Positions 1 to 64,000 are shown, numbered from the stretch's first letter. The stretch: DNA of 64,000 nucleotides from Podarcis liolepis (GCA_965112155.1 OZ218103.1), one strand, 5' to 3'. Notes: generated by a model from the letters alone, not told the origin. Made by a program: numbers and translations.

Positions 1-737
1 CCCTCACCAACCTGGAGGGAACTGAGCACTAAGGCACTGGCGGTGTGGGCAAGCGTGCCCCCCCCAAAAAAACCCCTCTGCAACTGAGTACATGAAATGG
101 AAGAGGCACACTTTATTCCATCTCAGGTCATTTGTTTCTGGGCACTTCATCAACTGGAGTAAGGGAGGGGGAGAAGGTGGTGGGTGGCCAACCTCTAGAG
201 AAGACCAAGTAGAATGAGATTTGCTGGTACACTGCATCCATCTTTATGTATAAAAAGAGACTTTTGGCACAGGGAAAACACTTTAAGGGGGCATAGAATA
301 AGAGTTAGTTTAAAGCTGTTTTTCCAGTAGACTTCAATTAGAATTGTTAGTGTATTTTTTCTGGTTTTTTGCAATTAGTAATATGTATTACGTTAGAAAC
401 CAGCCAACATACACATCTTAAGTTTTGTCAATTAGCGTATTTTGCTTTTCATTTAATAGTTAGATCTGGTCAGTCTGTTTTTCGTCATGCTTAAATTTGT
501 AATATTGGCTCACCAAGAGCAATATTTATTTAAACATATAGCCATAGTAATATATTATTATACTATGTGTTTTTCCCCCTTAAGGCAGGGCACCAGTGAT
601 GCTGATGGTGCCAGCTTAATCATGTCTACCAAAAAGTAAGTCCTGCTGAATTCAATGGGGCTTACTCATACATAGGTAGTGTTAGGATTGCAGCCTGAGC
701 TTTCTTTCTAAGAGATGAAACCACTGGTTTCATTCCA

Positions 738-1386
738 TGTTCTGACCTGATACAAAGTCCTTGGATGACAATCTGCATACCCCACCCCACCCCCAAGACA
801 AGGACCTTGAGGAGCAGGACAGGTCCTCTAAGTCTAATGGTGAGGATCCCCTTGAGGGGCTCTATGGATCGGTACCTGATGAGGAACCCCTGGAGCACTC
901 TGAGCAGAAGGTGCAGCAACCCTGCATTCCTCAAGAGGAAGATCACCAAAGTATTTGGGTCCAGGCCAAAGAACAATGGTGCAGTATGTGTCTGCAGACC
1001 CAGAGTAGCTAGTCTCCTTGTAAGTAAGGGATCTATTTGTGAGTAAGGCATACCTGTTACTCCACAGCTAGCAATATATAAGGCATCCCTCTTGAGTTGT
1101 CTAGTTGTTGGAAACAACATGGGTCTTTAGCTCCTTGTTCCTCATTCTAGGTTCTCTGTTTTACTGCACCTTGCCTGACCTCCCTGTTGTACTGACCTTA
1201 GACTATTTCCCCATCTTGTTTCTGGATGATGTTTGAACCTAGACTGATTCTCTGTGCTTGACCTTTGTTTTCCTGAAATGTGCTGAATCTGCAACCCTGT
1301 CCTTATTTGTAGTACTTGGGAGTACCAAGCTTATATATTTTGTAACTAGTACCCTAGCCCCTGAGAACATCCCCTGGAGAGTGACA
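738..1386 (+). mobile_element. Possible solo LTR (Gypsy-like)
   Basis: TG...CA ends, TATATAA box at about 1075, downstream pyrimidine-rich region with repeated TGACC motifs. No TSD found, so the ends are uncertain. Confidence 0.35.
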
Positions 1387-4300
1387 TAATCAGATATTCA
1401 TATCCTTCATAACTAAAGCAGTCTCTTTTTGGCAGGAACAGAAGAAAACTTAGAACAGAAAGGTATGTTTATTTTTAGAGGTTTGGTTTCCATGGATAAG
1501 CTGCCTTTGTTTATAAAACATGGGATAATTTGGCTTTTCTTCTAAAAAAATTTTTTTAATAAAAATTGGGGACACCACTAAAATAGTATGTCATCATTCT
1601 ATTGAAATGTTAGTGAAAACCTTTATAAATATAAATCTCCACCTTTAAGAAATAAGTAGTGAGACTATATGTATACTTTTCTTTATTTCGAGACTGCACA
1701 TTTCCAGGTATGGTATCCACAGCCAGCTAAGCATGGAGACAAGCCTAGGACACTCACATTCCAAGAACCACCACTCCATGCATTCCGACCTGCTGTCCTC
1801 AATTGACATTTGCAGTGAACACCTAAAGAAGATGCACTTTCCCATTTTCTTCTGTTGAATTAAAGGTTGACTGTTACCATTTTGGTGCTCAACAGATTTT
1901 TGCATTGCTTGTTTATACGTGAAAAGGGAATTCTATTAGTTAAAAATGAAAATGAGGAGTCTCAGGATAGTGTTTACAGTAATCCCTCCTCTTACACACA
2001 TTTGACTTGTGGAATTTCAAACATTCATCAATGAAGGTGGGCTGGTTGAAATTGTGCAAGTCAAGTCCCAGACAAAGGAGAGAGCTTAAAAACGCTTTTT
2101 GTGCCTGCTATGGAAAGAGCTTTTAAGCGCTCCAACTTGCTTGTGGAGCAAGGCCTGATCAGCATACCAACTCTGGAAAGCTGTGGGATCTTCCTGTGAG
2201 ACAGTGTGACTTCCCATGAGATCTCGTGTGAGCATCCCTGGCCTTCCAGAGTCTGCAAGAGAGCTTAAAAGCTGCTTTCACAGCAGGTAACCCAAGTGGA
2301 CCAAGCACAAAAAGGGTTTTGAAGCTCTCCACCTTGCTTGCTGAGCTTGGCACATCAGCTCTGGCAGTGCTAGGGATGCTCCCTCCCTCTCCCATTAGCC
2401 ATGGGGTGGCTCCAAGGGTTTGACTATGTGTGATTTTTGTGTATACTTGTGTAACTCTTAGAACTGAACCCCTATGTAAGATAAGGGATTTCTGTAGACA
2501 AGATAATGATCAGCACCATAGCGTGAGAGCTGAATTACTGATATTCCAAATGAATTTGAGGAAATCGTATCCTGAACAACCCTTGATGGTTACATATGAT
2601 TGTTACGCTTCTCAGCATACAATCAAAGAGCTATTTGCCTAACAGATCAAAACAAAAACCTGGACTAGTCCTTCCTCGTCTTTTAGATCACTTATGGGCC
2701 CCTCACTCTATTTCTATCTGGTGATGCAGAAAAGCAGAGATACACCAAGTGCCTGGGTAGGCTAGGATGTTGTTGCCATTTGGGACAGAAGTGGGAAAAG
2801 TCCTCCTCCTCACCCTATATCAAATTGTCCTCAGGTTTCTGTCAAAATACCAGTGTTAAGTAATTTAAAGACTTTAATACCATAGCAAGGCATATGAGCA
2901 TTTTATAATGAAGTGTAGACGCCAGCATGTGATACAAAATATTTGACCAGCAAGTGTGCAAGTTACAAAGTGGGCACTATCAGAAATGGATGGAAAAGTA
3001 ATTGTCAGCAAGATTATGTTCTAAATGCAGCTACATGTACTTATTTTAGATAGGAAGTCAGGGCTGGTGGTAGAGATCAGCGTGCACAGCGGAACTTCCC
3101 CTCCCTCTCCTCTCCCTGCGTGACACTGTGTCCACCTCCGCCAAAACTGCTCTGGGAGGTTGGGGTGAAATCCAGAACAGATTTGGGTATGAGACAGAGG
3201 GAGGAGAGGCAAGCGAAGTTCCACTGCGGAAGCAGAATTCCTTGTGCAAATGGGAAGACTTTGCTGGATATAACTTAATATCTAGAGGCATAGTTTTGCA
3301 TGTGGTTTACTGATATGCTTACAATACACTTACTGATTTTATGTTTAATAACATATGTATTGCCTCAAGTTCCGTAAGAAGAACTTGTTAAAGAGACATG
3401 GGACCTTTTAAGAAATCGAGGATGAGTTCGTTGCTCTCTCAGTTATTGATCACTTGGCTTGCCTATGAAAAGAAAGGCAGTTCATATATGCCAAGTTTGC
3501 CTCATTAATGTCATCATTATCTTCAGTATTTAGAGTTATAACTAGTATTTAGAGTTATAACTTACGCACATGGTATTCAGCAAAAAGAACAGCAGACCAA
3601 ATCTTACGTATAAAGGACTTCTGTCTTAAGGATTGTATAGAATCTAAGTAGGTACTTTGGGATTTGGCACAATGTTTATGGCCATGTATATCATTCTGGA
3701 GAAATACTAAGAGGTAAAAAGAGGTAAAAAGTATCCTGTTCTCTACCTCATAAGCTTAAAAAAAAAAGTTAAAGGCTCATACTGTGTTAAAGTGTGCGTA
3801 TAATAATTCCTACTTATGGCAAGGAATATATGTGTGCAGCATTCCTCTAGAGAATCTCAGCTTCCTGGTCCAATGTGTCAGATAAATAGGTTTTGTATGT
3901 GCAAAAACAGTGAAGTGTTTTACTAAGGAGGACCTCAGATACATTAGACCTATATTATTTATGCTAGAAAGCTACAACAAAGCCATGAAAGGGTGGCTGT
4001 CTGGGTGGCCAGCACAGATACAACTGCTTGACTGTGAAGTTGTTGCACTTCATCACTGTTAATAAAGCTCATGTTAAAAAGGTATCAAGTATCAGCTAAA
4101 AAGGAATTTGGTAGAACAAGAGTTTTAAAAATAACCTAAGGGCTAAAGCTTTGCTGGTTCCACAAGGGAAGTTCTTTCCTCTCACATTTCAATTTAATTG
4201 GGATTTAACTTCGACTTCCTGGGCTAACAACTGAGCGTGATTATCCGGTGATAAGTAACACCAAATCCAGCTGCATTTTTACTATCTGTAGCTGTAAAAT

Positions 4301-4588
4301 CAATGAACACTGAGTATAAGACTGGTATTGGTTCTTATTGTAACCCACAGAGCAAATTATGAGAGTTCCATATAGCTAGGTGAAGACAGCCATAGAGCAG
4401 TAAAATATTTGTCTGAGCAAGAGTTTTTCTTGCTACAAATACTGTAGCAAGTGGAGCCTAAGTTCTGCACTTGGAATATATTGTGCGAACAAATCGAACT
4501 GATTGTTTTTGCATAATGCTGGTTCTGTCAGCCAAGGAGCTCTACAGAGCACTGAAGCTCCACTCTAACCAGAACTCCAGTCCAGTCT

Positions 4589-4713
4589 CAAATAGGTAGC
4601 CGTGTTGGTCTGCCATAGTCAAAATAAAAAAAATTCTTCCAGTAGCACCTTAAAGACCAACTAAGTTAGTTCTTGGTATGAGCTTTCGTGTGCATGCACA
4701 CTTCTTCAGATAC
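4589..4713 (-). mobile_element. Penelope-like element terminal (pLTR) fragment in a ROR1 intron
   Basis: Flanked by the 15-bp direct repeat ACTCCAGTCCAGTCT (4574-4588 and 4714-4728); near-identical to the element at 51041-51400; contains a hammerhead motif. Confidence 0.85.
4676..4713 (-). ncRNA. Minimal type I hammerhead ribozyme motif, copy 1 (antisense to ROR1)
   Basis: Minus strand reads GUAU-CUGAAGA-A-GUGUGC(AU)GCACAC-GAAA-GCUC-AUAC: core boxes CUGANGA and GAAA, stem II, palindromic AGCU stem III, NUH site CUC, stem I GUAU/AUAC. Confidence 0.8.
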
Positions 4714-4766
4714 ACTCCAGTCCAGTCTGTTTAGGCTTTCTAAGATGTTGCCAGATATACTGCCCA

Positions 4767-4974
4767 CAGGGTTGGCCCACCCATGAGGCAAGGTGGGGCA
4801 ACTGCCTCAAGCAGCAGGATCCACAGGGGCAGCAGTTCCTGATGTAGATCTTTATTCCCCCTGTTCTTGTTCCTGATAGAAACCTTCACTCACTCTTTCT
4901 TCCCTGGCAGGGTGTGGGTGGGTGTGCCATCTTGTGGTTCTCCTCAGGTACCAAAATTACTTGAGCTGGCCCTG
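4767..4974. mobile_element. Non-autonomous hAT DNA transposon (MITE)
   Basis: TIR CAGGGTTGGC...GCTGGCCCTG with a perfect 8-bp TSD ACTGCCCA (4759-4766, 4975-4982). Confidence 0.85.
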
Positions 4975-5136
4975 ACTGCCCAACCTGTTTTCAAGGTTAT
5001 CCAGGCCATCATAAGAACTAGAAATTTTCAGGTTTTGTTTCTAGCTTTTATTGTAGTTTTGGTTTTCTGGATTTTGATTTGTTTTTAGATCTTAACTGAG
5101 ATCCTCAGAATATCAGTTTCTGCACCTGATGCCAAA

Positions 5137-5179
5137 TGAGATTAAGAGCCTCATGCTGTACCGACTGAGCTATCCCGGC
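5137..5179 (-). mobile_element. tRNA-Lys(CTT)-derived SINE head fragment (5' half only)
   Basis: Minus strand GCCGGGATAGCTCAGTCGGTACAGCATGAGGCTCTTAATCTCA resembles the 5' half of tRNA-Lys-CTT; T arm and B box are absent. Confidence 0.7.
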
Positions 5180-5973
5180 AGCTAATGTTCATGTGCTGAT
5201 GCAGCAAGCACATGAAATACAGAGGCTTTCATACAAAATACAAAATCCAGTAGCATGCACAGTGCTCAGCATTGATAGCCATAGCCTATTTGTCTTATCC
5301 TCGTGTTGAGTTGTAGCCAACTAAATTATACTCATTAGAATTCTACCCGTTAAAATGGATGAACCTGTGTTATGTCCATTAACTTCAATAGATCTACTCT
5401 GAGTAGAGATAGCATTGAATACACCCGTTGTACAGATTTCTTTATCCTAAGTTTGGGAGGCTAGCCATTCTCCAAGGGAAACCAGCATAGCTCCATCAAA
5501 CAAAAAAGCAAATTCTAGGTGTTTCTTGCCATTTTCATAATGTGAGCTTATGAGCTGTAGTTCATGTTCAAATATGATGTAAGAAAGCTGCCAGGAAAGA
5601 TCCAAGCAGTGTTATCAATGCTGCTCCATAACTGGTAACAGCTGCTGTTGATCTGACAGCAGCTACCATAGTTTTGTGCCTCCATGCAGAGCTGGAAAGG
5701 AAACCACTTCTGGAAAGGATGTGATTACTGCAAAACATTAATATGCAAAGAAGGAGGTTATTTTCAGAGGGCTAGATTTGGCCCGTTCTCACTACCAGCA
5801 CTGGGTTTGTTATCTAGAATTGTTGGCTGTATGGCTACAGAGTGGCGAGGGCTGTTTGTATTTACCTGGACAGCCTACTCGTCTGTATGACCAAGAGCTT
5901 ATCCAAAATATTTTTATATACTAAACATGCAGCCAGAATTGTGAATTCAAGGCAATATCCTGAAAACAGTTAC

Positions 5974-6022
5974 TTGGAGGGGGTTTTGTCATCTAGTCCA
6001 ACCCCCTGCAATGCAGGAATCT
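5974..6022 (-). mobile_element. CR1-type 3' tail fragment
   Basis: Minus strand GATTCCTGCATTGCAGGGGGTTGGACTAGATGAC is the typical CR1 3' end. Confidence 0.65.
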
Positions 6023-6905
6023 CAAATAAACATATTTAGGTGTTGGCCATCTGTCATGGATGCTTTAGCAGTGAAATTACCTTGCTTTGTTCACTGAAGA
6101 AATTGGATTTTTCATTATCTATTCTTCTAAGGTATCATATGAGCCATTAAATTATGTCAACATAGCATTATTATAGCTGTTTTATTACTTTATTTTGCTT
6201 TTTGATTCAGATAACTCATGTGAAACTACCTGCATCTTCAGTCAATAATAATGGGATCCTTATGGGATTGTGTCATTATCTAAAAGATTCCAGTGGACAG
6301 TAGATTTGGTAGTGACCACACATTCGGAAAGATACATTTTTGCAGTTTACAAAAGTGTAGTCTAATGTACCTGGTACAACATGCATTCAGACAATGTAGT
6401 GCCATGCAGGCTTTAGAAATATCACTTTATAAGTGGACAAAGCAAAAACCTAAGTTTCAGAACTGCATCTTAATATTATTTGTTTGTTTGTCTGTTTGTT
6501 TGTTAGATTTATATCCCACCATTCCTCTCAAAGAATCCCTGGCCACATATTAGCATACTTCAAATAATACAAAAACAGTATCTGAGATAATTTTCTCTCT
6601 CCCCTTCCAAAGTAAAATATAAGCTCTGAATTTCCAAATTTTTGTCATGAAACAGAGTGAGCATGTATTTTGTTTTAAGTTGGACACAAGTAACCATTTT
6701 GTACTCTTTTGGAAAGTATGACGGAATATTATTTATCCATTTGCATTAATGTTTTCTTGCCAAGCAAAAGCTTTTACATTTTACTCCGCATAGAGTTGGA
6801 ACAACATTACAGAATATGGCAGAGAGTTTAAGAATATGAAAATAAATCTTATGGTTCTAATACATGTGTGTTGGTATGTTCTGCTATATATAACATTAAA
6901 ATTAC

Positions 6906-7200
6906 CTATCTGAAAGCCCATAAAAATCTTACCCAATTGAACAGACTCTTTGCCCTCGTTTCATCTCTAGTTTTGTAAATCAAATGAATGCATTTCTTCT
7001 CAAAGTTCCTTCTATTTATTTCTTCTAAATTTAAAGCCCACTCACTTTCTCTGGCATGGCGCAGCATTTGCGTCCTAGTGCATCTCGCTGCCATTGCCAG
7101 GTCACTTCTTCCATCTCCCAAATGGCCAATGGGAGATGTCATATCCTCTCCCAGAAACCACAGATTTTTTGAATTTGGTCCCACCCTTAAATTGGACCAA
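6906..7200 (-). mobile_element. Possible degraded L1-clade ORF2 C-terminal remnant
   Basis: Minus-strand translation FLG...AMAAR...W...EK...W.RF loosely resembles the C-terminus of non-mammalian L1 ORF2. Confidence 0.3.
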
Positions 7201-7788
7201 TAGCGGGCAGCCCTGGAACAGGAAGTGGGAGTCAGACATAGCTGACTGGAGTCTTCACTCAGGTCTTCTTCCAAGCCATAAATTCCAGCTGCTATGGTAC
7301 CCAGCTCCTCAGTTAGAGCTGGATCTCCCTCCTTCCCTTCCTATACAGCAGGACTGTGACTCCAAGGGGCAAGTAAAGGGTATGACTTTGCTATGGAAGT
7401 ATCTGGTTGCCATATTTGGGGCCCGGGACAAAATTGGGTGAATCTGGGCTTTTTTATGCCTAACTCATAGCAATCGTCACAACATTTGGCAGATTAGACA
7501 TTGGGTTGGATCCTTGGTCAGGGTCAGAGGGGGTGAGCTGGAAGTCTCCACCTGCCCCCCTTCTAGGAAGTTGGGAATCCCTCTAAAGGGATCCTAGGGG
7601 AGACACTTCTTTCCAAATGCCCAGGGTTTTACTTGCCCCATATCTGATGTCAGGTATAGGACAGGTGAATGTGGCTCAGCCAAAACTACCCTGCAGGCCA
7701 AATGGGGAGGCCTGGTGGGCCTAATTAGTCGCAAAGGCTGGAGATTCCATAGAACAGAAATAAACCTTGCTGTGAAATGCTGTTTCCC

Positions 7789-7964
7789 AAGAAGAAGAAG
7801 AAGAGTTTGGATTTGATATCCCGCCTTTCACTCCCTTTAAGGAGTCTCAAAGCGGCTAACATTCTCCTTTCCCTTCCTCCCCCACAACAAACACTCTGTG
7901 AGGTGAGTGGGGCTGAGAGACTTCAGAGAAGTGTGACTGGCCCAAGGTCACCCAGCAGCTGCAT
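7789..7964 (-). mobile_element. 5'-truncated squamate tRNA/CORE-type SINE (Squam3-like) with (TTC)n tail
   Basis: (GAA)n run followed by atcccgcc...ctgtgaggtgagtggggctgagaga...cccaaggtcacccagc, a CORE-like sequence in reverse orientation. Confidence 0.7.
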
Positions 7965-8168
7965 CCCAGACTTTCTATGGCACTCGTAGCTTGAGGCAAC
8001 TGTAGATCTTTCCAGCTTTGAATATTTTTGTTTACTCACACTGTATATTTCAATATGCTGCTTAGTTTCTCCTGGTCCTTAAGGTTCCATGACACCCTAC
8101 TTCTTTACTGAGAACAGCCTCTACAGTGCTCATCAGAGTGTAATTAAGTTGTGCCTATTTGATTTTAG

Positions 8169-8296
8169 TGATGAATATGAAGAAGATGGATTTTGTCAGC
8201 CATACAGAGGGATAGCATGTGCAAGGTTTATTGGAAACCGAACCATTTATATGGAGTCCTTGCATATGCAGGGTGAAATAGAAAATCAGATTACTG
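8169..8296 (+). CDS. ROR1: ROR1 coding exon (equivalent to human exon 5), start of Frizzled/cysteine-rich domain: [42 protein letters not shown]
   Basis: Acceptor ttttag at 8163-8168, donor gtatgt at 8297; 128 bp; translation matches the ROR1 CRD start; phase joins the next exon (G|CT = Ala). Upstream exons are not recognised in the window. Confidence 0.97.
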
Positions 8297-9287
8297 GTAT
8301 GTAAAGTTTGCTTCTGTTTTCAACTAGATTGTCATCATTCTTGACCTTACCATAATCTACACTATAGCAAGCTTGCTTGGGATTTAGAATGTTTAATGTA
8401 CTCATAGGCAGCAGAATATATGGTTAGCTCTGTGTAAACATATTCTTAAGGAAAGAAACATTACAACTTTTGGAAATGCTACCATGAAAACGAAACTGAT
8501 GCTTAAAAAGATGTAAAATGAAAATATATTTGTATATATTTTTAAGCTTCATCAACTGTGTGTGTATTTTTACAACCATTTAACTTTATAATATATACAA
8601 AGGCTACAGACAAAGTTGCGGGTGCTTAAGTTCTATCGAAAACAGAATGGTAAATTTATAATGACTTAACTCCAGCTGCATTAAAGGGGTCTTCAATGTC
8701 ACTAGGGGTGAAGTCCAGTTGGTTCCCGTGCACTTACAAAAGGGCTTTTGCTCCTGTGAACACCTCTGCTAATAGAAAAGGATGGGAGATTATTATTGCT
8801 TACTCCTCCTCCCTGCAGGCCCCAAGTAACTCCCCCCCCCCATCAGCTCCAGAGAGTTGGAGAAACCTTCAGAACAGTGTAGAAAACCTTCTACACAGCA
8901 GCTGTAGGGTTCTTTTGTTAGTGAAGGTGGCCACAGTATCAAAAGCCCTTCCGTGAGTTGTGAAGACCATCAGTTGGATTCCACCCAATGTCTGCTTTAT
9001 AGACCAGTGTCCCTTAAAGCGGGGCTTCACAATTTGTCAGTCAGCCCATCAAACTCAGGCTTTGTATTGTAACTTGCTAGTTGCTTAACAACTACCCTGT
9101 TTCAGTTCCACACAGGCAGCAAAAGGAGAACGGAGTCTATAGCACGTGACCTTCAGCATGGTCAGGTCACAATTCATGCAGTGTTGTCAATATTCAATGT
9201 GAAATAATTTTTGAACATTTCAAACAGACTTTCATCTCCACATAGATAGACTTCCCATTACGTATCTTATTTTGGAAGTGGTTAGGC

Positions 9288-9730
9288 CATGGGTAAGCAA
9301 ACTAAGGCCTGCAAGCTGGGTCAGGCCCAATTTCCTTCTGGAGCTGGCCCGTGGACGGTCCGGCAATCACCGTGTGGACCGCCAGCGCGCATTCTTTCCC
9401 TCTCCCTCACACGGCAGCAGCGCCTCCTCTCTCCTCCTGGCTTCTCCCTGCTCTGCCTAGAGGAGGAAGGGGGCTGGGCTTTGTTGGTGTCAGCAGCAGC
9501 AGCGCTCGAGCGGCCACCATTTTAAGCAGCCTCTCTCCGGAGCCCTTTTGCGCGCCTCTCATCTTCCCCCCACTGCCAGCCCCTGCCACTCGCAAGACAC
9601 AGGTAAGCAGCCACCGGGGCTCATGGTGCTCTTGCATCATTTCCCCCCCCTTCAAAATATAGTCTGGCCCCGCCACAAGGTCTTAGGGACAGTGGACTGG
9701 CCCCCTGCTGAAAAAGTTTGCTTACCCCTG
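9288..9730. mobile_element. Non-autonomous hAT (Charlie-like) transposon, GC-rich interior
   Basis: TIR CATGGGTAAGCAAACT / AGTTTGCTTACCCCTG; flanking direct repeat GTTAGGC (9281-9287, 9731-9737). Confidence 0.85.
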
Positions 9731-9815
9731 GTTAGGCTATGAACAAGCATTATGGTGCTGAATTTGTCACTTCACATTGTATTGCCTAAACTTTTTTGGT
9801 ATGTGTATATTACAG

Positions 9816-10133
9816 CTGCCTTCACTATGATTGGAACCTCCAGTCATTTATCTGATAAATGTTCCCAGTTTGCCATTCCTTCACTCTGCCATTACGCTTT
9901 CCCATACTGCGATGAGACTTCTTCAGCTGCAAAGCCACGGGATCTGTGCCGTGATGAGTGTGAAATTCTGGAAAATGTCCTTTGCCAAACTGAGTACATC
10001 TTTGCAAGATCCAACCCGATGATTCTGATGCGTTTAAAGCTGCCTAATTGCGAAGATCTTCCACAGCCTGATAGCCCAGAAGCTGTAAATTGTATCCGCA
10101 TTGGCATCCCTATGGCAGATCCGATCAACAAGA
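9816..10133 (+). CDS. ROR1: ROR1 coding exon (human exon 6 equivalent), remainder of CRD: [29 protein letters not shown]...PMADPINK
   Basis: Acceptor tacag ends 9815, donor gtgagt at 10134; 318 bp; Cys pattern of the Frizzled domain; within ORF 9752..10141. Confidence 0.98.
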
Positions 10134-10356
10134 GTGAGTGATAGCTGTAAACTTGATGTATTGCATACAAAATATCCTACCCATCTTTGGATAGGACTAA
10201 ACGTCAAGAAGAATTAGTAATATGCTTTGTGGTCACAGAAGTTCATATTTTCAATTACTAGCCTGGTAGGAAGCCCCATTCATTATGCCAGAATCCATCT
10301 TCCAATGCACCCACCCGTTTGTTTGGATTTAGTTTGCAAGCTGCTTATTTAGAATA

Positions 10357-10574
10357 CAGTGGTACCTCAAGTTAAGAACTTTGTTCATTCTGGAGGTCCG
10401 TTCTTAACCTGAAACTGTTCTTAACCTGAGGTACCACTTTAGCTAATGGGGCCTCCCACTGCCGCTGGCACGCAATTTCTGTTCTCATCCTGAGGTAAAG
10501 TTCTTAACCCGAGGTGCTATTTCCGGGTTAGCGGAGTCTGTAACCTGAAGTGTCTGTAACACAAGGTACCACTG
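10357..10574 (+). mobile_element. Tc1/mariner-pogo (Tigger-like) MITE, family A copy 1
   Basis: TA|CAGTGGTACCT...AGGTACCACTG|TA; homologous to 26805-27046 and 56120-56334. Confidence 0.9.
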
Positions 10575-11221
10575 TAGTGCATTTCAAAATATAAATTAAC
10601 TATTATTATATTTTAAACTGCTTTTTGTACTATTCTTACGCCAGTTAGTGTCTGGAATCCAAAGCCTTGCTCATTAAAATCCCCATTAGCCATTCCATTA
10701 AAGTAAATGGCACTACTAATGATAAGTAAAGACTTCTTAAAGGGCCAAAGGTTGCTATGCAGTGCTTCTTTGCTACATTAGTAGGCCTGACTCCAGACAC
10801 TGAGTAGAGTTCATGTTAGATCACAGACTGATTAGAATTAACATAATATCAAATGGCTGTATTTCTAAGATAGCGCAACAACAATTGGATCTCACAGCTG
10901 CTCTTTACTTTCATGCCAAAGTAAGGGATTAATTTCAGGTTTCCAGGGCAGTTTTGATTTCTTATATGTCTTTTATTCTAAAATATTTGGGATAAGTGTT
11001 TTTTTATTTAATTCCCGAAACCTAAACTTTGTATGTTCTCAAGTATGTGAATGAATAGCAAGCCTAGCATTATGGCCTCTGCAAATTGAGAACCTGAATT
11101 AAATTGAAGGACACGGGTCAGCAGAATGATACTTTCTCTCACTTTCATGTTCTTACACCAATCAGTATGTGCACAATACCCCTCTGATTCACCACAATTG
11201 AACTGCTGTTGTCATTTACAG

Positions 11222-11467
11222 ATCACAAATGTTACAACAGCACAGGAGCAGACTACCGAGGGACAATGAGTGTCACAAAGTCTGGGCGACAGTGCCAGCC
11301 ATGGAATTCTCAGTACCCCCACACGCACACGTTCACTGCTGTGCGATACCCAGAGCTGAATGGGGGACACTCCTATTGTCGAAACCCAGGGAATCAGAAG
11401 GAGGCTCCATGGTGCTTCACCTTAGACGAAAATTTTAAATCTGAGCTTTGTGACATCCCTGCCTGTG
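11222..11467 (+). CDS. ROR1: ROR1 coding exon (human exon 7 equivalent), kringle domain: [14 protein letters not shown]...YCRNPG...WCFT...CDIPAC
   Basis: Acceptor AG at 11220-11221, donor gtaagt at 11468; 246 bp; kringle motifs YRG, CQPW, YCRNP, PWCF. Confidence 0.98.
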
Positions 11468-12185
11468 GTAAGTGTAGTAGAACTCTCCCATTTTGAAAGG
11501 GAAGCCCAAGTCTGGGTGTAGCAAAAGGAATTCTCAAAAACCACAGTTGACACAATGATGAGCCATGCCGAGGGTTCAGCCCTACAACAAAGATGAATAA
11601 GGTGCAGAGAGTTGAGGAGGACTCATATTCTGCTGGTGAGCAACCGTCAGGAGAGGTGTGGATGAGGAACATGAAGGCTTGAAGGCAAGCGACATTCCAG
11701 GCTTCATTATAATTACAAGAGTCTGATGGATCGTGTCTATCTTCTCATTGTTGGACTTCAAAGAGTTTGAGGCAGGGAAGCTTTCTTAATACTAAGCAGC
11801 ATCCACAATTCCTGCGTTTGATGGGAAACATATTGGATCTCCATGGAAGCTGCTGGCAGATTCTGGGAACTGTGAGACCACACCAGCCTGCTTATCAAAA
11901 GAGACCCATACACATACAAAGAAACATATTCACTTTCTACAGTTGCCCATGGGCTGTGTTGAAATTGCTTCTTGTGGCTGACATGCCAGTTTTACCACCC
12001 ATGTTGTTGTGAATTCTGCAGCTTGATACCATTTCCCCATCAGGTCTATAGTGCATGTGTCTGACTTCAATTATTATTTTATCAGCTTGGATGTTACTAA
12101 AAATAGCTATGTAAAAAGTAAGATGCAAAGCAGCCTCTCTGTTCCAGAAAAGTATATTACTTCGGACTGGAGAATTTTCAGATTA

Positions 12186-12705
12186 CCGTATTTTCGCTCT
12201 ATTAGACGCACCGGACGATTGGACGCACCTAGTTTTTAGGGGAGGCTCCCCGCTCCCCTTCATCCCGTGGCTAAGCCAGAAGCTAGAACAGCCAGCGGGA
12301 TCCCGCTCACTGTTCTGGCTTCTTCTTTAGCCGCACGCAGCCTCTCCGGCCGGGAGAGGCTACGCGCAGCTATGGCTTAAGCCGAGACAGCCAGCGGGAT
12401 GGATCCCACCCGCTGTTCTAGCTGCTTTAGCTGCACGCAGCCTCTCCCAAGGGAGGGCAAGGGGAGCCTTCATCCCCTGCCCAGGAAAGGCTGCGTGTGG
12501 CTAAGGCTCCCCTAAGAGCCGCGCTCCCTTTAAAGAGCGCGCAGAGTGTGTGTGCGGCTCTTGGGGGCTTTTCCGCAGCTCCACGCGGCTCTTTAAAGGG
12601 AGTGCTGACAGAGCCTCCCGCCTGCATTCGCTGCATAAGAAGCACACACATTTCCCCTTACTTTTTAGGAGGGGGAAAGTGTGTCTTACAGAGTGAAAAA
12701 TACGG
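12186..12705. mobile_element. pogo/Tigger-like MITE, family B, with CpG-rich internal repeats and palindromes
   Basis: TA|CCGTATTTTCGCTCTATTAGACGCAC...GTGTGTCTTACAGAGTGAAAAATACGG|TA. Confidence 0.88.
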
Positions 12706-13754
12706 TAATGGTTGCACTGTTCAGCATTTTGAAATGTGTACAATGTTACTGAAGTGTGACGTATCTTAGGACTGTAATGTCCCTAAACAGAATACTCAGA
12801 ATTGATGGCCGGTTGAATAAGGAAACTCACTTGATTGAGATCTATTCAAAACTAACAAGGCTTTGTGGTATTATTATAATTCTACATAACTGGTGAATAA
12901 TTTGTGCATGAAGCTTCAGAAGAAAGGACGCTAAAATAATCTCAGCTTGACTGGAGACTCCTGATGTACAATAGCAGGAGTAAGATATTTTAGATTGCAA
13001 AAGTGTAAACATTATGACTATGATACTATGGTGGTGGTGAAGTATTCCCAAAATTTCTGCTTCCTCCCTAAGGAAAAGAGCCACCAAGGACAGGTAGGGG
13101 AGGAGAATACCCCCTCCCCCGGTATTCTAGTTTTTTTATAGTTCCACTCTCCTTAGTAGGCCCAAGAAGTTCTGAAATAGATGTGAAGCTGCCAGCTAAG
13201 GTACAGTGTTACGATTGTATCTACCAGTACTAGCTAATTTTAACCATAAGCAGCTCCTGCCTGCCACCTTCTGATGTGAAGTTATATAAAAAGGGAAAGC
13301 AAGAATATAAGGAGTGGTTTTTCTCTAATCAACCCATACCTAGGAATGTATGTTTTACATACGTTAGCTAAGCTTAGCAGGCATACATACTTTTGCCGGC
13401 CTTCATGTCATACCGAAATATAGTACTACATATAAATATATAAAACTAATGTGTGCTTTAAAGACTGGTAAGACTATGGGCTGGTTCATACATGAAGTTG
13501 CCAGACCAAGGAAAAACATTTATTAAAGCAGGAACAAGCAGTGAACTTGAGCACCTCTCCCACAGACACCTCTGACTTCTGGTTTATTAAATTACAGTTT
13601 CCCATGACTTCTGAACTGAGAAACTGCCTTATCACTTAAAGGGATCTCTACAAACCAAGATCGAACTGTGGTTTGCAATTGTGGTTTGTTGTGAGCACTT
13701 AAACCATTTTCTTGGTCCAGATGTTATTCCAAGCCATGGTTTAACAAACCAGGA

Positions 13755-13960
13755 AATCATACAAATGCAAGAGCCCTACTGGATCAGAACAAAGGTTCAT
13801 CCAGTCCAGCATCCTTTTCTCACAGTGGCCAACTAGATGCACACAAGCAGGGCATGAGTACAACAGCATTGTCCTCACCTGTATTCCCCAGCAATGCGTA
13901 GTTATGATGCTGGAGGTAGTAGTACACAGCCATCATGACTAATAGCCCTCGATAACCTCC
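13755..13960 (-). mobile_element. CR1 LINE 3' fragment
   Basis: ctggatcag...ccagtccagcatccttttctcacagtggccaactagatgc is the reverse complement of the CR1 3' end seen at 43520-43628. Confidence 0.6.
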
Positions 13961-15220
13961 CCTGAAGTTCAGTTCTGCTCCATCAAAACACAGATTGCTG
14001 AACTGAGAACGTTACATTCAAACTGGGACAATAGGTTTCCAGAACACTTCTCTACAAGATAAACTCCTGAATGTGTTTAGCAAACTTCCGATCCTACAGT
14101 TATAATTTATCCAAAGGATAAAATCACCACAGCCCTTAAAGCAACCCTGAAAGTATTTTAAAAGTTCTACTAGTGAGCACTGATCCGTAGCATGGATCTT
14201 ACTTGCATATTCTTGTGAAAAAGATTGGCTGATGAAAAATATTGGCTATCACGAAACAGTAGTATCATTCCAGAAACACTGTCCTTGAGACTTTTCAGAC
14301 GTCTTCTGTTGAAACCTTCAAATATGACAGGGCAGAATAAAAGGGAATGTCAAATACAGCTAGAGTTGAACTTAAAATGCTTTCGAAACATGTACTTCCT
14401 TGAGCTTCAGCATATGCCTCCTATCATGTACTTCTTTCTGTTATTAAACAAGGAGGGAAAGAGGTGAAATGTTACTACAGGTTTTGCTGCCAAAAATTCA
14501 GAGTGTCTGTTCTTTTCTTATCCTTGAAAGATTCATCAAATGGCTGTGATGGTCTTGGTCTCTCTCATCTTTCATCACTTTGCTACATGTGGCTTCTTTG
14601 ACTTAGTAGTTCGCATCTTCTCTTCCGACTTGTCTGACTTTACTGTCAAGATGTGTCAGCCTAATGTTCAAGCTCCCACTCACCTCTCTGGGCAGGGCTT
14701 GAACTAGACCAGCATTTGGTTTTTCTGGATGGAACCCCCAATTCTTTTGGCAGCATGCCTTAGTGGCCAGCATTTGTTATGGCTGCTTCAGGAGTGAGTG
14801 GGTGGTGGCTGTCAGCAGTGATCAGCTGTTTGCAATCCAGGAGTAATGTGTAGTCCTCATGAGGATAAAGTTCTCGCTAAAATGAGGAAGACCATTATCT
14901 TTTAATATTGGAGAAATTAAAAAGATAAACTCACAGCCTTAGGCATTTTAAAAAATGAAAATAGATACATTTGTATTACGCAAACAAGCATCTTACAAGA
15001 GAGGGAAGTTTCCATTAACTTCCTCCTCACCACACTCCAAAGCGTGCATGATCAAGAACAAATAAGAGCAACTCTCCTCCTATTACAGTATAATATCGGC
15101 ATGCACCTCTTTCTTTCCAATGGTTTTTTTGGGGGGGCAGGTAGGAGTTGAGAATACCAGAAACAAAAAGGAAATATGCCATATAAAAACACACGATTTA
15201 ATAATTAAGGAGGACTAAAT

Positions 15221-15295
15221 GGAGTGCCTGGCGTGCTCTGGTCCATGGGGTCACGAAGAGTCGCACACAACTAAACGACTAAACAACAACAACAA
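15221..15295 (+). mobile_element. RTE-BovB LINE extreme 3' end with (CAA)n tail
   Basis: GCCTGGCGTGCT..GTCCATGGGGTCACGAAGAGTCG.ACAC.ACT matches the known BovB 3' terminus. Confidence 0.85.
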
Positions 15296-15589
15296 AATAA
15301 TATTCACACACCACTACCATCCTTCCCAGAGGATCTTTCAGGGTGTTCCCTTCCTTCATCTGGCCCTTATACCTGGTATGCAAGACTTAGGTGTACATAA
15401 AATGTCTACAACAGATGTATGTGGCTCTCTCTCTCTGTTGCATGGCTTGCTTACTCAAATGCAAAAGACAGGAGAGCACCAGGCTGACCTATTCTAAGTG
15501 GGCTTTATGGCACACTTGGACACTTGGAAAGTCCAAAATGCCATCTACAACAGTAGGCTCTCTCAACTCTTTTGTCACCTGTCTCATTT

Positions 15590-15653
<64 letters not shown>

Positions 15654-15654
15654 T
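15590..15654. repeat. (CTTT)n microsatellite
   Basis: Directly visible. Confidence 0.97.
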
Positions 15655-17019
15655 CCCTCTCTCTCTCATCCTCCATTCCTTATTTCCATCCTTCTAAAGC
15701 AGCTCCATTTTCTCACCATGAAGCATTAGGGTCTTCTGAACTCTACACAGAATGTTACTCAGCACCTTTGGCGTTTTTTCAAATATTTTAAAAAGAACAA
15801 CACACCCAAGAGTGGGAGATATAAACCCATCGATGTATACAATGGAAGCCTATATGCCATTCTTTCTCAGCACTTGTCACATTCAAACAGTGCCGCTAAT
15901 TACCCAATGGATGGCACACAAAAATCCTAATGAATCAGAGAGCCAGAGATTAAGAGTTGTACTTTTGCCCATACCTAGAAAAGCACAATTAGAACTACTT
16001 AAAAGAAATTTGAGAACTAGCCTGCACTTGAATTTTAGGAATGAAGTTCATGTCACAGTTAAGATAATGCAGTGCCTCATTCCTTCAGGGTTCTAAACTC
16101 TAGTATCTGTTGGCTCTCTGAAATAGTATACATTATCTATGTGGCTTTTTCTGAAAAGATATGGAAAACATTCCACCCCATTTGGTTTGGCCAAGGCATT
16201 GTATACCTGTCTGGCTTCCCAAATATGTTGGCAACTTTTCAGTATAATCAAAAAGTCTCAGCCAATTTTTTTGTGTGTGGAAGGCATTGAGAGGCACCTA
16301 GCCCATTTATGGGTTATAGCACTGGCACCACAGATGGACATTTTTGTGATGTTAACTTACGTAAACCCACTCTCTGCAGAGAAAACAATTGGGTCCCCTC
16401 ACCCCATTAAGGCAGTTTTGAGCTGCAAAACTGCTGCTCTGCCAAAAGACAGCAGTACAAAAACAATTAACTGTGCACTAAGCTCATGTTTTTCTTAATG
16501 TCTAATCTATCCGATTACAGGGTAACCATAGCCAGTTTGGGTGGGTATCTATCTTTTTGGTCCAGGTTATCTCAATTCTTTGTCATCTGCTGTCACGTTT
16601 TTCCTAAAGAATACCTTTGCCATGTGTCAGGCCTTTTAGAGAAGCATGAAATCCAACACTAATGTGAATATAATTATTTGTTGGGGATTTAAAAAATGTT
16701 CCTCCAAGTGCACTTCATACCCCATGGTTTCTGAATAAATTCTTAGGATAACGGTTTGGATTTAGCTGGCTTTTTTGCAAATAGGATCTGTGGCTATCCA
16801 CTGGAAGCTTGAAGTGCCTTCAAATGAACTGCACTCAAACTTCATAGCACACAACTATCTTGTATTATTGTTGCTCAGTCAAGAAATAGAACAGTCATCA
16901 GAAACAGTTCATGTGGCACACAAAACTTGTGTTTTATTTCATGTACAAAACTGTATTCTTTAGCATGAGATTTTATGTTTTTCTTGCCATTGTTCCCCAC
17001 CCCTCTTTTTCTGAATTAG

Positions 17020-17231
17020 ACACAAAAGACTCAAAGGAAAAGAATAAAATGGAAATCCTCTATATATTGGTGCCAAGTGTTACAATTCCCCTGGCTATTG
17101 CCTTACTATTTTTCTTCATCTGTATTTGCCGTAACAACCAGAAGTCTTCTTCCCCTCCAGTGCAAAGGCAGCCTAAGCATGTCAGAGGACAGAACGTAGA
17201 GATGTCTATGCTGAATGCATATAAGCCAAAG
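17020..17231 (+). CDS. ROR1: ROR1 coding exon (human exon 8 equivalent), transmembrane and juxtamembrane: DTKDSKEKNKMEILYILVPSVTIPLAIALLFFFICICRNNQK...LNAYKPK
   Basis: Acceptor ttag ends 17019, donor gtattg at 17232; 212 bp; single hydrophobic TM helix. Confidence 0.97.
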
Positions 17232-18655
17232 GTATTGTTGGTGAAATCTACTTTATATGCCTATGTCATAAAAGAGAAATGTTTCCACTTAGTATTCTAG
17301 TTCAATGAACCTTTGCTATTTTGGTCACTTCCAGCTCTTTTGGGTGCAATAGTTTTCCTAATGATGTGTCAATCCCAGCTGACTGCATTTCACAAATACT
17401 AGTAGGACAATATTACAATTGTTTCCACTCCATAAAATGTTCTTTCTTATGTGAATATAAAATTGTATTGAGTTTGGACATATTCTAACTGATTCAATAA
17501 AAACAAGAACTAAACCAAACCCCCAGTTTTGTACATGAGACTTAGGCTTTGTACATGAGACTAAATCCTGTACCCGTTTACTTAGAGCGTAGTCCTATTG
17601 GACTCAGTGAGACTTACATGTGAGAGGCTATGTATAAGATTGCACTGTTAGGCTGCCATCCTAAGCACATTTACTACAGAGTAATCCCTACCTCAAGGCA
17701 CTTGCTACATGCTTAGTATAATATCATAAATTGTGTCCACTCTTGTCATTCATTTAATAGAAGTAACTGATAGAGATAAAGTGTCCCCTGACAAATTTCC
17801 TTTGTACTTGGTTTATGTTGGCATGGTGCCTCATATGTGTTTTACACTTCTTTGCATTTTGTACACCACCATATGACAAATACCCGTCAAACAAAAACTA
17901 AGCAGATTTATAACTGCTTAACTTAAAATGAACCCCTTTCCTGCCAAAACTTTATGACTTCATTTTCTTTCATACTTTTCCACTAGGTTGGTTAAAACAG
18001 ACAATCCTGCATGAGGTCAGACAGAGGTCATTTCACTTTCATTACTAAAATATAATTTACAATATGCCAGACCTAAACAAGTTTTAGCCTAAAGGATTTG
18101 TATAATATAAACCATCTGTGTCTCAACAATACAGCTAATTTCCTGCCATCACTGCACAGTCAACTGGCTGCTTGTTTAAATGCCTCTGCGATATATTAAT
18201 TCACACAGTATTTATCTAAAATTTGTAAATGGTTAGGAAAATTAGAATTCAGTCCTGAGTGTCACTTTCAAATGATAATAAAGTGCATTGGGGCTTTCTG
18301 CTCCTCCCCTTTTCTTTTTCTTCTTTTGTTTGCAATACTGCTTTGGCAAAATTGGAGTGAGAGTAGCAAGGATCTCAAGTAAAGGAAAACTTAATTTCCG
18401 AAAGGTCCTGAACATTGAGTTCCGCGCTCAATTACTGTCACCTACTTCATGAATGGAAACATTGAATTTCACATGCTTTATGATGGAATTATTTTTAACT
18501 CTGTATCTATAAAGTAAAGAAATGGGAAGGGGTGTCTTGAAAACTACTGCAACACCGCTCTTGTTATAGTATCCTCCTACAGTATCAGACGTATGGCACT
18601 GAGATTTTAGCCATCATCCAAATTTATTGTTGACATGTCACCTTTTTTCTAACAG

Positions 18656-20080
18656 AGCAAAGCCAAAGAGCTGCCTCTATCTGCTGTCCGTTTTATGGAA
18701 GAGTTGGGTGAATGTGCCTTTGGCAAAATCTACAAGGGACACCTTTATCTACCAGGCATGGATCATGCTCAGCTGGTTGCAATTAAGACCCTAAAGGACT
18801 GCAACAATCCACAACAGTGGGCAGAGTTCCAGCAGGAAGCCTCTCTGATGGCAGAACTACATCATCCCAACATCGTTTGCCTTCTTGGCGTTGTGACTCA
18901 GGAGCAGCCAGTCTGCATGCTTTTTGAGTACATGAATCAAGGGGACCTGCATGAATTTCTTATAATGCGATCACCACATTCAGATGTTGGGTGCAGCAGT
19001 GATGAGGATGGTACTGTAAAATCTAGCTTAGATCATGGAGATTTTCTGCACATAGCAGTCCAGATTGCAGCAGGGATGGAATACTTATCAAGTCATTTTT
19101 TTGTTCACAAGGATCTGGCTGCTCGAAATATTTTAATTGGAGAACAGCTCCACGTGAAGATTTCTGATTTGGGACTGTCAAGAGAAATCTACTCTGCAGA
19201 TTATTTCAGAGTTCAAAACAAGTCCCTCTTACCCATTCGTTGGATGCCCCCAGAGGCAATTCTGTATGGCAAATTCTCTTCCGATTCAGACATCTGGTCC
19301 TTTGGTGTTGTCCTGTGGGAGATTTTCAGCTTTGGTCTTCAGCCCTATTATGGATTTAGTAACCAAGAGGTCATAGAAATGGTTAGGAAGCGACAACTTT
19401 TGCCATGCTCTGAAGACTGCCCTCCCAGAATGTACAGCTTGATGACCGAATGTTGGCATGAGCTGCCATCTCGGAGACCAAGGTTTAAAGATATCCATGC
19501 CAGGCTGCGTTCTTGGGAGGGGCTGTCAAGTCACACTAGTTCTACTACTCCTTCTGGTGGAAATGCTACCACTCAGACAACTTCTCTCAGTGCAAGCCCA
19601 GTTAGCAACATGAGTAACCCTAGGTACCCTAACTACATGTTTCCAGCACAGGGTATACCACAAGGCCAAATTGCTGGATTTATTGGCCCACCAATACCTC
19701 AAAACCAGCGATTTATTCCTATAAATGGATATCCAATTCCTCCTGGATATGCTGCTTTCCCAGCTGCTCACTACCAGCCTGCAGGCCCACCCAGAGTAAT
19801 TCAGCACTGTCCTCCACCAAAGAGTCGTTCGCCAAGTAGTGCAAGTGGATCAACCAGCACCGGGCATGTGACTAGCTTACCCTCTTCAGGATCTAATCAG
19901 GATGCAAATATTCCTTTGCTGTCTCATATGTCTATGCAGAGTCATCCAAGTGGGATTAGTATAACCGTTTTTGGAAACAAAACTCAAAAACCCTACAAAA
20001 TTGACTCCAAACAGACATCTCTATTAGGAGACTCCAGTATTCATGGACATAATGAGACCGTGATTTCAGCAGAGATGTAA
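18656..20080 (+). CDS. ROR1: ROR1 last coding exon (human exon 9 equivalent): tyrosine pseudokinase domain, Ser/Thr-rich and Pro-rich tail, stop TAA
   Basis: Acceptor aacag ends 18655; reads [13 protein letters not shown] into the 461-aa ORF at 18695. Motifs [34 protein letters not shown], and the ROR1-type tail ([33 protein letters not shown]). Confidence 0.99.
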
Positions 20081-22530
20081 ATAAACAAGACTTTTGTAAA
20101 TAAACCTATTTACAATATGGAATATAGAACGTTTTTAGAGGAGATTTATATTCAAATATTTTATTGGAGATTCTTCTGGCTGTATAAAGAGATATTTGCA
20201 ATAAGTATCTTCTGTGAAGTTTATTTGTGCTTAACAGGATAAAGAGGTGCCAACCGTATTTTTCAAAAATGGAGTTTACACTCAATATCTTGGGTGAACC
20301 CTTATTTTACAGCTACCAAGGAGAAAGAAATTTTTGTGTGTGTGTGTGTGAGTGAAAAAGAAACTTAACTGTGATACGTTTTATTTAATCACAGTTCCGT
20401 AATTTCTGCCTCAGCAATCTTATTATTCTAAACCCATTTTAATATTGGTCACTTTTATGAATGAATGTGGTTAAGACAAATGTTGAGGACGATTAAGTAT
20501 GCTCCTGTAGAATGGAAGTTGTACTCTTTTTTGGTCTAATGTGGTTTGAGGGCACCACAAGACACAAGTACCTGATCCAGAGATAGGGTGAAATCAAACA
20601 CCTTGATAAATTTGCTTGTATTTCATTTTAATGGCACACATTGGGCATTGACTTTTATTATTTCCCCCCTTTAAACAGCATCCACAAATCAGAAGTGTAG
20701 TGGATGTGCAATATATTATCAAAATGAATTCCTTTCTAGACAAGAATTTTGTTCAGACATATTCAGTTTTGAGTATGTAAACAGTTTCTGTCTAATGATA
20801 TGTCTAAGCTCATGCATAAACTAGGACAAGCAATAGAACCCTCTTGGAACTGCATATGATAAGTGAGTGAAAATTATACTTCTTGACGTTATATCTGTAG
20901 TTGCAATAGAATTTTTGTATCCCTTTGTTGCTATGCAACCCTTTAATTAAAGAAAACTCTAAATTCTTATTTTATAACAGACAATCAGTTTTCCCAATAA
21001 TATTTATTATTTCAAGTAAAATAAATAGCTTTTGTAGTGATAACCCTGAAAAGGGAAGCCTGCATTCCATCAGTTGTACACAACAATTTTTTAGAAATTT
21101 TCTATGATAACTTTTGTATGTCATTTCAAATAATGTGAATTAGAATTAACTTTTTACTAGAAAATTGCATTTTTATTACTGAATTTTATTCAGGTGTAAT
21201 CAATCTGGATTATTTTGAAACCACTGTAATGTTTGAAAAAATACTGTGTAAATTACAACCTCTCAGACTTTTTTATTAAAATAATTTTTGTATGGATTAT
21301 ATACACAAATCTTTCAGACACTTGACAGTACTTTTTTTCAAAATCTTTTGCACAAAAATGTTGACTTTGTATAGCAGAAGTGAAAAATACATCCTGCTTT
21401 TTATTTCTTGTCTGTTTCTCATTTTTTAACTACGTGGATATGTCTTTGAAATACACAAGGTAACATTTAGACAATGTTTTAATACATATTTTGTTTTTAT
21501 TGCATGCATTTGATTACTGTATTACTTTATTAATCTACTCATTGAGGATGTTGCACTAAGGTAAGCATGTAAACATAGCAACACAGACTACTTTATGCAG
21601 AAGCTAAGTGCATTTTTGTATAAACATGGTATTAAAGAAGAACATGCATATTTTCGGAATGATAATCAACGTTCTGAAAATCTCAGATGGATTAAGCGTC
21701 ACATCCTGCTAGCCTTCCTTATACAATGAGTCAATTGAGACTATTGTTATTAGTCATTTGACACTATTTTTATTAGTCATTTGAGACTATTGTTAACCAT
21801 CATCCATCCCCAAACTGTCCCCAGATCAATCTCACAAAGTTGGCTATTTTATGTTTTCCAGTGTACTGCTTACTTTCATGACTCTACAAACTGCTTTTGA
21901 AAATTTCCCCTTCATTTTCCAGAGTTATTTGCCATGCAATGAGGTAAAGAGACTCCTGTCTGAGGGAAAACAATTCAAAAGCCCCCTTGGGCTCTATTAT
22001 TATTATTATTATTACTCTTCTAGTCACTATTGCTAAACAGATCAAAAGTTCTCATGAGATGTAATCTGAATGACAAGCCAAATTGCATATATTTTAATTT
22101 GTGGATGCTTTAAGCATCTTCAAAATACAAGCCAATTGTGTGTCTGTTAAATATAGAATATTGGCAGTGAAAACCATGCTCTGAGCAAAAACTGAGCCAG
22201 TTGTCTTGCGCAATAGAAAAAATTGTTAATGCCAACTATCAAATCTTTTTCTTCTTGCACAAGGTACAGGTTGTGTGCTTTTTTAAAAACAACAACACTT
22301 AAATAGGAACAGGGATTCACAAAGGAGCTAATGAAGACAAGAAAGCAGTTCAACAGTATCAATTGGATAATATGGGTGGGGAAAACTTTGCTAAAGAATC
22401 AACATTTTGCAAACTGTGGTGAAAATATGGTTTCTGCAACTTGGACATACAGAGGAAGAAATGTCATAAACCTTCACACTTTAAATAATCATTTCATCTT
22501 TCTTCAAATAAATGTAATATAATACTTTAA
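20081..22530 (+). other. ROR1: Probable ROR1 3' UTR
   Basis: AU-rich and largely free of recognisable transposons after the stop codon; candidate distal AATAAA at 22507-22512, after which repeats resume. The 3' end is inferred. Confidence 0.55.
21729..21795. repeat. 23-bp unit tandem repeat, about 3 copies, in the probable ROR1 3' UTR
   Basis: AGTCAATTGAGACTATTGTTATT / AGTCATTTGACACTATTTTTATT / AGTCATTTGAGACTATTGTTA. Confidence 0.9.
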
Positions 22531-25500
22531 ACAATACCTTATGAAGCTTGAAAGATGCAAATGTAAGTTCAGAAAAACAGCGAAATTAAAGGACAAAATC
22601 CTGTCTAATCCTGCTAACAGAAAAAAGCAGCTAATTTAAAGGTTACCTCACACAGTTTAATAGTTTCCTTACCTTTCACAAAGATTCAATAGAGGGGCAC
22701 TTTTACAAAGCAAGCATCACAGCTGGAACTGGGAATTGCCCTGCAGTGAGTTAAGGACTGAAAATAAATATATGACAATGAACGTGACAGGTCTGTGAAT
22801 ACTGCACGGGTCTTGGATCTGACAAACCAGCAAAATAGGATTTTATTTTTGAAATACATGCAAGAAGACTTGTACACTTACTGACCAACTCTTTTGCTGG
22901 ACCTGGAGCCATACTTGTACCCAGTTCTGCATTCATGCATTCCATGGGGTAAACAAGGATGGAGCATCTGTGGGCCTTCAAATGTAGCTTGACATTAACT
23001 CCCATCACTGTTTACCGTGGTCATGCTGGCTGGTAGGATCTGGACTCCAGCAACCTGAGGGCCACAAGTTAGCTACAATTATGAGTTCTCACATATGTTG
23101 TTAGTTGCTCAAGAAAAAAATTCATAAGTAGAATTAAGTTTGGATGGTCAACCGTGAAGCTCACTGGGTGACCTTTCACAAGTCACTATATTATCAGCCC
23201 AATCACTATACAATCCAATTGTGCCCCAAGAAACAATGAGCTTGCTAGCAAGCAAACTGAGGACACTATGGCCACATTCAGGTGCAGCACGGAGCCATAG
23301 GTTATGGCTAAGCAAATTATGCTATGTACAAGCTATGTGCTGGTGCTTGCAGCTCAAAGTCTCCCACATTGCACTTCTTTTCCTCCCGTGAGCAAACAAA
23401 CCACAGAGTGGCTAGTGTAACCACATCTGACCCAACACTTGTGGTTTGTTTAGCTCCAAGCAAACCACAATCTAAAGCCAAATCTCAATTGTAACTTGTT
23501 TGGGAGAAACAATTCCTGGGCCAGCCACTAATGCTAAGCCAGCCACTACATGGTTTGTTTGCTCACTGGAGGAATGAACAAAATGGAAGCTGTATGCACA
23601 GGCTCTTTTGCTTAATCAGGGGTTATGGCTTGATGTTACATACACAGTGAAACAGTGCATTCCAAAACTCATGGGCCTGTGTGAACAGCATGCTCGCTAG
23701 TAACAACTTCACTAACTGCACATTTATTTTGGCAGGCTGTTTCTTCACATAGCTCAGCTGGATCAATGCACTGACTAACCAACTAACACATGAACCAGAA
23801 AGTCCTTGGGAGTGTGGACTACAGCCTAGAGCAGGGATAGCCAGTATGGTGCTCTCCAGTTGTTGTTGGGCTGTAACTCCCAACATCCCTGACCACTAAC
23901 CATACTGGCTAAGACTGGCTGAGGTGAATTCGACAATTTCCAGAGTGTACTATGTGGGTTGTACAAATACTAATTACTAATTGCTTGGCTCAGTGGTATT
24001 CCACTTTTATCAACCATTTCAGCTTTGCAAGCTGGTTAAGGAAACTCTTCAAGAAAGTGTCAGAAACAATGAACAAATGCAATACTTAAAGAGCCTATTT
24101 AGAACATACGTGTGATGCCCAGAGCAAGAAAAAATAAATAAAACACTGTATGCACATTTATCCCCCCTTTTCCAAATATTTCCCTCCATCAACAGGAAAT
24201 AAAGCAGTCACATTCTCTTACATTGCACATGCAAAGCACTGCTACAGCATAAAGATTTAATGATATTGGAGACCGGTTATGCAGCTCTTACTCATAAAAC
24301 CACATCCATCGATTCTCAGAAAAGGTCTGTCTTCTGGCTGGATCTTCAATCGCTAAGGATCATCACTCACCAAAACCCCAGTCTCTCTGTGGGCCTACAA
24401 ACCCTTTGACTTCAGAATGGGGCAGCTGCAACTTTCTGCAATAATTTTTATAACTTCATATTTTTATGAGGGTAGATGATTCATTCAGCCAATATACCCC
24501 AATCATATTCTTGTTTGAGCTTGAAAAAGTAAGAACATTTATATTGCTGAGGTAGTATAAAATGCTGAAAACACAAGACACTACACAATGAGACTATGTA
24601 TTGAATTGGTCTCTGAGAAGAACAACCTTGAATCATCAAAATAATCTTTTATGTCTGCAGTGGGACAACTGATTTCAAACCAATTTCATTGCTGAGTGGA
24701 ATTGTCCATTTTGTTCCAGTTCTGATAAATATGCATGTGTTTAGTAGCAGGATTTCAACTGTTCTGACAGATTACAGTACAGTTGAATTGCATCTAGGGG
24801 TGTGCATATGTTTTGTGATGAATGGAAAACTAAACAACTAGTGGTCCAGATCACATTTATCCCAATGCTCAGAGGATGAAACATGGAAGAATGGAAGCAC
24901 TGTTAAAGGTTTTCAGTGGGTGGGGATTACATGTTTTTGCTGGCAGCAGAGCAGAAAGCAGTAGCTGCTCTTGGCAGCCTCCCATCTCCCCAGAAGCTTC
25001 CAACACAGGGTAATTCTGGGATACCTGGGAAGATAAAATGGCATCAGCTGCAGCAATTATCACATTTTCCATTGGTAGCTACTAATTTTTGCTGAAAATG
25101 CAACGGAATGATGTTGCATGATGACATCTGAGGGGTTAGGTGGTAGCTTCCAATATCTGCTCTAGTGTAGCAATGGACAAAATAAATAGATAAAAAAGGG
25201 GGGGATGGGAAATTTCAACGGAGATTTGAAACTATACTGAATAACAAAATGAGCACATGAAGGAAACGCAAAACAAATGCAATTTCAATGAAAGAAACAT
25301 GAGATGAAGAAAGCTTTTACATACAAAATCAAATGCAACCCCCCCCCCCCAAACAAACACAAGAGCTGTTGCACACACAGCTGTGCTAAGGGTTGGTGAG
25401 ATAAAATATAATCTTTACATGAATCTGGATGTGAATTAACAAGGGACCTTTAAAGTAGAGGAATCCAGCAGAACAATTTATGTTCCTGTTTGAATCCTGA

Positions 25501-26744
25501 GAGAGTCCTCTGAACAGCAACTGCAGAATATTTGAAATATTAAGTGTCCAGAAAAAAGTTAGAATTCATTTTCATTTCTCCATCTTTGCTTTTTAAAAAA
25601 AGCTTCTCTACCACAGAACAGCATGCAGGATCTTGCCACTGATGTGGGAGTATAACCACCATGAGATATAGATGATATAGATATATACTAGATCTATAAA
25701 AGCAAACTCATGCAGGTGGGGATATCTGCAAAAGAAGTCTGTTGCAAAGTTAATCCCAGGAGCTCTATATTTGCTTAGGCCTTGTGACAACATCTTGTTT
25801 TTTGACTTGTTGAATTGCTGGCCTCTTCCCCACCCCCACCCTGTGTAGTTGCACTCTGTCCATACCTCTCCCCAAAGTATTTTATATCCAGAATCTGGCT
25901 GTTATATGATTTAGCTTCAGAATTTGGATCCTTTTCCTTATCTGGAAATTGCATCCAGATTTCATCACAGTCCCATGGAAATAAAGCACCCACGTTCTGG
26001 TGCTGCATTTGCAAAAAATGTTTTTAAAGCAGAAAGGCCGTGGTGTTGAGAACATAGTTTTGCAAATGTTACTGGCACACACTGACTTTAATTACTTTAA
26101 TTAATGGCCAGTAGAATGATTTAAAGAAGCAAGTCTTACAGGAGTAGTTTTATCTTGTTTTATGACTAATACTACATCCCCTTTAGGGTAGAGATGACAC
26201 ACTTGTATGCAAGCATTTCATTCAACATTAGCTTACGACAAAAACTACAATAAACTGCTAAGCAAGGGAAATCATAGCAAAGATGAAATGTGAAAGCTTT
26301 TGAAAACTGGGGAAGGCCACAATTTATAAACTTCAAATTGGCCAGTGGCCCATACCAAAAATGCAGTTGTGCATGCTTTGACACTCTGTTACAACATAGG
26401 TATAAATATTTTACCTTACACCAATGCATGTGCTTGTATTCTCTCAGGTGTGCTTTTAAGCAGCTGAAGGCTCAAACGCACAACACAAGTACTCTCATGC
26501 ACACAACACGCACACACACTTCCATGTTCAACAAGGCGCAACAGAATGGAGATGAAAGTTTCTATTCCTTGACTACAGATGTGCAAAAATACCACAGAAA
26601 GCTTAGAGCATCTTGCCCATCTCTTCCTCGTGTCATCTATGTGTGGGAAAGCCATGGTGAGTCAGTTGCACTTTTGCCTCCTCTGCCATTTTGCCCTTGT
26701 GTGTTGCTTTCCACCATGAAGCTCTGCTTAACATACACTTCCAT

Positions 26745-27424
26745 CAGGGCCCGATTTAGGTTTGATGAAGCCCTAAGCTACTGAAGATAATGGGGCCCTT
26801 TATACAGTGGTACCTCGGGTTAAGTACTTAATTCGTTTCGGAGGTCCGTTCTTAACCTGAAACTGTTCTTAACCTCAAGCACCACTTTAGCTAATGAGGC
26901 CTCCTGCTGCTGCCGCATCGCTGGAGCACAATTTCTGTTCTCATCCTGAAGCAAAGTTCTTAACCCGAGGTACTATTTCTGGGTTAGCGGAGTCTGTAAC
27001 CTGAAGCATATGTAACCTGAAGCATATGTAACCTGAGGTACCACTGTATGTCCAGCTGTCCTTTGTCAACAACAAATTGTCACTGTTTTTTGTTTTGAAT
27101 ATATTCTATATGGTAATTTATGGCCCTAACAGGTATCTAAACCCATTTGCACATGCAGAATGTAGGCACCCTATATATAGAAACGAGCAAACCAGTGTTA
27201 TATTAAGGGAGCATGCTAGCAGGAGGGGCCCATGACTTACATCACACAACACAACACAAAACAAAACACTGTTGCTGTATGTAGCTTTTATTTTATTTGT
27301 TTTTTATCTTATATTTTGGAAATGTACATCCAGTTTTTCCCCCTTTATTTTTTTTTGGGGGGGGGGCCAAGAGAGTGGGGCCCTAAGATATAGCTTGTTT
27401 CGCTTATACATAAATCCGTCACTG
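26745..27424. mobile_element. Non-autonomous hAT transposon hosting a nested Tigger-like MITE
   Basis: TIR CAGGGCCCGATTTA / TAAATCCGTCACTG; TSD ACTTCCAT (26737-44) vs ACTTCCAG (27425-32), 7/8 match. Confidence 0.82.
26805..27046 (+). mobile_element. Tigger-like MITE, family A copy 2 (nested)
   Basis: TA|CAGTGGTACCTCGGGTTA...TAACCTGAGGTACCACTG|TA. Confidence 0.92.
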
Positions 27425-27499
27425 ACTTCCAGTCAGACCCCCACCTGGGAACTGTACCAGGCCTTGCTCTGAGGCACCAAGCCTGCTGCTCTTCAGGCG

Positions 27500-28100
27500 C
27501 TGGACCTTAACCAATCCCCTTGGCTCCTCCTCCTGCAATCTGTGCAGGAGGCGTCTGAGGGATGTGGCCAAGGGGGTTGGTAAGGGAATGGCATGGGCTG
27601 CTTAGCCCCTTCGTTTTGCCTCCACGCCCCATAGCATTTTAAAGCACTTGCTTCCCCGCCCTTGCTTTTTTGAACACTTGCTGCGTTTGGAGAGCCTCCC
27701 CGCTTCTGTAATCTGATCCCAGCAGAGGTTGAAGAACTGTAGTTTCAAGGTCCCGATGAAAGCCTGCTTCTGATTGGAGGTAGGACCAAAGAGCAAACAA
27801 AGGCTTGTCCTGATTGGTTGGGCAAGGGGAAACTAATGAACCAAGCCGAGGGAAGGCACGCTGCTGTTGCTAGGTTACACTCCATACACAGAGTGTGGCC
27901 TAGTTCTTGCTCTGCCTATGTAGTTTCCTCTTCTTATGGGTGCTATCTGTGCCAGTAGCTGACCTTATATCTAAGAATAAGAACTGGATCAGGGTTGACT
28001 TCTTTGCTCTGCCGTCTGTCTGTCTTAAAAATAATAATAAAATTGCCGCTTAAAAGCTCTTCTATATCAGGATTGCTTTGCCAGGGTAACTTCGTGTTGG
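27500..28100 (+). promoter_or_regulatory. Putative UBE2U promoter: CCAAT boxes and two RFX X-box-like motifs
   Basis: CCAAT at 27511-27515; CTGATTGG (inverted CCAAT) twice, ATTGG at 27773 and 27813; GTTGCTAGGTTAC at 27866-27878; TTTGCCAGGGTAAC at 28077-28090; locally raised GC/CpG just upstream of the first coding exon. Confidence 0.55.
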
Positions 28101-28209
28101 CAGATCGCAGCTCAATTCAATTCAACAGTTTGAAAAGGCAAAATGTTCTAACCTTTTATTTTTGTGGTCTTTAGGACAGATTCTGTGGGAGAACATGAGT
28201 ACTATGAAT

Positions 28210-28275
28210 ATGCACTCGAGAGCTTACTTGTTGCTGGAAAGAGAGTTTATAGAACATGAAGAAGCCAAGATCTTT
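28210..28275 (+). CDS. UBE2U: UBE2U first coding exon: MHSRAYLLLEREFIEHEEAKIF
   Basis: Matches the recalled human N-terminus (MHGRAYLLLHRDF); donor gtgagt at 28276. In-frame upstream ATGs at 28195 and 28204; acceptor-like ttag at 28171-28174. Confidence 0.92.
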
Positions 28276-28430
28276 GTGAGTACAGCTGGATTCCCAACCC
28301 CCAACCCCCACAACTTTGTTTACAGTGGTCAAGATCAAGACTGAAGTATAACACTGTATCCATCATCATTATAACCCTCCTCATCGTTAATAAGGGATGT
28401 AATGTCTCTACTGTTCCATAAATCAAGAGA

Positions 28431-28431
<1 letters not shown>

Positions 28432-28465
<34 letters not shown>
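28432..28465. repeat. (ATT)n microsatellite
   Basis: Directly visible. Confidence 0.95.
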
Positions 28466-28466
<1 letters not shown>

Positions 28467-29462
28467 TAATGTTACACATGGTAACTGGTGTTTAATAGCC
28501 TAACTGGATGAAGTGGGCTAGAAATATTCTAAATAAAAAACAGAGGGGGAGCAGTTTATTATGATTCTTTTTAAAAATGAGTTGTGCATTGATTTTGTAA
28601 CCAAATGATGAAAAATGTTTCTGACTTGGATCCTAACTGATCATCTGCGTATAGAGAGGATTCTTCCATTTCTAGAGGTGAGAAGGATCTAGCAGATGCT
28701 CCCACTGATAACATCTTTTTTGCCAATTTCTCCTCCCTATACTGCCACATATGGTGGTTCACAGAGTCCCCCAATTCCCTAGAACAGTTTTTTTGAGGGG
28801 CAAAGGTGCTCCAGGGAGAAGAAATGAGGTCAATTAAAGTCACCTCCCCATTTCTGCTGGCTCACAGGGTGCTCCTACCTGCAGAACTTGAGCTTCTGAC
28901 CCTTTCCCCACTTTTCTCTGAAAAAGACCTAACTTTCTTCCTCATACTTCTTGAAATGCTGGGAATTGGTTTGCTAGTGTCTCAAAGCTTCCCTGCTAAA
29001 GTGCTTAGGATGGTGCATAATAGACTATTTCTTAAGAATAAGGTTGCCATCTTAAAAAACTTCACGACAGGCAGAAACCTTACCGGTGCAGCCTTTTGCA
29101 GCACAGCAGTGGGATGGCGAGGAACGTTTTGCCTGTTGATCCTCTGCACCGTGGTCATTCAGCAGTTAAAAACACAGGAGAGCTAACTTGTGCCAACCCC
29201 AAGTGAAAAAGCCAGAGAGTGACCCTGCTGCCATGTAGGGGTTTTCCAGCAATGCCAGAGCAGTAGCAGCCACCTACCCTTCATTTGTGTGGGGACAACT
29301 GCTAATACAGGGACAACTAACATTTCTCAGCTTAAGGGCTGCATTTCCAGGGGGTCCATGTCAGTGGTAAGAGGAGACAGAGGCAAAAGTGTACAGAATA
29401 CACCCCTCCCTCCCTCCCTCCCTCCCTCCACCTCTCTCCTCCAGGCAAGCAAGAGGCATTAT

Positions 29463-29680
29463 TACAGTGTAAGTGTGGTGGTTAGTGTGTTGGGCTTGAC
29501 TGGGGAGCCCCGTGTTCAAATCCCCACTCAGGGATAAGGTTCCTTGATCCAGTCTCTCTCAGCCTAGCCTACTTCACAAGGGTGTTATAAAGAAAAAAAT
29601 GGGGAAGGGGACAATTGTGTGTGCACCACTTTGAACTCCTTCTAGGAGGCAAAATGGAATATAAATGCAATAAAAATAAT
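29463..29680 (+). mobile_element. Near full-length tRNA-derived CORE-type SINE with L2-like tail
   Basis: A-box-like GTGGTGGTTAGTGTG, B box GTTCAAATCC at about 29514-29523, ctctctcagcctagcctacttcaca core, A-rich tail. Confidence 0.65.
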
Positions 29681-29866
29681 ATTTTTTAAAAATCCAACCA
29701 GAGAAAAACACTTGAAGGTCACAGAGCTGGACCATTGTGGGGTGATGTCAAAGAAGGGGACATGACCGGCTGAAAGTCCCAAGAGCCAAATTGAGGGTCC
29801 TCAAGGGCCACATTCAGTCCCTGGGCCTGAGGTTCTGCAATCTTTTCTAGATGATATCTGTCTCAA

Positions 29867-30256
29867 GAGACAATGGAGTGCACCTCTGGGGGTGAAGTCA
29901 AACCATTGCATTAGCAGCTCCGAAGTAACTTCCCCGGGGTGCAAGCCTGAGCTGCTTGTATGGAGGTCCTCAGCTGCCCAGATGATAAGACCTCCTCTTG
30001 GCCTCACTTACTGATGTGGCCCAAAGGAAAGCAGATCAATACATTTGGCACGAGCTTGGCTGCAGGAGTCACCAGAAGGAGGCATACAAGGCGTCATCCA
30101 ACCGCCTTAGGGACTCCATTCTGGATTTGTGTAGGGTTTATTATTTAGCCTTTTCTTTTCTCAAAGATATCCCATAAGGCAGCAGAGGCTTAGGATCAGA
30201 GTTTTCCTTCTCCTAGATGGGCTACCTTTCCAGGTTGATGAACCCCACCTTCCCCC
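29867..30256. mobile_element. Interspersed repeat, possibly RTE-clade related
   Basis: Ends in gagttttccttctcctagatgggctacc...ccaggttga, which I recognise as a recurring squamate repeat; the family assignment is uncertain. Confidence 0.4.
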
Positions 30257-30888
30257 AGTAGTAGCCAAGCAATTATTTTTTCCTTAGTACAAGGTAACGG
30301 TATATGCTATACTACTTCTCAATGTAGGGATGGGTTTTTATTATATATCCCTTTTAGTTTTTTCTGGGGGGGAGGGAGAGTAAGAATTTTGTATTGAGAA
30401 GATGATTTACATACCTATCCTTAAAGCAATAAATTTAGAATAAGGAATGGACTATGGAACAATCTGGAGTTAAGATGAACACAGAGGAATGAACCAAATA
30501 CAGTATGTGAGTTGTGTTGATGAGTTGTTTTGCTTGAGTAGGAATGAAGGGAAATGGTGAAATATTATTTTATCTAAAACATCTGTCCATAGAAAGAATG
30601 GATCTTGCAAAGAATGTGGATACCATCCTTTCCTTATTAGGAGGCAAATAAAGATGTACATGATAGGAGACTTTTAAAATATTGTAAACACCCCTTGCCT
30701 GCAGGGGAGCATGCCCTATCAACTCAAATGGATCTATAAATAATAACTAATTTCATGAGTGATTTAGGTGAATTTATGTGTACATAAAACAAGGTATGTT
30801 GATAGATAAAAACTGCAATAAAACAACTTACAGACATACATTGAATGAAAATGTACAAATTAACGTGATTCAGATATACCAGGAAACC

Positions 30889-30891
<3 letters not shown>

Positions 30892-30951
<60 letters not shown>
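30892..30951. repeat. Compound (CT)n(CA)n microsatellite
   Basis: Directly visible. Confidence 0.97.
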
Positions 30952-30952
<1 letters not shown>

Positions 30953-31411
30953 ATATATCCAGGTAATGTAAAAATTAATAGCAATACAAAACAATTATTA
31001 AAGTGACCATTACATAGGCTATCAGCATTCTGTCTGTGTGAATGGAGCCTGTCCAAATGCTGGATTTGCACACCCCCACCCCAATCTTCTCTTCCTCTTT
31101 CATGTGATGGGTAAGGAGATGGGAAGCTTCTGCTTCTAATTTTAGACTAACTGCATCTGAACCCAAGGAACTGGGGTTAGTTTAAGTTAACATTAGTGAG
31201 AATAAACCAGAATTAAACTGTGGTTTCAGATCCTAGTTTGTTGTCACTAGTCATAATCTGATCAAACCACAGTTCACCAAGTTCAAACATCACAGGGAAC
31301 TGTGGTTATTTTAAAATCAGAAGCTTATGATCTCCTCTAGCACATGAAAGGAGAAGTAAAGTGATAGTCCCATCAAGTCTGAATTGGGCTGCTTTCATTT
31401 TCTTTTCTCAG

Positions 31412-31493
31412 GGCATTACTGTTGCTCCTGTGGGAGACAGCTTGATGGAATGGGTAGCTGAAATTGAAGGCCTGAAGGATACCTTATGGGAAG
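31412..31493 (+). CDS. UBE2U: UBE2U coding exon 2: GITVAPVGDSLMEWVAEIEGLKDTLWE(G)
   Basis: Polypyrimidine tract plus cag ending 31411; donor gtagcc at 31494; 82 bp; UBC-fold W-x4-G and WEG motifs. Missed by the ORF track. Confidence 0.94.
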
Positions 31494-33101
31494 GTAGCCA
31501 TACTGTTTCCTATAAATGTTGTGTTGCACTGTGATATTGCACTGCCAAAACAATTACGAATGCAATGTTTTTAATGTGCCGTTACTACTGCTTGCCAAAT
31601 ATATAACCCTTTACATATAAATGCTTTGCAGTCTCTATTGTGTTCTCTCTTCAATTACCTTGCAATATATTGAGGGATTATATTATATTGCCCAGTCAGT
31701 CTGGAAGTGGAACTTGAATCAATGTCTTCCAGATCTCAGTCCAATACCTTAACAGTAGCATTTCAAGAATAATTTTACTCCTTTCACTCTTTACAATCCA
31801 ATAAAATATCTATTCCTGTTGTAAATATTTGTCTGATTTTAACACCAATGAACAATTCACACTGGGTTGTGAATACAGTGTATAGCTTTATTATGTCATG
31901 TAGTGCTTCTCAACACAGATTTGAAGCATATATGAGTGTCATTAGGTGTGTAGACAGTCCTTAACTACATGAACAGTGGCAGTGGATTCACTACAGTTAG
32001 GTAACATAGGAATATAGGAAGCTGCCTTAGATTCAGTTGGAGTATTGGTCCCATGTAGCTCAGTATTATCTGCGTTGACTGCTAGTAGCTCTCCAGGTTT
32101 CAGACAAGGGACACTCCCAGCACTATCCAGAGACTTTCCCATTACATGGAATGAAGCCCACACGCTTGGTGCAAGTATATATGTGGTATATATGTGAAAA
32201 TAACTGCTCCTGTGCTTTCATATATTGCATCGTGAGTTCAGTCTTAATTTTTCTAAAACTTTGAAGTAATAGGTCACCTCACTGAAATATTTTGTGATGT
32301 AGAAAAAGATTGAAAGAAGAAAAAAACAAGATTTCAGTAACCTTTTGAAATGACTGCACATGTATTGATAGCATTGCAAATTTTCAAAAACAGATGTTTT
32401 GCAACTATGAAATATCACATCATAGGCATTAATATGTCTATATCTTTATGTAATGAGTGGAATAGCATATAAATTTTAAACACAATGAAGTCGAGCTCAT
32501 TGCTCTATTATTTACTAATTCAGAGGTGGCCATCCGTACAGCTACCAACCCCAACCTGATGCGGTCTAGTTGTTTGGGTCTGCAGCTGCCATAGTCTTTC
32601 ACCATTGGCCATGCTGGTTGTGGCAGAAGAGAGTGGTATATCTGATAGGCACCAGGTTAGAGAAGGCTATCTTAGAGATATAAAGGTGACACTGTATGCA
32701 TCTCTCTAAATCCCCTGATGCACCTTAGGCTCCTTCTGCCCGTTCTCTTTCTGTTCCTGCCATCTGCTTTCCTCTCACACATTTGACGTCCTGTTCACCA
32801 CAGCAGGAGAGGGAAGGAGTGGGCAACAAGACCAGGAAGAGAGTGGGTGGGAGGAGCTGCAGCTGCCTTATCTCCCATTGCTGCATTAGATTAAAAGGTT
32901 TGCATCCGGTGTCTGCATTGCAAAGTAGCAACCCTAGCTATAAATATTTCTAAAAGTATGTCAATATAAAGCTACAGTCTGTGCAAGCTTACATGCAAGT
33001 TAGGCATATTGATGACAGCAGGACTTATTTCCAACTAAATGCATGCAATTTGGGGCTACACGTGCACTTAGATGTTCTGATTTATTTATTTTTTGTACCA
33101 G

Positions 33102-33194
33102 GAGCTGAACTCCAACTATCATTAAGGTACACTGAAGAGTACAACAGAGTCCCTCCAAGCGTCACTTTCAACACTATTCCATTCCATCCCAATG
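33102..33194 (+). CDS. UBE2U: UBE2U coding exon 3: (G)AELQLSLRYTEEYNRVPPSVTFNTIPFHPN(V)
   Basis: Acceptor cag ends 33101, donor gtaagg at 33195; 93 bp; E2 PPxVxF...FHPN signature. Confidence 0.96.
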
Positions 33195-33599
33195 GTAAGG
33201 ATGGCACTGATGTTGGTGTCCTTCCCATGGTGGTTGCTTAGCAGCAGAGGCTAGGTGTCCTTGACCCAGTCATGCTCCTAGATTTCAGAGTGGTTCTACT
33301 TCAAAGTGCTTTTTAGCAGCTACACATAATTCAAATGCTAAAGCCTTTCCTTAAGGATAGGAATCTATTGACTTGCTACATTTCTCTCAGGTCCTTGGAG
33401 CTGCATTTTAGCTTCAAAACAACCCTATAATGTGGAGTTGCCAAAACCAACCAAAGCTAGCTGTAGTCATTACACCAGTTATAGCTTTCTAATAATTATC
33501 GACTTGATAGTTAAACGTCTGGTGTAGAAAAGTGTTGTGAATATGTACCCTAACCAGATGAGGCAGAAACATTGTTGGTTTGTGGACAGTCTGATCCAG

Positions 33600-34410
33600 A
33601 TAGAGGTGTACAGGTTGATTCAGATGCAGTTACAGTCCTGCTGAAGACTCAGTTTCACAGCTTGGGGGTCGCCATTGATCCTGCACAGTTCTTAGAGTCC
33701 AAACTGGCAGTGATGACTAGGATAGTCCTTTATGAGTTTCAGCTGGTACTACAATTCTGCCCTTTCCTCCAAATCAGACCTGGCCACTATAATTCATGTA
33801 CTTGTAGACTTGACTGCTGCTTCTGTAGTACACTCTAAATTGTGCTGCTCTTTAAAGGCATCTAGAAATTTCAATTAGTACAAAAAGACACTGCTAGGTT
33901 TGTGGTCGTTGCCTGTTTGTTGTCAAGTTCAACTGGAGGTAATGGGTCCCATTTTTTAAGCACTAAATGGCTTTGGGACCTTGATGCATTAAGTATAGCT
34001 TTCTTCCATATGGACTCTTTCATGTACTTTTTAAGTATCTGAGGTCCTGCTCCATTCCCACCCCAACAAGCTGAAGTTTGCTTACTATGTAGGAGAAGAT
34101 CCTTTTTTAGTAGTAGAGCAGATTCCATAGAACTGGATCCCCAGGCCAGTATTACTGCCTCCCCTTAGACCCACAGGTCAGCGTATGTCTTTTTAAGGAG
34201 GCCATAGGTGCAGTAACTCTGTTGTCTTTCTGCTTTTTGTATACATTACTTCTGCTCATACATTTGCAACCACTTTCAATTTTTAATTTTTTTCTGGTGT
34301 TGTGTACTTTTTTGCCTTTATTATGTTGTTTGTTCATTGCTATGACAATTTTGTTAGTCGCTTTGAATTATTTAATAGAAAGCTAGATACAAATTTTAAA
34401 TGAAAAATAA
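33600..34410 (+). mobile_element. Degraded L2 LINE 3' portion in UBE2U intron 3
   Basis: Translations LGVAIDP...FQL...CPFL and CRLDCC resemble the L2 post-RT region; L2-like tail at about 34355-34410. Confidence 0.6.
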
Positions 34411-34578
34411 CTCAGAGCTTTAGATATCTGCATACCTTTCTTTTGTTGTCTAGCTGTAGGGAATAAAACTTATCATAGCCTGTCTAGCATAATTCTGATA
34501 CAAAGTTTCAACTGTCTTATTGGCATATAAGTGTATGAACCTCCATTCTGAGCATTAATGATTTGTCTTCCATGCAAG

Positions 34579-34676
34579 TGGACCCAAAGACTGGAAGACC
34601 TTGTCTGGATTTTCTAGATGATCCTACCAAGTGGGACACCAAACTTACAATGACTAGTATCCTACTTTGTATCCAG
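34579..34676 (+). CDS. UBE2U: UBE2U coding exon 4 with catalytic Cys89: (V)DPKTGRPCLDFLDDPTKWDTKLTMTSILLCIQ
   Basis: Acceptor aag ends 34578, donor gtaaag at 34677; 98 bp; TGT at 34602-34604 is residue 89 counting from ATG 28210; G-x-P-C-L-D-F-L...W motif. Confidence 0.96.
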
Positions 34677-36288
34677 GTAAAGAAAGAACTGTGCAAAAAA
34701 TAATTTATCTTACTTTTCTTTTGTTATCAGGATAATTGGGGTCTGATGCCAAGATCCAAATAGCTTACTTAGGTTCATGTAATAGGTTTCCATGAGTCCA
34801 ATGAAGTCCCTGCCACCGCTCACTATTTGAAAATGTGTTCACTCTCCCTCCCATAGCACAAACTGTTTATGAAGCTTCCCTCAGTTTTACAAGTTTCAGA
34901 ATCAGTTTGCTGGTTAGTAGGAGAGAGGGCCTATAAGGGAAAAAGTATAGCACACATGCACCAGCTTCAAAGAATTGTTTTCTCAGTTTTTTGGATTCCA
35001 GTCACAGTATTGATTTCAAACCTAAATTGTATTTGTACGAAGCAGGAACCGTTATTCATATATTTGTTTCATTGAACGCCATAGCAGTTTGCTATTGATT
35101 TTCATAGTCAAAACATGGAACCCAAAAAGAAAGGAAATATGTTTCAATCGAAAAGTAGTTGTTGCTTTGGATGTAATATACCAGCAGTTTTGTACAAACT
35201 CATTTCTTTGGCCCCATTTTCCAATTAAGGTATGAAATGTGAAACTCAATTTTGTTCATCTTTTGTTAATTCACCTCATTTTGCTCATGTGCTTCACTTA
35301 CTCCTTATTAGCCTTGTCTGAAACAGCTTGGACAAAACTGTTGTGAGAAGCAATAAAATAAAAGCAGAAAAAGGCCACATTTTAAAAGCTGTAGCAGTAA
35401 CTTCTTAATTTGGATAAGAATTTAATCTGTATGTGAATTATGTTTTAGACAGAACTTCAGACAGTTCTAATGGTGAACATGAATAGCCCAGTTGCAGCTT
35501 TTGCTAGTTCTGCCTTTCATATGTTAAGGCTCTTTCTGTCACTCTTTTACAAGCAAACCAGTGTGGGCAAAGTAATCAACATGGCTAACTTTCCATCATG
35601 AATTTTTGAGTGTTCTGGGACAAAATGTGCCTACATTTCTTTGGTGCCGTGCAAAGACACCCAGCTGAATCTTGTTGGGGAACCCTGAGAAAAAGCTGTG
35701 AGTGAATTCCTATCTTCTGTGTGCAGAGTATTAGGCTGCACACGCCCCGTACATTTAAAGCACACACACACCAAAAAAAGAATCATGAGAACTGTAGTGC
35801 ACCCCTCACAAAGCTACCCTTAACAAACTACAGTTACCAGGAGTCCATCTGGGGCTGGATGTGCTTTAAAAGTATGGTGGATGTGCAGCCTAACACTCTA
35901 CACACGCAAGATGGGAATTCACCCATAGATTTTTCTCATGGCGGGACTGGCAGCAATCACCTCTGTAAGGAAGTTGAGGCTGCAAAGTCGCTTTCCTGTT
36001 AAATGGTTTAACCATAGAGAGATCTGGCTCACTCCCCCCCCCCATTACCCCACGTCTGCCACTCAGCCATGTCAGTCAGGAGTGGCATGGTTGAGGCAAA
36101 CAGAGCAGAATGGTGGGAGGTATAGGCTGACCATACTGTTTTCCTTGTGCATACACACATAGAACAGGATTTGCCAAAGAAGCAAATGTTTGTATCCTTC
36201 TTTTCAGTCATGAAATGCTTTTACTTTCTCTGAATTCTGGTGATTCATAAAGCTTTATAAACTGGTACGCCCATGTATCTTCCTGCAG

Positions 36289-36415
36289 GTTTTGCTGTCT
36301 ATTCCAGTTATGAAAAATCCAGTGAACTTGGAGGCAGCTAATTTGCTGAAGAACAATTATCCCCTGTATAGGAAAAAAGTTATACAGTGTGTCAGAACTA
36401 GCCAGCACCTAGATG
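36289..36415 (+). CDS. UBE2U: UBE2U coding exon 5: VLLSIPVMKNPVNLEAANLLKNNYPLYRKKVIQCVRTSQHLD
   Basis: Acceptor ctgcag ends 36288, donor gtaata at 36416; 127 bp; NPVNLEAA motif at the end of the UBC fold. Confidence 0.95.
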
Positions 36416-36958
36416 GTAATAAACCTCCATGCTTTATGCTTTTAGTCATAAATATATTCTTTGAGCACCATGGGGAGTTTTAGAAGAACCCGTTTAAATG
36501 GCTTTCTTAAAAAACCACTATTTTACACAAGGCAGTAAATTTTAATTAGTGTGATTGGCAATGTAACTTGAGTATGGGTTCTCTAGGCAGATCTATGATC
36601 TCACAAAGCATATTTGCCAGGCAGTGTTCAGAGGTGATGCAGAGGTCATGAGCTGGGAAATGAAGCAAGGGCAACACTGGAATAGGAGAAAGTTAGAGTT
36701 GTTAGCCAGTGATTTCTTTAGATGCCACATTTACCCTACAGCATCACCCACAATGAAAAGTAACCACATAGCAATGCCACTATTTTGCTACTACTTTACA
36801 TTAAGGTTTGAGCCCAAGCAAATATTGACATTGGAACTGAGATGTATCCTGCACCTTCCATGTATTCTGATCTCACCTGAGTAGATCAAAGATATAATAT
36901 AATTCAGACACGTTAAAATATGTGTAACTATAGGCCACATTCATTGGACCTCCAAGAG

Positions 36959-37244
36959 CAGCCTTTCTCAACCTTGGGTCCCCAGATGTTGTTGGACTAC
37001 AACCAGGGCTTTTTTCAGCGGGAACTCACTGGAACTCAGTTCTGGTACCTTTCTTGTGGGTTCCAGCACCTCCAGTCATTCTAAGAGAACAAGGGAGGCC
37101 TTCATGGTGAGTTCTGGCACCTCTTTTTCTAGAAAAATAGCACTGACTACAACTTGTATCATTTCCTGCCAGCATGGCCAGTGGTCAAGGATGATGGGAA
37201 CTGCAGTTAAAGAACATAGGGGGACTCAAGATTGAAAAAGGGTG
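36959..37244. mobile_element. hAT-type MITE interrupted by a second MITE
   Basis: Ends CAGCCTTTCTCAACCTT / AAGATTGAAAAAGGGTG; internal actacaac...gatgatgggaactgcagt palindrome. Confidence 0.7.
37004..37145. mobile_element. Nested hAT MITE
   Basis: TIR CAGGGCTTTTTT / AAAAATAGCACTG; perfect 8-bp TSD ACTACAAC (36996-37003, 37146-37153). Confidence 0.88.
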
Positions 37245-37835
37245 GTTTGGTCTTCATATGGCAAGACCCTATATGAGCATTCTTTCCTTGAGGTTGTGTT
37301 TGACTGGAGGATGCAGTTCTCAGCTGGGGTAGTTGTAGCATTATCACTATTCAACAGGCCTCCTGGGTCAAGACATCATTTTTATTCTGCACCTGTGATG
37401 TGAATGGGTTTGTTCAGACAAGTTAGAATCCGTTCAGGTCTTCATTGACCCCATACAATTTCCTATGGGTTGGCACTAAGTATGGGGCAGCCTCAAAAGC
37501 CAGACAAGATCAAATGAGGCACTTGTTGCACATGGTATGTAGACAATTTGCCACTGCACTTCGAATGGTCATGGCAGTACTTCTTCAAGCTGCGGTGATT
37601 GTGCAAACTGCAGCAGTTGCATGTCCACCTCACACTTGCAAACACCAATTCACAGAACCATTGCATCCATGTAGTTTTGGCCAGTTTTTGAGATCACTGA
37701 CATTCCTGTGCATTGGGTTCAACTACATCTGAACTATGTATTAGTGGGCCCTTTGGGGGGCATGTTAGGATTGTAAGTGCCCAGAACGTTAAGGATAAGC
37801 AAATCACATATTTTTAAAAGTTGCTCTTTTTATAG

Positions 37836-37905
37836 CTATCAGTTTGGAAAGATCTCTCAGCACATTCAGGCGTCCCCAAGAAGATGAAGAATATGGCCAA
37901 GAAAG
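37836..37905 (+). CDS. UBE2U: UBE2U coding exon 6 (linker): (A)ISLERSLSTFRRPQEDEEYGQE(R)
   Basis: Acceptor tttttatag ends 37835, donor gtaata at 37906; 70 bp; open frame, phase 1 in and phase 2 out, as needed between exons 5 and 7. Low sequence conservation. Confidence 0.78.
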
Positions 37906-38187
37906 GTAATAAATTATGATTAAGAGGCTGTAAATGGGCCACAAAAAGCTTACAATTTTATAACCATCCAAATTAGGGTAACTGTATAAATTAACTCCTT
38001 TTGTATATTTCTGGTTGATCGGTTGGTTGGTTAATTAGAAAACTAGTAAGCCATCATTCAGAAAAATATATATCAGGATAACAATAAAATGACTGAAACA
38101 ATCAAGATATAAAACCTCTATAAGTTGAAACAGTGGAAGAAGCATTAGAACAAAACCATAAATATTTAGCAGGATGGATAAAACCAT

Positions 38188-38235
<48 letters not shown>
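38188..38235. repeat. (AAC)n microsatellite
   Basis: Directly visible. Confidence 0.97.
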
Positions 38236-38236
<1 letters not shown>

Positions 38237-38519
38237 GTTTATTATGGCTGAGTTTGTGTGTAACAGCTAAACCATGATTTAGTGTTACATGCACGAGCCT
38301 CTGCAAGCCCAAGTGAAGCCATAGGCTGCAATGTTCCCCACTCCCTTCCTCCCATGTGACTGGGAGAAGGATTGAACTGTGATTCAGTATCACATTCCAC
38401 AATTCATTGCTTGTCACTACATATTGTTACAAAAGTAACTGAAAACACAAGAGGGTCTGTAGGAAAGGTGAGCTTTCAGATACTTTGGACCTGTTATTTA
38501 GAGCTTTAAACACTAGCGT

Positions 38520-38880
38520 GCGCACATTAAATTAAACTTAGAAATGAACTGGCAGCCAATGCAGCTGTTTTAAAGGAATGCTTATACAAATTCTAAAGGC
38601 AACCCTATCCAGTAACCTGGTCACTGCATTTTGAACCAGTTGACTTTTCTGATTTGTCTTCAAGGGCAGCCCTACATAGAACACATTGCAATAATCCAGT
38701 CTGAAAGTTACCAGAGCATGGAATACTGTGTCCAAATCATCTCTGTCCTGGGGGGCCGTTTCCAATAACCAAATGTATCTAGAAACAGCTGAGCCACTGA
38801 GGCCAGCTGGGCCTCAGGTGACAATATTGGTTCCAGGAGTTCCCTCAAGCTACAAACATGCCCCTTCCTGAACTCCATCC
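38520..38880 (-). mobile_element. L2 LINE ORF2 fragment
   Basis: ORF 38538..38765: HALVTFRLDYCN...GLP...QLVQNAVTRL...LKQLHWLPV, the classic L2-clade motif. Confidence 0.88.
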
Positions 38881-39566
38881 ATTCCCACCAGAATTTCTGT
38901 GGTAGAAAAATATTGGGACAGTTTTATGGGGCAGGAGAGCAAAAAGCTTTAGGGTTGAGGGTACTAGGAAAGTATAGAGGTGTCAGCCTTGTTGTTAGTG
39001 GCTGAAGTAGGTTCAGAGTTGAACAGTTTCTCACAACTTTAAATAAAGAGGGAAGTATAAAGTCTTTGAAGAGCAGCTGCTAACATCTTACAGGACAGCA
39101 GAAGCAAAAGCAGAGGAAAGAGCAGGGCAGGAACATCAAATATACCAAGTATAATGATGTTCTTTGTGCTCAAGATTCTTGTCATTTTGTAAGATAGTAT
39201 GTTGCTGCTCTCCTTCCTCTTGAATTCATTGAAGCCTGCTGAAATATCTGTGGTAGTAACACGCCCAGAGGGTTTTTTGGAGCTCCTATACATGGCTCCC
39301 TCTGTTTGGCTTATTTATAAAATTATGCTGCTGCTTTTATTTTTAATTATTCAATTATTTGATTTGGTGATAGGCCTATTTTATTGAAGTATGTCCAACA
39401 GTGAATAAGACATTGAACGCCCTAGGCACTAAGCTATACAAAGGCTGCATACAACGCTGCCTGCTTTCTCATAGTGTCCCCCTGCCAGAGAGAGAGAGAC
39501 CATCCTTTTTTCTTCATTTGCACCGGACAGAAAGTCAGGAAAGAGCCCGCTGCCTAGCTCTCACCT

Positions 39567-39611
39567 GTTTGTTTGCTTGTTTGTTTGTTTGTTTGTTTGT
39601 TTGTTTGTTTG
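39567..39611. repeat. (GTTT)n microsatellite
   Basis: Directly visible. Confidence 0.95.
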
Positions 39612-40189
39612 AATGACATGATTATACTTTTCTTTAAGCGCAGCACAGCATAGCTTGCTTCTGAATTTCTGAGAAGACATAACCTGCCCTGTGTTATAGC
39701 CAAGTGTGTTGGTGTGTTTCTGACGACTTTATCAGAGGAAGAGGGAAAAGCTTTCAGTTGGAATTTCAGTGCAGCTCTGGGGGTCTTTAAAGGCAACCAT
39801 TAGGGGGTGAAAATGTAAAGTTTCAGTATCTTTATAACCCCCCCCCCCCACTAATTTTTGGCATCATCACCACTACAGCAACTCACAGAGCCAGCACAGG
39901 CAATCTCACAGCCATTGCACCCAGAATGTTTCATTCTGTGGAAGAACCTTCTTGGTCCTTAATTCAGCAAAGCGGGGGGGGGGGGGGATCTAGGTAGGCC
40001 TGTGGGATGCTAACTTGCCCCTCCCATGCTCATTTCTGAGGTGATTGCCTCAGTTTGCCTAACGGTAAGGCTGGCCCTGATCTTGTGGCACCATCTACTT
40101 CAAGTGGGCTGTCCATCACTTTACAGAAACTGGACTGCCATCTCTCAGGGAAGCTTCAGTTGTATGCTGCATTAACAATTCTCCATTAT

Positions 40190-40261
40190 GGATCCTGCAT
40201 TAAGCAAGTGGCTGGACTAAATTGCCTCCAAGGTCCTTTCCAACACTGGTTCTATTCTATG
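40190..40261 (+). mobile_element. CR1 3' end
   Basis: cctgcatt.agca.gtggctggacta...ggtcctttccaac...ttctattctatg. Confidence 0.65.
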
Positions 40262-40947
40262 GCTCAAAATACATCCTTTCCATTGTTTCTGATATAAGAC
40301 GAATTCAGTATTTATTGTGTTAGATTTTTTTTAAAAAACAAAGACCAGATCACAGATGGAAGTTAAGTGCTTTTCTTTTTTTTATGTGATCTCTTTCTAC
40401 AAACAGGATCATGTTGAGAAGCAGGAATATGAATCAGATTTTCCATAGATATTGCCATCCTGCAATTTTTTAAAAATGCTACCACTTAAAAAAAAAAGTC
40501 TGGATTGCTAGCAGCCTGATTCACACAGGTTTGTGAGTCGTGTACATAGGAAAAAAATGAGGAAAAAATGCTTGGTTCATATGTGAACTTACTTTGCTAA
40601 ACACATCCCTAATATGAATTTTTAAGGCTTATTTCTCTTGATGTTGTCCTAAGCAAGTTATAAGGTCATTTTTCTTAGTTTTTGGGCAGGAGATTCATAC
40701 AAAGAACCAATCCAGCTCACTCAAACTGGGTGCAAATATGTAGGCTTGTGTTTCCTTAAAGTCATACTGTTTGTCTTTGTGTGGAAAGTGAGTAGTAAGA
40801 AATGTGGTCCTTTCAAGCCTCCTTTCTTTTTCATTTTTTTGCTGATTCTGTTGCTTTGTAGAACATTCTGCCAGAAAACCTGTGTCAGATATCTAATTGC
40901 ACAATCCTCTCTGAAAACTCATCCTCCTCCCAAATGTATATTTTCAG

Positions 40948-41036
40948 ATATGTTACATCCATATCGTATGAAGAATATTACTGGACATGGTATAAATTGG
41001 CCACATCAAAAGCTGCAGAAGAGTTTAAAAGCCCAG
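40948..41036 (+). CDS. UBE2U: UBE2U coding exon 7: (R)YVTSISYEEYYWTWYKLATSKAAEEFKSP(V)
   Basis: Acceptor ttttcag ends 40947, donor gtaagc at 41037; 89 bp; aligns with recalled human TTSFSDYYQTWSRIATSKATEYYRTP. Confidence 0.93.
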
Positions 41037-42430
41037 GTAAGCTGATGCTTTTGGTTTAGCAAAAACTAAAGATAGCAAGCCTGATTCTGATCTTGTGCTA
41101 GATTTGAGTAAGTGCAAGGGCTCATTCTCATGACCTCCTAGTACGGCAGCTGCAGTTTTAAGTCAGGCCACACAAACTTTCAGGAGCAATGCCATACACT
41201 AAGGAAATTTTTGGATGAAAGCTGGCTCATGACTTTGAGAGATTTTGGTTAGTCCTATTAAAGGTATTATAATACTGCAGCTTCTGTAGCAGTTGCTTTT
41301 TTTTGTTATGGAGAAATGTAGCTACCTTCTTTTTAAAGTTGCATGTATGTGCCAGTACCACATGAACAATTCATCATGGATTGATATTTTTCACCCACCG
41401 TGCACTCTTGAAATGCTCAAGTGATATGTAGGAGCAAGACGGGTGCAATACATTGTGTCACCTGAGGCAGACGGTGGCCATCATCCTGCCCCCCCCCCAT
41501 TTCCCCTACCTCTGCTGTCAGTTCCCCTCCTCCTTTCCCTTCTGCTGCTGCCACTGTTACCCCTTCCTTGCCTCAACTAGTTACAGTAAACTTAACTTCA
41601 GGAGTGCCAGCTTGGCCCTGCGACCATGGATGCCCGGGGCTGTGGGTGCCATGCAGTGTGCATGGCCCTGGCACTGGAATTTGTGGGTGCCCAGTCCCTT
41701 CATAGGGAATTTTGTGGATGCTTGGGCACCCAGGGCCCCAGGGAGTTGGCACCTACACTTAAGTTTAAACAGAACTTCTAGCTGTTGCTGCCAATCAATG
41801 GCAGCAGAGGTATTCTCCCAGTCACCTTTTTCAAAATGCCTTTACTCTTCCTCAGAGCATGGCAGGGGGAAGAGGGGGTGGTACTGAAGCTTCTTGCTGC
41901 TCTGATGTAGTAGCAGCAGGGCTGGTGGGCGGGCTGGTAAATAGGGGACCGGTTTGCCATTCTCCCAAATATAATATTTGAAAACTAAAAACATGTACAC
42001 AGAACAATTCTAATAATAAGTTAGAATTTAAAATAGCAGCAGTAATACAGCAAGGCCTAAAAGTCACCAGTGTCTATGAAAATTGGTTATACCCTGTCTC
42101 CTGAATAATAAAAGGTTGGTGGCTCAGTTACTCTACAAGTGGGACACAAACACTGAGAAGGTCGTTTTCCTGGTTGCTGTTTTCCTAATGTCAACTGGCA
42201 GAAACACCCATAGAAGAAACAATGAAACATGTCTTAAATTCACTTTTGTATATAGGATTTTATTTAGGGTTCATGTTGCTCGCTGAAGTTTTCCTTTATC
42301 ATTCCTTCAGCTTCCATACTATGCTGAAAGGCATAGTATGTTTAAGGATCAGGCTTGTTGTTCAGACCCTTATTGTTTCCACTAAACATAATTGTTCTCC
42401 TGTTGAAACTGTTGGCAATTCTCTTTCTAG

Positions 42431-42512
42431 TGTTTGAAGACCCAAACTTCATAGGAAACCGCTATGGATGGAGGGCAGAAAATGTGGACAAAGGACAATG
42501 GGATAGTCTTAC
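42431..42512 (+). CDS. UBE2U: UBE2U coding exon 8: (V)FEDPNFIGNRYGWRAENVDKGQWDSL(T)
   Basis: Acceptor ctttctag ends 42430, donor gtatgt at 42513; 82 bp; PNFIG motif shared with human. Confidence 0.92.
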
Positions 42513-42773
42513 GTATGTATCTTATGAAAATTCAAATTGTTCACATCGAGAAGCAGCAAAATATGGTGCCAAATTTGGGGTCTTGGTGTTATAGTGATTA
42601 TATATGCAAAATGTCTTTGTGAGGATATCTGTAGTAAATCAAAATGTATGCTTTGAATTATGAAGCCACAGGGTCAAGTAATACAGAATCATGTAGCAAT
42701 AATAATAATACAGTGTAAGGACTCCATCAGCAATGAGTTCACCTGTCTCTTTTGTGAAAGTTTAACAACTTTT

Positions 42774-42774
<1 letters not shown>

Positions 42775-42824
<50 letters not shown>
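42775..42824. repeat. (AAAG)n microsatellite
   Basis: Directly visible. Confidence 0.97.
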
Positions 42825-43519
42825 AAAACTAACTTCTGGGGTGTTTGAAGCAGGGGTTCTCAAAAGTTCATAATGCTATTGTTCAGAAAGCAAATTTGTC
42901 TCGCTTATAATGCTCAGATGTATTATGAATTCCGCATTCTTTCCTTGAGAGGTCTTCTCTGGGTCAAAATATAAAAGGAGATTATGGATATGCATGAGCT
43001 GTAAGTTTTTAACTGCTCTTCAGAATTTCATTTCTATTTTCATCCTACTCCTAGGTGCTAATTGTTCCAGGGAACTATGCAGTTCTTAAGTTACAGCACA
43101 TCTCGAGGCAGCTCCTGAGCCTTGGGAGCAAAGGAGCTCAGCAATCCTTGAACTTGTCTGTCCAAATGAGCAAAACCTTGGCAGGGTCTCCTCATAATTT
43201 CTTTCTGTAAACCCTTTCATTAGTCCATGTCACCCTAGTTAGACTCTTAGGATAGAGTTCCTTCATGTCAAGCGGCTGCTGAAAACTCACTGAAAATATA
43301 GGCACCTTTTGGCAATAGTATAAGCAAAAAGAAAACTGAAATGACATGTTTGACTCAGAATTAGTTTTGGGGACAATTCTCTTTATTATTTTATCCAATG
43401 TGTGTGGTTGCTGCCTCCTAAGTATATTTAAAATCTTCTATTCTTCTTTGTGTCTGCTTGGGATTGGGAGAAGAGGCTTGACTTTCCAGTATGCCTCTGA
43501 TACTAGGTACTGGGATATA

Positions 43520-43628
43520 ATACTCATGGCCTGTTTGTGGTCTCCATGCATCTGGTTGGCCACCGTGAGAACAGAATGCTGAATTACATAGGGCTTTGGT
43601 CTGATTGGGCCCTTCTTATGTTCTTAAT
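43520..43628 (+). mobile_element. CR1 3' end with (TTCTTATG)n-type tail
   Basis: gcatctggttggccaccgtgagaacagaatgctg...ttggtctgat...ttcttatgttctta. Confidence 0.7.
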
Positions 43629-44925
43629 TATTTGTGGAAGACTATCAGGTTGCAGGAGGCCCATACCTGTCCCTATGGATCTCCAAATAATCTTGCCTTT
43701 ATTTGTTTTTGTGACTCAGTTCAGTGTTCCTTTAGTTCACTGGCTCTATAGAAAATGGCTTTTGGTGGCACAGAAGACTAAATGGATAGCATTGTTTTGC
43801 TGCCTTCAAACAACTGAGTATCTGAGAAATAAATTGTCTACCTAACTCTACCTGTCACCCAGCCTGGCCCTCCTTTGTTACACATAACAGTTACTGCTTC
43901 TTTTCTGTCTCTAATCACTGATCTTAGTGCCTCTGTATCTCCACAAGGAGCATCATCAGGGTCAGGATGCAGCACTCAACCAAGTAAATTTGCAATATTT
44001 CACATTTTGTCTCATTAAGGAGAGAGGAGTGGACAAGGAAGTTGACTGCTAGTGGATTCCTGTGATTTCCCCAATACTGCAACCAGCCCTCCTTTAGCTG
44101 CTACTTATTTTTCCCTGTCATTTTCAATACTTGCATATGACAGAATATGCAGAATGGGCTGGTCCTGGGGCTGTGTGGGGAGTGCGTCCTCGTCCTTATA
44201 AAGGCCAATCATTCCATTTTATTTGGAACTTGCTCTGGGAACAGAGAGCAAGGCACCCCTGTCCCTCTGACCCCAGAGCAAATAATCAGTCAGTCTGATT
44301 ATAATGTCTAAAGGTTATAGAATAGATTATACCCATATGGAAGAATCTATTTTACCTGACTTGCACTATGTATTTAATGTATGTTTTGAAACATGCTGAA
44401 GAAGATTGCAACTAATTATTTCATATATATGTTTATATACACAGGGCAGGGAAAGGCACTTCACCAGATAGTTTTGCCCACAAACTCACAGAAATGCTAT
44501 GAATATCTAATTTGAAGTTCAAATTGAAGGAAAGCAAACTATGGGACTAAATGAGTTTATTTTTCTTTCTGAAGAAACTCGAGGAATATAGGGTTAATTT
44601 TTCTTTGACACAACTTCCTTGTTTTATTTCCCTTAACAGAAGTTCTTTGTGTTATGCATTTGATAATTGCTTCATTATGTAGCACCACAGCATCCTACGT
44701 GACCCAAGAAAACATTCCAAAAAACTGAGAACGTCCTTTTTGACCCATCTGTCCATTTTTTACTTTTAAAAAAATGCAGCATGAACAGGCTGGAGCTGTT
44801 TGAGAAAGCAGCATTTGCTGTGAATCAGAGCAGCTTTCTCATGTTAACTTCATAGGAACATGAAAGAAACTTGCTATGAACCCCCCACCCGTTTGAATTT
44901 GCCTGAGTGAAATGGCCACCTCCCA

Positions 44926-44939
44926 CTGCCATCTGGCGG
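44926..44939 (-). promoter_or_regulatory. Candidate CTCF site
   Basis: Minus strand CCGCCAGATGGCAG matches the core CC(A/G)C(C/T)AG(A/G)(G/T)GGC(A/G) at every position. Motif evidence only. Confidence 0.45.
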
Positions 44940-45574
44940 TAGGAGACAGACACTTTCCAATCTGGTCTCCTTTTTATCTGTTGCTTCTTTTGGTTGGCAA
45001 AAAGCTGATTCCCCTAACTATTGCATGTCAAGATGAGGACAGCAGCAATCCAGTTTTGCTTGTAGTGAAAAAGTTGTCTGCGTGGCTGACCCTGTTGTGT
45101 CGCAGCATAAAGCCATACCTGAAGGCAGAGATTGGTGTCTGAATGGTGTAGCAAGGCATCTTAGAATGTTGTCTTTTGCAGGGAGGTGCCAATTGGGTTC
45201 CGCTTCAGGCAGGAAATGCCTTGAGGTGGCATTGGCTGCCTGAGGAGCACTTCAGCATGAGCAGAGATATGTCATAGGCATCTTGAGCTAAGTGCTTAAA
45301 AGCAATAATTCAGTACAGGGTAAGCTCTGCTCAAGGATGAAGCACTCAAGCATGTATTTTGAGTGTTTTGCTAGTATATTGACTATATTAATTTTATACA
45401 ATGTTTTGTGTATAATGTATATAATAAGATATTAGATTTATTTTTTTTAGGAACATAAGGCACTCCTGACAATTAAGATCACATCTTAACATGCAGAAAT
45501 GGGAATGGGAATTTTCCCAAAGACATACTCGTGGACGTGGCCCTGGATTTGTGCTGTTACCTCTGTGCAAAACA

Positions 45575-45577
<3 letters not shown>

Positions 45578-45617
<40 letters not shown>

Positions 45618-45800
45618 TAACAAACTTTTATTTATAACCCACCCTCCCCGGCCAAAGTCGGGCTCAGGGTGGCTAACATCAGATATATAACATTGGTATA
45701 AAATCAAACAATAATTAAATTACCTCCTAAAAACAGGTCAAAATCAAATTAAACAGGTCAAAATTAAATTAAAGATGGCTTTCCGCAGAGTTAGGGACGG
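45578..45800 (-). mobile_element. L2-type 3' end with (AAT)n microsatellite
   Basis: (AAT)n then tttatttataacccaccctcccc...gggctcagggtggctaac, the L2 3' hairpin in reverse. Confidence 0.6.
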
Positions 45801-48800
45801 GAACAGTAAGTTTGAACATTTGCAGTTTCTCTTTTAACATGTAAATTTGGATAGGAAGAAAAGACCAGAGTGATAGTCATAATTTCAGCTCCGCTAAATA
45901 TACCAGTAATTTTATGATTAAAGCTGAATTCATAAAACATTTTAAAACAGCACATAAGGCTGTTTTTATGTAGCATTTGTTCCTACAAACTGTGGTGAGA
46001 ATGGTCAGCCACCTATTTTGTGGGCACCACTGCAAACTTTGCCTGTAGCAGCTTGAAGGATGTAAATAAACAGTTGTCTGAAGGCCCTCATTTTCTGGAG
46101 GCCCTGTGTGCTTAGCCTTGCCATGGTGGACTTTCCATAGCTGTTGGGCAGGATGAGAATACCATTCAGCTCACTAAATAGTTGGAGCCTATAGATTACT
46201 GTCTCTCAGTGCAATTACAGTTGCCTTGCGGGGTGGGGGTGGGTTTAAGTTGATAAGCACATGTTAAGTGGCCATCGGATTTCACACACTGATACTTCAT
46301 AAAGTACTTAGGGCAATGCTTATTACAGAACTAGTCTCTCTGCTGTAGAATGCAAACTTCTGCTATGTACAGAGCTCTTCTGAATTCTGCAATTAAAATG
46401 AGTTGTCTGTATATAAAAAGCTTCAAAGCAGTCACTAGCTTCACTTACAAAAACTGCTCTCTTTTTGACATCACATCTCTCATTTTGCTAGACCTAGTAA
46501 GCAACATTATGCACCAAAATGCTTCATAGCCATAGTTAGTGATTGATCCTAAACATTTCTTCTTTCTGGGATATCTCCTGCAATGACTGGGTAATATCCC
46601 CAGAACACTAGTGTGTTGTCATGTGTTCTGACATTCTGCAGGTGACATTCATGAGCAGCTTTTGCAAGTTTAGAAGGTCCTATGTTAGGCAACTGGACTT
46701 TCCGCAAGGAAGTATATCACATATATATGTCATCTTCTGCCCCATGGTCATAGCAGGAACAAGAAATGCTGAATAAGGTTTTACAAGGAACTGTGGGCTC
46801 ATTTTTTAATAAGCTCCCATTGAGTACTGTGGGGCAAAGTTAGTTGGCTCCAGTTGGTGACACTTTGGGGAATAGGTGGTGATTAGGACATTAAACTAAA
46901 TTCTTTCTTGTTGCAGCAAAGTGAGGCTTAGATTTTGTTTGTTTCCCCTTGATTTATCCATGTGCACCAGGCAATGTAGTTTGTAACTATTTGTATAAAA
47001 CAGCAGTGACAAATAATAGCGAGAAAGGTACTTATGAAGATGATTTTTTTTTTTTTAATATTGGGAAGGGTGCCTCAGATTCAGTTAACAGATTGAAAGA
47101 GAGCGCAGGGATTTTACCAGCTTAATGATCATTGAAACACTTTGAGCATGTAGTACATTTTTAAGAAACACCCCCTGCAATTCTTTGTGGAAATCTAAAC
47201 CATTTACGCCCCCATGTGGCTGAAAGGAGAATTCATTTAACCAAATTAAGTTTATATTTAATTGAAAGTCACTCCCCCCGCCCCGGTTTTGTCAGTGGGA
47301 GCAGGAGAATGGATAAATCAAGGGCTTATACAGACTTTTCATTTTTCAGAAGATCAAGGTGCTCTTGGGTTGATTTCCTTCTAGGTTATGCATTGTCAGG
47401 AAGTAGAATTTGAGTTATAGTGGCAAGCAAACCACAAATCACACCGGACAAAACAGATTTTCTCCCACCAGAAACTACTGAAGCCAAAATATATGAATTT
47501 AGTGTATGTGTGTTAACTTTTGTGATTGTCATAGACATCTGTTTGACAGTGTCACAAGACTCAATCCCCTCTCTATGCCTGAACAATACTTTTACATTTT
47601 AAAAAAATAAGGGAGGAACCTGTAAGTTTAATACTACTAAAGCGTTTATGTGACCCATTTAAAAGAGTGGAAAATTCAAGGTTAACCCCTCCCCATTGCA
47701 GCATTGCTCTGCAAATAATTAAGTTCTTGCTAACTTTTTTTAAAAAGTGTATTTCCATTGAAAGATCTGTTTGCCCCTCTCTGTAGCACTGGAGAGCATC
47801 TAGTAATGTTGTCTGATTTTAAGGAAAGGGTGAGTGTGGTTCCAGAATTTGGGGGTGGTATTGATTTAAATTTGCTTTCATTGTGGCTGTACTGGTACTC
47901 TGAGCAATCCACCCATTTGGTTATGTGGGTAGGCAAAAAAATAATGATAACTGAATAATTCATCATATCTACTTTTTAAGGACCAAACAATGCACGTTGT
48001 GGGAGATCTGATTGGATTTCAAAGTGTCATTTTCCATGTTTTGTCTAGTCTTTTTAATGTTACCACTCTTCTATATTGTTGTCATGCGTAAGGGTATAGC
48101 TTTTCTAATATTACAGGACTGTAATATTTCTTTCCAAGGTTAGGTCTGTTTTAGCTGCGACAGTCAGCAAGGATAGCCAAAATGCCCTACAGATGTTGTA
48201 GGCTGTAACTCCCATTGGTCCTGACTATTGTTCATACTGGCTGGAGCTGATGTGAGTTGTAGTCCATCTGCAGAGCATCTGGAGGGCACCATGCTGACTA
48301 CATCTGGTGCATATTTCCCTCCGCCACAGCCAAGGCAGATAACTAGAGCTATTCCACTGGAATATATACAGTGTTCAAGTATTCAACTTTACATTGCATG
48401 CTGTCCGTTGCTCAGATTCTGGTGTGAACAACTGCAATTGGTATAGCAAAAAAGCATCTTGTTAATAAAGTTTATTGCTCTGAAAACAATGGCGCAAAAT
48501 GCAAAGAAGCAATATGAGCAGAGCATAAAAAATAAATGAATTCTGGGAATTGTGTTTGCTGTTGTGAGTGAGAGCATGTGAGGTGCCGAGGCACACGCAT
48601 TCTTGTCCACAGGAGTCCGTAAGTGCATGCCTGGGAATGTGGGTTATCCTGCCAATCCTACTTCAAAGGGTCTCTTTCATGCTTAGCAGATAAGAACCTG
48701 CTTTGTTATCTTGCTGAAAGTTGGGTAAAGTGCTAAATATCTTGAAGAGCAAAGCCCCAGTCAGGACCTGCCCACACTTTCATGAGGCAAGCTGAAACAA

Positions 48801-48845
48801 TTGCCGCATTCAGCTGGGGGTGGCAAATGGGTGCCCCCAAGACCT

Positions 48846-48877
<32 letters not shown>

Positions 48878-49473
48878 CTTGTGGGTTTAAGTACAACATC
48901 TAGGTGCAGCAGCAAAGCAGCAGTGGTGGTGCAGGGGCTCTCCCAGTCACCTTGTCCAGAATGCCTTGCTCTGAGAAAAGACCCCTTGGCCCTTCCTCAG
49001 AGCAATGTAGGGAGGAGGTGGAGAGAATGCCAGTGCTTCCACCATTAGCATGGTGGCGGGGAGGGGAGGAAGAGGATAAGGGGGGGGGGAGAAGGAAGTG
49101 TAGGTGGCCATGTCAGGGGCTAGAGGAAGAAGATAAGGAAAAGGTGGCACTAGTGGCAAGGAGGAGGAGGAGTTTGGGCAGAGGTGAGGAGGCTGTGGCC
49201 ACTCATGTCAAGCAATGCAATCTCTTGTACCAGCATTGCTCCCAGCTGTTTTGTTTTTGTGCATGCTGAAGTATTTTTTCAGATAAGAATTAACTTTGAA
49301 CTATTCTGGAGCCCGAACCTGAAAGCCATCTGCTGCAGATAAGATTAACTGAAAATCAATTAGGTTTCTAAGACTTTACTTCTGGTACTGTAGCAAACAA
49401 GTCCATGTTTCTGTTCATGGCCCAAGTTACATTCAATCGTGCTCATTTCCTTTTTGGTTCTTTATCATTTCAG

Positions 49474-49571
49474 GCATCGATTGTTAATCTCTGAGTTTAT
49501 CAAAAACCAAAAGAGAGAAAGATTGGTAGAAAGCAAGAAAAGTTATAATCCTCTGCTAAGCCCATCTCCAG
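49474..49571 (+). CDS. UBE2U: UBE2U coding exon 9 (probable): (T)HRLLISEFIKNQKRERLVESKKSYNPLLSPSP(A)
   Basis: Strong pyrimidine tract plus cag ending 49473; donor gtactt at 49572; 98 bp; open, phase 2 in and phase 1 out, bridging exons 8 and 10. Weak sequence similarity to mammals. Confidence 0.72.
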
Positions 49572-50783
49572 GTACTTCTCAGACTCCAAGATTTTTGTTT
49601 TTTACTTTCTTTGAAGCGACATATGTGTAGGTGGAAGAAATAGCCAACTTTCCCTGAAGTAATTGGGATTGTTGCTTGTGAACTTAGAGCTAAACTGATT
49701 TTATAATATACTATATAAAAATATAGCCATCTCTTTTCACTGTTGGAGATCATGTCATTTAGATGAATGAAAAGGTGTGTAGGTGTTACACACTTCCTTC
49801 TTTGTGAAGAGCATTTGGGGGGGGGTCCTATTAGGACTAGGACAAAATCCTCCTATTTTGCACCAAACTACTGCTGCACAAACATGGAGAATGCCATTCC
49901 AATTCCTTTCTGGATTGCACCAGGAACCTCAAATGAAGACCTTCTAGGTGTGGCTTAATGCTTGGAGGGCTCATAGCCTGGCTTGGAACAGTACGCCATC
50001 ACAGAGAAGATTGATCTGACAGATTGAAGATATTTCCCAAAACTTAATGATCCATCCCTGACAAATGCTTATCAGTCTTCCCTGTAACACCTCCAGAGGA
50101 TGATTTCACATTCTCCCTAGGCAATCAGGTCTATGGCCCAGAAATGCAAGACAGGATTCTTTCCATAATATGCGGCTTAAATCATTGTTGCCACGCTGCC
50201 TCTTGTCCTTGCATGAGTGGCAAAGGTGAACCTCAATCTTCCCTGTGAGTACATTTTCAACATATGGAAAATGTTACTGTACTCTCCTTTAATCATATCT
50301 TCTGTAGCATAAAGATATCTGGTTTCCTCTTTTGTACTATCTGCATGGTGGGCAGATTTCTATAAAATGTGTTAACTTTTTCTGTAAAACCCAACATGTA
50401 AACATTTTGAGCATACACTCTACCTGATGGACTTTTCCATAAACAAAACAAATTTTATACCTAAAACAATAAATATTAACCCAAATCAAAGGTCCTACCA
50501 TCTTAAGCCATATTTCCAGACACAAATAATTATATGCATATTATTTCTCAAAATGATCATAAAAAGTCACTTCAAAGTAACTACCCTACTCCTAATATAC
50601 TAAAACACCATTTGAGTTCTTTGAAATATAAGAAAAATTATCTAGCACATATGTTAATATAGTATACCACTTTTTAAAATTTTAAAAAACCACAAATGTT
50701 GTGCTCCAATTTAGTTACAGTTTTACACACACACAAAATCATTTATTCTCTTGTTTCCTTTTGCATAATTCCTACTATGAAAG

Positions 50784-50911
50784 CATCTGGATCCCAGAGT
50801 ACTTCTGGAAGAGTGTCTAAGAACAGGAGCCAGGATGAGGAGCAATGGGAGAAGGAAGCGGAAGATCTAGTAATGTGGTCTGCAAGTCTTGAGCACATGA
50901 AATTGGATTAA
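50784..50911 (+). CDS. UBE2U: UBE2U last coding exon: (A)SGSQSTSGRVSKNRSQDEEQWEKEAEDLVMWSASLEHMKLD*
   Basis: First AG after a long pyrimidine tract ends 50783; EAEDLVMWSASL matches recalled human EVEDLISWTNTL; TAA at 50909-50911. Summed CDS is 933 nt = 310 aa plus stop. Confidence 0.88.
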
Positions 50912-51078
50912 ACTACGATCACTAATGTAATCAAGGTTGAGAGCAATATTGTTGTTGCAATGGGATCAAATGTCCAGCCATTCACCAGACCCCCCTACTC
51001 TGTACAGTTTAATATGAGGGAGATCATCTGCATATTAACTTCCAGTAGCACCTTAAAGACCAACTAAGTTAGTTCTTG

Positions 51079-51116
51079 GTATGAGCTTTCGTGTGCATGC
51101 ACACTTCTTCAGATAC
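51079..51116 (-). ncRNA. Minimal hammerhead ribozyme motif, copy 2
   Basis: 38 nt identical to copy 1. Confidence 0.8.
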
Positions 51117-51305
51117 ACTGAAACAGAAGTTGCCAGATCCTTCTATATAGTGAGAAGGTGGGGAGGGGTATTACTCAGAAGGGTGGTGGGAATGGGAGAT
51201 TGGCAGATAGCTGAGATGAGCCTGTTGACGACTCTTAATAATAGGTCTTACAGGAAAAGGCAAGGGGTGAGAAGGTGAGAAATGGCTTAGTCATGTATAA
51301 TGAGT

Positions 51306-51343
51306 GTATCTGAAGAAGTGTGCATGCACACGAAAGCTCATAC
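51306..51343 (+). ncRNA. Minimal hammerhead ribozyme motif, copy 3 (sense to UBE2U); predicted cleavage between 51339 and 51340
   Basis: GTAT 51306-09, CTGAAGA 51310-16, extra A 51317, stem II GTGTGCATGCACAC 51318-31, GAAA 51332-35, GCTC 51336-39, ATAC 51340-43. Confidence 0.8.
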
Positions 51344-52203
51344 CAAGAACTAACTTTTTTATTTTGACTATGGCAGACCAACACGGCTACCTATCTGTAA
51401 CTGCATATTAACTGTGCAGTTTAATAAGTGGGTGGCACGTTCTCATAGTCAAGGGTCCTCTGCCTGAATCACAGCCCCCAAAGTTCTGTATTATGAGGCT
51501 GTGAATACTGATAAATTGACGAGCAGAGATTGATGGTGGGTCACATAAGCCTTGGTTGGGTTTTTTCTTAAGTGTTTCATTATAGATAAAGACTACAAAT
51601 GAAGTGCGCACACTTTAGCACCAATGTGGTGCTGTTGTTGTTGTTGTGATTTATTTTAATACCTGGGCATATAACTATGTGCAGGATGCTTGATGAAGTG
51701 AAGACAGAGAAAGGGGAGGCAAATGAATGCGGAGATAGAAAGGGGAAGAGCATGGGATTGTTTCAATTGCACGAACTTAAGCTTAGTTAGAATGGAGTAT
51801 GCTGACTAGGGGGATGTTCCAAAGACTTAAAAGTTTGGAGGAACCTAGAACCTCCGGCTTTGAGTACATTAGTCAGTTTTCATCTTCTGCAATCTTTTGC
51901 TCCATAGGTGATAAAACATGTAGCACCTGGTCACTTGTAGCAAACTTCCAACAATACCTTCCAGCCCCTGTGACTCCAGCAAAATCCCTATATTTGATAT
52001 CAAGTTGTTGGGTTTTACTGACCTGAAGTCAACTTTGGTGTAAAGCAGTCTAAAATCATGTCAGCCATAGGTCCAGCCTTATTATTTTTATAATATCATC
52101 CATATAAAAATCAACATATATATTAGTGAGCATAAATGAAAGGAGTATTAGCTCACTGTATATGTGAGAATATATGTCTTTAAGCAGAGGCTTGACAACT
52201 ATA

Positions 52204-52272
52204 TGTCAGGAGTGCTCTGATGGTGTTTCCTGCTTGGCAGGGGGTTGGACTCGATGGCCCTTGTGGTCTATT
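52204..52272 (+). mobile_element. CR1 3' end with (ATTCTATG) tail
   Basis: ttcctgcttggcagggggttggactcgatggcc...ttccaactctatgattctatga. Confidence 0.85.
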
Positions 52273-52921
52273 CCAACTCTATGATTCTATGAGAAACATT
52301 TTCATCATTGCTACTATTTTTCTTCAGCAGGTCAAGAACATAATTGAGGATATCCATGCTTCTTCCACTGTACCCTTGTCAACATATTTCCTTATCTAAT
52401 AATGACTTACTAGCTATTCCTGACCCTACTATTGGTTAGAAAATATAATTTCTCTTACTATTCCATGTCTCTGTTTCTTGTCCTCATATAACCCATGTGC
52501 TCTGAGGCACAGCCCTCTTTCTGCTTTCACCTCAAAATCTGATGCCCAGATAACACATTTGGGTACAGCATTTACCAGCCACACAAGCCCCAAACACAGA
52601 ATATATATATATCAACCTTTGCATTTGCCACCCATCAGCCAGCCATGATACCAGACTCTTGGTGTCCTTTCCCACTTCTCTACCATATGACAGCTAAGGT
52701 AACTTTTTCTGTCCTTAAAACCTGAGTCGGTGTGCTTTTGCACTTGACTGCTCTTAGCCACTCCCATTCATTTTGATCGGGTTTGTCCAGGTGGCTTGTG
52801 CCTTAAGGCTTGTGTCTGAGATCCCAGGGTGATTTGATGAGCATTGGAAAGGAGACAGAAGGGTAAGAGGATGGCATGCATCACAAGATGGGGAAGCTTT
52901 TAATGTCTGACATTTTACTGT

Positions 52922-52993
52922 TTTTATATGTGCTGTAAGCTGCCCAGAGTGCCTGGGGAAACCCAACCAGACGGGTGGAGTATAAATAAGAAA

Positions 52994-53047
<54 letters not shown>
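52922..53047 (+). mobile_element. L2-type 3' end with (ATT)n tail
   Basis: aagctgcccagagtg...ccagacgggtggagtataaataa(ATT)n; homologous to 57455-57528. Confidence 0.75.
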
Positions 53048-56000
53048 TTATGATACAACATGCCTGGTGCAACATGCCTTTGGGAGTGACAGGCACTGAT
53101 CACTAGGGGGCCCACTGAATTTTGCTTCTCGCCTCTGGTTCCTAGGGATATGCATATACCACTTCTTCCTCATCTCCTTTCTAGTGAGAGAGAAATGAGT
53201 CAGGTTACTCACAGGCAGTTCTGGCCACCCTTGTCTTTCCTGTACGCAGCAGGAATGGCCATGATTGGACATACATGGTCATAACATCCCCACCCAGTGA
53301 CTTGGGTGGTGGAAAGCTTTCCAGCGCTGCTCCCTTCCTATGGGCAGCTATCCTTTGGCAACAACACAGTCTGTCTCTCACCATGTGCTTGTGCAGTGCC
53401 TAATTTGGGTGGGCTGTGATCTCAGCCAGGATTACCAGAAACTACAGCCCTATAAATACATTATATTTTGAGAATAACAGCTTGCTAGGGCCTCTGGTCA
53501 TCAAAGTGCTTTGTCCGATGCAAGGCCTGTTTACTGAGTGCATCTTGTGCTGCGATAATTACCTTGAAGTACAGGGCTGATAGTTCCAAATTTAAAAGAT
53601 AGTATTATCACAGATTTCTCAATCCAAAGTACTAGAGACATTGGGAGTTCTTAATCAAAAATAGGCTTTAAGCAAATGATCATTAACTCTGTGAGCAGAA
53701 CCAGGCTTTTCCGTTCTGTGCATTTTTATAGGCACTATTTTACTGCAGGCCTTTTTTATGAGTTCTGGGATCGTGAGGCTTAAAGAGGGGACACAGCCAG
53801 GATTTGGACGTGGGAGGAACAAAGTGTCAAGCTGAGCAGGGCTCCACATGCACATCTGGGACCATTTAGAGCATATTCTTTGTGTGTGTGGTGTGGTGTT
53901 TTTTTAAGTGCTCCAACCGATTATAGGCAAGTAGCAGCTCTGCCGAATGAAACCCAGCAATGTGAATGTGAGAAGAGTAAGTCAGTTGAGCTTACCTGAC
54001 ACTCCTGGATACTGTGACTAGCCTCAGCATGGGGACGAACAAACGTGGTGAAGCATGCTGGTATTTTGCCAATTTCAGCATTCTCATACTCTCCAGTCGA
54101 TGAAGTTTCATGCCGTAACTTTAACAGCCTGTTCCTAAAAAGAGACATCTGCACAGAATCACACCATAAGCGATTCACACTGGATCAGTTATATTGATTG
54201 GTGTGCTGTTCAGTTTTGACTGCAATGTTTTGTATGTGAAGAGGAGGGGTGCTATATTGGCAGGTACTATTTAAATGGGGAAATGCCCGCAAATTCACTG
54301 CTTTGCAGCAGCTGGCTCTGACAGTGCTGCTGCTACATTAAAGGAAATGGAGACCATGAGCTGCACCACCACATTTCTGCGACCCATAGAGCAACCTCCC
54401 TCCCTCCTATGTGAACTTGTAGGAGCAGGCACCTTAGCCTGCCCTCCTAAACCCGGCACACTAAAGCATACGTAATTCTGCTTCTCATGCTTAAAAAGAA
54501 ATGGTGGTTTTAAGTTTCACCATTACTTGGAGAATAGACACCCATACCTTAGAATAGAGCCCCATAAAATGATCATGTAAAAAACCAAAATTGGTGTGTA
54601 GTTGGGTGCAATACTATTTATGGATAAAGAATATGAAGAAATCCCTTCATGAAGGAAACCAGTGTAAATGCACTGATATCACTTATGGGCTTATATCTTT
54701 TGCAGTGAGAACTGGATTGCAGTGTAGTGTTCTTCAGCTCAATGTCCTCTAGAAGGCACTATATCACTGTGAAATTCACAGTTTTTTTATTCCTCTTAGG
54801 AAATAAGCCATTTGTAATTGCTTGATTTGAAGCCAGTTATCATCGTTTTCCTGCTCTTAATTATAAAAGTTTTTTTTTAATCATTTTAACACAATACAGT
54901 GCATCTTTTCGTGGGAAAGGATGTTTTGTTCAGTATGATGGAATTTACAAGTGAAGGACTGTCTCAAAATGTTTTTTTAAAAAAACCAAAAATACATCTA
55001 AAGAATATTGTTAAGTGTTGAATCCTGTGAAGAATTATGGCATCTAAACTTGGTATTTGAAAAGTTATTTACATAATGTCTTTATTAAATAAAATATTTT
55101 TAAAAGCATATACATAATAGGAGAAACACTCTGGAAGTTGCAAGAGAAATAAACAGGGTACCCAGGGGTGAAACTAGGCTTTATTTCACCCAGGTGAAAA
55201 AACCCAATCTGGCACCCACATGTGCATTTGTGTACATACACACATAGGCTGGGAGGCTTCACCTGGGGCAAAAAATCCTGGCCAGCCCCCCCGCCCATAG
55301 CTACGAAGGTACCACAGTGATCAGGACTGTATGAAATCACTGAATGACATACATTGGAGTCAGGTCAATATCAAGTGATCTAATTTACACTCTGCTTTGG
55401 AACATGTTTTTTTAAAGAGCCTGGCTAGCTTTTCAGATACTTTTTAATTCAATGACTTTCTAAAGAAATGCCTGAAGTAACTGATATTATAGTTTGAAAT
55501 CTTGTTTATTCTGTTATATTTTACTCCAAGAAGACCCATTTATCCTAAATAGCACCCAATAAGGCAGACATGTATGTATAAATTTTTTTTTTTTAAATGT
55601 GATCCCATTGAGATCCCAAGGTCTCAATTGCAGGTAGCTCTTAGAAATGTTAAATAATCAATAAAAAGTTTTTGACTTTTTAAACTCATATTAATTTTTT
55701 TAATCACTTGTACTTAAATACTAAAAAAATTGTAACTTAAAGTAAGTCCATCATGTGACATAGCACATTAAAGCCCATTAAGTTCTGAAGAGATTGGTGT
55801 TTTTAGTTTTGACATCTCTCAATTGGATGACATAAGGTAAAAAAGTTGGATCACTTGATATGGAATGACCCAGTACTGCTGTAACAGGGAACTGCAATAA
55901 CATTGAAATACACGTGTCTTGTTAACATTATTCACAGAAAAAGGCATTTAGTGTTAAATCTTAGTGGCTCCATTCCCCACTCTTTTAAATGCAGTCCTGA

Positions 56001-56119
56001 CCTCTCACTATAGCCAGTGCTAAAACTTTCCTCTATTTCAGCTCAGAATTGCACCCTGCACAGTGTATGTCAAAAACAAACTTGCATACTAGGGACTTCT
56101 CAACAAACCAATCCATGTA

Positions 56120-56334
56120 CAGTAGTACCTTGGGTTACATACACTTCAGGTTACAGACTCCGCTAACCCAGAAATAGTACCTCGGGTTAAGAACTTTGCT
56201 TCAGGATGAGAACAGAAATCGTGTGGCAGCAGCGGGAGGCTCCATTAGCTAAAGTGGTGCTTCAGGTTAAGAACTGTTTCAGGTTAAGAACGGACCTCTG
56301 GAATGAATGAAGTACTTAACCCGATTTACCATTG
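56120..56334 (-). mobile_element. Tigger-like MITE, family A copy 3 (reverse orientation)
   Basis: TA|CAGTAGTACCT...TACCATTG|TA; interior is the reverse complement of copies 1 and 2. Confidence 0.9.
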
Positions 56335-57374
56335 TATATACTGCTTACTTGCCAAAATGGCTTCTAAGAGGCTTACAAGTATAAAAACCAGTTATGAAAG
56401 TATTGACCCCACATAATTAAAATACACAATAAAGCAATTTCATCAAAACATTAAAATAAGCACCCATAAATAAAATGTACAAAATGCCATTAAAACAGCA
56501 CTGCTTAAAACCATAAGGAAAGTTCTAATCCGCATATCAACCAATATTCTAAAACGCCCCGAGAATGAGGCAGATAAATGGAAAGCTCTTTTACAGAGGA
56601 AGAAAACTTCCAAGAAACTGGGGGACAGATTTTGACTCAGCGCTCATTGAAACAATATGAGTAACCCTCTTTTAAGATTACCGCAAAGTCCTTCCGAGAT
56701 CTGACAGATGCAGAGCCTCCTACTCTGCTCTTCCCTCCCCCACTCTACATTTATGAGAGTGTTTCTGTTTTGACATGGTAATAATGACCTGATGAGAAGA
56801 GGCATACTGTGAGGATTAATAACAACTTGACAAGATGTGACTAATGATGATGGCAGGTTTGTTGAAGAAAACCCAAGTACCTTGGTCAGATAGTGCTGAG
56901 GAATGTAGAGGGTGTTTGAAAGTGCACACATGCAGGGCGATGTAGCAGGCACTAAGGGGGCTCTGACCTTTAGCTGGCTCACTAGTCATCAAAACTAGAT
57001 TCAGGGCAAGATAAACAGAATAGAAGCAGCCTGTGAAGCCACTAAGGGGGAAAAGAGGGGGAATGCTTGAAAACATGCGAAGGAGGAGCTAACCTGATAA
57101 GTTGTGCATCCTTTTGCATGGTTTTGTACGTTTTGTTGTACAGTATTTTGTGCCTTGTGATTTGCTGTTATTTTGTTGATTATAGATTAGTGATTCTTTA
57201 TTGCAATTGATAAGTGTAAACTGTTCAATTATTATTTGCTATTGTTTAATTTTGCCGTTTACTGTTGGATTTTAGTGGAATATTGGATATTTCTTTGTTT
57301 GTTGTAAGTTGTTTATTTTAAAGTTATTGTGACTTTTTATATAGGATCTGATTGTTACTATCAATGTTTGATGT

Positions 57375-57380
57375 ATTATT

Positions 57381-57428
<48 letters not shown>

Positions 57429-57528
57429 ATTGTTATTGTTATTATTATTATTTCTGTTGGAAGCTGCCCAGAGTGGCTGAGGCAATGCAGCTGGATGGGT
57501 GGGGTATAAATAATAAATTATTATTATT
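57375..57528 (+). mobile_element. (GTT)n/(ATT)n microsatellite plus L2-type 3' end
   Basis: Repeat at 57375-57451, then aagctgcccagagtggctga...gatgggtggggtataaataataaattattatt. Confidence 0.75.
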
Positions 57529-58768
57529 CCTATTGCCTAATACATTGCCACTGAATTCATGACCCCATTAAAATGGAACACAGTTGCCAGTCAAGGAGGT
57601 AAAGACAAAAAGCGAGGCCTCACACACTGGCATATGGATAACTTACACTCTTGCACCTAGTGACTAGCCTGACTCTTCCCAGCCAATCAGAAGATGCCTA
57701 GGCTGCAATTTTCCTGAGCTGAGAGTGACTCCAGGTGTATGTGTAATTTCACAGCTGTGGAATTCTTCCCAATTAGCATACTGGCCCTCTTTAGCCTTGA
57801 AGCCCTAGTGCCGACTAAGTAACACAGGTGTAATTAACGAGAGTGAGAGCAACTTGCTGAGAGAAAAACTGCTCTCTCCTGCGCTCACCTCTTTACCCAG
57901 AAGTCTGTGCTCCTCAGAGAACCAATGTTTGTGAACAAGGCCTAATACAAGACCCCTCAGTATTTCAACAACAGAGTTTCCTTCCAGAGGTAAGTCCAAC
58001 TTCGAGCTGCGTTCCCTGTGATAGATAGACATGTCACAGGTTTCTTCTTTCCTCGGGGTTCACCTACTGGTTTGAAAGTGCTTCTCTCAGTTAAATGTAC
58101 CTCCATCCCCCTTTAAAAAGCAGAATCAACCACAAAATGCTTGAGGGGAGAAATGGGCTAGAGATGTTGCCATCAGTTCTGACCGGTCAATGCTATGCAC
58201 AGCCAGTTTCTACCAAGAGGAAACAAGTTCCCCACATCCTGAAGGTGATGCGTCTGGAGGGAAAGCAGTGAGTGGGCTTCCCCATTCAAAATACCCATGC
58301 AGCTAAAGTGAAAACTGGGCTTGATTTGATGCGACTTCAATTGACTTGAAACACTCTCAGACTGTTTGTTTGCTTTCAACACCTTTCCCTCCTCCTGTAT
58401 GGTATAGTAAAAGTTTAGGTGATAAGTTTCCATAGGTACTAATGGTTAGACAGTGACTTTTTGATACAGAAGTGTTGCAGAACATTCAGAATACTAGGCA
58501 GTGGCTCAGATAATGTGTGTTTGGGAATCTTCTCACCTCCCAGCAGATGCAGACTGGGGATCTTTGTGAGAACAGAAGTGGATTATTGGGGTCTGTAAGC
58601 TTAACAACATTGCAGAGGTGCTGACTCTCCCCTGAAGATCTGTTTGTAGGAGCAGAAAGTTTTGGCTGTCTATCGGAATGATTAAGCGCCTTCACCTTTG
58701 TTTAATCCGTATATTACAGAATGCCTACCCCTATATTTGATTGTGTGAACAGGGCAAAACATGACATT

Positions 58769-59079
58769 TAGGCTGACCACATATCCTACCGTACAGTGGA
58801 CAGGTCTTTATTTGGAGGAGTGCTATATTTAAAGGGCTGTCCAGTCGAAGTCCAGTTTAAAGATGAAGAGCCATTAAGAGTGGAGAGCAGAGGTCTTCAA
58901 GTTGGCCACTAACAGTTAACACTTGGGCAGCACGCAGGTCACCAGATATTTCAATTTGTTGTAATTATTTCTGAATTTGCAGCGCTACTTATGAATCAAC
59001 ATATGCAAATTTGATACAAATGTTTTCCTCTTCTGCCTTTTTTAAAATGATTCATGGGGATACATAAGTGGCCACCCTA
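58769..59079. mobile_element. Possible hAT (Blackjack-like) MITE
   Basis: TIR TAGGCTGACCAC / GTGGCCACCCTA; TSD not preserved. Confidence 0.5.
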
Positions 59080-61210
59080 ACTGCATGGTAGGCGTGATGA
59101 AAAAGGGCACACATTGACCAATGTACATGTCATAAGTCAATAACTGACTTCTAATGGACCTCATACTCTCTTGCTGCTGGTGAATCTTCAGCTAAATTCC
59201 ACAGCTATCATCTTAGCATCTGTCTGTCTTGTTTTAACAGCCACATTGCTTTAAGAACTACAGTATGTGTCTCTGGGCTCCTGGTTTCAGACTGACTTGG
59301 AAGTGATACTCCTTCCTTCCTTGGCTGATGTGCTCCTGTGAAAAAGGACCAGGTTTTTTTGGAGGGGTGGTGGTTGAGGTTTGCATTCATTATACTTTCC
59401 ATTCAGATTCATTTTCACTTAATAGCACCTTTCATCACAATGATCTAAAGTGACTTTTTATATAAGAATGACTATTAAAGGAAAATAGGGCGAGGAGAAA
59501 GAGAGAGAGAGAGAAGCCAGCAAATGAGACATTTCTGTGCCACTTCTTACAGACATTTGATTCAACAAGTAATAAAGGCCAGCTGCTTTGTCTGAAGTGT
59601 CACAGCAGGGTGGAAACGAGTGTGGAAGAGGAGAGAGCTGCTGGCAAAGGAAGAGCTCTGCTGAACTCTGCCAGGGTTATTATTAAATGATTAAGTTTTC
59701 ACAAGAAGAAGAAAGGCTGTCTGCAGCAGTCCCAATGGCTGCAGGATAAACAGCTCAAGCCTTCAGCCAGCAGCAGCAGGAAATGGAAAGGGGGCACTAC
59801 CAGCCATCCTTAGGAAATGCGAGGTTGAACTCAACTTTTTTTAAAGGAAAGCTTATCTGGGCTCACCTCTCAGTCCAGACAGAGCCACTTGACTCTACAT
59901 GTGCCCTGTGGAAGGGAGACACACAGCTCCAAATGTGCTGTGGACACTTTAATTGTCATGAAGTGGGTCCAAGTACTGACTGATGTACTACACCTCCCTT
60001 TCAGACACTGCAGCAGTAAAGCATGTAAAGCCAGAGGTGCAGTGGTAGATTTTGAAGTGCAGGAGTATCTTCAGGATGAGCACCTCCAGGGAGAGTTCAT
60101 AGCCTTTCAAAAAACGCAAACAGCTGCATTGATCACGTGTTTGTGAGGGGGTAGGAGATGAATATATAAATTGCACATTTGTGTGCAGCATTTATCGTGG
60201 TCATCCCCAATCTCATGTTCTGGGCTACAATTCCAACATCCCTGCTGGTTTGCCAAAGGAATTTGTGGTCCAACCTTCTCCAATCTGGTGCCCTTCAGAT
60301 GTTTTGATTTAGCATAATATCCAATTTATTCAGGTCAGCTGGCAGTCATAAAATGGTAAACTGGCAAAAAAATGACTTTGCATGTTGGACTTTGGCTGGG
60401 AAGACCTGGCTGGCCATGAAGTTGGCTGAACTTGGTCCAGTCTTTGAGACTAGTCTACCTCACAGAGCTTTTATTATGAGGCTAAAGTGGGTTGCCCCAC
60501 ACCCATGCATGCCATGCTCAGCTCAAGTGCTCTGGCAAATGATCACATCACTTCCACTCTGAAAAAGTGTCCTGCAGTTGCATCACCTCACATTTCTCTT
60601 CCATGACTACATTCCCGTGGCTTTCCACAGGCTATCATATATTAACAACCATTATCAGTACTGTGATAAGGTAAGGGAATAATCCTACTGTGGTGCACAC
60701 AGTTCAATTTCTCTGCATAAATCATACAAGGTTATTTGCCACAGCTTTTATCCATCCCTAGAAAATGTGCATCACTTTTAAATGATTATTATAAATTGGG
60801 GGAGTGAGGCTAGGCCCAAGGGGTAATCCTAAATAGTGCTGAATAATATTGTCAGACATCCCTCCTGTATAATGTTTTCATATTCCAGGACAAAGTAGCT
60901 CCATAAAGCATCATGGATATTAAATCTGGTTCCTCAGAGCAGATCAAAATGTTCTTTAAAGGGTAATGTTTTGTTTAGCTGCCAATGCAAGATTTGAATT
61001 CAGGGCCACAGAACCCCACCCCAGACATAAACAAATACAACTGAGCTTATTCTTTCTACTTTTCATGTGACCGTAACTGAGACCATCTGTGTTAAGAAAC
61101 AATGTTTTGCCAGGGCTGAGGAATTTATTACCATTGTTTTAAAGAATAAATTGTGAAATCCATTGCATATTTTAACCATAACAATATACAGGATGTTGCA
61201 AGTCTCTCTC

Positions 61211-61211
<1 letters not shown>

Positions 61212-61246
<35 letters not shown>
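61212..61246. repeat. (ATT)n microsatellite
   Basis: Directly visible. Confidence 0.95.
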
Positions 61247-62972
61247 GTTCTTTCTCCACCCTATCCTAAGGGCTCCAAGAGGATTTACAATAATTTAACC
61301 CCCCCCCAAAAAAAATTAGAATTGCATGAGGTTGGTTTTTTTGTTTTTGTTTTAAATCCTCATAATGTTCAAAAAGATTTTTAAAAAGTAATAGCTAAAC
61401 CTGATCTTACACCCTAGCCACAGTGATAGAAACTCTGATTTTCTAGCAGTTGAAATGAAAGGTGGTGGCTGGTATTTTGATAATGGTGACATCTGATGAA
61501 CAGAATGAAAAACTTGAGTGAATGCACAGCACCAGTTCCACAATGAACATCCATGTGGAACTCATTTCCACTTTTGCAAAGATAGAAAATAATGGAGACC
61601 AGCAAATGATTGATGCTAAATAGAAACAAATCCTCCTAAAAGCACGAAGTGCCTAAAGCGCCCTTGCAGCACTGGAAATTGACTCAAATGAGATTTAATG
61701 TTGGATAATTATTAAAGACTGTGCACAAAATGTAATCCCATCCTTCCACAGCTTAAAGTACAAGGATGCAGAATCACCAGACCTCTTACTTACACACGCT
61801 CAGCAAAATAGATTTCAGAATCATGCTCCCCACTTCAGAATGGTTTTCACTGTTTTCTCTAGTTCATGTGGTCCCTCCTCCTTTTTGTATTGTGAAAAAA
61901 CAACAACAGTAGTGCTGTTGCATCATGGGATCATATCCTATCTTCAGCTGGTGTGCTGGTTCCTATATTGCTTTTACTGGTGCTTCAAAATGCAAGAGGT
62001 GCCTGAAAGAGAAGAGTGAGTAGCTGGCTAAAATCCTACTACTATTTGTTGCTCACCAAGAGGTCAGATTAACAGATGAGGGAAATGAGTAGGGAGGCAG
62101 GGTTATCGGAGGGAGGAAATGTGCCCCAGGAAACCATGACCCTAGCTGACATGCAGGTCAGGGAGGTGCCCCTATAAGCCCTTTCTCCTTTCTCACAGTT
62201 GCAGGAAGATTCATGCAGGAAGACGACTCAGAGGCTAGGAATATCTGGGACTGAGGAGCAGTGGGGCTGTGAGTGTGGGGCTTTGGGGCAGACATACAGG
62301 ACCCCATTCAGCAAAATGGGAACTCAGGTGCAGCATGCACCAATTTATCACATTTTGAAGGGAAGGAATTCACTTTATGATCCAGAGAGGACCCTTATTC
62401 CCACATAGGACCATTAATTCCAAAATTTCATAACTATACTATGACTGAGAATTTGTACAGCACATAGTCCGTTGCAGGGGGTTACACTAATGTCCCTTCT
62501 GTTTTGGTCCCTTCCCACTGTACAAGTGCTGAGGTAGACTAGAAAGAGGAGGCTGTATCAGGTCTGAGAATGAGGTAAAGGCACATTTAGAGCTGCCATC
62601 TGATTTAATGCAAAGTAATTATAAGCTTCTCGGCATCCCTCATTGCATCCCATGTATATAGTCATGGTTGACATGTGTGGCACTGCTATTGATGAAGATA
62701 TACTTTGAAAAAGAGCTAATTAATTCCATCTTAATCTATCATAGCTGATGAATCTCTCTCTCTCTTGTTACATCCTGCCTGGTTAAACTGGAAGTGTTTA
62801 ATGCCTTGGTCAGAGAACAGCATAAGGATGTGGCTGAGAATATTGTCCATGGTTTCTTAACAAGCAGATGTGCCCAATGTAGCCTAACATTTCCTCAGTT
62901 GCCATTCTCATCATGAAACTTGTGAGTCATGTCTTATTTGTGTAAACATACTGTAAGCAATCTCTGAGTGAT

Positions 62973-63330
62973 GTGAGATTCCAGGGGTTCCAGGCACTTA
63001 CCCAGGGTTCAATTACCACAGCAGAGACAGTGGTGTCTTTATGATATATGGTTTATTCACAGAGATATACAACCTGGGCCTACAGTGGAGGGGTTCACAG
63101 CCTTAACACCCCAAGAGGACCTTGCTTCTCCCATAGCCACAGCTTTGTATTTGAGGAGAAATCAGCCCTCTGCCTTCCTAGCTTCTTGCCTTACTTTTAG
63201 CTTCTACCTCACATACTCTTTGTCATGGAAGGGAAGGTTCTTGAGAGAAGAATAAAAAATTGGGACTCCAGACAACCTGTTCATTAGGCATTCATCCTGA
63301 TTCACTTGCACAAACCTTATGATAGACTTG
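62973..63330 (-). mobile_element. Possible solo LTR
   Basis: Starts TGTGAG; TTTATT (minus-strand poly(A) signal) at about 63052; layout resembles squamate LTRs. No TSD found. Confidence 0.3.
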
Positions 63331-64000
63331 TTGTTGTTTACCCACCCTTTACCTTAAGGTCCCGGGGCAGGTTACAACAATCTAATAAACAATATTTATA
63401 AAATTTAAAAAACTCAAAATAAGAAAGAACATAGTCATTAAAGAAAATAGGATGGGTCCTAAAAAGACACATCTCAAAACCAGTGTCTGGTTTTATTGAG
63501 CATTTGTTCGGAATATTCATTCTGAATGCATCCTGATTTGCTTACATAGTTAGAGACCTTCCCATCGATCGATCATCCATTCCATACTTTTCAGTCTATT
63601 TCCCTGACACTATCCCAATTTCAAAAAGTTACTTCTTGTTTTTAAGTGGATTTGTTACATCAGGGCAAGAGAGAGCTTTAATCTACTTTAATTGGGCAAG
63701 CCAAAATTTCTGGCATGTGCTTGAATCCATCCCACAGAATACTGAGAGTCTGGAGGTGACCTAGATTGCACCAAGGTTAAAAAAGAAAGGAGGGCTTTTC
63801 CTCCTCCTTCCCATAATTCCAAACACAGTTTGGTCCTGATTTCCCTTCCTACTTGGCAAGTAGGATGGCCAATGCTTGTATTTTGCTTTACTTAAAACAA
63901 CAACAACCCTGGTACCTGGACAGATCCTGGAACAGATCAAGAGCTGGCCCAAGAAAAGACCTGGAATGTAGCCTGAGCAGGTTTTGGCAGGCTCAAGTTG

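What the first reader, a model, noticed from the sequence alone, without database searches (positions are those of the whole stretch)
51028..51413. Sense hammerhead ribozyme and its perfect antisense copy just downstream of the UBE2U stop codon
Seen: a 360-bp insertion with a 13-bp TSD lies 130 bp after the UBE2U stop. It holds a complete minimal hammerhead motif on the gene's strand (51306-51343, predicted cut after C51339). An exact reverse complement lies upstream: 51066-51119 and 51303-51356 form a perfect 54-bp inverted repeat with a 183-nt loop. Known: Penelope-like elements carry minimal type I hammerheads in their pLTRs and often insert with an inverted 5' copy; such hammerheads have a tiny palindromic stem III and are thought to cleave as dimers. 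Inference: a UBE2U transcript crossing this region has two exclusive folds, a long dsRNA hairpin (ribozyme sequestered; possible ADAR or Dicer substrate) or a folded ribozyme. The ribozyme could cut the 3' UTR or the downstream pre-mRNA. This would be an accidental RNA switch on a gene that is testis-biased in mammals.
Basis: partly seen in the sequence, partly recalled or inferred. Interest (0 to 1): 0.8.

Follow-up and report, generated by a model that had tools for sequence, protein, structure and literature searches.

The report
Routine Penelope-type hammerhead insertion after UBE2U
A young 360-bp fragment of a very abundant lizard jumping gene (Penelope-like), carrying a small hammerhead-ribozyme motif and a mirror-image copy of it, sits 129 bp after the UBE2U stop codon; it is a textbook insertion product of this transposon class, and it should fold into a long double-stranded hairpin rather than act as a self-cutting RNA switch.

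Summary
A 13-bp target-site duplication (TSD) flanks a 360-bp insertion starting 129 nt after the TAA of the last UBE2U coding exon. It has a perfect 54-bp inverted repeat with a 183-nt spacer and a complete minimal type-I hammerhead (HHR) on the gene strand (51306-51343, C17 = 51339).

The Penelope-like element (PLE) reading also holds. The motif has every hallmark published for metazoan PLE min-HHRs. The inverted 5' copy is a described PLE insertion form. The family's 3' end lies about 113-118 nt after the start of helix II in an AC-rich stretch, as for Anolis Poseidon_Ac reverse-transcription start sites. A second copy lies at 4589-4716 (-). K-mer depth suggests roughly 10^4 copies.

Reads add two points. 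A relative about 4% divergent has the empty site, and its RNA-like contigs run from the spliced last exon across that site. A relative about 1% divergent has the insertion.

The "RNA switch" is not supported. In context the hammerhead helices have pair probabilities of 1e-19 to 1e-41, against about 1.0 for the hairpin. Only one sense copy is present, and such motifs are reported inactive as monomers. Rfam models give no hit.

This scan has flagged many similar copies elsewhere in this genome. Verdict: ordinary, low interest.

The parts
50784..50911 (+). Last coding exon of UBE2U (AG acceptor at 50782-83; stop TAA at 50909-50911)
   Evidence: The ORF frame ends at 50911. An RNA-like contig of run X17 carries 741 nt of other sequence and then aligns from 50782 to 50928, which is a spliced pattern; the intron at 50500-50754 has zero depth. 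UBE2U identity comes from the exon at 33101-33193. The choice of frame is inferred.
50907..50912 (+). Proximal poly(A) hexamer ATTAAA overlapping the stop codon
   Evidence: The X17 spliced contig ends at 50928, 16 nt after the hexamer, at a k-1 (30-nt) overlap with the next contig. That suggests a graph branch, possibly a proximal poly(A) site (inference).
51028..51040 (.). Left target-site duplication CTGCATATTAACT
   Evidence: family D4. It contains ATT, the cleavage preference reported for the Anolis PLE endonuclease.
51041..51119 (-). Inverted, 5'- and 3'-truncated copy of the HHR module; the hammerhead reads on the minus strand at 51079-51116
   Evidence: 100% identical over 79 nt to copy 2 at 4638-4716. 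The min-HHR descriptor hits it on the minus strand.
51120..51302 (+). 183-nt spacer: element body upstream of the hammerhead (pLTR-like, non-coding)
   Evidence: Its k-mer depth in DNA run X1 is as high as that of the arms (about 4e5-8e5 against 22 for single-copy flanks), so it belongs to the same repeat family.
51303..51356 (+). Sense arm of the inverted repeat, holding the minimal type-I hammerhead at 51306-51343 (predicted cut after C51339)
51357..51400 (+). 3' tail ending in the AC-rich stretch CAGACCAACACGGCTACC. Between 51356 and 51357 this copy lacks 33 nt that copy 2 and the inverted arm have.
   Evidence: Family RNA reads show the canonical undeleted form (joint 51039/51355 and loose ends at 51355).
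51401..51413 (.). Right target-site duplication
4589..4716 (-). Second copy of the same family: about 125 nt, starting at the hammerhead and ending in the canonical tail, flanked by a 12-15-bp TSD (4574-4588 / 4714-4728)

Best explanation
This is one young, lineage-specific, single-event 'fold-back' insertion of a non-coding derivative of a Penelope-like retroelement (Poseidon-type 3' module). The inserted unit consists of an inverted, truncated copy of the hammerhead module, 183 nt of element body, the sense hammerhead module, and the tail.

It was made by PLE target-primed reverse transcription. That process starts internally in an AC-rich site about 113-118 nt downstream of helix II, can prime from both cleaved target strands, and so often leaves an inverted 5' copy and a TSD.

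It landed in DNA that, at least in a close relative, is transcribed as a long 3' UTR or read-through of UBE2U. In such a transcript the two arms would pair into a perfect 54-bp (or longer) hairpin. The hammerhead, although intact in sequence, would be sequestered and has no sense partner for the dimer it needs.

The most likely outcome is no ribozyme cleavage. Any effect would be of the generic kind expected from double-stranded RNA in a 3' UTR. Shown here: anatomy, family membership, presence or absence in relatives, and thermodynamics. Inferred: the insertion mechanism, transcription across the insertion in this species, and the lack of cleavage.
For: - **Anatomy.**
- **Not chance.** The motif is far above chance and is carried by a repeat family.
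- **Min-HHR hallmarks.** All hallmarks listed by Cervera and de la Pena 2014 are present. That paper also reports dual min-HHRs 100-700 bp apart on opposite strands.
- **Insertion form.** An inverted 5'-truncated copy and a tail are described as typical PLE insertion structures.
- **Anolis Poseidon_Ac.** It cleaves and extends both target strands, prefers ATT, and starts reverse transcription 111-118 nt into the ORF, which begins at helix II. In copy 2 the 3' end is 113 nt from G10.1, and in this copy about 116 nt in canonical coordinates. Both ends follow a CAACAC motif like the one at 111-118 of Poseidon_Ac.
- **Non-coding.** All three frames after the hammerhead hit stops within about 20 codons (read).
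- **Abundance.** Family k-mer depth is about 2e4-5e4 times single-copy depth.
- **Relatives.** The empty site appears in run X17 (contig joining 51027 to 51401, about 4% divergent). The insertion is present in run X1 (contigs run 25 and 21 nt into it, about 1% divergent).
- **Youth.** Arms and TSDs are 100% identical.
- **Folding.**
Against: - No RNA from an animal carrying the insertion could be examined, so transcription across it, editing, and cleavage are all untested here.
- Folding numbers are equilibrium values for naked RNA. Co-transcriptional folding, helicases or the PLE protein (which assists the Anolis ribozyme) could change the picture.
- The link between this non-coding family and an autonomous RT/GIY-YIG element rests on architecture and earlier unchecked scan notes, not on a full-length copy examined here.
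- Its helix II and tail differ in sequence from Poseidon_Ac.
- Family-wide covariation could not be tested: the three copies in the window are identical in the motif.
Confidence: 0.85

Rival explanations
1. One reading: the UBE2U 3' UTR toggles between a hairpin and an active hammerhead that cleaves the 3' UTR or downstream pre-mRNA at C51339, making an accidental riboswitch-like control.
For: The core is intact and in sense orientation. In a relative, transcripts appear to cross the site. The local helix II hairpin can form as soon as it is transcribed (probability 0.98 in isolation). The Anolis PLE hammerhead does cleave when its protein is present.
Against: In context, helix I has pair probability about 1e-40 and helix II about 1e-19, against about 1.0 for the inverted repeat. 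The antisense arm is transcribed first. There is only one sense copy, so no cis dimer can form. Helix III is a 4-nt palindrome, and single motifs showed no detectable cleavage in vitro. In Anolis RNA-seq no reads begin or end at the HHR site. The dimeric HHR fold is 24 kcal/mol worse than the best alternative dimer.
Confidence: 0.04
2. The insertion matters through its double-stranded RNA, not the ribozyme. The perfect 54-bp hairpin in the long UBE2U 3'-UTR isoform would be edited by ADAR, retained in the nucleus or diced, or would shift poly(A) choice toward the proximal ATTAAA. This would resemble inverted Alu pairs in human 3' UTRs.
For: The perfect duplex scores about -99 kcal/mol, and the whole insertion has z = -8.9 against shuffles. 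RNA-like coverage crosses the empty site in a relative. The next canonical poly(A) hexamer after 50907 is at 54337, so a long isoform would contain the hairpin.
Against: No RNA data exist from carriers. A proximal site at about 50928 may already terminate part of the transcripts. The two bulk RNA runs laid show UBE2U nearly silent, so the tissue context is unknown. Effects of this kind are generic and often small.
Confidence: 0.2
3. Two independent insertions (one minus-strand copy, one plus-strand copy) lie side by side, rather than one fold-back event.
For: The family is extremely abundant, and PLEs tend to insert into or next to existing copies.
Against: A single TSD pair flanks the whole unit, with no internal TSD. 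The inverted arm lacks the family's 3' end, so it is not a normal 3'-anchored insertion. The empty-site contig removes exactly 51028-51400. The arms are 100% identical.
Confidence: 0.05
4. The hammerhead-like motif is a chance resemblance in a repeat and not a ribozyme relic.
For: No Rfam hammerhead model matches, even at E<=10. Isolated folding is unremarkable (z = -0.72). No covariation data are available.
Against: The descriptor expectation is 0.01 per window. The motif shows features not needed for a chance match but typical of PLE HHRs: a bulged nucleotide after A9, G10.1-C11.1, and palindromic 15.2/16.2. Its position relative to the element's 3' end equals that in Poseidon_Ac. In family reads, variants reaching 10% fall on the bulge, loop II, a G-U-preserving site and helix I, and none on core positions (a weak test because reads were filtered at 95% likeness).
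Confidence: 0.03

Closest known systems
Minimal type-I hammerheads of metazoan Penelope-like elements (Cervera and de la Pena 2014, PMC4209133; dimer cleavage per Lunse et al. 2017, cited in PMC6765202)
   Same: It has the catalytic boxes, an unpaired nucleotide between A9 and G10.1, and a G10.1-C11.1 pair. Helix I is short (4 bp), helix III is absent apart from a palindromic AGCU, and the element has a TSD-flanked truncated context. A second copy lies on the opposite strand, within the reported 100-700 bp range.
   Different: Helix II is a 14-nt perfect palindrome that folds as 5 bp plus a tetraloop, slightly shorter than the typical 6-8 bp. Activity is untested. Family covariation was not examined here.
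Poseidon_Ac (PAc) of Anolis carolinensis (Frangieh et al. 2024, PMC11167929)
   Same: The hammerhead architecture is the same. The distance from helix II to the insertion's 3' end is the same (about 111-118 nt, in an AC-rich CAACAC-type site). The target is AT-rich with ATT. The inverted copy is consistent with both-strand priming.
   Different: Helix II and tail sequences differ. There is no ORF after the hammerhead (stops in all frames), so this is a non-autonomous or degenerate family. The start codon of PAc sits at helix II, whereas here only a dead ATG lies in loop II.
Non-LTR retrozymes of animals (Cervera and de la Pena 2020, PMC7229834; Li et al. 2026 preprint, 10.64898/2026.07.22.740005)
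   Same: It is a non-coding, PLE-related element with a type-I hammerhead. The preprint notes that exon-overlapping copies sit mostly in 3' UTRs.
   Different: Retrozymes are head-to-tail tandem repeats that give circular RNAs. Here there is one sense copy plus one inverted copy, with no tandem.
Inverted-repeat SINE pairs (IRAlus) forming dsRNA in 3' UTRs (my own knowledge: Chen, DeCerbo and Carmichael 2008)
   Same: It is a long intramolecular duplex made by two inverted copies of a retroelement in a 3' UTR region.
   Different: It was made in one insertion event. The arms are short (54 bp perfect) against about 300 bp for Alus. No editing or retention data exist.
Hammerheads embedded in host mRNAs or introns (Clec2 3'-UTR discontinuous HHR; intronic HH9/HH10; cited in PMC4209133)
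   Same: It is a sense-strand hammerhead inside a host transcription unit.
   Different: Those have stable helices and tertiary contacts, are conserved across species, and match Rfam models. This one is a young, lineage-specific repeat copy with no helix III and no Rfam hit.

Membership tests
PLE minimal type-I hammerhead (min-HHR) | Conserved core: CUGANGA, GAAA, U16.1-H17 | tested here: met
   CUGAAGA at 51310-16, GAAA at 51332-35, UC at 51338-39
PLE minimal type-I hammerhead (min-HHR) | Unpaired nucleotide between A9 and 10.1, and a G10.1-C11.1 pair | tested here: met
   A51317 is unpaired; G51318 pairs with C51331.
PLE minimal type-I hammerhead (min-HHR) | No real helix III; palindromic 15.2/16.2 that allows a dimer | tested here: met
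   AGCU at 51335-38
PLE minimal type-I hammerhead (min-HHR) | Short helix I (4-5 bp) and long helix II (6-8 bp) | tested here: inconclusive
   Helix I, GUAU/AUAC, is 4 bp and meets the criterion. Helix II is 5 bp plus a CAUG loop as a hairpin; it is a 14-nt palindrome.
PLE minimal type-I hammerhead (min-HHR) | Compensatory changes across family copies | tested here: inconclusive
   The three window copies are identical. Read pile-ups show only C11.1>U (G-U kept) and loop, bulge and helix I variants. Metagenome scans found no further copies.
PLE minimal type-I hammerhead (min-HHR) | Self-cleavage as a dimer | not testable with these tools
   In silico the double-hammerhead fold scores -12.7 kcal/mol against -36.6 for the best dimer.
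Rfam hammerhead families (Hammerhead_1, _3, _II, HH9, HH10) | Covariance-model score at or above the gathering threshold | tested here: not met
   No hammerhead match, even at E<=10 on 4 kb and on 401 nt
Penelope-like element insertion | TSD-flanked, 5'-truncated copy with an adjacent inverted 5'-truncated copy | tested here: met
   described as typical
Penelope-like element insertion | 3' end at an internal AC-rich RT start site about 111-118 nt from the ORF/helix II start; AT-rich (ATT) target | tested here: met
   The 3' ends lie at +113 (copy 2) and about +116 (this copy) from G10.1, after CAACAC. The TSD contains ATT.
Penelope-like element insertion | RT plus GIY-YIG ORF (autonomous element) | tested here: not met
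   Stops occur in all frames right after the hammerhead. The window has no ORF of 150 aa or more with such domains. This copy is therefore a non-coding derivative or fragment. The link to an autonomous partner was not tested.
Non-LTR retrozyme | Head-to-tail tandem repeats, each with a sense hammerhead | tested here: not met
   There is one sense and one antisense copy and no tandem.
Functional host-mRNA hammerhead (Clec2-type) | Conservation at the orthologous site across species | tested here: not met
   The site is empty in a relative about 4% divergent (X17 contig joining 51027 to 51401).
3'-UTR inverted-repeat dsRNA (IRAlu-like) | Long intramolecular duplex within a transcribed 3' UTR, with editing or retention | tested here: inconclusive
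   The duplex is present. Transcription across the site is seen only in a relative lacking the insertion. Editing is not testable.

The most novel reading that the evidence does not exclude
In germ cells, the long UBE2U 3'-UTR isoform delivers a perfect hairpin of a roughly 10^4-copy Penelope-like family. That hairpin could be diced or edited, making a host-gene-borne trigger of small RNAs against the family. Alternatively, its hammerhead could be cut only where the PLE protein is expressed (protein-assisted ribozyme), coupling UBE2U mRNA fate to transposon activity.
Probability: 0.04. Interest if true: 0.6.

Novelty: new member of a known kind. Interest (0 to 1): 0.2.

Why it matters
As a single locus it matters little. 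PLE min-hammerheads occur by the thousands in non-mammalian vertebrate genomes, and opposite-strand pairs and 3'-UTR copies have already been described. Its one useful property is as a natural experiment. Close relatives differ in presence or absence of the insertion, at a site that appears to be transcribed with UBE2U. Comparing 3' ends, editing and expression between carriers and non-carriers would be a cheap in vivo test of whether such relic hammerheads or hairpins do anything to host mRNAs.

Tried and rejected
- **Rfam cmscan.** I ran it at E<=10 on 4 kb and on the 401-nt insertion. There was no hammerhead hit. I take this as expected for a motif without helix III, not as disproof.
- **Metagenome scans.** Two scans with degenerate and family-specific hammerhead patterns, meant to collect diverged copies for covariation, gave 0 hits.
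- **Supplement string search.** Short strings of this family were searched in the Poseidon_Ac supplement and gave 0 hits. This is uninformative because the GenBank file splits the sequence into blocks. I then read the file and compared by eye: the architecture is the same, the sequence differs.
- **Lunse et al. 2017.** The paper is not held, so I cite it only through PMC6765202.
- **ARAGORN.** It found nothing on the tRNA-like SINE head near copy 2.
- **Pfam on the last-exon peptide.** No family matched, so the reading frame of the last exon rests on the ORF and the spliced contig.
- **Spliced UBE2U model.** I did not build one.
- **Bulk RNA runs X23 and X24.** They come from the species lacking the insertion, and UBE2U is almost silent in them. 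They say nothing about cleavage or editing. Their reads on the insertion come from other family copies (91-93% run on into unlike sequence).

Full report
**1. Observation**

- **Repeats.** The repeat finder reports the 13-bp direct repeat CTGCATATTAACT at 51028-51040 and 51401-51413. It also reports a 54-nt, 100% complementary inverted repeat at 51066-51119 / 51303-51356 with 183 nt between the arms. The inserted block is 51041-51400 (360 bp).
- **Hammerhead on the + strand.** Helix I is GUAU (51306-09) / AUAC (51340-43). The core is CUGAAGA (51310-16). One unpaired A follows (51317). Helix II is GUGUG-CAUG-CACAC (51318-31). Then come GAAA (51332-35) and the palindrome AGCU (51335-38), with C17 at 51339.
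- **Chance.** A min-HHR descriptor I wrote finds three hits in the window, all from this repeat, against a mean of 0.01 in 200 dinucleotide-preserving shuffles. Pattern searches agree.
- **Rfam.** The covariance models give no hammerhead hit, even at E<=10 on the 401-nt insertion. These minimal motifs lack helix III, and Cervera and de la Pena needed a relaxed descriptor to find them.

**2. Gene context**

- An exon at 33101-33193 (+) has the solved UBE2U structure 1yrv as its best hit (E 1.8e-6; 'TIPFHPN' aligned).
- A 461-aa ORF at 18695-20080 (+) is a tyrosine-kinase domain (PF07714, 9e-95), consistent with ROR1 upstream of UBE2U.
- The ORF frame ending in TAA at 50909-50911 follows an AG acceptor at 50782-83. 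ATTAAA at 50907-12 overlaps the stop. The next canonical hexamer is at 54337.
- The insertion starts 129 nt after the stop.
- Exons were searched one by one.

**3. What the insertion is**

*Second copy and family form.* A second copy lies at 4589-4716 (-), about 125 nt long, with a 12-15-bp TSD of its own. It starts at the hammerhead and shows the canonical downstream sequence.

Compared with copy 2:
- The inverted arm of the UBE2U insertion (51041-51119) is 100% identical over 79 nt.
- The sense arm lacks 33 nt between 51356 and 51357.
- All three frames after the hammerhead close within about 20 codons, so the family is non-coding.

*Agreement with the literature.*
- Cervera and de la Pena 2014 list the non-trivial hallmarks of PLE min-HHRs: a nucleotide between A9 and 10.1, G10.1-C11.1, palindromic 15.2/16.2, short helix I and long helix II. 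They also mention pairs 100-700 bp apart on opposite strands, and motifs in reptiles.
- Craig et al. 2021 describe the inverted 5'-truncated copy and the 'tail' as typical PLE insertion structures.
- Frangieh et al. 2024 show that Anolis Poseidon_Ac cuts and extends both target strands and prefers ATT. It starts reverse transcription 111-118 nt into the ORF, which begins at helix II.

*Geometry.* Here the 3' end is 113 nt (copy 2) or about 116 nt (this copy, canonical coordinates) from G10.1. It lies just after a CAACAC motif like the one at 111-118 of the Poseidon_Ac sequence. The sequence itself is not Poseidon_Ac: helix II and the tail differ.

**4. Reads**

- **DNA-type contigs of organism A (X1).** They are about 1% divergent and run 25 nt and 21 nt into the insertion from either flank, so the insertion is present. 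The summed k-mer depth over the insertion is 4e5-1.2e6 against 22 on the flanks. The tool warns that this is no copy number, but it points to the order of 10^4 copies. Many family contigs join 51116 to 51306, which is head-to-head palindromes meeting exactly at the 5' edge of helix I.
- **Contigs of organism J (X17).** The run has 112 M letters.
  - One contig has 741 nt of other sequence and then aligns from 50782 to 50928, a spliced pattern. The intron at 50500-50754 has zero depth, so this run behaves as RNA.
  - A second contig overlaps the first by 30 nt. It covers 50899-51027 and continues directly at 51401-51604. That is an empty site missing exactly one TSD plus the insertion, at about 4% divergence.
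  - Coverage continues to 52000.
  - So in a relative, transcription continues from the last exon across the target site. A graph branch at 50928 is compatible with partial use of the proximal ATTAAA (inference).
- **Raw RNA runs of organism J (X23, X24).** They show almost no UBE2U reads. Their reads on the insertion come from other family copies.
- **Variants.** Variants reaching 10% inside the motif fall on the bulge (51317), loop II (51326), C11.1>U (51331, G-U kept) and helix I (51341). None fall on core positions. This is weak evidence because reads were filtered at 95% likeness.

**5. Mechanism and the 'switch'**

- The whole insertion folds at -149.7 kcal/mol (z = -8.9) as one long hairpin. 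The arm duplex alone is about -99 kcal/mol.

| Context | Helix I pair probability | Helix II pair probability | Inverted repeat | Competing pairing 51300-05 / 51336-41 |
|---|---|---|---|---|
| Whole insertion (51041-51400) | about 1e-40 | about 1e-19 | about 1.0 | about 1e-39 |
| Stop codon to 51450 | about 3e-34 | about 1e-19 | about 1.0 | about 2e-34 |
| Isolated 61 nt | 4% | 98% | not applicable | 83-93% |

- Two sense copies prefer an intermolecular helix II duplex (-36.6 kcal/mol) over the double hammerhead (-12.7).
- The transcript would hold one sense copy only, and the antisense arm is made first.
- Published data point the same way. Single min-HHRs showed no detectable cleavage, and dimers cleaved poorly. 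The Anolis motif cleaves only with its protein, and no RNA-seq ends map to its site.
- I therefore rate ribozyme cleavage of UBE2U RNA as very unlikely. If the insertion has any effect, a generic double-stranded-RNA effect on the long isoform is the more plausible one. That remains untested.

**6. Comparison and novelty**

This is a member of a known kind: a PLE-derived, hammerhead-bearing fold-back insertion. The Li et al. 2026 preprint already notes that exon-overlapping PLE-related hammerhead repeats lie mostly in 3' UTRs.

Earlier notes of this scan list more than 100 hammerhead/Penelope observations in this same genome. Follow-ups there called similar cases ordinary. I used them as leads only.

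The locus has modest value as a natural presence/absence experiment for testing effects of relic hammerheads or hairpins on a host mRNA.

Noticed in passing
window 51116|51306 (family contigs of run X1) and copy 2 at 4713-4716: Many family contigs join two inverted copies exactly at the 5' edge of hammerhead helix I (GATAC|GTATC; 9 contigs). Copy 2 also begins there. This looks like a preferred 5' end of the mini-element at the ribozyme boundary. It is not the predicted cleavage site and is unexplained.
   Followed up: partly
window 51356/51357: The sense arm lacks 33 nt (AGTTGG...GAATTTT) that the inverted arm of the same insertion, copy 2 and most expressed family copies retain. So the two arms of one insertion differ by an internal deletion, perhaps from a template jump during insertion.
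   Followed up: partly
window 51000-51020 and 51412-51432: The target site carries a small 21-nt direct repeat of its own (86% identity). It sits just outside the TSDs and is unrelated to the insertion.
   Followed up: no
window 18695-20080 (+): A 461-aa open exon encodes a tyrosine-kinase domain (PF07714, 9e-95). This is probably the last exon of ROR1, upstream of UBE2U on the same strand (conserved synteny).
   Followed up: partly
window ~5150-5190 (-): A tRNA-like sequence (GCCGGGATAGCTCAGTCGGTA...) lies next to copy 2. It is probably the head of a tRNA-derived SINE. ARAGORN does not call it.
   Followed up: partly
window 51178 and 51238 (RNA runs X23/X24): In organism J, 70-101 RNA reads per run leave the family sequence at 51178 into one shared flank. 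In X23 alone, 12 of 21 reads carry a 6-nt insertion after 51238. This suggests that one or a few particular family copies are the expressed ones.
   Followed up: no
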